A DNA stretch of 64,000 bases from Eledone cirrhosa (lineage: Eukaryota): positions 41,354,001-41,418,000 of the forward strand of contig OZ024744.1 in NCBI GenBank assembly GCA_964016885.1, given 5' to 3'. Made by a program: the position numbers and the translations under genes. The notes below the pieces were generated by a model. The model saw only the letters and a program-made list of their open reading frames with translations. It did no database searches and was not told the origin of the DNA. Each line of letters starts with the position of its first letter. Positions within the stretch are counted from its first letter, which is position 1. Positions 1-64,000 of this stretch are shown here, piece after piece.

Positions 1-419
1 TTGACCACAAGAACTTTTGCAACACGAATTGGCGCAAAAGTTATTTTAATACCGCTGGAGCCACTTTTTTAACATAAAAACAGATAGAATTCCCAAAACT
101 AATCAGATCAGAGCCAATATCACGGACGCTCTATCTCAAAATGATTTTTGAAAAGCATTAGAAATGCGCAACCGGTAAAACTAAATACCAAAACTGAATA
201 CTAACCAATACTATTACTAATTCTCACTTATTCCTAATTAAACTATTTTTCACTGTGAACAATCTGTCAGCATTTTCTATTCCGTTTACCAATATATCAT
301 AACTTGTGTGTTACACCTCTATTCTTTTAAATATATATATATATATATATATATAGGTATATATATATGCATATATATATATATATGTATAAGTATATAT
401 ATATATATATGTAAAAGGT

Positions 420-542
420 AAACAGAAATAACAACACAATCAGTACAGTATATGGAAGGAATATATTAGGTTAACACTTGAAATACCAGGAACAGGGTCT
501 TAAAGTTTTGGACGCTAGTCCTTCATCAGAATTAAGAAAACG
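420..542 (-). mobile_element. Penelope-like terminal (pLTR) fragment with degenerate hammerhead-like core
   Basis: Minus strand reads CTGATGA-A-GGAC-TAGC-GTCC-AAAAC-TTTAAGAC. The downstream ~100 nt is homologous to 20095-20210 and runs into (TA)n. Confidence 0.5.
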
Positions 543-554
543 TTATATATATAT

Positions 555-752
555 AATTGTTTCTACTTTTGGCACAAGGCCAGCAATTATACAGTGTATT
601 ACTGGTACTTTATTTTATCGACCCCATAAGGATGAAAGGCAAAGTTAAACTAGGAGGGATTTGAACTCAGACCATAAAGGGCCGTAACTCTTTGGTGCTT
701 TGCTGCAGAGCATGGCGTCCGACCCTCTACCGATACTGCCAATTCACCACCA
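555..752 (-). mobile_element. tRNA-derived SINE, family 2
   Basis: Reverse complement of the 51622-51810 copy: B-box GAGTTCAAATCC, body GCCTTTCATCCTTATGGGGTCGATAAAATAAAGTACCAG, tail GGCCTTGTGCCAAAAGTAGAAAC. Confidence 0.8.
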
Positions 753-869
753 TATATATATATTTTTACACATACACCAATTAAACAAAGTCACACATAT
801 ATATGTGTTTTGGCAACTTTTCACGATGTGGCACAATGGAGAATTAATAAGTTAATCAGAGCAAAATAC

Positions 870-1187
870 TATAGAGTAAAGCATGTCCAGAGAATTATTT
901 GATAATATATATACATCATCTCTACTCCCAATCACCATAATTAACCACACAAAAAATCAATTAGACCAGGCTATAAGAATTAAAGGCATCTATGAAGAAA
1001 CAGTAAATAGATACACCACCGCGGCGTCTTCATGTGCAACCGCTATAGAGCATCTACCTAATGTTTCAACAGCACGTGGAAATTAATTAAATACATGGTC
1101 AGCCATACATAATTAGGTAAATATTTATGTTAGAAATGCTTATATACATACCAGGAGTAAATCACTCTGGACATGCTTTACTCTATA
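870..1187. repeat. Perfect 23-bp inverted repeat bounding a 318-bp segment
   Basis: TATAGAGTAAAGCATGTCCAGAG (870-892) is the reverse complement of 1165-1187; adjacent to (TA)n. Confidence 0.8.
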
Positions 1188-1706
1188 ATATATATATATA
1201 TATATATATATGTTTGTGTGCATAGTTCAAGATAAAAAAAACACTAACACAGTGATACAATTACACAAAATTATATTAGTTTGATGCTTGTTGGAAAAGG
1301 AAGATGGTGAGTTGATAGATTCTTTAGAGCATGGGATTAAATGCTTTACGCTATTTGTATCAGTTCTCTAACATTTTTGTGTTCATCCAGCCAAAGTCAA
1401 TATTACCATTCAGTCTTTTGGTTAGGTTGAAAAATAGAGTTACAATCTGGGTCAGTGGATTGGCAGAATTGTTTGAGTATTGTACATGGTAGGGTTTTAT
1501 GTGGGGTTCTAACAAAGTTGATAGAGTGTCATAAAATATGCTTTGTGGCATTTATTCCAGCTCTTTACATTCTGAGTTCAAATCTTGCTGAGGTCTACTT
1601 TGCCTTTTAATCATCTTGAGTCAATAAAATAAAATAAAGTAGCAGTTAAGTACTGGTGTCAAATGCATCAACTTATCCACCAACCCAAATTTCTGATTTA
1701 GAAACC

Positions 1707-1880
1707 ATGGTGGATTGGCAGTATCTGTAGTGGGTCGGACACCATGCTTTGCAACGGAGAGTTACTTTATGATCTGAGTTCAAATCCCGCTGAGGTTAAC
1801 TTTACCTTTCATCCTTATGGGGTCGATAAAATAAAGTACCACTAATGTACTGGGTAAATGCTGCCAAAAGTAAAAACTAT
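1707..1880 (+). mobile_element. SINE family 2
   Basis: GGTGGATTGGCAGTATC...GAGTTCAAATCCCGCTGAGGTTAAC...GGGGTCGATAAAATAAAGTACC. Confidence 0.75.
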
Positions 1881-1884
1881 TCTT

Positions 1885-2030
1885 TTTTGTTACATCCTCT
1901 GTTTTTGTTTTTTTTACTCACAGAAATGCCCATTTGTACCGTCCTGTATTGTCCTGTACTGTCCTTAATGTCTTACTTTGTGTAAATCCTTGTGGTTAAT
2001 AAAGAAATCATTATTATTATTATTATTATT
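1885..2030 (+). mobile_element. Tx1-like LINE 3' UTR fragment with (ATT)n tail
   Basis: Matches the reverse complement of ~8624-8740 (CAGAAATG..CATTTGTAC..GTGGTTAATAAAGAAA then (ATT)n). Confidence 0.65.
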
Positions 2031-4487
2031 ACAGTTAATGTCAGTGAAGCTCTTAAGGTCTATATTGCATGGTGGGCGAGCAGAAATGTTGAATACTCTG
2101 GTTTAACTTATCTAGTTGATTCTCACATGTGTGGGTGGGCAATCCTAAATGTTTTCCATGTTTCATATAATTGTTTCTACTTTTGGCACAAGGCCAGCAA
2201 TTACCCCAGTGTATTACTGGTACTTTATTTTATTGACCTCGGCGGGATTTGAACTCAGAACTTAAAGGGCCATAACTCTATATTATGTTATTTATAATAG
2301 TTGTAGTTTAGTGGATTTTATAATAGTTGTTTCTACTTTTGGCACAAGGCCAGCAATTACCCCAGGGCATTACTGTGTATTTTATAATAATGTTATACTT
2401 ATTTCATATATTTATCCAATTTTAATGTCTTATATATTATTACATGCTCAAACTTTTATCTTTATATAACTTTGTCCAACACATACCCTTAAGTCTGTAA
2501 TGTTTACTGTATTTCTATGTGCAAGCCGTTGTGGCTAATCATAAAATCAGGCTCTGACCTTATCGATGACTTTCGCCACCTCTGTCTCCTTGTTTTTTCA
2601 ATTATTTCAGGTTTTCTTTTGTCTTTTTCTCAAAAGCTTTTGATACTAGAATTGTTTTCCATATGATGACGTGTATGTGTATAAGTGTGTGCATGTGTGT
2701 ATGAGCATATGCATACATTTATATGTGTGAGTATAGAAATATAAACGTGCAAACACAGACACACTTGCAAAAATACACAGACATACATTCACACAAACGC
2801 GCACATACACATACACTCACACACAGCATAGTTTTTCACCACCCACTTCTTTACTTTTACACACACATACGTTCATGCAGGCAGTGGACATAAAGAGAGA
2901 GCAGTAGTATGAGGTAGTCAAACTACTCCTGTCTCTTTGGATGTTGTGACGGAATCACAAAAATGTATATATAGAAGGTCACAAACTTGATTAATCAACT
3001 AATGGATAGATTAAATCTCTGATTTATAATAAAAATCCAAAGTGGAACTCAACTGGTGTATGTGGCAAAGTAGGATGATAACTTTATCTTTTTATATGTT
3101 TATCCTGATGATGAGGATGAAGCTATATATATATATATACACACACACATATGTGTGTGTGTATATATAAGAGAGATTGAGTGAAAGAGAGAGGGAGAAA
3201 GAGTATTACTGTAGGTCTTGTGAGATCATGAATCTGAATTTCCTTTCCAAGGTAAGATTTTTTTTTTTTATGGAAGACGACTGGTAATCCAGGAATGCCC
3301 AAAGCTTCACCCAAGCCATCCTTGATCTCCACTAACACTCTATACAAAGTGAGCATTATTTTCTGATCACCTATCATGTTGTCCAGCTGGTAAAGTGCTG
3401 TGAGAACTTGGCAGCCAACAATTTGTTTTATTGACCACAAAAACCCAAGATATTAGGAACAATACAGTGGAGTTTACATTGAGTAAAAGACAGCAAAGTA
3501 GTAACAATAAATGATATTTTTCTTCCAATTATTTAACTACTGCTAGCAATGACTCCACTTCATGACAGGGTCAACCCATGCCAGGCAGTAAAAATGTAAA
3601 AGAGAATAAAATGATTTTTTTAATCATTGTTGTTATCTTTTTGTCATTGGAATGACAAACATTTATAAATTATTGCCTACATTCTGCTGAGAAATCTTGA
3701 ATCCCTTTTTGTGCATTATCTAGAAATATGTGTGTAGCATTAGTAAATCAAACACTGATAAATTGTAATTATAATATATTCAGAATATTGCCTGCTGTAT
3801 TATATTAAATGTGAGAATATCAACGGTGTTATTGCATTACAACACTAATTAAATATTGAACACTTAAAATTTTATTAATGCCATTCAATATCAAATAATA
3901 TTCTGGTAAGGATTAATAAATGTCTTTACAGTATGGCAGTTGTTGCTCTTTCTATACGCATTCATTATCCAAGAGATACAAAAACATTACTACATAGTGC
4001 ATTATGCCAAAGTTCCCACTGAATAACTTCAAAGCACACCCACCCTGCAATGTCTTTTGAAAATAACAGATACAATCAACAACATGACCAGCTATATGAT
4101 CAATCACATGCCAACCACCTCACCAGTGACACATCCAACCATATGATTATCTCTCTAAAGCAGAACTATCTGATGAGGCAATTCATATCTGCAGATATAC
4201 AGTACAGAGTTAACTAAGACTGTGTGAATATGTATGTAAGTACAACACAATGAGTGTCAACTTTACATATTTCCCCATAGATTGTAAAAATGATGAACAA
4301 TCCTCAAAAAGGAAAACAAACATACTATATTGTCAGTTTTCAATCTCATGTATGTGCATTTGTTTGTATTTATATATACATAAATGTGTATGTGCGTGTA
4401 TCTGTGTGTTTGTGTGTAAGCAGATGTGTCTCTCTCTCTGTGTATGTGCATGCACATTTGTGTGAAGATAGGGAAGGCAACAGAGAT

Positions 4488-6113
4488 ATGAAGATAGGGA
4501 AGGCAACCGGTCCATCGGGTATAGCTGCCGAGATGCTGAAGGCATCTGGGTCTGTAGGTCACACTATAACCACACGTATTGTTAACCAGGTAATACTAGA
4601 AGGTGTCATACCAAAGGATTGGTGCAGTAGCATCATTGTCAACTGCTACAAAGGTAAAGGCGATGCACTAGATAGAGGAAACTATAGAGGTATAAAGTTG
4701 ATGGACCAGGTCATGAAAGTAACAGAAAGAGTTATAGCACAGCTGATTAGGGACTGGGTGAATATAGACGAGATGCAATTTGGGTTTGTACCAGGGAAAG
4801 GCACCACTGATGCCCTCTTCCTTGTGAGGCAATTACAGGAAAAGTACCTAGCTAAAAGTAAGCCACTCTACTTGGCATTTGTCAACCTTGAGAAAGCCTT
4901 TGACAGAGTTCCACGTGCAGTAATCTGGTGGGCTCTTAGAAAACTAGGAGTAGATGAATGGCTTGTGAAAGCGGTACAAGCCATGTATAGGGGAGCAGTC
5001 AGCAAAGTTAGGATTAGCAATGAGTATAGCGAGGAATTTAGCGTACAGGTTGGGGTCCACCAGGGCTCTGTTCTTAGCCCTCTCCTGTTCATCATAGTCC
5101 TGCAGGCAATAACGGAGGAGTTTAAGACCGGATGCCCATGGGAACTCCTGTATGCTGATGACCTCGCACTCATAGCTGAATCTATGGTAGAACTAGAGAA
5201 TAAATTCCAAACCTGGAAGCAGGGACTAGAGAGAAAGGGCCTCAAAGTCAATATGACAAAGACTAAGGTCCTTGTAAGTAGACGAGAAAACAGAACCCAG
5301 ATCCCCTCAGCGAAATGGCCTTGCTCAGTATGTAGGAAAGGTGTAGGTAGGAACTCCATTCTTTGCCCCAAATGCAAACAATGGGTACACAAGAGATGTA
5401 GCGGGATCTCAGGAAGCTTAATTAAGAATGTAGGATTCACATGCAGCAGCTGTGCTGAAACAGCAAGCAAACAGCCACAGGAAACAAGTACCACCAATCT
5501 CTGGGAGGGCCTTGTAGAAACAGTAGACAGCTTCTGCTACCTAGGTGACCGAATTAGCAACGGAGGTGGGTGTTCAGAAAGTACAATAACTAGGGTAAGA
5601 ACGGGATGGAAGACGTTTAGGGAACTACTACCACTGCTAGCTGCAAAAGGCTTCTCCCTCAGAATGAAAGGCAGACTGTATAATGCGTGTATCCGAACAG
5701 CGATGTTGCATGGTAGTGAGACCTGGGCGCTGAAGGTGGAAGACTTACGTATATTAGAGAGAAACGAAGCCTGCATGCTCCGATGGATGTGTAACAGTAA
5801 TATACGTGAACGACAAAGCATAAAGGAATTGAGAGAGAGACTGAGCATAAGAGGAATCAAATGCTGCTTGCAGGATAGTCGGTTACGCTGGTATGGACTT
5901 GTGATGCGTATGAAGGATGACAGCTGCATAAAAAGGTGCAGAGCACTAGAAGTTGATGGAAACCGCAGAGTGGGGAGAACCAAGATGACTTGGGATGAGG
6001 TGATAAAAGCCGACCTTACCCAACTACACCTCACAAAGTCAATGACACACGACCGTGACTTCTGGCGTCACGCAGTAATACAGGGTACCCGACCTCCCAT
6101 GGGTACATGCTGA
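4488..6113 (+). mobile_element. 5'-truncated RTE-clade LINE; uninterrupted RT ORF with internal PHD-like finger
   Basis: KATGPSGI, NYRGIKL, QFGFVPG, LEKAFDRV, GVHQGSVLSPLLF, LLYADDL, FCYLG, MLHGSETW, RLRWYG. The ORF track's N-terminal extension (4290-4487) is microsatellite read-through. Confidence 0.93.
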
Positions 6114-6139
6114 AGCATATAAACAATATGCCCCCACTC

Positions 6140-6395
6140 CCCCCACCGCAAGGTGGTCGTGGAGGTGCCACGGCAAAAAAGCACCCAGCCCACACTGTAA
6201 AGTGGACGTGTAGGCGCCACGAAAAAGCACCCAGCACTCACTGTAAATGAGGTTGCTGTAGAAATCAAGCCAGATCAGTTCCTGTATGAGCAAGGCATGG
6301 TCAGCCGACCAGACACTGCCCACAACAGGACAACCCGTCTAACCCATGCTAGCGTGGAAGAACGGACGTAAAACGGTGATGATGATGATGATGAT
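6140..6395 (+). mobile_element. SINE family 1 body and tail (headless)
   Basis: GCACCCAGCCCACACTGTAAAGTGG repeats; tail AACCCATGCTAGCGTGGAAGAACGGACGTAAAACG then (GAT)n. Confidence 0.75.
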
Positions 6396-7939
6396 GTGTG
6401 TTTGTGTTTAAATGTTCATGCATATAAATGTGAGTGTGTTTGCATTCATATGTGCATGCACATATGTGTGTTTCTGTCTATATGTGGTTGAGTATGTATG
6501 TGAAATACAAGTATGCATGTGTGTGCCTGTGTGACTGTTTGTGTGTGTGTGTGTTGCATGTGCATACATATGTGTTACTGAATATATCTGTGTGTGCATG
6601 TGTGTATTTTTAATAAATCCTTATCGTCATCATTTACATGTATATTAATTCAATTTATCTAATTATTGAACAGAAAGTTCAAAAGTTCAAAGCAATCAGA
6701 ACTCACTGGTAAAGGAGAAATATCATTTTCTATAAAATTAAATGAGCTAATTCAATATAGAAAATATCAACTATATACTTGAAGAACACAGAACTATTGA
6801 AAAATCAGTCATCTTTAATTATATAACGAAGAATTCCCCAAACCAAAAGTGTTGATATATTCTTTCTATATATACCATTTCCAAAATCAAACAATAACTG
6901 ACTAGTAATTTTCTCTTGGAGACAAATAGAAAAATTTTATTGTATCTCATTTATTATTAAAAAGTACTGTCATATAGGTGCAAGTATAGCTGTGTGGTTA
7001 AGAAGTACATTTCATAATGACGTCCGTGGTTAGATATTGGAATATCAGTGCCTTACTGAAAAAGAAAGTGAGTGCTGTTGTCAAAGAAGGGCATCTGGCT
7101 ATAGAAGTCAGTCAACTCATGAAATTAGTGGATAAGTGGCTGAGTATTTCACAGTTACATGTTCCCTTGACATAATTCTTAAGGTAATTGAAAATGACAC
7201 AGTGTATGATAAGGCTGACTCTTTGAATTTCAGGTACAGTTAATCAAACCAGTTAATCGACCTAATTTGATACACAAGGCTTGGGTTGACCCAAGTTTAT
7301 GGTAAATAACCCTTGTCCAAGATGCCATATGGTGGAATTAAACATAGTGCCGAATGATAGGAAAGCTAACTTCTTAACCATTTAGCTTTCCTTGCATCCA
7401 CTCTTAGATATACAAAAAATAAAAAGCTCTCTGGGACATCTTTGGGAAAATATGATGTGAGGTTTAAAAAAAGGAAAGAAAAACTGTTCATTAGATTGGC
7501 TCAAGGAAACTAAGTTTCTGTTGTCTTTATGCCGGTCAAAACTGGGGTAAAAGAACAACAACAACAGCAACAAACAATGAGCTAGTTGATACCACCACCA
7601 CTGGAAACATCAACATTGTTGTCATCATCACTACTTTCAGCAACATCATCATCATCATCATCACCATAATCCACATCATCACCACCACTACCACCACCAC
7701 TGCAATTATCAACATTGTTGATTATCATTATCATCAACATCACCACCACCACTACTACAACTGCTTCCATCATCATCATCATCATCACTCAGACACAATC
7801 AACGTATACGTCAAATTCTAAAAATATTGACAGTCCTGTTCTACAAATTAACTTCTCTCACGAAAAAATAAAAAAATGGAAATTATATTACTATTACTCC
7901 CACACACACCAATCGATATCTCCAGAGATTATCAGCTTC

Positions 7940-8260
<321 letters not shown>

Positions 8261-8623
8261 ACAAGTTAGTAGCACTACACAACAGTAAAATATTTATCAC
8301 ACTAAGGTCTGAAAAGATAAAAAAAAAAGTTTTCCAATCTCCATTAAAGTCTATTATACAAGGTGTTTTATATTTGAATGTCCAGAGTAACAAGGTCTTA
8401 TGCATTGATCTCGGGCATTAAATACAGCTTTCGTCTTGAAGCATAGATTTACTTAATCATATCTGATTGGGGTATACTCAATCAATCACAGACAACAATA
8501 ACAGTGATGATGATGATGATGATAATAATAATAATAATAATTGTTTCTACTTTTGGCACAAGGCCAGCAATTATACCAGTGTAATACTGGTACTTTAATA
8601 ATAATAATAATAATAATAATAAT

Positions 8624-9436
8624 GTTTCTTTATTAACCACGAGGGTTGACATAAAGTATAACAATAAGGACAGCACAGGACAGTACAAATGGTCATTTCT
8701 GTGTGTAAAAAAAAACAAAACAAAGGAGATGACAAAAAAAAAAGAAACAAAGGCAAATTCCACAATAGAGGGGAGACTTCCAAGGGACACTCGTGGAGAA
8801 AACCCATTAAAAAAGCCACGGTAATCCTGACCTCCAAGGCAAGTGCCCTCTCCCAGTTTACCACCTTCAATTTACAGGTGCATATTCAGAGTAGGTCCAT
8901 TTTCTCGGACCATTCTTGCCTCTCTCACCCATCTTTCAACAAAATGCTGGGAAGAGAGCACTTCACACTCCACCCTGATTTTCCTTTTCAAATGAAATTT
9001 GAAAAAGTTAATCAGGGCATCACCGAAGAGGTAAGTGCTTGTCTTCAGCCCTTTCAAATGCATGCACCATACTATCTCTTTCGCCATGGCCACCAGACAA
9101 ATAAAAACTGCCTGCCCTTCCCAGCTAAAGGAAGAGGGCGGGGCAATCCTCACGATGGACTCAGCTGAGAGCTGGATCCGTCCTACATGCGACAGCAGGT
9201 GTTTGACATAAACCCACAAGTCGGTAATGCTAGGACACTGGACGAGTGCATGCAGGACAGTTTCGTCGCACTGCACGCATCTCGGACAGGCCCGACTGAC
9301 AGCACTTCCATGCCTGTAGAGTTTATCCCAAACTGGCAAAGCTCCTCAGTAGCACTGCCAGGTCAGGGATTTCTGGAGGCTGTCCATGGGCCCTGGCCCG
9401 AAAGTTCTCCTGAAGAGATTGGCTAGTTGATTTTCG
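8624..9436 (-). mobile_element. Tx1-like LINE 3' fragment (ORF2 C-terminal zinc finger plus 3' UTR)
   Basis: LPVWDKLYRHG..CPRCVQCDETVLHALVQC; (ATT)n tail at 8598-8623; homologous to 62041-62810. Confidence 0.8.
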
Positions 9437-9439
9437 TCA

Positions 9440-9492
<53 letters not shown>

Positions 9493-9495
<3 letters not shown>

Positions 9496-11468
9496 GTTTC
9501 TTTATTGGCCACAAGGGCTAACATGAAGAAAAACATTAGAGACGGCACAGAACAGTACAGGACGATACAAAGTGGGTTTTGGTCGTGTAAACAGGTTATA
9601 ACAAAATTGGGCAAGAAATCAAAAAAAATCAAACAGCAAAAATTCCCCCAAAAGAGGGAAACCAACCTCCGAGGATTATTCGTGGCAAAAACCACACAAA
9701 AAGGCCATGGCCACCCTGACCACCAGGGCAAGCGCCCCCTCTCAGTTTTCCCACTCCTCAGTCTACAGGCACATACTCAGAGCGGGCCCATTCACTCGGA
9801 CCATACTCGCTGCTTTCACCCACCTTTCAACAAACTTACTAAAAGACAGAGCTTGCCTCTCAACTCTGATTTTTCCTCTTCAAGTGAAACTTGAAAAAGT
9901 TAATCAGGGATTGGCCGAAGAGGAAAGTGTCCATCTTCAAGCTGGTAGAGGGAGGTGAGCACTTGGAGACATTCCAGCTTCCAATCGCTATCCCTCAGTC
10001 TTTTCCTGATCCAGGACTGCAGCTCCGTCAAGGAGACGAGCTGGAGAAAAGCGCATCTGGCAAACAGCGACCACACCTGTTCACCGTCAAGGAAGCACCA
10101 GAGATGTCGCAGCCTCAGCGCATCATCAGCCATGGCATGCCTAGTCCTCCACACAAGGGCTGTTGACAGCAAATGGATCGTCTGACCATGGGAGCACGTC
10201 CCTTCCACAAAAAGTGGAAGAGAAGGTGCTCCAGTTTGGTCAGAGTTGGGCGGGGGCAAGATACAATGGTCAGGCGGTAGCAGATGATGGATGCTATGTA
10301 CACATTTGCCACCTCCGCCCGACCTTTGAGTTCTACTCTCTCATTTGTCTTTGTTGTTGTTGTTGTTGGTGGTGGTGGAGCCTGGTCTGCCGTTCTTGGC
10401 ACAGGTACAGCTTGTGCAACTGTTTCTGTTGCTACAGTTGCCGCTGCTGTTTTTGTTGTCCGTGGCTTTGGTGTGAGTGTCGCAGACGTTGTCTTCCTAC
10501 TCTCTGTAGAAGCTCCTGGCTTTTTTCCTGACTGCTCTGTTTCTGATGGCAGTGGTTCCGGCGTTGGAAGGAGGATGACCTTCACCTTTGTTATTTTCTG
10601 TGGACAGAAGGCCCTGAGGTGAGACTTCAATCCACAGTTGAAGCACATTAGGCGCCTTCCTTCCACAGATATGGGAAGTTGGGAGCCATTCCCGAGGTTT
10701 ATTACATCGGGAATAACGCTGATGCAGTCCTGGTCGGTTTGGATGAGCATCTCCATTCCAATACCGGACCAGTCCTCTCTCCCCAACTTCTGTACCAGCA
10801 GAATGTTTGTTCTATCCTCGATGCCCGCAAGAACAGACACGACCAGCCAAGGCACAGGTACGTAGGGTGGAACTTGGGTTACCTTGACCATTGCAAGTTT
10901 TTCCTGCAGTAAAACGGGACTAGTGTTATGTCATCACTTTGTAGGGTCCTCAGTGAGTGCGATTCTGCTTCCTGGGTGATAGCATATAGTTTGCCTTGGG
11001 TGATGTGGGGGTTCTGTGCCCACACAGTTCCCAAGGCCTTTTGGATTATGGCCTCCGAGGCTCTCTCCACACGATGCGATTTCTTGGCAATCGTGCAGTA
11101 TGACATTGTGCTACTGCTACAAATGATGTTGTTGGTGTTGTTGCTGTTATCACTGTGGCAGTTGGTTATGTCTTTGGTGTCACCGTTGTTGTTGTTCTCG
11201 GTGCAATTTGTATTGTTGCTGTTGGTGTAATCACTATTTGTTTTCATGTTAGTGGTGTTATTATTGTTGGTGCATATGTTGTCATTTATTTCGTTGTTTG
11301 CATTTTGGTTCTCGCTGTTACTGTTGTGGTTGTTGTGATCATTTTCAAAATTAATGTTCTCAGTGTTGTTGTCATTGCTGTCTTTTTTCACGTTGTTTGT
11401 GGTGGTGTTAGTTGTTTCAATTTCTGTGTTCGCCGTAACCCTCCTCTCAACTTTTATGTTGTTGTCAC
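9493..11468 (-). mobile_element. Internally deleted Tx1-like LINE (ORF1 with CCHC knuckle joined to ORF2 C-terminal part)
   Basis: CFNCGLKSHLRAFC knuckle, then LKGRAEVANVYIASI..FHFLWKG..GGLGMPWL; 3' end in (ATT)n at 9441-9492. Confidence 0.8.
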
Positions 11469-11469
11469 A

Positions 11470-13862
11470 TGATGGCAGACATATCGCTGAGGCTGAACAG
11501 ACTAAGACATTCTGGAGAGGAATATAGGAGCAGGATGTTGACATAATAGTCAGGCAGTGTGGATTGAGACAGTTCAAAAGAAGATTAGTGAACAAGCACA
11601 CCAACAACCTGATTTGAGTATCACAACTGAAACTCTTAAAAGGCAGGCCAAAAAACTAACCAAATGGAAATCACCAGGCCCAGATGGTGTGCAAGGGTAT
11701 TGGATTAAAAATATAACATCCCTCCACCCAAAACTGACAACCATGTTCAATGACTGCTTGATGTCGGGTGAAGTATCAAAGTGGTTGACAAAAGGTACCA
11801 CAGTTCTGGTAATGAAAGACCGAATCAAGAGTAATGATGTTACCAACTATAGACCTATCAAATGTCTGTCCATATTGTGGAAACTGTTAACAAGCATTGT
11901 GTCTGAGGAAATCTACTATCACCTCTACATAAACAACTTGTTACCAGATGAACAGAAAGGATACCGAAAGAAGTCCCCTGGTACAAAAGACAAGTTACTT
12001 ATTGATAAGATGATAATGAGGAATTGCAAAAGGAGGCACACTGGTCTTGCTATGGGATGGATAGACTACAAAAAGGCATTCGACATGGTACCTCATTCTT
12101 GGATAACCAAAATCCTAGAGATCTTCAAGGTGGCCAACAACATCAGAGAGCTATTAAGTAAAAGTATGAAGTCCTGGAAAAAAGAGCTAACATCCTTGGG
12201 AGGCGTGAAGATCAAGAGAGGTATTTCCAGGGAGATAGTCTGTCCCCTCTGTTGTTTGTCCTTACCCTCATACCCTTGTTCCTCATATTGCGAAAAGTGA
12301 GAGCAGGATACAAGCTGGTCAGAGGAGAGCTTACCATCAACCACTTCCTCTTCATGGACGATCTTAAGCTCTTTGGGAAGACTGAGAATGAGTTAGATGT
12401 ACTTGTTAACACTGTCAGTATTTTCAGCAATGATATATGTATGGAATTGGGTGTTAATAAGTGTGGAGTCCTAGTGATGAGGAGTGGTAAATTGAATAGA
12501 AGCAACGGAATCCAGGCACCAACAGGAGAGATGATAAAGGGAATTGACACTGAAGAGGGATACAAATATTTAGGTGTTCTGGAGGCAGATGACATCAAGA
12601 ACAATAAAGTGAAGGAATTGATAACATCTGAATACATAAGGAGAGTAAGGAATATACTAAAATCACATCTAAATAGTAGGAATGTCATAAGTGCAGTGGA
12701 TTCCCGAGCTGTGTCTATTATTGGGTACAGTGCGGGAATTCTGAAATGGAATGTTACTGAACAAAAAGAAATGGATAGGAAGACTAGGAAGCTATTGACT
12801 ATCTACAACATGTTCCACAAAAGGAGTGATGTCGATAGACTCTACTTAAAGATATCTGAAGGTGGAAGAGGTCTTATCAGCATAGAGGACTGTGTTCAGA
12901 TGGAGAAAAACAGTCTACACAAATACGTGTCTGACAGTAGGGAGCCAATGTTCAAAATTGTACTGAAGGAGAGGACAATAGATCAGGAGAAATCCAAGGA
13001 AGAAATAACAACAAGGAGAAAGAGCAGCCTTCATGAAAAATCCCTTCATATTACCTTCTTTAAATAAATGGAATTCAGAGATCCACAGGCATGGAACTGG
13101 TTAAAAAAAAAAGCTACAAAGGGAATACTAATGGCTTCACAAGAGCAGGCCCTCAAAACGAAGTGGTTGAAACACCATATTTACAAAGAGGAGGCTAGCC
13201 CACTGTGCAGGATCTGTGGAGAGAGAGAGGAGACTGTGGCTCACATTGTATCCGAGTGTAAACACCTAGCCCAGACTCACTATAAGGGCTTGAGACATGA
13301 TGTGATGGGCAGGGTGATCCACTGGCACCTATGCAAAGTAAACAATTTACCACATTCTGAGAAGTGGTATGGGCATAAGCCAGAGACGGTGATAGAAAAC
13401 GATCAGGTGAAGTTGCTGTGCGATTTTAGGATACAAACAGACAAGAAACTGGAACACAATAGACCTGACCTGGTGGTTTTGGACAAAGAAAAAAGATCGT
13501 GCCTGATTGTGGATGTGGCCTGCCCATTCGACACGAGAGTGCAAGAGAAGGAGAGGGAGAAAATGAACCGATACCAGGACTTAAAGTGGGAGGTAAAAAG
13601 GATTTGGAACTGCCATGAAGTCAAAGTGATCCCGATTGTCATAGGCGCACTAGGGACTATCTCAAAAAGTTTCCAGGGATGGTTAAAGAAAATTGGCCCC
13701 TTCACGCTTTTTGGAATGCTTCAAAAGGCATGCTTGCTGGGAACAGCAAGAACCCTCCGATACATCCTGAATATCTGAGGCTGCAGGTAGTGACTTGATA
13801 TTCATTTCAACAAACTTTCCAGTTAAATAACATCAATGACTGAGACTCAAAGAATAATAATC
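11470..13862 (+). mobile_element. R4/Dong-like LINE (RT + CCHC + restriction-like endonuclease), frameshifted and 5'-truncated
   Basis: KSPGPDG, NYRPI, IDYKKAFDMVPH, FMDDLK, YKYLG, GGRGL, CRICG..ETVAHIVSEC..RHD..RPDLVV..DVACP; stop at 13778; short (AAT)n tail. Confidence 0.92.
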
Positions 13863-13869
13863 AATGGAA

Positions 13870-14355
13870 ACTGTGCACTAAATGGGAGCAAAAACCACTG
13901 CATGGCCAATATATTCTCTGTAGCAAAGAACCTGATGTAGATCAAACTCTCACCCATCAGTGGCTGCAGAGTTTTGTTTTAAAGAGAGTGAGAGCTTCAT
14001 TTTGGTTGTTCAAGACCAGTGTCTCCCTATGTGCAACTTTCAAGCCAATGTGATCAGAAAAAGAACTAACCATAATGAGTATGTTAAAACCATAGACCAC
14101 CTGGTTTCAGGCTGCAAAGTATTAGCATCCCAGGAATATAAAATGAAGTGTGATAGGGTGGGGCAATATTTACACTGAGTAATATGTAGGTTTTATGGTA
14201 TAAAAACAGGAGGAAAATGATATAACCATCACCCACATGCAGTAACAGGAAGCAAGAATGTGACAGTCCTTTGGGACTTCTCTGTGAATACTGACAGAAT
14301 GATGAAGGCCAACAGACCTGATATAATTATGAAGGACCTTAAAAAGAATACATCT
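13870..14355 (+). mobile_element. Decayed R4/Dong-like 3' (endonuclease) fragment
   Basis: KPLHGQY, QDQCLP, TIDHLVSGC, LWDFSVNTDR..ANRPDII, with stops. Confidence 0.75.
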
Positions 14356-15129
14356 AGGAAAAATACAAATCTCATATCTACACCAAATTAATGGTTAAGT
14401 CAATTTCTTGTCTCTGATCCAATCATGATAGATTTTTTAAATACAAATGAGAAGAGGTTCTATGTGGTCATTTGATGTAGCAACCAAATTCTCTCAAAAT
14501 AACCTCTAGACAGCCTCAACCACTACTCCTATATACACCTTCCCAATTTCTAGACAGGCTCATTTTTGACAACTATCTGTTCAAATTAATTGTCATTGTT
14601 ACACTGTAACATTCTCTGTGCTGTTTTATGCATGTTTTATAATTACATTTTCTTGATACATCTGTAATAATTTGCATTTGTTTTTGTTATTCAGTTATTT
14701 ATGTTATCATTGTCTTTGCTGCTGTTATTCTTCTTTCTTTGGTCCAATTGCTTCTTTCTACAAGAAAGTTGTCCTGATGAGATGAAGTTGGTGATCTGCA
14801 ACAAACTATGAGTTCTATATTAGAGTGTGGAGCATGTCTGCAAACCTGTCAGTTTGTCAACAGCATAGTTTTCCTCTGAGTTTGGAGCCCAAGTATTTGG
14901 CATTATAGGTCCATGTGGCTGGCTGGCCAAATAGCATTCTTATGCATTTTTCAGCTATGAATATGTGGAAAAAAACAAACATTTCTTGAATCACCAAACA
15001 TCTCATATCAACATATAGCTTGTTTCAGTAGAGATCAAAACAATATTGATTCACAAAATGAAAAACACCAGGTACCAACAAAGCTGCATGTAAATAATCT
15101 GTTTACTAGCAATGCATATACCCCTTATG

Positions 15130-15425
15130 AAGGTATGTGGCATAGTGATTAAGGTGCTGGGCTCATAATCATAAGGTTGAGAATTTGATTCTTGGACTGG
15201 CAGTACTTTGTGTTCTTGACCAGGACATTTTAATTTTCACATTGCCTCTGAGCATTCAGCTGGAAAAATTGAGTTGCTCCTGTAATTCAAGAGGCCAGCT
15301 TTGTCACACATTATTTCAGGCTGAATCTCCTTGAGAACTACGTTAAGGGCACATGAGTCTGTGAAATGCTCAGCCACTTATATATTAATTTCAGGTAGTT
15401 CCACTGACTGAACCAACAGGAGAAC
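15130..15425 (+). mobile_element. Old tRNA-derived SINE
   Basis: Diverged tRNA-like head (GGCATAGTGATTAAG..AAGGTTGAGAATTTGATTC) plus body GCTGAATCTCCTTGAGAACTACGTTAAGGG. Confidence 0.6.
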
Positions 15426-15832
15426 ATGTCATCAGAAATAACAGGGGACCAACAACAACCCCTCCTTTACTTTCTACTAGATTGTCAGTTTATCAGGAAT
15501 GTAATCGTATCTTTAACAGAGAATCAATCAGAAAGAATGTATAGTTGTAAAGAACAGGTTCTAAAGAAAAGTAGAGCTCACATTCTCTGTAAGAGACATT
15601 CAGTCCAACAGCACAACTCTGTTGTGTATACATTTCTGAATTATCACCTCCTAAATGCTTTAACAAAACCACATACAGAACATACATTTATGCATCACAA
15701 TCACCACCAAATAAAATAACACAACTCACATAATATATTCTACTCACACAAAATAAAAAGAAAGAACTAGAACAAAAATCAGAAACAAAAAAACCCTAAA
15801 ACACAGTAAAGTATTGAGTGACATGCAAACAC

Positions 15833-15922
15833 CTTCCTATATTTCCCAAAGAACAATACTTCGTGGATCTTAGGAATATTAAAGGAGGTGCACTTGATGG
15901 TGTAATAGAATCTTGCATAAAA
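15833..15922 (-). CDS. Candidate 90-nt internal exon of an unidentified host gene
   Basis: tttccaatAG|...AAG|GTgttt; open in phase 0 (FYARFYYTIKCTSFNIPKIHEVLFFGKYRK); sequence not repeated in the window. Confidence 0.35.
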
Positions 15923-16106
15923 CTATTGGAAACAAATGATAACACTAATAATAATAATTGTTTCTACTTTAGGCACAAGGCCAGCAATTACCCAGTGCAT
16001 TACTGGTACTTTATTTTATCGACCCCCGTAAGGATGAAAGGCAAAGTTGACCTCGGCGGGATTTGAACTCAGATCGTAAACACTAATAATAATAATAATA
16101 ATGATA

Positions 16107-16139
<33 letters not shown>

Positions 16140-16540
16140 CTGAAACTAATAATACAACAACAACAGCAACAATAATAATAATAGTTTCTGATTTAAGCAC
16201 AAGGGCAGCAATTGTTTTTGTGTCAGGCAATGGAAAGTCAATTAAATCAATCCCAGTGCATTACTGGAACTTTATTTTATTGACCCTGTAAGGACAAAAG
16301 GCAAAACTACCCTCAGCGGGATTTGAATTCAGAACGTAGAGAGATATAACTCTATGCTGCAAAACATGGTTGTTTTCTTTATTGATATATTTATAAGTAA
16401 TTTTCTCTCCATTCTCTAAAATTCTAATAAATTCTGAACATGCAAAATTTTGTGAAGTAGTTAGAGAAAAATAAAAATGTAAAAATAATTCAGCAATTTC
16501 TAAAGTAAGTTGAAACAAACACACACATATATATATGTAT

Positions 16541-17135
16541 ATGAATGTATGTATAGTATATTTGGCAATATACCATATGTTTAATTAAAAACATTTTGAA
16601 GACGTTGCACTATCATTTTTAAAGTAGTGACCATGTCACTGTGAAACAGAATCTGTCAGCTTCTCTCCCTTCCTTTTCCAAATAAAGAAGTTAGTGACAT
16701 AGTCACTACTTTATAAATGATAGCGCAAGGTCTTCAAAATGTTTTTAAGCATACGGTATATTGCCAAATATACTATACATACTTTCATGTATACATCGCT
16801 ATTTCAGAGCACCCATAATAATTTTTAATTTTTGCTGGACTGGCAATCGTTCTGTATAATCAGTTCCTGATTATTACTGGAATTCTATAAGAATCCAGCC
16901 TCTATAATTTTCGGCAGAGGCGGGGAGTACTTTGCTCTGAGGATCACCAACAGTGTGAAACAATCTGTCAGCTTCTCTCCCTTCCTTTGCCAAAAAAAGA
17001 AGTAAGTGGCATAGTCACTACTTTAAAAATGATAGCGCAAGGTCTTCAAAATGTTTTTAATTAAACATACGGTATATTGCCAAATATACTATACATACAT
17101 TCATGTATACATTGCTTTTTCAGAGCACCAATCCT
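16541..17135 (+). mobile_element. Non-coding Penelope/retrozyme-like module: inverted segment plus partial tandem repeat
   Basis: 16541-16640 is an inverted copy of 16693-16788. 16641-16813 is directly repeated at 16955-17130. Contains a hammerhead and is flanked by (TA)n. Confidence 0.75.
16934..16972 (+). ncRNA. Type I hammerhead ribozyme motif
   Basis: GCT-CTGAGGA-tCAC caaca GTGt-GAAAC-aatct-GTC-AGC: all core nucleotides present; stem I GCT/AGC extended by GGGAG/CTCCC. Confidence 0.75.
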
Positions 17136-17149
17136 AATTTTTATATATG

Positions 17150-17182
<33 letters not shown>

Positions 17183-18028
17183 AAAAAAAAGTTACTTTTG
17201 TTTCATTAGTTTTTTCAACACAAGGGATTATTTCATGACTAAGCTACTTGTTAATCCTGGGAACATTGTTTTGTGTATCGCTATTCATGAACAAAGATTT
17301 TTACATCATTCAGTGAAGAAGACAGGCAAACATTAATACTTTAAGATTTACTCTGTCAGATGCTTTCTTTATGCAAACAGGAAAGATAAAATAAATACTA
17401 CTGAAAATAATAAAGAATAATGAAAAAGTAATACAAAATAATGATGAACAATGTACAACTTATTCAATCCACAAGAAGATGTTTATGATATTTGGACAAG
17501 CAAACACGAAAGAAACCTAATAAAATTGTTATTCAGTACAGCAACATCAAGTGTTTTATAACCATTTTACCCATGCTAAAACAGGGTTAGCTTTGTAGGC
17601 CCAATGACAAACTTCTCAATTTTATTTCTATTGGCTGTATATGTCTCCCTCACCAACTCTCTGGCATTGATTTCTTCCATTTTCTTTCACCATGTCTTCT
17701 TTGGTCTTCCCCATCTTCTACTTCATTCTACATTCATTTCACCCAGTTATTTTCATCCTTCCTCAAAACATGACCCAACCTCTCAGTAATGGAGTCTATG
17801 TATAAGGATAAAATTGTTATTCAAAGCATAACTGTTGTTGGGGATGGAGAGAAAAATACCCAGGGATGCCTGCTGCATGGAAATTTAAAGTAAAGTAAAC
17901 ACTAAGATATTTAATGTAACAAATGAAGCCATTTTAGTTAAAGATTACACCCTAAATGGTGAGAACAATAATTATCTTAATTCTCTTTTTTTTTCTGTAA
18001 AGTGGAGCCACAATTAGATGCACCCAGC

Positions 18029-18317
18029 CAGAGGCGTAAGTAGGGAAAATAGCGCCTATGGTAAGCAGTGAAATTGTGCCCTTGCCCAGCACTGTATTTT
18101 TACCGATGGGCCTAATAATTCATATAAATGGTTTAATAATCTAGCCACCATAATGTTCTCACCCATGATAATCAGAAACAGATCATGCAGTTTCTTTTTT
18201 CACTCTTCGACGAGGGTTATTTGACTATAATAGAACATGCTCCTAGTCCTAGTGGTGCCCCCTTCATATGGCGCCCATGGCACTTGTCATGCTTGCAATA
18301 TGCTAGTTATGCCTTTG
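18029..18317. mobile_element. Non-autonomous hAT-like MITE
   Basis: Imperfect TIRs CAGAGGCGTAAGTAG / CTAGTTATGCCTTTG; 8-bp TSD CACCCAGC / CACCCAGT. Confidence 0.8.
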
Positions 18318-18623
18318 CACCCAGTACACTCTGTAAAGTGGTTGTTGTTAGTAAAGGCATTGAGCCATAGAAACCAAGCCAATTATGGAATATATGAGCA
18401 AGTCATGGTCCCTGGACTCTGATGACCCGAGTATGAGGATGAGTTGAAGAGGGGAGTGTACATGAGTGCTGAATCCTCAGCTTCCAGCTTTGGATAGGTC
18501 AAGAGAGTGTTTGAGCACCTGCATTAGAATCAGCAGTTTATATTGCATCACTAGTTCTGCACTGTGCCTACAGCTAAAGCTTGTAATATTCCATTGTTCA
18601 AAGTTGATTTGATACCAGGAATT

Positions 18624-18662
<39 letters not shown>

Positions 18663-19617
18663 TCTATTTTATTATTCTGGAGAGAAGGAGTCTGTTCTTG
18701 GTCTTTGCTTGCCCTCTGGGACTACTGGTCAGATTGATAAAGTTAATGTTCTATCAGCTATCAATTCTGAACTATTCAAGAGAATAATTAACTATGTTTC
18801 AGAAGATGACCATCCAAACATGATCCATCTATCCATCCATGAGTATTCCCTTAAAAAACAAAAGAAAATCAGACGTTATATATCTAGAACTACATTAAAC
18901 AACATGTACTCCCATATCTTCAAGCCAGTGGGATGGGATGTGATTTGCAGGAGAATATGGCTGTTGTTTCTAGCATGTCAAATAATTAGAATTACAGAGA
19001 GTGAGTGTGGGGGCGGGTGAGATAGAAAGGAAAAGAGAGTAAAAGAAAGAGAGAGAGAAAGAGAGGGAGAGAAAGAGGGAGAGAGAGAGAAAGAGAGAGA
19101 GAGAATAGAGAGAAAGAAAGAGAGAATAGAAAGTGAGAGAGAGAAAGAGAGGGGTGCTACCTCATTGACTCACTCAGATATGTTCCTGTTGTCAATGCTA
19201 TGTAATTTTTTTTAAAATTATTTATTTCATTTCAACACCCATTTGGTCTACCACAAATTTTTCTCTTTTCAATCCAAATTTTTATTTATTCATTTATTTA
19301 TTCATTTGATCCTGTTTAACTAATAAATGACATGTGTACGATGCTGTACAACTTCCTCTTTCTAATTCAACTCATAAAATTCTTGTCTAACTAAAACTGT
19401 CAGCATTATCTCCCTTCATTACTCTCCCTCTCTCTCTCCATCTATTCTTCCTTATTTGCTCCTCTCTCCTCCCCCACCTCTGTTTCCCTATTACTCTCTT
19501 ATTCTACCAACTTATTTTATCATTTTTTTGTTAATTTGTTGATTAAACATAGTCATTACAGCTGCTTGGAATAAACATGTCTACAGCTCTGAATTTCTGC
19601 CCATCCATTCAAATATA

Positions 19618-19800
19618 ATTGTTTCTACTTTTGGCACAAGGCCAGCAATTACCCAGTGCATTACTGGTACTTTATTTTATCGACCCCCGTAGGGATGAAA
19701 GGCAAAGTTAACCCGGCGGGATTTGATCTCAGAATGGCAAGGGCCGTAACTCTATGCGTCAAAGCATGGCGCCTGACCCTCTACCGATACACCCAATCCA
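19618..19800 (-). mobile_element. SINE family 2, full length
   Basis: Family 2 consensus; flanked by direct repeat CATCCATTCAAATATAAT (probable TSD). Confidence 0.85.
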
Positions 19801-20094
19801 CATCCATTCAAATATAATGCTCAATAACTGGTGTCACTAATAAAAAGGTGAGGAAATGTGTGTGTATGTGTGTGTGTGTGCGTGAGTGTGCATGTCTGTG
19901 AGCGTATGCATGCCCAAATTGATCACACATCCTCAACTAACATTGTGGAATATGAAATTATATGTATATATCATACATATCAATGATTGTAAAATTTTAC
20001 AAAAGGCCAATATGTATATCATCATCATCGTTTAACGTCCATCTTCCATGCTAGCATGGGTTTGGAAATATATATGTTTGTGTGTGTGTGTGAA

Positions 20095-20380
20095 AAGTAA
20101 ACAGAAAAAACACAACAGACAATGAAGTAAATGAGTATATATATTAGTTTCATGCTTGATATAGTAGGAAAAGTCTTAAATTTCGGACGTGAGTCCTTTA
20201 TCAGAAAATAGAATGAGAAATTAAAGAATAAATAGAAAGATAGAGGAGAGTGCGCAGTGAAAGAAATGAAAAACAAAAATTGTGTTTTATGGAACTTTAC
20301 CTGTATACAATTACAGGTCATTGACAAGGAAAATATGGGAGATAGTTCTGGATCCGTTTTATAAACACTATGTATTGGGA
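20095..20380 (-). mobile_element. Penelope-like terminal fragment with hammerhead-like core
   Basis: Minus strand CTGATAA-A-GGAC-TCAC-GTCC-GAAAT-TTAAGAC at 20174-20204; homologous to 420-542. Confidence 0.5.
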
Positions 20381-20389
20381 GCAAGTATA

Positions 20390-21000
20390 ATAGTGTTCTG
20401 GCGGGCTGTTAGGCTGTAATTTTTAGCAAGGGTTGTTGGCTATTTTGGGGAATGAAGAGAGTAGTGGCAGTTGTTGGCCATTGAGGTGGATCTTGTGTGC
20501 CCTTGATATTTTCTCCATACAACCGTATGAGATGTTGCTGATAAAAGATGAGATTCTTAAGTTAGTAACCTGTTATGAGGTCTGAGGATCTCCTGGGGAT
20601 TTTCTGTGTTTAAAATGTTCCAGTATTGTGCTTTCTATGTCATATTGCTTTTGCTGGACATGCTGGCAGTAGTCCTACTCCAGTTCTTTTAGCTATACAG
20701 CTTGTTCATCACACTCACTATTTGTTTCCCATATAGATCTCCAGTAGCTCTCAACTTCATCTTTTGTAAGTGCGTCTTTTACAGAGATTGAACCTATCAC
20801 ATTGAAGTTGCGATAGACAGACTTGGGATTTCTGACAAATAATCTACTCAGTATTTGCTGTTTATAAACTGTAGATTTATATTTAAGTTTTTCAGTTGTG
20901 GATGTGGATTGTTATTTCATTTGGGGTAGTTTGGAGTTTAGGGTTATAAATACTGTATCTCCATATCCTCTTTCTAGTTTTTTATTAAGTTTTTCTGTCA
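20390..21000 (-). mobile_element. Heavily decayed R4/Dong-like RT N-terminal fragment
   Basis: Remnants RLFVRNPKSVY, EVESYWRSIWG, KSPG, LKNL, AKNY, with many stops. Confidence 0.55.
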
Positions 21001-21084
21001 AGTAAAATTGTTATCTGTGTTACATTTCATAATTCCAACTTTTGAACATTATATATGTATGTATGTGTGTATGTATGTATGTAT

Positions 21085-24000
21085 GGTGCTATTGGTAACA
21101 TGTATCCCAGTACAACCTGTCTCATGGTCGGGTCGTTGGCGACTAAACTGGCAACCCCACCAAGGTTTCTTGGTGAGGAGGGTGACTTCGGACATCCTGC
21201 AGGACTAAAATCAAAACCTGTCAAAGGGCAAAGGAGCTCTTAAGAGTCAATGGCCATCCAAAATCACCGGGAGAGATGACCCCTTAGCCTTTGTCAAGGC
21301 AGAATACTAGGAGAAGGAAAACTCTGATATAACACCTGCAACTCTGATGGTATCCAATGATGTTGACTTGTTCTTCTTTTTGGTAAATATCATCTTGGTT
21401 AAGAGAGTGGGATTGGCTTTGTGCAGTGCCTTTGCTCACTATAAAAGCTTCACGGCACAGGCATTGCTTTATATCTGGAGATCTCTCTGCACTTGTCGTC
21501 CCATGTGTCAATAATTGTCACAAGTGTAGTGTTTGTACCAGAGTTTTCAAGTCGCTGGCTGGACTAAAAAGTCACACTCGTTCAGCGCATCGGTAGGGGT
21601 TCTCCTACATGGATATAAAGTAGTGGCTGTACTCGAAAACGAGTTGGCAGCCAACATGTATGTATGTTTACTTGGTGAGGAGGGTGATTTTGGACACCCT
21701 GCAGAACAAAAAACAAAACTTGACAAAAGGCGGAAGAACTCATAAGAGTCAACGGCCATCCAAAATTGTGTAAGTATGTATTTACTTATGTATATATGTA
21801 TATATGTATATATGTATATTTACATATGTATATATCTATATATGTATATATGTATATTTACATATGTATATATATAAAACACGCGGCTCAGTAGTTACCG
21901 ATGATATTGATGTTTTCTTCTTTTCGGTTTATAGCTACTGTCATTCAGAGAGTGGGATTGGCTCAGTGCACAATCTTTCCTCACTTTAAAAAAAATCTTC
22001 ACGCACAGGCATTTTATGATAACATTAATTGATAATTATCAATAATGTTATATTGTGCAATGGCCATACTCGATAACGAAGGGGCAGCTATCATGTATGT
22101 ATGTTCTTCTGGTTTTATAATTCCACAAATTTTTACCAAATAGAGAGAGAGTCGATTTCTAACATAGACACAAGACTCATTGGAATTCAGACATCAACTA
22201 GGTAGATATGTATGCATGCATGCATGTGTAGATATGGATGTTATTGTATGTGTGGATGTGTATGTTTTGAGTTGTATGTGTGCATGTGTATATGCTTTGT
22301 ATCTGTACATGTTTATATGCAGTTATTAGATGCAAAATTTCTGGAATGTTTTACATATTTTTACTGTTCCATTAATTGATTGTACTTGTAATTTCCTAAC
22401 TAGTTGTGTTCTTTCTGTTCCTGTGAAGCCTAGCTTCTCAAGATTTGTATTGAGGCAGTTACTAACATATCCCAGTGCCCCAATAATCACAGTACAAATC
22501 ACAGTGCCCAATAATCACAGGCTTAAATCTGAAGGTGTAATCAGGGTGGAGTATCTGCAGATTTCTCATCAGTTCTGCATAAATATTCTTCTTTTCGTTA
22601 ATCTTTGATATTATATTGGCATCTGCTGGGCAGCTAACTTCCACTACTGTGCATGCTTTCTTCTCCATGTCCTATATCATAATATGTATGTATGTATCAT
22701 GTATGTATGTATGTATGTATGTATGTATGTATGTCAGGTCACCACTTGGTGCTACTGGTAACATGTATTCCAGTACAACCTGTCCCATGGTCGGGTCGTT
22801 GGCGAATAAACTGGCAACCACATCAAGGTTTCTTGGTGAGGAGGGTGACTTTGGACATCCTGCAGGACAAAAAAAAAAACCTGTCAAAGGCCAAAGTAGC
22901 TCTTAAGAGTCAATGGCCATCCAAAATCACCAGGAGAGATGACCCCTTAGCTTTTGTCAAGGCAGAATTCTAGAAGGAAAACTCTGATATAACACCTGCA
23001 ACCCTGATGGTATCCAATGATGTTGACTTGTTCTTCTTTTTGGTAAATATCATCTTGGTTAAGAGAGTGGGACTGGCTTTGTGCAGTGCCTTTGCTCACT
23101 ATAAAAGCTTTACGGCACAGGCATTGCTTTATATCTGGAGATCTCTCTACACTTGTCGTCATATGGTACCATGGGCCCAGCACTATGTGTCAATAATTGT
23201 CACAAGTGTAGTGTTTGTACCAGAGTTCTCAAGTCGCTGGCTGGACTAAAACGTCACACTCGTTCAGCGTACCGGTAGGGGTTCTCCTACATGGATATAA
23301 AGTAGTGGCCGTACTCGAAAACGAGTTGGCAGCCACCATGTATGTATGTATGTATGTATGTTTGTATGTATGTATGTATGCATGCATGCATGTGTGTGGG
23401 TATGTATGTATATATGTATTTGTACGTATGCATGTATGTGTGCAAGTGAATGTGTGTATGTATATATGTATGTATGCATGTTCTTCTGGTTTTGTAATTT
23501 CACAAATCTTTGCCAATAGAGAGAGAGTCGGTTTCTAACATAGACACAAGACTCTCTCACTGAAATTTACACAACATCAACTAGGTAAATATGTATGTAT
23601 GTCTGCATGCATGTGTAGATATGGATGTTATTGTATGTGTGGATGTGTATGTTTTGAGTTGTATGTGTGCATATGTATATGCTTTGTATCTGTAAAAGTG
23701 TATATGCAGTTATAAGATGCAACATTTTTGAAATGTTCTACACATTTTTACTGTTCAACTAATGGATTGTACTTGTAATTTCCTAACTAGTTGTGTTCTT
23801 TCTGTTCCTGTGAAGCCTAGCTTCTCAAGATTTGTATTGAGGCAGTTACTAACATATCCCAGTGCCCCAATTATCACAGTACAAATCACAGTGCCCAATA
23901 ATCACAGGCTTAAATCTGAAGGTGTAATCAGGGTGGAGTATCTGCAGATTTCTCATCAGTTCTGCATAAATATTTTTCTTTTCGTTAATCTTTGATATTA

Positions 24001-26480
24001 TATTGGCATCTGCTGGGCAGCTAACTTCCACTACTGTGCATGCTTTCTTCTCCATGTCCCATATCATATTATGTATGTATGTATCATGTATGTATGTATG
24101 TATGTATGTATGTCAGGTCACCACTTGGTGCTACTGGTAACATGTATTCCAGTACAACCTGTCCCATGGTCGGGTCGTTGGTGACTAAACTGGCAACCAC
24201 ACCAAGGTTTCTTGGTGAGGAGGGTGACTTTGGACATCCTGCAGGACTAAAAACAAAACCTGTCAAAGGGCAAAGGAGCTCTTAAGAGTCAATGGCCATC
24301 CAAAATCACCGGGAGAGATGACCCCTTAGCCTTTGTCAAGGCAGAATTCTAGGAGAAGGAAAACTCTGATATAACACCTGCAACTCTGATGATATCCAAT
24401 GATGTTGACTTGTTCTTCTTTTTGCTAAATATCATCTTGGTTAAGAGAGTGGGACTGGCTTTGTGCAGTGCCTTTGCTCACTATAAAAGCTTCACGGCAC
24501 AGGCATTGCTTTATATCTGGAGATCTCTCTGCACTTGTCATCACATGGTACCATGGGCCTAGCACTATGTGTCAATAATTGTCACAAGTGTAGTGTTTGT
24601 ACCAGAGTTTTCAAGTCGCTGGCTGGACTAAAGTCACATTCGTTCAGCTCATCGGTAGGAGTTCTCCTACATGGATATAAAGTAGTGGCCATACTCGAAA
24701 ACGAGTTGGCAGCCACCATGTATGTATGTATGTCAGGTCACCAGTTGGTGCTACTGGTAACATGTATCCCAGTACAACCTGTCTCACGGTCTGCTCGTTG
24801 GCGACTAAACTGGCAACCCCACCAAGGTTTCTTGGTGAGGAGGGTGACTTTGGACATCCTGCAGGACAAAAAAAAAAACCTGTCAAAGGACAAAGTAGCT
24901 CTTAAGAGTCAATGGCCATCCAAAATCACCAGGAGAGATGACCCCTTAGCTTTTGTCAAGGCAGAATTCTAGAAGGAAAACTCTGATATAACACCTGCAA
25001 CCTGATGGTATCCAATGATGTTGACTTGTTCTTCTTTTTGGTAAATATCATCTTGGTTAAGAGAGTGGGACTGGCTTTGTGCAGTGCCTTTGCTCACTAT
25101 AAAAGCTTCACAGCACAGGCATTGCTTTATATCTGGAGATCTCTCTACACTTGTCATATGGTACCATGGGCCCAGCACTATGTGTCAATAATTGTCACAA
25201 GTGTAGTGTTTGTACCAGAGTTCTCAAGTCGCTGGCTGGACTAAAACGTCACACTCGTTCAGCGTACCGGTAGGGGTTCTCCTACATGGATATAAAGTAG
25301 TGGCCGTACTCGAAAACGAGTTGGCAGCCACCATGTATGTATGTATGTTTGTATGTATGTATGTATGTATGTATGCATGCATGCATGCATGTGTGTGGGT
25401 ATGTATGTATATATGTATTTGTACGTATGCATGTATGTGTGCAAGTGAATGTGTGTATGTATATATGTATGTATGCATGTTCTTCTGGTTTTGTAATTTC
25501 ACAAATCTTTGCCAATAGAGAGAGAGTCGGTTTCTAACATAGACACAAGACTCTCTCACTGGAATTTACACAACATCAACTAGGTAAATATGTATGTATG
25601 TCTGCATGCATGTGTAGATATGGATGTTATTGTATGTGTGGATGTGTATGTTTTGAGTTGTATGTGTGCATATGTATATGCTTTGTATCTGTAAAAGTGT
25701 ATATGCAGTTATAAGATGCAACATTTTTGAAATGTTCTACACATTTTTACTGTTCAACTAATGGATTCTACTTGTAATTTCCTAACTAGTTGTGTTCTTA
25801 CTGTTTCTGGGAAGCCCAGCTTCTCAAGATTTGTACTGAGGCAGTTACTATCATATCCCAGTGCCCCAATAATCACAGGTATAAATCTGAAGGTATAGTA
25901 GGGTGAAGTATGTATGTATGTCGGGTCACTCTTGAGTGCTACTGGTAACATGTAACCCAGTACAACCTGTCGCATGGTCAGGTCGTCGGTGACTAAACCG
26001 GCAACCCCACCAAGTTTACTTGGTGAGGAGGGTGATTTTGGACACACTACAGAACAAAAAACAAAACCTGACAAAGGGCGGAAGAACTCATAAGAGTCAA
26101 CGGCCATCCAAAAGTGTGTAAATATGTATACACACATGTATGTATATGCGCAGGGACATAGAAATAGTTGGCTGCAGTTAAACCACTGGGAGTGAAGGAC
26201 CCCTAGCCTTTGTCAGGGCATTCTTCTAGGAGAAGGCAACTCAGGAAACTGGGATAACTCCGATATAAAGCCTGCGGCTCAGTAGTTACCGATGATGTTG
26301 ATCTTTTCTTTTTTTGGGGGTTATAGCTACTGTCGCTCAGAGAGTGGGATTGGCTCAGTGCACACTCTTCCCTCACTTTAAAAAATATCTCACGCACAGG
26401 CATTGCATGATACAATTAATTAATAATGTTATATCGTGCAATGGCCATACTCGATAATGAGGTGGCAGCCATCATCATGT
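21085..26480 (+). repeat. Tandem array of ~600-bp bipartite RTE-derived non-autonomous elements in (TATG)n
   Basis: Copies at 21085-21658, 21665-22095 (variant), 22733-23340, 24112-24720, 24732-25335, 25920-26480 (variant). RTE 5'UTR-type motif CTAGGAGAAGGAAAACTCTG; C2H2 remnant CSVCTRVFKSLAGLKSH in the main variant; 3' hairpin plus (TATG)n. Confidence 0.8.
22326..22680 (-). mobile_element. Restriction-like-endonuclease LINE 3' fragment (duplicated at ~23713-24067, partly at ~25712-25905)
   Basis: IWDMEKKACTVVEVSCPAD..K..Y..L..PVIIGALG..GTVKICKTF. Confidence 0.75.
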
Positions 26481-27033
26481 ATGTATGTATGTGTGTATGT
26501 ATACACGTGTGTGTGTAAGTATGTATATATGTATGAAAGTATGTATGTATGTTTGTATATATGTATGTTTGCATGCATGTATGTAGACATATATGTGATT
26601 TGGTGTGTATCATTATTAAAATAAGATGGCCAAATTGTTAAGAATTTTGCTTCACAATCATTAGACCTCAGATTCAACCTGACATGAAAACCCATGGCTT
26701 GAGAGGGCAATTGGTTAGGCAGAAGCTGTTTAGAAGCCCATTGGATGGACTGTAACTGTAATTCAAACAACAAGCCTTGTCACAATCTGTGTCATGATGA
26801 ATCTCTCTGAATATTATGTTAAGTGTGCATGTCTGTGTGGAATGCTCAGACACTTATACGTTAATTTTACGATCTGGTTACACAGTTGGTCGAACAACTG
26901 GAGCATGCATCGTCGAAACTAACGAAAGTCCATTTCATTATATTCCATTAAAGTGAGATTTTCAAAGATTTATATGTATGTATATATATATACACACATA
27001 TACCACCACCACCACCATCATCATCATCATATT

Positions 27034-27111
<78 letters not shown>

Positions 27112-27579
27112 TTTAAGTTGATTTCCATGCTAACCATTGGTTGGACAAGTAGTCATATAAGTGTGAGTGTCAGTGTGAGTGTGTGTACGTATGTGTGTGT
27201 GTGTGTGTGTATGTGTGTATGTGTGATTGAAATATCATAAATGTGTATGGATATTTGGTACGAGATGAGAACAGTTTGGACAATTAAGTAAAATTAGCAT
27301 TGAAATTCAACATATAGAAATTCTCTAGAGTTATTTTTTATTCTATCAAGATCTTTGTTGAGTCAATTAGTCAATTACTTATAGAATATTTTCATTATCA
27401 TTGTGAATTCTATTCACAATGATATATGTTTATATAGGTCATTAGATATGACATACAAGTGTTTAATATAATGCATCTGAGACATTTTACTCACAAAAGG
27501 TTCAATAAATACTTAAGAAGACTTTAAAATATTCAGAGCTATGACTATATGGGTATATATATATATATACATATATATA

Positions 27580-27851
27580 TATGTTGAATGCTCTACTAAC
27601 TATATAATATAGATGCAGCAAGATCTAGGTAAATTGATGTCTATTGAAACGTACGTTAGAACCGAATAAATCTCTTTTACTGCATCTTTCTGTTCTTTTT
27701 GATTCTTTATACACGCCCCGGAGTATAGCTAAACTGGAATATACACCTATTTTCTGCATTTCGTTGAGCACCACTCTGTTGTAAGCTGACCTTCCCCTAC
27801 ACGGTACATAACACTGTGTCCTGGAAAACCTTAATGCACTCGTGCATAACC

Positions 27852-27860
<9 letters not shown>
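27580..27860 (+). mobile_element. Penelope-like fragment between (TA)n tracts with 3' half of a minimal hammerhead
   Basis: GAAAC-GTAC-GTT (palindromic stem III) at 27646-27657 followed by AATAAA; 5' core half absent. Confidence 0.35.
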
Positions 27861-27908
<48 letters not shown>

Positions 27909-28069
27909 ATATATATTATATATATATATGGAAACTTAGAGATTACAAGCTGGGATGCCCTGTACTAACAGTCAGAACTTTACCTCATTAATGAATATGT
28001 ATGTATATGCATGCATGTGTCTGTGTGTGTAATACATATAAATATATATAATTTATAATATATATATAT

Positions 28070-28330
28070 CATCATCATCATCATCATCATTTTACGTCCG
28101 CTTTTCCCTGCTTGCAAGGGTGGGACGGGTCATATTCAGCACAGCATCTCTCCACTCGTCACGGTCCCTCGTCATCTCCACCGTGAGCTTCAATGATCTG
28201 AGGTCTGTTCTCACCACCTCCGCCCATGTTTTTCGTGGTCTACCTCTACCACGTCTTCCTTCAACTGGCAATTCCTGGCACTTCTTCACCCATCGGTCAT
28301 CCTCCATGCGCATCACATGTCCATACCACC
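28070..28330 (-). mobile_element. RTE LINE 3' end, young and 5'-truncated
   Basis: WYGHVMRMEDDRWVKK..GRRGRGRPRKTW; tail ...GCGGACGTAAAA then (TGA)n. Confidence 0.9.
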
Positions 28331-28332
28331 TC

Positions 28333-28367
<35 letters not shown>

Positions 28368-28510
28368 CAGGGGCAAAGGGTGCGTGCATGCGTTATAGAA
28401 TCTTGAGTTGATTAATTGTGTCGGTTGAAGCAAGCAGAATTTACGCTGCTTACCAAATCGTAGACACATAAAAAGATAACACACACACACACACATAGGC
28501 AGCAACTGCA

Positions 28511-28945
28511 GAATTACATTTAAGATATATATGCTGAATCTTCCTGAGAATTACATTTGAGCGTACACTGCTGAATCTTCCATCAATTGAAGAGCATTGG
28601 CCTTGCAATCGAAAGGTTGTGAGTTCAATTCTCAGACTGGGTGATATGTTGTTTCCTTGAGCAAGACATTGCTCCAGTTTACTCAGCTGTAGAAATGAGA
28701 TGATAGGGACTGGGATCCATATCATTCCACTGCAAAGTGGTCGTGGAGGTGCCACGGCAAAAAAAACAGCACCCAGCCCACACTGTAAAGTGGATGTGTA
28801 GGCGCCAAAGAAAAAAAAAGCACCCACCACTCACTGTAAATGAGGTTGGTGTTAGGAAGGGCATCCAGCTGTAGAAATCAAGCCAGAATCAGTTCCCGTC
28901 CCACTCTTGCAAGCAGGGGAAAGTGGACGTAAAATGATAATGATG

Positions 28946-28976
<31 letters not shown>

Positions 28977-29009
28977 TATATATATATGTGTATATATATA
29001 TATACACAT

Positions 29010-29041
<32 letters not shown>

Positions 29042-29390
29042 GTCTATATATATATGTATATATATACATATATATATATATATATACATATATATATAGA
29101 CATATATATATATATAATTAAATATCAGACAGGAACAAAAAACAGAGAGGCAGTACAAATGGTAGTTTATTAGGTTCATGCTTTTATATATATATATACA
29201 TATATAATGTATATTCCTGCTGCCTGAGAATGAAAGTGGTCCTTATATATGAGAAGGAAAAAGTAAAACATGTAATATAGAAATTAGTTATTCTAAATTC
29301 CATTCATTCTTCAATTGATGGAAGATTCAGCAGTGTACGCTCAAATGTAATTCTCAGGAAGATTCAGCATATATATCTTAAATGTAATTC
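28511..29390. repeat. Perfect 83-bp inverted repeat (arms 28511-28593 and 29308-29390)
   Basis: Arms are exact reverse complements, built from a ~37-bp minisatellite. Confidence 0.9.
28592..28945 (+). mobile_element. tRNA-derived SINE family 1 (RTE-tailed)
   Basis: Same family as 33095-33418. Confidence 0.85.
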
Positions 29391-29589
29391 TTAGGGAGTT
29401 TCAGCATGTGTGCACTTAACTGTAATTCTCAGTGTATAAATATATATGTATAAATATGCATGTGCATACACACATACACACACACTTGTATAAATCAATA
29501 TGTGTATATAGCAGTTATTGGCAAATAGTGGAAATTAATCTTTAAAAATGTGTAACCCCCCCCCCCCCGCCATATGTTGTTACTGTCTC

Positions 29590-29758
29590 TTCCTTCTCTG
29601 GGACCCTGCGCCCTTCCTATTACTCCCTTTTGTTCTAAGTATTACTTCCTTCACTGTGACCCTGTGCCCTTTCTATTACCCCCTTTTATTCTAGATATCA
29701 GTTCCTTCACTGGGACCCTATGGCCTTCCTATTACCCCCTTTTGTTCTAGGTATCACC
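29590..29758. repeat. ~56-bp minisatellite, 3 copies
   Basis: Unit TTCCTTCACTGGGACCCTG..CCTATTACCCC..TTCTAG. Confidence 0.8.
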
Positions 29759-29824
29759 ACACCTGAGTGTTTAATGGGAGATACATTTTGTGGTATGACA
29801 GGTGTGACGATGTGTTGGTGTTCA

Positions 29825-31887
29825 TTCATGTCCTCTTTTGTCAACCAGACAAAGAGTGACCTGGTGGTGGAATGGCATGGTAGATAGAGCCATTAGAGAC
29901 AAAAGACTGGCATAGAAGGTTTGGAAAAATGGTGGGAGTAGAGAAGGATACACAGTTGCTAAAAGAGAAGCTAGACGTCAGGTGTACTTAGCACGCAGGG
30001 AGGCTGAGAGTAGGAGGTTTGCCAATGTTCTGTGACGGGAAGATCAGAGACGTGTGGTGTCCCGCATTGCAAGGCAGTGTGTCAGTGCAAATCAGGATGG
30101 TGTTGGAGATAAGTGTGTCTGAAATGATGCCGGTGTACTTAGTGTCACGAATTATCAGAAAAAGAAGGCCTGGAAATGTCATTATGAGAGACTGATGAAT
30201 GTGGAGAACGAATGGGAGAGAGAGAAATTACCCCCAGTAGACCCGACAGAGGCACCAGCTATTAAGATTGACGAATATAGGGTACAAGAGGCAATTAAGG
30301 AAATTAAGAATGGTAAGGCTGCTGGACCATCGGGGATAGTTGCTGAGATGCTGAAGGCATCAGGAGAAATAGGCACTAAACTGGTTGCACACATCGTCAA
30401 TCAAGCTATATATGGCGGTGTCATACCCAAAGACTGGTGCAGCAATATTCTCATAAATTGCTACAAAGGTAAAGGGGATGCTCTGGAGAGAAGTAATTAT
30501 AGGGGCATAAAGCTACTGGATCAGGTTATGAAAGTGGCAGAGAGAATATTAGCGCAACTAATTAGAGAAATGGCCAAATTAGTTTGGTTTTGTGCCTCGG
30601 AAAAGTACAATAGATGCCCTCTTCTTAGTGAGGCAACTACAAGAGAGGTTCTCAGAGAAGAATAAGTCACTATACTTAGCTTTTGTTGACCTAGAGAAGG
30701 CCTTTGATAGGGTACCTCGATCTGTCATCCGGTGGTCCCTAAGGAAACTAGGCATAGAAGAATGGCTTGTGAGGACAGTGCAAGCTATGTACAGGGGTGC
30801 TGTCAGTAAAGTCAGGGTAGGAATGGAGTTTAGTGAGGAATTCCAGATACAAGTAGGTGTACATCAGGGTTCGGTCCTCAGCTCGCTCTTGTTAATTATA
30901 GTCCTCCAAGCCATAACAGAGGAGTTTAAGACTGGATGCCCATGGGAACTTCTCTATGCTGATGATCTGGTTCTTATAGTAGAATCAGTAGAGGAGCTAG
31001 AGAAGGAATTCTGGTTATGGAAACAGCAGTTGGAATCAAGAGAGTGAACATAACTAAAACAAAAGTGTTGATAAGTAGAAGGGAAATGGCCATGTTCGAT
31101 ATGTAGGAAAGGAACTGGCATAAATTCCATAAAATGTATGCAATGCAGATCTTGGGTACACAAGAGATGTAGTGGGATAGCAGGCAAACTAACAGGTAGG
31201 GAAAACTATGTATGCAGTAGATGTACAGGGAAAGTTGGCAGTAGTAATCGCAGTGATAGACACATTTTTCCAATGCAGGTGGGTTCTATAGAAGTGGTTG
31301 ATAGCTTCCAGTGCCTAGGTGATCAGATTAGCATCAGATTAGCATCAGAATAAGGACAGGCTGGAAGAAGTTTAGGGAGCTGCTTACTCTGTTAATAAAG
31401 GAGGGTTTCTCCCTGCATATGAAAAGAAGATTATATGATGCCTGTGTGAGATGCGTGATGCTGCATGGTAGTGAGACATGGGCAGCAACTGCAGAGGATA
31501 TGCGACGGCTGGAGAGAAATGAAGCAAGCATGCTCAGTTGGATATGCAATGTCAATGTGCATGAATGACCAAGCATAGACGAGTTGAGAAAGAAACTGGG
31601 TATAAGTTGTGGTGTGCAGGAGAGAAGACTGAGATGGTATGGACATGTGATGTGCCTGGAGGATGACTGCTGGGTAAAGAAGTGCCAAGAAATCCCAGTA
31701 GAAGGAAGACATGGTAGAGAAAGACCAGGAAAAACATGGGCGGAGGTGGTGAGAGCAGACCTCAGATCGCTGAAACTCACCGAGGAGATGACGAAGGACC
31801 ATGAAAAGTGGAGAGATGCTGTGCTGAATAGGACCCATCCAACCCTTGCAAGCAAGGAAAAGCAGATGTAAAATGATGAAGATGATG

Positions 31888-31890
<3 letters not shown>
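29825..31890 (+). mobile_element. Decayed RTE LINE (RT, PHD-like insert, 3' end)
   Basis: VTWWW, KAAGPSG, DLEKAFDRV, LLYADDL, WPCSICRK, RLRWYGHV, across frameshifts. Confidence 0.92.
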
Positions 31891-31922
<32 letters not shown>

Positions 31923-32511
31923 TATGTGATTTAGTGAATTACTTATGGTGGTACCAAAAGGAGCACTTGATGCGTAGGCAGAGTATATGTAGTAATAAAA
32001 ATGATGAAGCTCCATTTATATGTATTAAATTTTAGATACATCATAAAAAAACTAACTACATGAAAATGAAACTTCATCGTTTTTGTTAATATATATTTCT
32101 GTATATATAAAATTATTTGTCTTTCTGCCTGTCTTGTCTGTCTCTCTTTTCCTTATGCCATCCCAAATGGCTCAGCCAATTCAAATGAAATTTTACAAGT
32201 ATTATACCCCGAGAGTGTTAAAATATATTCTTTATTTTATAGTTTTATAACATCAAAGAAGAAAAACATCCTGGGTATGCTAACCAGCCTGACTGCTATT
32301 TCTAGCAGGCTCGGAATTAACCATAAGGGATTCTCTCAGTGCGTTTGTTGTCAGTGATGAACAGGTTTTGCGATCAGCGTCTCCAATTTGAACACTGGTT
32401 TACACACACACATGCACATATACACATACATGCACATAGACACACATGCACACACACACACACACAGACACTGACATGCATTTATAAACAATTTATAAAC
32501 AATTATCTACA

Positions 32512-33081
32512 TCTATATATATATATGATTATCTATATATATTTATAATATAAAAGATTGGAACTCCCCATCATCTTTTAAGAAACCTGGACCAGCCACA
32601 TCTATGCATACGCTTAACAGTCCGGCAGATGGTGAACTATCTCCTAGAGGTCACTATCAAGGAGAAAATGCATTTATTCCCAAGATTCCTCTCATCCCTT
32701 TCTCTACTGAGCTGCTGTTCTAATTATCAAGACTTCAGTTCCCTGTTAGAGCCAGTTTTGCGATGACCATAAATAAAGCCCAGCTTCAGAGTCTCAAAGT
32801 TGTAGAATTGAATACAAGAGAATCGCTTTTTAGCCATGGACCGTTATATGTAGGTTGTTCACGAGTGGAAACACCCAGAAATCTTCATATACTATCCACG
32901 AATGGTGTATCTGGAAGATTTTTTACTGTTTATTTATTTTTTTGTCACACACATACAGACGCACTCCATGGTCCCGCCTTCATACAGTAAGCCAGACAGC
33001 ACATCCAATACAGTTGTTTTCCCTTCTACTGGCCTTCTCTTATCATGTGTTTACCTGGACAAAGCTGGGTAATTTAACTAG
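32512..33081 (+). mobile_element. Helitron remnant with Pif1-like helicase C-terminal fragment
   Basis: RLQFPVRASFAMTINKAQLQSL..FSHGPLYVGCSRV; 5' TC; 3' imperfect hairpin plus CTAG|T. Confidence 0.8.
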
Positions 33082-33094
33082 TATATATATATAT

Positions 33095-33418
33095 GGAGGC
33101 ACATGGCTTAGTGGTTAGAGCATTGGCCTTGCAATCGAAAGGTTGTGAGTTCAATTCTCGGACCGGGTGATATGTTGTTTCTTTGAGCAAGACACTTTAT
33201 TTCACATTGCTCCAGTTTACTCAGCTGTAGAAATGAGATGATAGGGACTGGGGTCCATATCATTCCACTGCAAAAAAGCACCCAGCACTCACTGTAAATG
33301 AGGTTGGTGTTAGGAAGGGCATCCAGCTGTAGAAATCAAGCCAGAATCACTTCCCGTCCCACCCTTGCAAGCAGGGAAAAGCGGACGTAAAATGAAATGA
33401 TGAAAATGAATGATGATG
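33095..33418 (+). mobile_element. tRNA-derived SINE family 1, full length
   Basis: A-box TGGCTTAGTGG, B-box GAGTTCAATTC, CORE-like TTGAGCAAGACACTTT, GGTGTTAGGAAGGGCATCC, tail identical to the RTE 3' end. Confidence 0.9.
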
Positions 33419-33958
33419 AAATATACATAAAGGTTTTAATTTTTAAGAATTTAGTTTTTATAGGCAAATCCCAGCATTTGTATTGTTGGGTAGATTATTA
33501 TGTAATAAATATTTCTCTGAAGAGATGGACATTAATACCCAGTAGCATGTAATAAACAAGTATGTAATAAGCCAGATTCCGTAGGCTACTACTCAATGCA
33601 TAAAAGCACATGTCAGAAATAATTAATAAATGAATTAATAATTGTTTCTACTTTTGGCACAAGGCCAGCAATTATCCCAGTGTATTACTGGTACTTTATT
33701 TTATCGACCTCGCAAGGACAAAAGGTAAAGTTAACTTCGGCGCGATTTGAACTCAGAATAGCAAGTACCGAAACTCTATGCTTGGCGTCCGACCCTCTAC
33801 CGATTCTGCCAATCCATTAATAATGAACATCAACATGTATATCTTACTGTCTTTTCATCAACAGTGACTATTAATAATATATTCCTCACCCCGAGCAGAT
33901 AAATCTTCCCCCGTGCGGATATATATATATATATATATATATATGAGTGTGCGTGTGG

Positions 33959-34035
<77 letters not shown>

Positions 34036-34302
34036 CACATATATATATATATTTATATATATTTATATAAACCACTGTAAAGTGGTCGTATAGGTGTCAT
34101 GACTAAAAGCAACCAGCCTACACTGTAAATGTGTAAATGTGGTTGACGCTAGGAAAGGCATCCAGCCGTAGAAGACTGGCCAAAATCACTCCCATATGAG
34201 TGAGGCACGGTCACCCGACCCAACTTGGCTCTAAATGGGACAAAACCGTCTAATCCATGCTACCGTGGAAGATAGATGTTAATTAATGATGATGATGATA
34301 TA

Positions 34303-34490
34303 ATTGTTTCTACTTTTGGCACAAGGCCAGCAATTACCCAGTACATTACTGGTACTTTATTTTATTGACCTCATAAGGATGAAAGACAAAGTTAACCTCA
34401 ACGGGATTTGAACTCAGACCTTAATGGGACGTAACTATGCTAGAAAGCATGGCGTCCAACCCTCTACTGATACTGCTAATTCATTGCCCT
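34303..34490 (-). mobile_element. SINE family 2 (further copies near 2170, 15957, 33641, 50110, 50281, 56745)
   Basis: Family 2 consensus. Confidence 0.8.
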
Positions 34491-35119
34491 TGACGATGAT
34501 GATATAATATATGATATTTTGTGTTGCTGAACTCATGATTTTGGCATAGATTTTCTAAGTGGATGTTCTTCCTATCATCAACTACTTTACAGCCAGAAAA
34601 GCAAAACCTAAGACTTTCTAATAAAATTGTATTCTATTATGCATCAGAAACTGTTGAGAGAATAAAAGAAATCTTAAAAATGAATCCAATTTCTTGACTC
34701 AATAGTTTACATCTTGTGGTTTGTTCCTACTTAACCTCAAATGATTCTGCTAATAGGATTCTTTCAAAGCAATAAAGTTCATATGATGTCATCTAATTCT
34801 TTTTGTCTTTTGTGTTTTATTTATTTATTTATTTATTTATTTATTGTTCATTAAGGAAATTAAGAATGCCAATTACAATAAATTGTTCAGAGACAGAGAG
34901 ACAGATTATACTCTGAAGTTATAAGTGTTATCAAGAAAACAAATCAGATTATAACGAAACATCCTCAGATTGCTGTTAATGCTTTGGATAACATTTCTTT
35001 CACAGTATGAGCCAGCATTAAGAGACACATATATGTACTAGAAACAACAGTCAAATAATTCATGTTCGTCAAACCATACCCTCCTAAAATTCTAATGTTC
35101 TACCAACTGAAATTATATA

Positions 35120-35830
35120 TACTGGCAAAGACTAAAGTCCTAATAAGTAGAAAAGAAAATAGAATCTTGATTCCTTCAGGAAAATGCCCTTGCTCTGTGT
35201 GCAGGAAAGGAGTGGATAGAAATTCCACCCTCTGTCCCAATGGCAAACTATGGGTACACAAGAGATGTAGTGGGATTTTAGGCAGACTGGCAAAAAAACA
35301 TAGGTTTTATATGTGGTTGATGCACAGGAACTGTAAGCAGCAATCAATCACAGGAATTAAATACTTTATTAAATACTCAGAGAGCTCCATAGAAGTAGTT
35401 GATAGCTTCTGTTATCTGAGTGACCAAATTAGCAGTGGAGGTGGGTGTTCTGAAAATACATTAGCTAGGGTGAGAACTGGATGGAAAAGGTTCAAGGGTT
35501 CAAGGTGCTACTACTTCTGCTAACTACAAAGGGTTTTTCCTTCAAAATGAAAGGCAGATTGTATCATGTGTGTATGAACAGTAATGCTGTATGGAAGTGA
35601 GACATGGGTACTGTGGGAAGAGGGCTTACAAATATTGGAAAGAAAAGAAGCTTGCATGCTTTGATGGATTTGTAATAATAGTGTGCATGAACAAAGCATC
35701 AATGAATTGAGAGAGAAACAGTGTTATGTAGAGCAATTTGAGATCAGTTCTCACTACTTCCATCCATGTTTTCTTTGGTCTTCTTCTATTGCCGCTTCCC
35801 TCCACTTGCCTGACATATCGGATCATAGTT
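35120..35830 (+). mobile_element. Decayed RTE fragment (PHD region onward); last ~105 bp inverted
   Basis: KTKVLISR..CPCSVCRKG..VVDSFCYL; 35725-35830 encodes RRRPKKTWMEVV on the minus strand. Confidence 0.8.
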
Positions 35831-35899
35831 TGGTAAGAGTTTGGTTAAAATAAATTTATTATGACCACATAAACGAAAAGGCAATCCCAAATTCAACCT

Positions 35900-37720
35900 T
35901 GAACAACTGAGTCATCAAGATTTTGAAAAAACTTTCCAATAGAACGGAATACTTATTTTTCTGGTTTGTCAGAACAGTTGGAACCAGAAAAACTATATCA
36001 AGCAATTGAAAATCAGCAATTGAAAATACAAGAGCAAAATCTCTTGCCTTTGCTAATCATACACATTCTAACTGGATGTCTCAGGAAATCCAAACAGCTA
36101 TTGAAAACAAATTCAAAATCAGAATAGAGATAGGAACAATATCAATGCAGTACCATGTAGCCAAAACAAAATCTAAAAAGCTGGTTAAGAAAGACAGCTT
36201 AAAGCAGATAGAGCAGTGTGTCGACTCTTTTAACACTCTACCACCTCACAAGCATTATTATGCTACCCTGTAAAAGTTGAAAGCAAAACCAGGGAATATA
36301 AGTTGGGTTATAAAAGACTATGATGGCAATTTATTAATCAGCAAAAATGATACCTTAGATCACTAGGCCAAATTTTATGAAGAATTATACTTTGATGACT
36401 CTCTTGGAACTTCTGTTGTTGATGCATTATATGACCCCACTCCACCTATTCTAAAATCCAAAGTGGAATATACAATCAAAAACTTGAAAATCAGTATGAA
36501 TCTAAGATTAGATAACATCTACTGAAAATACTTCAAAGCTGGAGGGAAAACATTAGTGAATGCCTTATTACATTTTTTCAATTGAATACTAATCACTGGC
36601 TCAATACCTGAAGCCTATAAAGAAGTTTATTGTGATTATCTTTAAAAAAATGACTGACTGGATTGTGGTAATTACTGTCCAATCACCTTCCAAAGTCATG
36701 TTTGTAAACTGTTTATTTGCATCATTGCTTCATGTGTTAAGGATGATCTCTTTGTATCTTTTTCTGCATCTCAAATAGCATATCAACCTGATAGAGGTAG
36801 TATTTAACTAATAATTAACTTAGATCAAATTATAGAAAAATCAATCAAATTTAACAACCCAGTGTATGTAGCCTTTATCAATTTCATCAAAGTTTTTGAT
36901 TTTTTAAAACATCTCTGGAAACTGCTAGATAACATGTCTTAACAAGAGATACATAAATCTAAAGCAAAAATATGATAAATCTACAACAGTTATGAAAACA
37001 GGCATAGAGATCAGGCATGTCGACATTTAGAAAGGTGTAAAACAAGGTGACATGCTTTCAGCTTTACTCCTCTGCATTGTCTTAGCATAATTAATTTTGA
37101 AAACAGAAGCAGAATGCAACTCACATTTCTGTATTAGTGACAAGTTACTGTCAAATTTTAACTATGCCAATGACATAGCTGCTGTAAACAGTTCTACTCT
37201 GCAAAAGTACCTTACTGCTCTAGCAAAACATGCAGCAGAAGTTAGGCTATTTATAAGCATTTCCAAAACTAAATTATGTCAAAAGATAAGAATTATCAAC
37301 CTCTACACCTTACAATATATGATAAACCCAAACAACAAGTTTCAGAATTTGTCAATCTAGGCCTTAAACTGTCTAGCATGAAAGATGGTTCTGTTGTGGC
37401 TTATCACAGAATAATTAGCCAGGGCAGCTTTGGAAAAAATAGGGACCATTTAACCTTAAAACAGATATCACTTTATATCAAATGTAAAATCTACAACTCA
37501 TATGTCCTACCTGTTGTCAATTATGGTTTTGAATGTGTGAACTAGACCTAATCAATGATTATTAAAATTGAGACTATTTAAAATTATATTATCAGGTTCA
37601 TGACAAACAACAAACTACTCATAAAAACTGTAGATCTAAACTAGTAACTAAAATGTGCATCATCAAAAGTTAAGTCTCGAAGCTCTTTGGTCATGTGAAA
37701 CGTTCACAAAAATTATGGCT
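35900..37720 (+). mobile_element. Old, heavily mutated LINE RT of a second, probably RTE-like, family
   Basis: Remnants PPILKSKVE, CGNYCPI, VYVAFINF, GVKQGDMLS, NYANDIA, YVLPVVNYGFEC. Confidence 0.7.
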
Positions 37721-37962
37721 ATGAGGCATGAGGCTGATGTATGCATGCACATAATTCATAGTTGGAAATGTGGTGGTACCATCTGATGTTTTTGACGGTC
37801 AAGGGGTTTTCTTGTAGAAGGCACTGATCCTCTTTTCCAGGGTCTTCATGAGGGGCCACTGTTTTTTTTTTCCTTTTTCGCACCCACACACACACACACA
37901 CAAACATATATATATATGTATGTGTGTATGTGTGAGTGTGTTTGTACATATATATATATATA

Positions 37963-38352
37963 GGCACATGGCTTAGTGGTTAGAGCATTGGGCTTGCAAT
38001 AGAAAGGTTGTGAGTTCAATTCTCAGACTGGGTGATGTGTTGTTTCCTTGAGCAAGGCACTTTATTTCACATTGTTCCAGTTTACTCAGCTGTAGAAATG
38101 AGATGATAGGACTGGGGTCCCTATCATTCCACTGCAAAGTGGTCATGGAGGTGCCGCGGTAAAAAAGGACCCAGCACTCACTGTAAATGAGGTTGGTGTT
38201 AGGAAGGGCATCCAGCTGTAGAAATCAAGACAGAATCAGTTCCCGTATGAGCAAGACAAGGTCAGCCGACTGGACACTGCCCACAACAGGACAACACGTC
38301 TAACCCATGCTAGCGTGGAAGAACGGACGTAAAACGGTGATCATGATGATGA
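37963..38352 (+). mobile_element. tRNA-derived SINE family 1, full length, alternative tail
   Basis: Head as at 33095; tail AACCCATGCTAGCGTGGAAG.. then (GAT)n. Confidence 0.88.
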
Positions 38353-38819
38353 TATAAACACATATCAACTTTACTTTCTTTTTCACGTTGACGTTTCTGT
38401 AGTGGCATGGGTTGGACAAAACATTTTACGTCAATGTTTTCAACTGGATGCCATTTCTGACACCAACCTTAATAGAAATTCTATTAAATCTAATGTAATA
38501 GACAACTGATCATCACTTTTCATACCATATGTAGCCATCATATATTACTTTATTTCTTGGCACAAACCCCTCTAACCCATGCTACCATGGAAGATGGGCA
38601 TTAAACGATGATGATAATGATGATGATATGTATGTGGTACTAGCAGTGAAACTCATGCTAGTCCCATCAACTTATTATATATATATATACTCATGCTCAG
38701 AGTCACACATCGCTCTGTCTTTTTCTCTATCTCTTGCTCTCTCTCTCTATCCCTCTCAATATATATATATGTGTGTGTGTATATAAATATATATATTATA
38801 CAACACTTGGTCGATTGCT

Positions 38820-38866
<47 letters not shown>

Positions 38867-39364
38867 TTTCATTTCATTTCATTTTACTTCTGCTTTTTCC
38901 CTGCTTGCAAGGGTGGGACATACACTCACTATTAATATCAGCTGGCAGGAGATAAAATAGATATGATTATATACATAAGTTCATTTTCAGTAATTTAGCT
39001 TCGTTTCTCCTACAATATACTATGATTATGATACTAGTACTAAATTATTCGACAGCCCCCAGCACGAATAGATCTAAACCCTATAAGACAAGAAATCCTA
39101 CTGAAATCATGCCTGGAATATTGCCACCATATTACCTATGATAACACCATTTCAAACATTTCAAAACACAGAAATTTATAATAACAAAGTGTTATGGGAA
39201 TACATCCAAATAGCACAAGGAAATTACAGTAAGTTTATGTGTGTATATGTATGTGTTTGTGAGTGTGTATGTACAAACACATAACCACACACACACATAT
39301 ATATATATATAAACATATATATTATAACGTCATGTTTAATGACGGAAGGAACTTCTATGAGACA

Positions 39365-39366
<2 letters not shown>

Positions 39367-39395
<29 letters not shown>

Positions 39396-39453
39396 AAGAA
39401 GAAGAAGAAGAAGAAGAAGAAGAAGAAGAAGAAGAAGAAGAAGAAGAAGAAGA
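39367..39453. repeat. (GAA)n microsatellite
   Basis: Direct inspection. Confidence 0.97.
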
Positions 39454-39839
39454 ATGTCAAAACAATATACTAAGCTGAAAATGAGTACCAGCAATAACTG
39501 GGGCTTAACTCTGTGATGTACTGGTGTGCTGTCCAATTGCTTACACTGCAGAAACAGGGATAAGCACTGGCCTAATGATCCTACTGGCTTGAGACAGACT
39601 TTCGACTAGACTTAGAATACATGTATATGGCCATACAAGTGTAATCTTTTCTCCTGTACACTACATCTAATTCCATTTATATCCAGCCTCTCTCGCAGTT
39701 TATTTAGGCTTTGCCATCTCATTTTCTACATTTCGAACAAGGCCACTTTCCTGATGAAATCAGGGTCCTGGGTCCTGTTTTCTTCCCTGCTTTACAGAAT
39801 TTTAGTTGTCTGAAAGCCCTTTTGAGTCTTCTGTTTCCA

Positions 39840-42800
39840 ATGCTTTTCCCTGCTTTCAAGGGTGGGACGGGTCTTATTCAGCACAGCATCTCTCCACTCG
39901 TTACGGTCCTTCGTCATCTCCACCGTGAGTTTCAATGATCTGAGGTCTGTTCTCACCACCTCCGGCCATGTTTTTCGTGGTCTACCTCTACCACGTCTTC
40001 CTTCAACTGGCATTTCCTGGCACTTCTTCACCCATCGGTCATCCTCCATGTGCATCACATGTCCATACCACCTCAGTCTCCTCTCCCGTACACTACATTC
40101 TATTCCTCTCAGACACAGTTTCTCTCTCAACACATTTATGCTGGGTTGTTCATGCACATTTACACTGCACATCCAATGGAGCATGCTTGCCTCATTTCTC
40201 TCCAGCCATCGCATATCCTCTGCAGTTGCTGCCCATGTCTCACTACCATGCAGCATCGCGCTCCTCACACAGGCATCATATAACCGGCCTTTCGTACGCA
40301 GGGAGAAACCATTCTTCGTCAACAGAGAAAGCAGCTCCCTAAACTTCTTCCAACCCCTCCTTGTTCTAGATACTATGGCCTCGGAACACCCTCCTCCCAT
40401 GCTAATCTGATCTCCTAGGTACCGGAAGCTATCCATCACTTCTATAGCTCCCTCCTGCATTTGAAAAATGTGTCTATCAATGCGACTTCTACTGTCTAAT
40501 TTCCCTGTACATCTACTACATACATATTTCTCCCTACCTGTTAGTTTGCCTGCTATCCGCTACATCTCTTGTGTACCCAGGATGTGTGCATTTTATAGAA
40601 TTTATGCCAGTTCTTTTTCTGCATATCGAACATGGCCATTTCCCTGACGGAATCAGAGTTTTGTCCTCTTTTCTACTCATCAACACTTTTGTCTTAGGTA
40701 GGTTCACTCTCAGTCTTCTTTCTTCCAAAATTTATTCTCTAGCTCCTCTACTGATTCTGCTATAAGAAGCAGATAGTCAGCATAGAGAAGTTCTCATGGA
40801 CAGCCAGTCTTAAACTCCTCTGTTATGGCTTGGAGGACTATAATGAACAAGAGCGGGCTGAGGACTGAACCCTGATGTATTCCTACTTGTATCTGGAATT
40901 CCTCACTAAACTCCATTCCTACCCTAACTTTACTGAGAGTACCTCTGTACATAGTTTGCCATTCCTCAACACCTAGCTTCCTTAGGGACCACCAGATGAC
41001 AGATTGGGGTACCCTATCAAAGGCCTTCTCTGGGTCAACAAAAGCTAAGTATAGTGACTTATTTTTCTCTAAGAACCTCCCTTGCAATTGTCTCACCAAG
41101 TAGAAGGAATCTGTTGTGCTCTTCCCAGGCACAAAACCAAACTGCATCTCATCTAGTTTGACCCTTTCTCTAATTAGTTGTGCTAATATGTTTTCTGCCA
41201 CTTTCATAACCTGATCTCTCAGTTTTATACCCCTATAATTGATCCTCTCCAGAGCATCCCCTTTACCTTTGTAGCAATTTATGAGAATACTGATGCCCCA
41301 GTCTTTGGGTATGACACCACCATATATAGCCTGATTGATGATGCGTGCAACCCGTTCAGTGCCTATGTCCCCTGATGCCTTCAGCATCTCAGCAACTATG
41401 CCCGATGGTCCAGCAGCCTTACTATTTTTCATTTCCCTAATCTCCTTTTGGACCCTATATTCGTCAATCTCAATAGCTGGTCCCTCTGTCGGATCTACTA
41501 AGGGTAATTTCTCTCTCTCCCATTTGTTCTCCACATTCATCAGTCTCTCATAATGACATTTCCAGGCCTCCTTTTTCTGATCATTCGTGACACTAAGTAC
41601 ACCGGCATCATCCCAGACACATTTATCTCCAACAACATCCTGATTTGCATTGACACACTGCTTTGCAATGTGGAACACCGCACGCCTCTGATCTTCCCGT
41701 CGCAGAACATTGGCAAACCTCCTACTCTCTGCCTCCCTGCGTGCTAAGTACACCTGACGTCTAGCTTCTCTCTTAGTGGCTGTATATTCTTCCCTACTCC
41801 CACCCTTTTTCCAAGCCTTCCATGCTAGTCTTTTGTCTCTAATAGCCTTATCTACTGTGCTGTTCCACCACCAGGTCACTCTCTGTCTGGTTGGATCTCT
41901 GCTCCAGCCACAAGTATCATCAGTAGCCTGCAGCAACTTGTCACATAAGAAATTCCAGTTATTATCTATATCATACGTCTCTAAATCATCTTCTTTTTCG
42001 TCATATACATCTTGAAGGGCTTTCCTAAATTTGTATTATAGTGAAAGGTCTTTTAGCTTCCAGACCTTTCTTCTCCACACCTTCCTATATGTCTCATTCC
42101 ATCTCTTGCTTACTGAGATATCACTAACAACTAACCTATGCTGTGGGGTACATTCTTCCCCAGGCTATGCCTTGGTATTAGACACTATCTGCCTCTCCCG
42201 CTGCCTAACTAGTAAGAAGTCAATCTGGCTTATGTGCTCACCAGGTTTGTAGGTTATTAGGTGATTGGCAGGTTTCTGGAAGTTTGTGTTGCAAATAGTC
42301 AATGTACCTGCATCACAAAATTCAAGAAGTCTCACTCCTTCTTCATTTCTTGAGCCGTAACCGTGCCCACCATGTACCCCAGTGTAACCATCCTGGAGCT
42401 GTCCAACATGACCATTGAAGTCTCCTGCTAGCATAACGATGTCTCCATCCTCTGTCATTGCGGTTGTTTGTAAAAGTTGTTTGTAAAAGCAGTCTTTCTC
42501 ATCTTTGCCTAGGCCTGCTTGGGGAGCATAGGCCGAGATGATTGTCAGTAGTCTCCTACCTACAACTAATCTAAGCTTAATTATTCGATTACTAACTCGA
42601 ACTACCTCTATTGTCTTATTGATCCATTTCTCAGCCAGGAAAATGCCTACTCCCCCTAACCCATCATCCTTACCTACCCAGAATAGCTTATAGCTAAAAC
42701 GTTTGCCTACGACTAGTCTCGCAGAGGCACCTCTCCATCTCACCTCTTGCACGCAGCACACATCCACCTGCCTTCTCTCCAGCATCTCCACTATTTCAGC

Positions 42801-43010
42801 AGATCTACCTCTGAGAGTGCCAACATTAAGTGTTGCAACTCTGAGATGCGACGTCTTCATATGTTATTGTTGTTCTTATTTGTTGCTGTGCTGATAAGCG
42901 TTTTGGCATTGATACACTGGTTGGATGCCCTTCCTAACACCAGCGCCACTTTACAGCATGGACTGGGTGTATTTATTTGTGCCACCAGCACTAGAGAGGA
43001 TGTCTTACTA
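39840..43010 (-). mobile_element. Near full-length RTE LINE: 5'UTR, APE endonuclease, RT, PHD-like insert, C-terminus; several stops and frameshifts
   Basis: ATG at 42860: TLNVGTL..CVQEVRW..SAYAPQ..AGDFNGHVG..QIDFLL; RT 40794-41936; C-terminus 39840-40460. Confidence 0.95.
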
Positions 43011-44483
43011 GACTCAAGGGCCCTCTCTACCCCTCCATTTTACAGTATGGTCATTAAAAAAAAAAAAAAAAAAAAACTTATTGACACGACTCATATATAT
43101 ATATATAAATATAAATGTATGTATATATATTCCTTGCATATACTGTACCGATTGAATTATTATTTCTGTTTACTTTTTACATATATATATATATATGCAT
43201 ACACCTACACACAAACATGCACACACATACACACACAGGCACACACACACACACACACGCACACGCACACACACACACATATATAACCATTGCTAACGGT
43301 GTGAAATGGACATTAAATGATGATGATGACAACTATAATGTATGGCTTTGAAGTTTCATTGAATTTTTGTCAGAGACATAAGTCTATCTTTGCATTCTTT
43401 CATGTTGAGTTTCATTGAAGTTATCAATCAAAGAATTTAGTTTGCCATCATTTTCTGGCACAACACCTTTTTTTAGAGTATCTATCTATCTATCAATCTA
43501 GTGGGTAATTTCTGGCCTTGTGTCAATAGTAGAAACAATTATTATTATTATTATAAAAAAAATAAAAAAAATAAAGAAATCATTATTATCTTATTATAGT
43601 TATTATTATTATTGTTGTGTTTTATCTTAAGTGTTTTTTTTGCATGTAAAATCATCAGAGCATTTGAATTAATTGTACAAGACATGCTCTCAATTCTCTT
43701 TGCTTGTAAACTTCTCTATATATCATGTGGAATTTATTTCTAAATAATCTTCTGACAAGGTAACTAACTAATTTACATTCAATATTTTATTTTTGTTTTA
43801 GTTGCTTCACTTCCTAACTATCTATCATCTATACTCACAAATATATGTTCTTGCACATACACTCACACTAACACACATACATACATACATACATACATTG
43901 TAAGCATGAGGTTGTAAGTTTGATTCTCAGACTGAGTGATGCATTGTGTCCCTCAGCAAGACACTTTTTTTCATATTACTCCAGTTTACTCAGCTGGACA
44001 ACATTGGTGGCATGGAGAGGAGAGACTGGTATGCATGGGCGACTGCTGGTCTTTCATAAACAATCTTGTTTAGATTTGTGCCTTTGTGGGAGAACTTTCT
44101 AGGTACAAGTCCCAAGGGATTTTTACCCTTCATCATCATCATCACCATTTTACGTCCATTCTTTCATGCTAGCATGGGTTATATATAACAAAGTGTTGTA
44201 GTTTTCTTGAAGCATTGTGGAATAAGAAATGCAAATTTAAATAAGTTTAGATATTTGGAAGCCCTACAATGAGTGCAAGATTAAAAGTGCCAAGGTAATA
44301 GGAGTTATAGAGAATAAAAGACAGAGGAAAGAGTGAGGATGATAGAATTTTACCTTAGCAAATTTATTTATCTCAAATATTTTTGGGTCTAAAAGCCCAT
44401 TCTTAAGAGAGGATCTGTGTATAGGTATTTAAAGAGCCATCGGAGAAAAGTTATTATTTGGGTGGCAGATTCAATTTAAATGT

Positions 44484-45190
44484 ATGAAAGAGCATATTCA
44501 ACACATAATGTGGGAGCTTAAGAATAATAAAAACGCTACAAAATCAGCTAAGAAAATGTGTAGTGCTTATGGCCAATGTGTCATTACTGACTGCCAAGTC
44601 TGAAACTGGTTTTCAAATTTTCATTCTGGGGATACGTTATTGAGAGGGAACCCAGATCATGACACTCATCAGACCTTGATCAAGTTGCTTTAAGAGAATT
44701 GTTGGAATGCAATCTGAGCAATAGTACTCAAGAATTAGCACTTGAACTCAACACATCCCAATCCACAATCTGCCGCCATATAGGAAAGATGGGAAAAGTG
44801 AACAAACTGGCCGTTTGGGTTCCTCATATTATTAGTAAGAAGAATAAGGAAGAACACATATTCATAGTGACAAGTCTTCCTTCAAAGCAGAGAAATAACT
44901 CAAGAATATTATTGTAGGTGATGAAAAATGGGTCTTTTATGACAATATTCAATACAAAAGGCAGTGGATTGACAGAGCTTCATGGAAGAAAGTTATGACA
45001 TTTATATAGTGGGATCACCGTGGTATTATTCATTTTGAGTTTTTAAACCACAATCAGACACTCAATACAGATTTATACTCTCAACAGCTGATATGTGTGC
45101 ATGAAAATGTTCTAAGAAAATACCCTGCAATCGTCAACCAGAGAAATGTGGTGCTTATGCATGATAACACAAAGCCACATTCAATAAGAA
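44484..45190 (+). mobile_element. Decayed mariner transposase
   Basis: HTH region, WVPH, GDEKWVFYDN, WDHRGIIHFEFL, HDNTKPH; stops and frameshifts. Confidence 0.88.
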
Positions 45191-45658
45191 TTATAAGGAT
45201 TCTAGTCAACACCATATGGTTGTCTTTCAAGAGATAGTAACTATGAGGATATTAGATCCATTCCTTCCATAAAACAGTAAAGTAAACATAGGTTAAGGGA
45301 GATATTAGAGATATTAGTGTGATATTTCTAGTATGTTGTTTTCCATAGATCAAACATCAGATCAAATCAAGGAAACTCTTGCTCCATTGCTCTTTCTATT
45401 GCTGATGTGTCTGCTAGTCAAGTTCTGGTAGAAAAAGCTGGAGTTTGAACTCATAGAGCCAGAGCAGATACTGCAAAGCATTCAATATATCTCTTCAAGG
45501 ATTCTGCCAATCCCCCTCCCTTGGACTGATACTTAATTTATCAACCTCAATGGAATTTGAACTCAGAGCTCAAGTAACTGAAATAAATACCGAGGCTTTT
45601 ATTCAACGTATCAATAACTCTACCAATTTCCCACCTTGCATATTGATCAACCACAAAC

Positions 45659-45788
45659 AAGTTTCCAAGTTTCCTCCTGCACTGGAATGATACCATTTTT
45701 ATCTAAGTTTTCATTGCAATAGCTTACATGAAAGGAAATGGATTTCAATGTATTACCATCTTTTTCTTTTGATTTCAAGACAATGTAA
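45659..45788 (-). CDS. Candidate host exon (donor either after 45728 or after 45659)
   Basis: Strong acceptor ttctccaccttcAG; open frame YIVLKSKEKDGNTLKSISFH(VSYCNENLDKNGIIPVQEETWKL); phase-compatible with 48689-48761. Confidence 0.4.
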
Positions 45789-46079
45789 CTGAAGGTGGAG
45801 AAATACTTTTGTTGAAGTCAGATATTATTAAAAGGATATTTCTAATTGTCTCAAAGTAAAGAAAATATCTAAGACAACAAAGCTGTGAATGACAAGAGTT
45901 TCTACTGTGTTTCCTATGGGAAGCCGTTTTGTAGAATTTACTATCAGAACACTATTGTAGTTATTATGCAAAGATGTTAACAAAATTGTTCATAGCAATA
46001 TCAACGGTCGCTCTCTAGATTTGTTCTAATCTCATATTATGTATGTCAGTATGTATGTATTATGACCACATCAGTGATG

Positions 46080-46775
46080 TCAAGATTTTGGAAAGCTCTA
46101 TGTGTGACAGTATAGAAGCTCTTGTGCTTAAGCAACGACTCCGTTGGAGTGGTCACCTTGTCAATGAAGGATTCTAGAATACCAAACCAACTCTTTTATG
46201 GAGAGTTGGTTAAAGGAAAACGACCGCCACATAAACCAAAAAAGAGGTATAAGGATTCCTTGAAAGCCTCTTTGAAAGACGCTAACATTTCTGCTGATAC
46301 ATGGGAAAATATTGCTGCTGATCGTAATAAATGGAGAAAGACTGTATACGAGGGAAAAGTTGCCTTTGAGGCATCTCGAATCACATACAAGAAAGTAAAG
46401 TGGGATGTGAGGAAGGGCATTGCTGTTGCACTTCCAGACAGAGAGGCTCCTCCTATGGTGCTGATATGCAGCGTCTGTGCGAGACTCTGCCTAAGCAAAG
46501 CTGGACTCGAAAGTCATCTTCGCAGTCATAAAGTAAGACCAGTGGTTGACTACCAGGCTGCTGTTGGAGATGCTACTCATCATGCTTGCCAAACATGTGG
46601 TAGATAATGTAAATCAGCAGGAGGGCTCAAGCGACATCCAAAAGTACATGAACTCCAACCACGGCCGGCTATTCACAGTGAATGTTTTGGTTGCCGACTC
46701 TGTGCAAGACATTTTAGAACATTGGCTGGGCTAAAAAGCGACATTCGATCGCAGCGCTGTTAGTTGCTATCGTGT
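46080..46775 (+). mobile_element. RTE-type LINE 3' end with three C2H2 zinc fingers
   Basis: RIPNQLFYGEL..GKRP..PKKRYKD; CSVCARLCLSKAGLESHLRSH; CQTCGR..GLKRH; CRLCARHFRTLAGLKS. Confidence 0.82.
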
Positions 46776-47116
46776 GTGTGTGTGTATAGGTATGTTTGTG
46801 TGTGTGCGTGTGTGTGTATATATATATGTATATGTATATTATTATTGTTGTAGTTGTCGTTAACAAAATTGTTCATGCAATTTATAACTATAAACGTTTT
46901 GGTATAAAATGCATTATAGATTCTATGTTTTAGACAATGACTATTCCAGTTGTTCAATCTTCTAGCATACCAACTATAGTTTAAATGACTAGCTATTCCT
47001 CAGACATGTATCCTTAACATGATTCTTAAAGAGAACAAGCATGACACAAGGCTGGAATTTGGGATAACAGATACAATCCATCATATTATAGTTTAAATAG
47101 TTGAGTATTTCACAGA

Positions 47117-47632
47117 CATGTGTACTACACATATACACTTCACATGTACCCTTCACATGTACATTTCACATGTACATTTCATATGTACACGTCACATGTA
47201 CACTTCGCATGTTCACTTGACATATACACTTCACATGTACACTTCACACATACATTTCACATGTACATTATATATGTACACTTCACATGTTGGTACCACA
47301 ACATCCAGTCCTAAATAAATGAGGTTGTGTAGGTGCCACGACAAAAAAAAAACACACAGTCCACGCTGTAATGTGGCCGTGTAGGTAACACAGTAAAAAG
47401 CTCCCAGTCCACACTGTAAACGTGGTTGGTGTTAGGAAGGGCATCCAGCCATAGAAAACCTGCCAGACAGTCCTATATGAGCAAGACAACCAATCTTGCC
47501 TCAAGTGGGACAATTCCCGTCTAAACCCATGCTAACATGGAAGATAGACGTTAAATGATGATGATGATGATGACTTCACATGTACACTTCACATATACAC
47601 TTCACATGTACACTTCACATGTACACTTCATA
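47117..47632. repeat. 13-bp minisatellite (CACTTCACATGTA) interrupted by an RTE-tailed SINE body (47291-47572)
   Basis: Direct inspection. Confidence 0.85.
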
Positions 47633-47840
47633 TGATTCTTGTGTAGATTCAGCAGGACACATTACATGATGAGTTTAACCTTTGAATTACAGATACAGTT
47701 CATCCAATGAGCTTCTTTCTGTTTACCCAATTTTACTATACCTCTGTCTTCAAGTTTTCTTTTTTTCATGTGTATATCTAAAACTCTAAATTTTGTCTCA
47801 AACCAGGAGTCTCATTAGGCCGGTACGTATCCTGGTTTAA

Positions 47841-48055
47841 CCCTTTACCATTTACATTACTCTATATATACTGTTATATTTTCACAGTAAAGGCTTTACC
47901 TCACATTGGTATTTCACATAATTTTGAATCTATGAGATTTTGATATTATTCATTTTGAGAAAAATACCTTAACATCAGTATGAGTGACTAGACAGTTTGA
48001 ACAGAAAGAAGTGAGAGAATTCTAGCTGGATATGACAGGTTTAAATACTAAAGGG
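47841..48055. mobile_element. piggyBac-like MITE
   Basis: TTAA|CCCTTTACCATTTA ... TAAATACTAAAGGG|TTAA. Confidence 0.65.
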
Positions 48056-48688
48056 TTAAGTAACTGAGAGTACAAGACTCCCCTGGACAGGACAACAGTC
48101 ACCACAGGGTTAATCCCCCACCTATTGCTGCTGGTACTCATTTTCAGCTGAGCATTCAGAAATCAAGTGTTTTGCTCAAGAACACAACACACAACCCAAT
48201 CCAGGAATCAAACCCACAACATTAGGATTGCAAGTTAAACAACCTTATCGCTAAGCCACATGCCTCCACAATGCAATTAATAGGCATATGTGCTTATATG
48301 TAACTTAGATATATTAATCTTTATATGAATGTAGGTATACATATGTATGTTTGTGTGTGTAGGTATATATGTGTGTGTGTCTGCGTGAGTGTGTGTGCAT
48401 GTGTGTGTGTGCCCATAAGTACATGTGTGGGTGTAAGTGTGTGTATGCTTGCTACCATAAAAGGAAAATTTCTATAATTCTCTGAATAACCTTTAGCCAA
48501 AGTAGCAGAACCAGCAACAGTAGTAATAGAAGTAGGCAATATTCAGGTACATCAAGATGAGAATAAAATGAAGCTTAAAAGACCTTTAAATTGCGACAAT
48601 ATTACAATATTCTTAGTAGATAGTTGGTGGTTTAGAAAAAAGTGGAAAAATAAATTATATAGCCTAGTGTTTCAGACATTCCTGGTAC

Positions 48689-48761
48689 CAATTTGTGTCT
48701 GTGTTCACTGTGATAATTTTCTCAGCTATATTTTCTTCCACGTCAAACACTATGATCTTAG
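48689..48761 (-). CDS. Candidate 73-nt host exon
   Basis: aattttcaAG|CT AAG ATC.. KIIVFDVEENIAEKIITVNTDTN TG|GT. Confidence 0.4.
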
Positions 48762-49281
48762 CTTGAAAATTATAATGCAGCAACAAAGATTAATTGGTAT
48801 GGAGTGAAATGCCAGAATGCTAGTATTAGCACAATGGTAAATGTGAAGAAGTTGAGGAAAATATGAAACCATTATGTATGCATCACTAAATTGATTATGA
48901 AAGAATTTTACACCTGGTTTAGTTTCAATAGCTTGAATGTCATTGTATATCTTTAACACACACACACAAATTTACAAGTTGTTTTGTGCAGGGAATAATA
49001 CATAGTATACATGGTAGATATTTACCAAACTCACATTCTCTCTCTCACTCTTTATATATATATGTAAAGTGGTTGTGTAGGAGACACGGTAAAAAGGTTC
49101 CCAGTCCACACTGTAAAGTGGTTGTGTAGGAGACATAGTAAAAAGACTTCACAACCATGTAGCTTCAAGTTCATTCCCACTATATGGCAACTTGGGAAAA
49201 TGTATCTTGCTATTTACCATGAGCTGACTAATGCCTTCAGAGTAAAATTTGGTACATGGAAACTGCAGAATATATATATAG

Positions 49282-49326
<45 letters not shown>

Positions 49327-49489
49327 ATATATATATATATATATATATAGCTTATATATATATATATATATTGTTATACTTTGGGAGGGTCATGCTGCCA
49401 ATAAAAACATGTGCACCTGTTGATTTCACTTCAATTTATTATAATTTTCTGGTTGGTTGGTTTGATAACCAGATGGTTGTTTGTATATT

Positions 49490-49532
49490 GTCAAAGCTCT
49501 TTTGTCACACATTCTGTGACCTCCTCAGTGAC
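49490..49532 (-). ncRNA. Minimal type I hammerhead motif with G12-to-A lesion
   Basis: GTCA-CTGAGGA-g-GTCACA gaatg TGTGAC-AAAA-GAGCTT-TGAC; lies between (TA)n tracts. Confidence 0.6.
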
Positions 49533-49584
49533 TGGGTTTTTATTTTGTGTCTCTCCTTTGTTCTGTCCTTCACCATCTTGCTTT

Positions 49585-49659
<75 letters not shown>

Positions 49660-50489
49660 ATATATATATACATATGTATATATATATATATATATATACA
49701 TATGTATATATATATATATACATATGTATATATATATGTATGTGTGATGATGATGATATACATATATACATACATATATATATATAATTAGTTCAGATTA
49801 AAGGTTTAAGCGAACTGTTTCTGCTTTCACCCTTATACAGAATCTTTTGAAACTAAGATTTATCAATTTGCCGGCACAGATATAAATATTTCCAAAAGAT
49901 TATGAGCAAATAGTGCCTTTAAAAAGAAGAAAGACATAAAAGCAATGTGTAAAAATTGAGCACTTGAGTTACAGCGAATTGTAAGCAAAAGGAATAGAAG
50001 AGATCCAATTACATGATTTAGTGAAGCAATAAGAACTAATTCTTGCTATGAAAATGTCAACAGAAGTAAGGTTATTAAATCTAAAGGGACATATGGTATA
50101 ATGATAATAATTGTTTCTACTTTTGGCACAAGGCCAGCAATTAACCAGTACATTACTGGTACTTTATTTTATCGACCCCGTAAGGATGAAAGGCAAAGTT
50201 GACCTCAGCGGGATTTGAACTTAAAATGGAGTTATATATATAATGTTATAAATAATAATGTTATAAATAATAATGATAATAATTGTTTCTACGTTAGGCA
50301 CAAAGCCAGCAATTACCCAGTGCATTACTGGTACTTTATTTTATCGACCCCGTAAGGATGAAAGGCAAAGTTAACCTTGGCAAGATTTGAACTCAGAATG
50401 GCAAGGGGCATAACTCTATGCGTCAAAGCATGGCGTCCGACCCTCTACCGATACTGACAATCCACAATAATGGCAGCTTAAAATACAAA

Positions 50490-50640
50490 CTATTCCATTC
50501 ATGTTATGAGCTCAAGGCGTCATAAAGAAATGTGTTCAAAAGTTTCTAGAAAACATACCTGGTAAAACTGGCATCTATGAAATGCAAAGGATAGTTCTAA
50601 CAAGTAGCACCCACATACTTTGTAGATATTTGCCATTGTA
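50490..50640 (+). mobile_element. R4/Dong-like extreme 3' coding remnant
   Basis: FLENIPGKTGIYEMQRIVLTSSTHILCRYL, similar to the end of ORF 60919-61875. Confidence 0.6.
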
Positions 50641-51310
50641 ATATATGTCAACACAATCTTGCCTGTTTAATTTTTAGAGCAAATTTAATTAATACTTAAT
50701 ACCATACTAATATCTTTAATGCGGAATCATTTCATATATTTTATACTCCTTAATACTTCTTTTTATCTCCTTCTACTCCTACCTTTCTATATTTTCTCCA
50801 TTTTTTTTTTATTTTTAAACTTATATATCTATCTACTTTTGTGATGTGACTTGTTAAGTGAATGTGAGGACGGAACAAAATAAAAAAAAAATCTATAAAA
50901 AACTCTGAAAACCAACAATGCTTGCCCAAGTATCTGGTTGATACTCTGTAGTCATTGTAAATAGAGACAATATTTGCTCATATTTTTTTCAAAATGATTA
51001 TATCTGTATCTACAGATATATCTCAATTTTAGAAGATCCCGCATAAGGGTGTAAGCAGAAATTGTTTGCTTAAACTATTATTCTGCACTAATCATGATTT
51101 CTAGTATAGGCACAAGACCAGTAATTTTGGGGGAGGGGAAAGTCAATTAAATCGACCCCAGTATGTTACTGGTACTCTATTTTATTGACCCCGTAAGGAT
51201 GAAAGATAAAGTTAACCTTGGCAATAAATACTTACTCTACATATATATATATATATAAAACTCTTATCGGGCCCTCTCTGGATTTTGGTCTTTGTATTTA
51301 TTATTACTAT

Positions 51311-51600
51311 TCATCATCATCATCATCATCATCGTTTAACGTCCATGTTCCACGCTTGCATGGGTTTGGACGGGAGTTTTCCCACTTGAGGCAAGAGTGG
51401 TTGTCTTGCTTGCATAAGACTGTCTGGCGGGTTTTCTACAGCTGGATGCCCTTCCTAACACCAACCACATTTACAGTGTGGGGCTGGGAGGTTTTTACCG
51501 TGTTGCCTACACGGCCACATTACAGCGTGGACTGTGTGTTTTTTTGTCGTGACACCTACACGATCTCATTTGTTTCGGCCTGGATGTTGTGGCACCAACA
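51311..51600 (-). mobile_element. Headless RTE-bipartite SINE body (other copies 34073-34300, 51843-52085, 57965-58158)
   Basis: GGTGTTAGGAAGGGCATCC plus CCCATGC..GGAC.TTAAA then (GAT)n. Confidence 0.8.
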
Positions 51601-51621
51601 TACTATTATATATATATATTA

Positions 51622-51808
51622 AGGCGGTGGATTGGCAGTATCAGTAGAGGGTCGGACGCCATGCTTTCCAGCATAGTTACGTCCCTTTACGATCTGAGTT
51701 CAAATCCCGCCGAGGTTGACTTTGCCTTTCATCCTTACGGGGTCGATAAAATAAAGTACCAGTAATGCACTGGGTAATTGCTGGCCTTGTGCCTAAAGTA
51801 GAAACAAC

Positions 51809-51810
<2 letters not shown>
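51622..51810 (+). mobile_element. SINE family 2, full length
   Basis: GGCGGTGGATTGGCAGTATC...GAGTTCAAATCCCGCCGAGG...GTAGAAAC. Confidence 0.9.
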
Positions 51811-51844
<34 letters not shown>

Positions 51845-53011
51845 TCATGTAGGTGTCACAACAGCCACACTGTAAAGTGGTAGTGTAAGAGACACAACAA
51901 AAAGCACCCAGCTCACACTGTAAATGAGGTTGGCGTTAGGAAGGGCATCAAGCCATAGAAAACCTACCAGAAATAGTCCTATATGAGCGAGATATGGTCA
52001 CCTGACCCAACTTGCCTCAAATGTGACAAATCCGTTTAACCCATGCTAGCATGGAAGATGGACATTAAATGATGATGATGATGATGGTAAACTCAGATAC
52101 ACATATGTGTGAATGTATCTGTGTGTATATGTGGATGTGTTTAACATTTGTTTAATTTAGAAGTTCAACAAAAAGAGATTGATAAAATAAGTACTGAAGT
52201 CAAAAGGATTAATTAAATCCTTTCAAAGCAGTGCCTCAACATGGTTGCAGTCGAATGTCTGAAACAAGTAAATGATAGTGATATCTATTATACAGAAACC
52301 ACATAATATGACTGCTGTGGCATAATAATGTCTGTCTTGCCAATAATAGTGCTTTGTGCAAGTTGGTAGGTGGTTTGACAAGAAATAAGGATGATAAGAA
52401 ATAAGGATGATAAGAAATAAGGAGAAGAACATGCATGTTCTAGCTTGTTCTTGAGTGGCATAGAAGATGTATAAGGTTGAGTATGAACGTTTAGTTTACA
52501 TCTGGGTGGAATTCTAGTTTGACTACTTTTTTTGTAAGTGTGTTTAATTATAGGTTATGTCAAGGACATGACAGCCTCTTTAGTGTTTAGTGACCTACAT
52601 GCTAAATGTACCCAGTACACACTGTAAAGTGGTTGGTTTTAGGAAGGGCATTCACCCATAGAAAGCTTCATTGACAAAGGGTTGGAAGGACCCTTCAGTT
52701 GTGTCAAAGACATGACAACCACACCTGTTGACTTGGTAGAACATAAGACCATACATAAGCAAGACACAGATCCCTGCCCTGTCTGTGAGAACAGTGACTT
52801 TGTTTCAGTACTGACTGGTCTATGTAGACCTATCCAACCCTTGCTAGCAGGAAAGGGGATGTTAAAATGACAACGATGATAATGGTATATATATATGAAT
52901 CCAGTTCCTCGGAGCACTAACAATACACTCAGAAGCAGGACATATCGATGTATTGACAGAATGAAACACACTTCAACAACATGTGTACCTGCCTTTTCCG
53001 CACAAATTTGG

Positions 53012-53066
53012 ACTGCATGAAGAGGTCACAGCCAATAATAGCTGTCACCGAAATATATATAGCAGT
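53012..53066 (+). ncRNA. Minimal type I hammerhead motif, A at position 3
   Basis: ACTGC-ATGAAGA-GGTcACAGC caataata GCTGTcACC-GAAA-T ATAT ATA-GCAGT. Confidence 0.7.
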
Positions 53067-53583
53067 AAATTTATAATTTATAATAAACGAAGCCGAATTT
53101 TACATATTTGACTTACTTATTTTATTTTATATATATAACATACATAATTGTGATCATCAATTTCTATATACTTTTGTTACATAGACTATGAAATCTTGGT
53201 TCAATTAAATTATTGATGTCATAATTTAACCAAAAGCCTGGAAACAAATGACATTAAATATTGTTTGTGTCAATAAAGAATATCAAGTGTCAACAAAAGA
53301 ATTCTAAATGTCTAAAAAAAATTGTCTGAATTAGGAACATAAAAAAAAAAATTTCTATGGATTTTTTTTAGTATGTTTTGAAATTGTTTCAATATGAAAA
53401 GTATATGTGCATATATGAGTGTGTAAGTATACACACACACACACACATATATATATAAGTAGAAGGGGTATTTAATTTGTTGGAAGTCTGACAAATATAA
53501 CTGATTTAGAGCACTCAACTGGTTACTGGAGTAAATATTCAATGATATTAAATAAATGGAAACTATATTTATAAAACCATATT

Positions 53584-53646
53584 TATTTTATTATATATAT
53601 TTCAAGGGTACCAAAACACATTGGTATGCTTTCATCGGATAAAATA
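53584..53646 (-). ncRNA. Hammerhead motif, left-arm copy (CCGATGA core lesion)
   Basis: Reverse complement of 54465-54527 with U4-to-C but intact TACCA/TGGTA pairing in stem II. Confidence 0.65.
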
Positions 53647-54464
53647 CAAAGTTTGTTTCATAAATAGAGACATGGATATTCACTGGATAGTGGAAATATA
53701 TTAGGGATTTTTCAAACTTAAGTGTGAATATGCAAATGAATATGTAAATAATTGAAAAACAACCGTTTATTTAAACGAATATGGAGAGAGAGAAGAGATA
53801 AGAGGAGAAGAATAAAATAGTGCGAGAGAGAGAGAAGAAAGAAAAGAGAGAGAGAAGAAAGAAACAAGAGAAGATGAATAAAAAAACTCATATAACGTTA
53901 ATTTGAGGGAAATATATTCTAAGTATATATCATAATAGTAGTGTATTTACGATTATCAGTTGTTTAAAATTTGTTTAGAATATAATATTTTTCTTCTGTT
54001 ATAAGTAGATAAATAAATAAATACATAAATAAATACATAAATAAATAAATAAATGGGTATATCATGTTATAGATAATTGTTCTAATGAGTTATGAGGGAT
54101 ATTGGTTTTGTATTTAATGTAAATAAATATTAAGTTAAATTAAATTAAATTAACTGAGTTGATAAGAATATTTATATTTATATGATTTAAAATGGGAAGA
54201 TACGGAAAAAAACTCTTTATTCATCTTCTCTTGTTTCTTTCTTCTCTCTCACTCTCTCACACTATTTTATCCTTCTCCTCTTATCTCTTCTCTCTCTCTC
54301 CATAGTCGTTTAAATAAACGGTTGTTTTTCAATTATTTACATATTCATTTGCATATTCACACATAAGTTTGAAAAATCCCTAATATATTTCCACTATCCA
54401 GTGAATATCCAACCGATAAGGTATGATTTTCATGGGTATGTCTCTATTTATAAAACAAACTTTG

Positions 54465-54527
54465 TATTTTATCTGATGAAAGCATACCAATGTGTTTTGT
54501 TACCCTTGAAATATATATAATAAAATA
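54465..54527 (+). ncRNA. Minimal type I hammerhead ribozyme, canonical core
   Basis: TATTTTAT-CTGATGA-AAG..CTT-GAAA-T ATAT ATA-ATAAAATA; 8-bp stem I; predicted cleavage after 54519. Confidence 0.8.
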
Positions 54528-54716
54528 AATATGGTTTTATAAATATAGTTTCCATTTATTTAATATCATTGTATATATATATATATATATATAGATATAT
54601 ATGAGCAAGACTTGGTCACCTGACCCAATTGGCCTCTAAATGAGACAAAGCCATCTAATCCATGCTAGCATGGAAGATAAACATTAATCGATGATGATGA
54701 TGATGATATATATATA

Positions 54717-54905
54717 GAAGAAGAAGAAGAAGAAGAAGAAGAAGAAGAAGAAGAAGAAGAAGAAGAAGAAAAGAGAAGAAAGAGTAGAAGGACAAGAAGA
54801 AGAAAAAGAAAAAGAAAAGAAAAAGAAAAAGAAAAAGGAGAAGAAGGAGAAGAAGAAAAATAAGAAGAAAAAGAAAAAAGAAGAAGGAGGAGGAGGAGGG
54901 GGAAA

Positions 54906-54990
<85 letters not shown>

Positions 54991-55175
54991 AAAAAGAAGA
55001 AGAAGAAGAAGAAGAAGAAGAAGAAGAAAAAGAAGAAGAAGAAGAAGAAGAAGAAGAAGAAGGAAAAGAAGAAGAAGAAGAAGAAGAAGAAGAAGAAGAA
55101 GAAGAAGAAGAAGAAGAAGAAGAAGAAGAAGAAGAAGAAGAAGAAGAAGAAGAAGAAGGAGGAGAAGAAGAAGAA
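54717..55175. repeat. Compound (GAA)n/(AAT)n microsatellite
   Basis: Direct inspection. Confidence 0.97.
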
Positions 55176-55590
55176 TGATAGATAATGTTGTCATGGCAAT
55201 GAAAAGGTCAATGTATTTTTCTCAAATGGCAATGGAGGTGAAATAAAGTTAGAGATATGTTGTGCAAACTGGCATCACAAGTGTAATACGATCTTAATGT
55301 GCGAAACTGCACTGTCAGCAAGGTGGCTGACGAGATAGAGATGCAACTGTCGTCTTAGGAGAATTGTAAAAGAAACATAACCACTTTAGCTCATATTTTG
55401 ATAATGATGTTTTCTCTGAATGTTATTTTTTTAATTTTTGTTTTTGTCTTTGTAACTCTTATTTTACTAATTTCTGAAATTATTTTTTTTTTCAATTTTG
55501 AAACATTTAAAATGAAATTACATCATGTATCTAAGTAAAATGGAATTTCTGTACGAGCATGTTGTTAGTTTAACAAACTTTTGTTTAATA

Positions 55591-55685
55591 TAGTGGAACC
55601 TTGCTTCACAAACTTAATTCATTTTTGAAAGCCGTTCTTCATCTGAAATGTTTGTTAAGCAAAACTATTTCTCCTATACAAAATG

Positions 55686-55725
<40 letters not shown>

Positions 55726-55903
55726 TCATCATAGTGACTAACTCCACAGCAAGTGATGTTTTCCCACCAATGCTCTCAGCTTGTTGCCACCATTGGTATT
55801 CATTACTCAAAACATCATGAACTGAGACATTTCATGTTCAGAAAAATTGTTCGTGAACTGATTTGTTCATGATGAGAAGTGTTTGTGAACTGAGGTTCCA
55901 TTG
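55591..55903. mobile_element. pogo/Tigger-like MITE
   Basis: TA|TAGTGGAACCTTGCTTCACAAAC ... GTTTGTGAACTGAGGTTCCATTG|TA. Confidence 0.75.
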
Positions 55904-56049
55904 TATATATATTTTTTCAATTTTAACATTAAAAGAAAGAGATTTCAACACACTGAAATCTGCTGATGCAGTAGCACCTAATGAATGTAAGGAGAGAGAG
56001 AAAAAAGAACTTGAAAGGAATGGAAGGATAAACTATTAGACAGTACACT

Positions 56050-56440
56050 AGAGATAAAGTAGGTGTTGACTGGTAAAAGAGCTGGTCGTGGCTTAAGAAT
56101 CGTGATATGAAAGAATGCACTGAAGCTCTGGCCCAGGAGCAGGCTCTTCAAATAAACTATATTAAACATCATGTTGAAGTTTATTCTGCACTGTAGACCT
56201 GCCTGATAGATGGATCTGTCCTACACATCATAGTTGTTTGACACAAGCCCACAACTCTGCAATGCACAGGCACTGGGCAATAGCATGCAGGATGGTTTGT
56301 TGCTCTGTGTTCATCTTCGATAGGTCCAGCTGTTGGCAGTTCCATGTCTGTAGAGCTTGTCTCAAACTGGTAGTGCCCCTCTGTAGCACAAGTTTGAGAG
56401 GAATTCTTCTCAAGATTTCCAATTCACCGCATCAAAGGCT
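56050..56440 (-). mobile_element. Decayed Tx1-like ORF2 C-terminal fragment
   Basis: CYRGALPV*DKLYRHG, TILHAIAQC..LWACVKQL. Confidence 0.65.
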
Positions 56441-57045
56441 CTAAAGCCAACAGAGGAGATGGGAGAGGGGACATCCCTGAACTTTTGATTTGGAAAGATT
56501 GTGGCATATGGCTGTTCAATTTGATCACTGAACAGATAGCTACATGGCCAGCAATTTAGCAGAAGGAAAAATCAATTATATCAACCCCAGTATTAACTGG
56601 TGCTTTAGTTTATCAATCCTGGAAGAGCCATAAAGCATTTAACAACTCCCTTACAATTCTGCCAATCAACCACACTCTAATACAGAGTTGAATAAATCTG
56701 GTAAAGTACTCTTGGAGACAGCTGATCACAGTTTAACCATTAATAATTGTTTCTACTTTTGGCACAAGGCCAGCAATTATCCCAGTGTATTACTGGTACT
56801 TTATTTTATCGACCCCGTAAGGATGAAAGGCAAAGTTAACCTGGGCGGGATTTGAACCATTAATAATGATAAGTATAAATAATCCTTACCTGCCACTTTT
56901 GAGTCGTATGCAACACCAACACCACATTTAGAATTATCTCTTTTAGCAGCAACCTCTCCAGCGCAACGTGTTCCATGGCTGAAATAGAGAAGCAATGTGT
57001 TATATAAATAAATAAGGCATGCAAACACACATACAGACACACACA

Positions 57046-57516
57046 TCTAAACTATAATAAAGTAAGGAGCGCGGGACTGCGTACGGTTTATAATTTGTTA
57101 TCCTATTAGTAAAATAAGTTGGATTACTTTGAATAAATAATGAATGAATATTACATAATTTATCTACTAAATTTCGTGGCTTTTGATTAAATATATTTTG
57201 CTTATTTAAAGATTCACTTCTTTAAAATTTCTGAAATGTCAACACTTCCGGTTGGCCATCGCTTAAATAAACATACTAATTTCCTCCTAATGCAGTTTAT
57301 ATATAATATCGTCTTTTTTAAAAATGTATCATGAATTACGTTACTGATTACATAAGACAGTGTAACGCAGTCTTCGTTCAATTTCTGTGTATTATATATT
57401 GTCAATTATGATTTTATTTGATGTATCATATCTACATGTATATATACCTGCATATAATATCAATATACACACTACACATGCTAGCAGAAAACCACCCGAA
57501 GGGTGGTTTCTGCTAG
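57046..57516 (+). mobile_element. Non-autonomous Helitron-like element
   Basis: A|TCTAAACTATAATAAAG ... hairpin CTAGCAGAAAACCACCCGAAGGGTGGTTTCTGCTAG|T. Confidence 0.7.
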
Positions 57517-59260
57517 TGGTGGTAATGATTGCCAACATTCACTAGGAGATAATCATATATATCCACTCTGGGGCTACCTTTAGGATAATTAGACCTCAGA
57601 GTTTATACAAATGTGTGCAGTTAACTTAAATATATAACAACTACCTGTAATCAAAAATAAATCACTAAATATCCAAAGTGATAGAGAGGACCATATGGTC
57701 TTATAATAATCTGTTACACGATTTGGTATGAATGTTGACTGTGCAATAGAAAATGCAGGTTGTCATTTTTTTGTTGCTGTGGTCAGTGTAAGGAGTGTAA
57801 AAAAACTAGGTTTGTCAGCTTACCAAACTGTATATAGGTTGAAATTATTCCATTTGAGTGAATAGGTACATAACTGGGAAGTAGGTGTATATTGTAGGGC
57901 TAGCCTAAAGCACCAAATACGCAGGTGCAAATTTTGATATGTATGTATATATATATATATTCTCATCATTATTTAACGTCTATCTTGCATGCTAGCATGG
58001 GTTAGAGGGGAATTGTCCCACTTGAGGCAAGATTGGTCGGGTGACTGTATCTCACTCGTATAGGACTATCTGGCAGGTTTTCTACGGCTGGATGCCCTTC
58101 CTAACACCAACCACATTTACAGTGTGGACTGGGAGCTTTTTACCATGTTACCTACACCTTATATATGTATATAAGCAAATATTGTATCAAGAAAAATATA
58201 AACGCTGGTGTGAAGAAGATTAGGAATTTATTTGCTTATATCCCAATAATATGAACAAAGTTTTAACACTGAAAAGCTTCATGTACACAATGTTGTCATT
58301 ATTTCAACACTGTCACTGTTCCTATATCATTTTGTGTAGTTATTGAATCAAACTCATGACCCTACAATCATGAGCCCACTACCCTAACCACTAAGTCACA
58401 TGAATTCACAGTTGGAAAGTACAGACCTACTTTACATTGTCACAATACCTACATTATCTTGTGTTGTTATTAGAGACATGGCTACATACAGTTGTTCCCC
58501 GTATACAAGCATATCAGCTAAGTAGTGTCATTTCTCTGATGTCCAAGCTATGCACTTTATCAAAGACTTTTGAGAGGAACCCCATTTCAGTTGTTCATGA
58601 TTGTATTCTTTCAATAATTACCCAAGATTTGTGACTATAGGTAAAGGTAGGCATGAATACTTAATTGAAAATTGTGAATTTGGCTTTTACACATACCTCC
58701 CTGTTGGCTACTAATGTATTCCATTTAGATTGTCACTCTGGTCGATCAAACCTCAACAACATTCTGTTTTTAGTTCCTGCTGATTCTTTCAAACCCATTG
58801 GAGTTATCCTTTAACTTGGCAATAACAATTGACAACGTATTTTTTGTGATAAACGTCCTTCTAAAATGATACATTTCAACATTGATGATTGAATGCATCT
58901 CCCATTATATATAGCAGTTTATCTAAATGATATTTTCTTATTATTACTCCTATGGGTTTCATATCCTGATCTATCCCTCCTCTAAGGAAACAAAATGATA
59001 AAGTACAATGTGTCAATCCTGATTCAGTTGGTTAATTCACTGAAAATGTTGATCATATTTACTTAAAACAATGGTACAGTGTTTATTACTATACTTTTCT
59101 GTTCCAGATAGTAAAGCTATTATTTCAGAAGCAATAGAAACATAATTTCTCATAGAACATGAACCAATAATCAGATTGAAATGCAATATGCCACAGTTGA
59201 TAGGTGAGATGATATGTGGCATGTAAATGTTCAAATACAGACTATGCTTATACTACATAC

Positions 59261-59338
59261 TCAGGTGAAATGTCAGGGTGTTCATTCAAATTTGGCATAA
59301 TGTGCATTTGATGGTCAGTAGGAATATCTTTATTATAG
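59261..59338 (-). CDS. Candidate 78-nt host exon
   Basis: AG|C TAT AAT.. YNKDIPTDHQMHIMPNLNEHPDISP GA|GTATGT; acceptor is weak. Confidence 0.3.
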
Positions 59339-59689
59339 CTTTATAGACATAAATCTTGGTAAATGATGCTATTTTAATTAGAGGCATATATTCCATTTGA
59401 CAAATGGTGGTACATGTATCATCATCATCATCATCATCATCATCAGTATCATCGTTTAACGTCCATTTTTCATGGTAGAGATTGTAATTATACTTGAGGT
59501 GAAAGTTAATGCTATATTGTAACAGATTGAGTTTTAACAAATTTCAGAGCTGGTTCAACTCAAATTCAATAATGTTATAAATCCAATTAATGTTCAATTC
59601 CAACTTTAGTAGTTTGAATTTTCTATGACAACGAGTTCATAATTCAGAGATCAGAGAGTTGCGCTAGATAGAGATGCTACATCTTCAAA

Positions 59690-59910
59690 TTTAGAGACAG
59701 TACTATAGACATGTGGTTAGAGGCAAAACCAACCTATAGGAGACCCTGGAGTAGACCTTAAATAAGATGGTTAGATGCCATCCATGAGCTTGGTTGGTCT
59801 CACTAAAGGATCCAGCTCTCCAGCTGGTTCAATTGGAGAAGGTTGCCTCTGGCAGGCCTTTTTGGAAGGTGTGCTTGAGGACTACCCCAATGACACTTCC
59901 AAGAAGAAGA
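59690..59910 (+). mobile_element. RTE-like 3' end remnant with (AAG)n tail
   Basis: PTYRRPWSRP*IRWLDAI. Confidence 0.55.
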
Positions 59911-59980
59911 AGAAAAAGAAAAAGAAAAAGAAAAAGAAAAAGAAAAAGAAAAAGAAAAAGAAAAAGAAAAAAAAGAAGAC

Positions 59981-60029
<49 letters not shown>

Positions 60030-60036
<7 letters not shown>

Positions 60037-62040
60037 GCATTTGATAGTTTGCCACACAGTTGGATTGAAAAATGTTTAGAGATTTTCAAAGTATCCCCCG
60101 TTGTCAGGAGGTTTTTGTCATTCAGTATGAAGACATGGAAAACGACACTCCTTTTGAATAGTGAAACAAAATCACTGGAAGCTGGAGAAGTTAATATTAA
60201 TTGTGGAATTTTTCAGGGTGACTCTTTATCACCGCTTTTATTCTGCATCGCACTTATACCATTAAGTAAAATGCTCAATGAAACAAAACATGGATATAAA
60301 GTCTATGACAAAACCATTAATCACCTGTTATACACGGATGACCTGAAACTATTTGCAAAAAATGATGAACAATTGCAAGGGCTATTATCCACTGTTGAGC
60401 AGTTCAGTGATGACATTAAAATGGAGTTTGGACTAGATAAATGCGCCAAAGCAACGTTCACCAAAGCTGGTGAAGAGTTCAGACATTAATCTTGATCGAG
60501 GGAACGTGATAAGAGAACTTGATCAAGAAAAAACTTACAAATATCTAGGTGTTTGTGAAGGAGACGGAATCAAGCACTCGACAATGAGGGAAAGGATAAG
60601 GAAGGAATGTTACCTCAGAGTAAGAGCAATCTTAAGAACGGAATTGAATGCAAGGAATAGGATCGATGCCATAAACACGCTTGCCATACCAGTAGTAACC
60701 TACAGTTACAATGTCATCAACTGGTCAAGCACAGAGATCCGTAGGCTCGATACAAAAATTCGAAAATTCTTAACCATGCACAGAATGCATCACCCTAAGG
60801 CAGATATAGATAGAATATATCTCCCTAGGAAAGAAGGAGGACGTGGGTTAATCCAGTTAGACATTGCGTTGAAAACTGCAACAATTGGATTATCTACATA
60901 TCTAAGGGAATCACATGATTGGATGATCAAACTCGTTTTGAAACACGAAAGCATCAAAAGATCATATTCCATTACAAAAATGCACAAAGATACAGTAATG
61001 GACTACAAATTTCAGAAGTCCCATTTACTGCTGAAATGGAAAACACAGAAAAAGCAAAGCAGGTAAAAGTAACTGCAAAGAAAGAACTGCTACAGAAACT
61101 GGCTAAGAAATGGCAAGAAAAGCCTCTGTATGGAAAATACCCAGAGCGAGCTAACAATCCTGATGTTGACAAAACTTTAACTCATCAGTGGTTGGCATCC
61201 TCTGGACTGAAATCGGAGACTGAAGGACTAATTATATCGGCACAAGATCAGTGTCTGCCAACAAAAAATTACCAAGCCAACATAATAAAAAATGGGTGCA
61301 GCCCATTATGCCGTGTATGCAAAAAACAACCAGAGACCATTGACCATATAATTTCAATGTGCAGTCCTATAGCTCCAACCGAATACCTAAACAGGCATGA
61401 CAGAACTGCACAATACATACATTGGATAATGTGTAAGTATTTTGACCTGCCCCATCAAAAGAATTGGTGGGAGCATCAACCACCTCCCATACTTGAAAAA
61501 GATCACATCTCAATCTTGTGGAACTTTAGCATCCAAACAGACCGAAAAATAGATGCAAACAGACCTGATATAATATTGAAAGACTTTCAAAAGAGGGTAT
61601 GCCTGCTAATTGATATGTCTGTTCCAATAGACAAGAATGTATCTATAAAAACATTTGAAAAATTGAGCAAGTATAAGGACCTGGAGATAGAAATTGGAAA
61701 AATGTGGAAATTGAGAACTAAAACAATACCAGTGGTTGTAGGCGCTCTGGGAATGATACCTAAGGGGTCTAATGACTACTTATCGCAAATCCCAGGAAAC
61801 CCGCGTATAGGAGAAATACAAAAGATAGTATTAATGGGAACTGCCCATATACTAAGGAAGATTCTGTCAATATAAGTACATCACAAATCTAAACACTAAA
61901 GATGCATGTGTGAATATGTATGTTCTTTCTTGAACATGGCCGACCTTGTTGTCTCTTGAGGTCACTGGTTGTGACTTGGTGATAACTCGTATGAACATAA
62001 AGCAAGATAAATGCAACTGTAATAATAATAATAATAATGA
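60030..62040 (+). mobile_element. R4/Dong-like LINE (RT + endonuclease) flanked on both sides by (AAT)n
   Basis: KKAFDSLPH, GIFQGDSLSPLLF, YTDDLK, YKYLG, GGRGL, CRVC..ETIDHI..C, RHD, NRPDII..DMSVP; two frameshifts. Confidence 0.93.
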
Positions 62041-63430
62041 TTTCATTTATTAGCCACAAGGGCCGACATGTAGGGGACAATACAAAGACAGGGACAGTGG
62101 GGGTTTACAATAAGGTCGAGTAAAAGTGCACAATGGCAAGACTAATTTAGCAATGAAAATATAAAAATATAAAATAAACTATGCATAAATATAACAAAAT
62201 AAATTCCCCGATAGGGGGTGGACGAGCCTGGGGTGACTCGGGTACCCCACCAATCCTGAACCACCCTGCGCTTCTAGGGCACCCAGCGAGAGCACCCCTC
62301 TCCTCAAGTTAGCTAGCCTATAGGCGTATGGTCAGAGTAGGCCCATTCACACGAGCCATTCTCGCCACATTCACTCACCTTTTAGCAAATGTACTGGGGG
62401 GCAGCACTTCTCTCTCCACCCTCACCCTCCTTTCCAGGTGAAACTTGAAGAAGTTGATGAGGGATTGGCCGAAGAGAAAAGTGTCTGTCTTTAGTCCTTT
62501 CAACCTGGTCCACCATATAATCTCTTTCGCAACTGCCACCAGACAGAGGAAAATTTCCTGCTCTTCCTGACCTAAGAAAGGCGGTGGATCGATCTTCACT
62601 ATGGACTCGGACGATAGCCGGATTCGTTCCACACGGGACAGTAGCTGTTCGACATAACTCCACAAGTCAGTAATGCGCGGACATTGGACAAGTGCGTGCA
62701 GAACGGTTTCGTCGTTCTGTGCGCATCTTGGGCAGGTCCGTCTGACAGGACTTTCGTGCCTGTAGAGTTTATCCCGAACCGGCAGTGCCCCCGGTAGCAC
62801 TGCCAAGCGAGGGATTTCTGGAAATTGCCCATCGTCCCCGGCTCAAAAGTCCTCCGGTACAAACTGGTCAGTTTGACTTCGTCGAGGCCCAAAGCTGCTC
62901 CAAGTGCGTCATCGCAGTTGCCCACCACTAATCCTCTATAGAACTCGAGAGTGGAAGTTCCACTGATCACATTGCTCGCTTGGTAGAGGGCAGTGAGTGC
63001 CTGGCAACATTCCAGGTGCCAGTCACCCAGTCTCGGTCTCTTCTTGACCCAGGACTGCAGCTCAGTCAAAGAAATGAGCTGCGGAAAGGCCCGTCTGATA
63101 AACGGCGACCACACCTGTTCACCGTTGAGGCAGAATATCTGGAGATGTCGCAGCCTCAACGCATGTCTGCGCATCATTAGCCACGGCATGGCAAGCCCTC
63201 CGCGTAGAGGGTGCTGGCAGCAGATGGACTGCCTCACCAACGGAACTTGTCCCCTCCACAAGAATTTGAAGAGGAGCCGTAACCAAATTGAAGAGGCGCG
63301 GACGGGGGCAAGGCATGACGGTCAGGCGGTAGTAGATGACGGACGCGATGTACGCATTCGCCACCTCCGTGCGACCTTTCAGTGATAGCTTCCTCCCAGC
63401 CCATTTTGGGGTGAGACTGGCTACTCTGCT
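62041..63430 (-). mobile_element. 5'-truncated Tx1-like LINE
   Basis: WAGRKLSLKGRTEVANAYIASV, GGLAMP, LPVRDKL..CPRC..ETVLHALVQC; 3' end at (ATT)n. Confidence 0.85.
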
Positions 63431-64000
63431 TGGTGGAATAAACGACTAAATGGTCAAATCAGGGAAATGAGAAATGACATTGGAAAGCTTCAGTCCCTAC
63501 TGAATCGGACACTAAAAAACATAGACACTAAAAATAGACGGGAAATAAAGTACAAAATTAGGAGGAAAAAGCTAAATATTATAATAGAGGAACTGAAGCA
63601 ACGCATTGTAGCAAAGAGTGCAAAAATTAGGCGATACGAGAGCAGAGTCAGTCAGTATAGACAGAACCGCATGTTTGACAACAACCAGAAGAGGTTGTTT
63701 GGACAGCTTGAAGGGAAAGAAAGTGGCAACGACTTGATCCCTGAAGCGGAACAAACTAAGACATTCTGGAGAGGAACATGGGAGCAGGATGTTAAACATA
63801 ATGACCAGGCAGTGTGGATTGAGACAGTACAAAAGGAGATTAGTGAACAGGCACACCAACAAACTGATTTGAGTATCACAGTTGAAACTCTTAGGGGGCA
63901 GGCCAAAAAACTAACCAAATGGAAATCACCAGGCTCAGATGGTGTGCAGGGGTATTGGATTAAAAATATAACATCCCTCTATCCGAAACTGACAACCATG
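63431..64000 (+). mobile_element. R4/Dong-like LINE, same family as 11470-13862; continues beyond the window
   Basis: WWNKRL..QYRQNRMFDNNQKRLF..KSPG; 63745-64000 nearly matches 11495-11745. Confidence 0.9.

What the first reader, a model, noticed from the sequence alone, without database searches (positions are those of the whole stretch)
16541..17135. Retrozyme-like unit: 312 nt between two GUC sites, partial tandem plus inverted 5' piece
A complete hammerhead lies at 16934-16972, with predicted cleavage after 16969. An upstream copy of its 3' half (GAAAC-AGAATCT-GTC-AGC, GTC at 16655-16657) is cut off by an inversion junction at 16640. The 312-nt spacing defines a monomer in the size range of metazoan retrozyme circRNAs, and inverted-plus-tandem geometry is typical of Penelope insertions. 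A related stem III fragment sits at ~254-271. The base of stem II is a U-U mismatch, so this copy may be impaired.
Basis: partly seen in the sequence, partly recalled or inferred. Interest (0 to 1): 0.75.

Follow-up and report, generated by a model that had tools for sequence, protein, structure and literature searches.

The report
Penelope-pasted hammerhead retrozyme, aged copy
This is one aged, partly damaged copy of an abundant 317-base non-coding repeat that carries a predicted self-cutting RNA (a hammerhead ribozyme); its uneven, back-to-back ends match the footprint of Penelope-type jumping genes, which likely copied it into a TA repeat from a small, probably circular RNA, so it is a new member of a known class and a usable test case for how such repeats spread.

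Summary
The element spans 16541-17138/43: an inverted 100-nt arm, a cut-off hammerhead half, one 312-nt monomer with a complete extended type I hammerhead, and a partial second unit. It belongs to a family (consensus 317 nt) with over 1,100 exact end-motif copies in a 3.0-Gb animal genome. The hammerhead fold covaries across 53 copies, including a C3-G8 to U3-A8 core swap. 35 of 37 two-armed insertions have one end about 34 nt longer than the other, in TA repeats: the Penelope 'tail'. In a young sister lineage, locus-specific variants are fixed in every unit of both arms, and all 114 junctions are seamless at the predicted cut site, favouring a circular template. Corrections: the U-U mismatch is a family variant; this copy's own lesions are a 2-nt stem III deletion and a lost stem I pair; only one hammerhead is complete, so it is unlikely to release a monomer; the 254-271 fragment belongs to a different, hammerhead-less Penelope-like element. 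Cleavage, expression and the driving enzyme are untested. The scan reported sister families in this genome before. New member of a known kind.

The parts
16530..16540 (+). left target flank in a (CA)n(TA)n run; 11-nt TATATATGTAT, possible target-site duplication
   Evidence: same 11-mer at 17142-17152; 22 of 418 TATATAT starts in the window continue this way, so only suggestive
16541..16640 (-). inverted, 5'-truncated second arm (consensus about c36-c135) ending at the family's short end
   Evidence: 93% to 17005-17112; short-end class of 3' ends
16641..16657 (+). 5'-truncated hammerhead half: GAAA, intact 4-bp stem III and GUC; catalytic 5' strand and stem II missing
   Evidence: matches family consensus
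16658..16969 (+). one full monomer (312 nt here, 317 nt consensus, 36% GC), cut site to cut site
   Evidence: 9 of 272 non-CpG, non-polymorphic differences from consensus
16913..16991 (+). extended type I hammerhead: distal and proximal stem I with internal loop (UAC at 16928-30), core CUGAGGA 16937-43, stem II with U-U base, loop CAACA, shortened stem III, predicted cut after C16969
   Evidence: covariation on 53 copies; fold; weak Rfam HH9 match on a family copy
16970..17138 (+). partial second unit (c1-c168), ending at the family's long end; consensus match runs on to 17143
17030..17127 (+). conserved end module (GGTCTTCAAAATG ... AC-rich stem-loop ... GCTATTTCAGAGC-like hairpin) shared by 310/311-nt and 316/317-nt sister families; inferred reverse-transcriptase start region
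   Evidence: three-family alignment; 20,845 exact pattern matches, 0 control; hairpin fold
17105..17138 (+). 34-nt one-sided 'tail' between short and long ends
   Evidence: 35 of 37 two-armed insertions have one long and one short end
17142..17152 (+). right target flank, second copy of the 11-mer, start of a (TA)n(TG)n run

Best explanation
This is an aged, partly damaged genomic copy of a non-coding 317-nt hammerhead repeat (a non-LTR retrozyme) whose ends carry the Penelope footprint, and it was likely pasted into a TA repeat by a borrowed Penelope-type reverse transcriptase/GIY-YIG enzyme copying a probably circular RNA monomer from both sides of a DNA break. Inferred cycle: (1) a multi-unit array elsewhere is transcribed; (2) its hammerheads are predicted to cut out monomers that a host ligase would circularise; (3) the enzyme, likely a dimer, would nick both strands of a (TA)n run and start two cDNAs at two internal sites about 34 nt apart, the short one in an AC-rich stem-loop about 134 nt after the cut site; (4) each cDNA would run backwards across the seamless cut site and stop at a variable point, and the two 5'-truncated cDNAs join head to head (here at 16640/16641). 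Shown here: the anatomy, the family, structural selection on the hammerhead, the two fixed ends, the TA target, template homogeneity in a young sister lineage. Inferred: cleavage, circles, two-enzyme copying and which Penelope family drives it. This copy has one complete, weakened hammerhead and is likely a dead end.
For: Family: 2,682 candidate places; 1,156 exact 31-mers, 166 exact and 1,455 relaxed hammerhead cores, controls 0. Structure: 18 of 32 pairs change on both sides, 87% of cells pair, 0 of 500 shuffles reach any measure, slid controls 39-60%; first 100 listed cores: C3-G8 73, U3-A8 18, U3-G8 5, C3-A8 4 (hand count). Ends: 35 of 37 two-armed insertions have one long and one short end (p = 5e-9), mostly followed by TA runs; this matches the 30-40-bp one-sided tail of PLEs (PMC8557442), shown in vitro to be the stretch between two internal RT start sites in an AC-rich stem-loop (PMC11167929). 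Template: subfamily alleles agree between opposite arms of one insertion in 136 of 170 comparisons versus 9,375 of 58,214 between insertions. In 16 young sister arrays 11 variants are fixed in all units of their insertion, 8 of them across both arms, 3 private to one locus; 114 of 114 unit junctions are exact at the cut site. A young Penelope-like family with a 784-aa RT + GIY-YIG frame and a Neptune-type Cys linker has the same TA target and a 32-nt tail.
Against: No RNA or cleavage data. Rfam finds no hammerhead in this copy and only 18.7 bits, under the 52-bit cut-off, on a better copy; the catalytic fold of this copy lies 6.1 kcal/mol above the best fold (others 2-9). No autonomous element that shares sequence with the repeat was found; the one Penelope-like family examined shares none and has no hammerhead. 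Same-arm allele agreement in the older subfamilies is only 54 of 91. In vitro the anole PLE used uncleaved RNA and did not need hammerhead cleavage (PMC11167929), and 8 of 9 Xenopus retrozyme dimers did not cleave (10.64898/2026.07.22.740005). The covariation rows were picked by a core pattern and are related, which inflates the shuffle test.
Confidence: 0.72

Rival explanations
1. Same Penelope-driven insertion, but the template is an uncleaved linear multimer read through from a source array; the hammerhead is a passenger or acts elsewhere, and no circle is needed.
For: Seamless junctions are equally expected; the anole PLE copied uncleaved RNA and hammerhead mutants still inserted (PMC11167929); this insertion holds only about 1.5 units.
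Against: At least five different variants are fixed across whole young arrays in 16 loci while singletons are rare, which needs repeated single-monomer bottlenecks; of 10 partly shared variants only 1 crosses arms and not at the same unit index; the core and stems are under compensatory change.
Confidence: 0.2
2. The 500 nt are the truncated pseudo-LTR end of an autonomous Penelope-like element, not an independent retrozyme.
For: Penelope ends; retrozymes are related to pLTRs in Xenopus (10.64898/2026.07.22.740005); not every PLE family of this genome was examined (42,808 candidate places, 95 scored).
Against: In all 30 loci picked by the hammerhead pattern the sequence upstream is monomer or a truncation point, never a frame; sister lineages form pure arrays of up to 13-14 units per arm; the hammerhead is the extended canonical type, not the minimal PLE type (PMC4209133).
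Confidence: 0.05
3. An ordinary satellite spread by DNA-level duplication and fold-back, with a chance hammerhead look-alike.
For: Rfam does not score it.
Against: Fixed, uneven ends in TA runs, dispersal over many chromosomes, covariation including the tertiary core pair.
Confidence: 0.02

Closest known systems
Metazoan non-LTR retrozymes (coral, mussel, axolotl; Cervera and de la Pena 2020, PMC7229834; parts 2-4 of 6 and passages read)
   Same: Non-coding 150-450-nt low-GC monomer with a canonical type I hammerhead, tandem copies; U-U base of stem II as in axolotl HHR_Amex2.
   Different: No cephalopod family in the passages read ('octopus' and 'cephalopod' 0 hits); circles and cleavage shown there, not here; here the insertions are two-armed with a one-sided tail ('inverted' has 0 hits in that paper).
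Li, Clavereau and Pollet 2026, bioRxiv 10.64898/2026.07.22.740005 (parts 1-3 of 5 read; supplements closed)
   Same: Proposes animal retrozymes are non-autonomous Penelope derivatives.
   Different: Evidence there is co-occurrence and pLTR similarity in vertebrates; here it is insertion-end geometry, with no shared pLTR found.
EN+ Penelope-like elements: Neptune/Naiad insertion structure (Craig et al. 2021, PMC8557442, passages) and anole Poseidon in vitro (Frangieh et al. 2024, PMC11167929, parts 1-2 of 4)
   Same: Inverted 5'-truncated copy, 30-40-nt tail at one end, (TA)n or AT-rich target, start in an AC-rich stem-loop downstream of the hammerhead; multicopy non-autonomous Chlamys such as MRC1 are also described.
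   Different: No reading frame; extended rather than minimal hammerhead; no shared sequence with the local Penelope-like family tested.
U3-A8 hammerhead variant of Schistosoma Cercyon PLEs (Cervera and de la Pena 2014, PMC4209133, passages)
   Same: Same core-pair covariation occurs in relatives of this copy.
   Different: Here it sits in an extended hammerhead of a retrozyme lineage; the window copy itself keeps C3-G8.

Membership tests
Type I hammerhead ribozyme | Core C3 U4 G5 A6 N7 G8 A9, G12 A13 A14, A15.1-U16.1, H17 around three helices | tested here: met
   sequence 16934-16972; A15.1-U16.1 and C15.2-G16.2 invariant in 53 of 53 rows, 18 of 32 pairs with two-sided change
Type I hammerhead ribozyme | Purine-pyrimidine pair (usually G-C) at 10.1-11.1 | tested here: not met
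   U-U here; family rows A-U 33, G-C 2, G-U 1, unpaired 17 of 53; axolotl HHR_Amex2 cleaves with U-U (PMC7229834)
Type I hammerhead ribozyme | Match to a curated Rfam hammerhead model | tested here: inconclusive
   none for this copy; HH9 18.7 bits, E 0.016, cut-off 52, on L086, with loop 1 UAC and loop 2 CAA aligned
Type I hammerhead ribozyme | Self-cleavage after C17 | not testable with these tools
   bench assay needed
Non-LTR retrozyme | Non-coding monomer of 150-450 nt, GC below 50% | tested here: met
   312/317 nt, GC 36-38%; only short incidental open frames
Non-LTR retrozyme | Head-to-tail tandem copies, dispersed in many loci | tested here: met
   about 1.5 units here; up to about 2.6 in one arm in close relatives; up to 14 segments per arm in the sister lineage
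Non-LTR retrozyme | Two complete hammerheads in tandem (Li et al. 'active' criterion) at this locus | tested here: not met
   upstream copy lacks the core 5' strand; met by young sister arrays
Non-LTR retrozyme | Target-site duplication longer than 4 bp when present | tested here: inconclusive
   11-nt repeat flanks both ends, about 5% chance in local TA runs
Non-LTR retrozyme | Expressed as linear and circular monomer RNA | not testable with these tools
   no RNA run was listed
Penelope-mobilised insertion | Inverted 5'-truncated copy with a 30-40-nt tail at one end only | tested here: met
   35 of 37 two-armed loci; 12 of 13 scorable young arrays
Penelope-mobilised insertion | AT-rich or (TA)n target | tested here: met
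   flanks listed
Penelope-mobilised insertion | End sequence shared with an autonomous partner | tested here: inconclusive
   one family tested, no similarity beyond shuffles; other families not examined
Autonomous Penelope-like element | RT plus GIY-YIG reading frame | tested here: not met
   no such frame in or attached to the repeat

The most novel reading that the evidence does not exclude
This genome holds one long-lived retrozyme superfamily (over 20,000 units) whose members keep a fixed RT-start module while swapping their hammerhead, and whose insertions record two Penelope enzymes reverse-transcribing one RNA circle round and round from both ends of a break: genomic evidence for rolling-circle retrotransposition of animal retrozymes by a partner recognised by structure, not shared sequence.
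Probability: 0.5. Interest if true: 0.65.

Novelty: new member of a known kind. Interest (0 to 1): 0.4.

Why it matters
The papers read propose, but do not show, that Penelope-like elements move animal retrozymes and that circles are the template. This family gives testable positions (two fixed ends, an AC-rich start hairpin), a young sister lineage, and a young intact-frame Penelope-like candidate in the same genome, so the published in vitro PLE assay can be applied directly. The particular locus is a decayed copy and matters mainly as one data point; the scan has reported the same picture for sister families.

Tried and rejected
Rfam on the window and on 16600-17140: no hammerhead. Sequencing runs: no RNA holder listed; the three coded runs laid were contigs of one sample that look genomic, so no statement on expression or cut ends. 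Two hammerhead matches 4.5 kb apart were checked as a possible full-length element and proved a segmental duplicate. The Penelope-like family at the window's left edge was tested as partner: no shared sequence, no hammerhead in a 5.6-kb stretch holding a whole unit; rejected as source, kept as candidate enzyme only. The 254-271 fragment as a hammerhead half: rejected. One core cutting both GUC sites by strand swapping: disfavoured by 14-18 kcal/mol. A search for the end hairpin outside retrozyme context in the loci held found none. The first allele-concordance count included end positions confounded by the TA target and was redone without them. Literature searches listed no paper on cephalopod retrozymes; the library lacks most subscription papers, and bioRxiv supplements were closed.

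Full report
Observation. The coordinates hold: GTC at 16655-57 and 16967-69 are 312 nt apart, the direct repeat has spacing 312-316 and the inverted arm 16533-16640 matches 17005-17112 at 93%. The core reads CUGAGGA (16937-43), U, CAC-CAACA-GUG, U, GAAA, a 3-bp stem III and GUC. Stem I is long, with an internal loop, and the 92-nt region folds better than all 200 shuffles (z -3.3). The genome is 3.0 Gb in 1,796 contigs; its repeats look octopus-like to me (recalled, not tested; earlier scan notes say the same).

Family. The stretch has 2,682 candidate places, 40 scored. Exact patterns give 166 close hammerhead cores, 1,156 end 31-mers, 1,455 relaxed cores and 20,845 copies of a module shared with 310/311-nt and 316/317-nt sister families; every reversed control gave 0. 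Thirty-one near-full monomers give a 317-nt consensus. Copies differ from it by 3.3% on average at non-CpG, non-polymorphic sites; this copy's three segments by 9 of 272, 2 of 153 and 2 of 95. A rough tree of 76 segments is ladder-like, with a young U3-A8 lineage nested inside the window's family (many inner branches are weak).

The hammerhead is under structural selection. I aligned 53 of 86 listed hammerheads, dropping mostly those whose 5' stem I strand was cut by a truncation and second copies from one insertion. Of 32 named pairs 18 change on both sides, 87% of cells pair, none of 500 shuffles reaches any measure, and slid controls pair 39-60%; relatedness and pattern selection inflate this test. 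Among the first 100 of 1,455 listed cores I counted by hand C3-G8 73, U3-A8 18, U3-G8 5, C3-A8 4; the U3-A8 rows may be one or a few events, and the swap is known from Schistosoma PLEs (PMC4209133, passages). Rfam misses this copy and gives HH9 18.7 bits on a relative, with both tertiary-contact loops aligned.

State of this copy. U-U at the base of stem II is not private: 29 of 58 tallied hammerheads have it, 27 have A-U, and axolotl HHR_Amex2 cleaves with it, 22% in 1 h as a monomer (PMC7229834). Private lesions are the loss of 2 nt in stem III and G-to-U at 16931, which removes a stem I pair. The catalytic fold lies 6.1 kcal/mol above the best fold (2-9 for six relatives) and the swapped fold that would cut at 16657 lies 14-18 above. 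With one complete hammerhead the locus fails the two-hammerhead 'active' criterion of Li et al. and is likely a dead end.

Insertion anatomy. Family 3' ends fall in two classes, near c134-142 and near c168, nearly always into TA runs. Of 37 two-armed insertions in 82 loci, 35 have one of each, 2 have two short ends, none two long (p = 5e-9). Here the short end is 16541 and the long end 17138-17143, so the tail is 17105-17138. An 11-nt repeat flanks both ends but has about a 5% chance in local TA runs. Craig et al. describe the inverted truncated copy, the one-sided 30-40-bp tail and (TA)n bias for PLEs (PMC8557442, passages). Frangieh et al. show that a purified PLE protein cuts both strands of AT-rich DNA and starts cDNA at two internal sites that bound the tail, in an AC-rich stem-loop (PMC11167929, parts 1-2 of 4). 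The short end here lies at the loop of an AC-rich hairpin.

Template. Opposite arms of one insertion agree at subfamily sites in 136 of 170 comparisons, same-arm copies in 54 of 91, different insertions in 9,375 of 58,214. The young 317-nt sister lineage (about 80% identical, U3-A8, G-C at the stem II base, 99% identical genome-wide) is more telling. In 16 arrays, 11 variants are fixed in all covering units of their insertion (8 across both arms; three private to one locus), 10 are partly shared, 71 are singletons; 12 of 13 scorable arrays have one long and one short end, one has two long. All 114 junctions are exact at the predicted cut site. Repeated fixation of new variants across whole young arrays implies a one-monomer bottleneck, best explained by a circle; a homogeneous linear multimer is not excluded, and the anole enzyme preferred uncleaved RNA. 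I took the two-arms-from-one-circle framing from earlier scan notes and tested it on this lineage only.

Driver. The fragment at 254-271 belongs to a young Penelope-like family whose frame lies just left of the window: 784 aa, RVT_1 plus GIY-YIG, with a Cys linker of the Neptune type (PMC8557442). It inserts in TA runs with a 32-nt one-sided tail, but shares no sequence with the repeat beyond shuffles and has no hammerhead. It is a candidate enzyme, no more; the protein search had 42,808 candidate places and scored 95. In 30 loci picked by the hammerhead pattern none has a frame joined upstream of the repeat.

Comparison and verdict. It meets the sequence-testable features of non-LTR retrozymes (PMC7229834) and of PLE-made insertions; cleavage and circles are untested (no RNA run listed). 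Searches listed no paper on cephalopod retrozymes, within a library that lacks most subscription journals; the preprint's supplements were closed. The scan has already reported sister families in this genome with the same reading; a look-up by this sequence and near this place showed nothing. Verdict: new member of a known kind, this locus a decayed copy; interest 0.4.

Noticed in passing
window 1-325 and L031 5366-7020 (just left of the window): End of an inverted arm of a young Penelope-like family: 4.7-kb unit, 784-aa RT + GIY-YIG frame, a separate upstream frame of at least 436 aa, long low-complexity 3' region, 32-nt tail, no hammerhead found; many copies keep open frames.
   Followed up: partly
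window about 495-530, minus strand: Remnant of a minimal PLE-type hammerhead (CUGAUGA ... with the GAAA mutated); an intact relative lies in L014.
   Followed up: no
L020 1-974, L159-L174: Very young 317-nt sister lineage with U3-A8 core in two-armed arrays of up to 14 segments per arm, whereas older subfamilies hold only 1-2.6 units per arm; why array length differs (collapse with age or faster cleavage) is unexplained.
   Followed up: partly
L088 1-750, L175-L204: 310/311-nt sister family shares the end module but has a rewritten hammerhead region, mostly again with U-U at the base of stem II.
   Followed up: partly
L002, L016, L017, L095, L132: At least two further hammerhead families lie in flanks of unrelated loci; one also has U-U at the base of stem II.
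   Followed up: no
L160 1302-3203: Variants C14T and C116T recur with a three-unit period in one young array: a later duplication or a trimeric template.
   Followed up: no
window 4281-6110, 11542-13064, 40797-42863, 59788-60486: LINE-type reverse transcriptase fragments, one with a PHD finger, one with an endonuclease frame; no host gene found among the 16 frames scanned.
   Followed up: no
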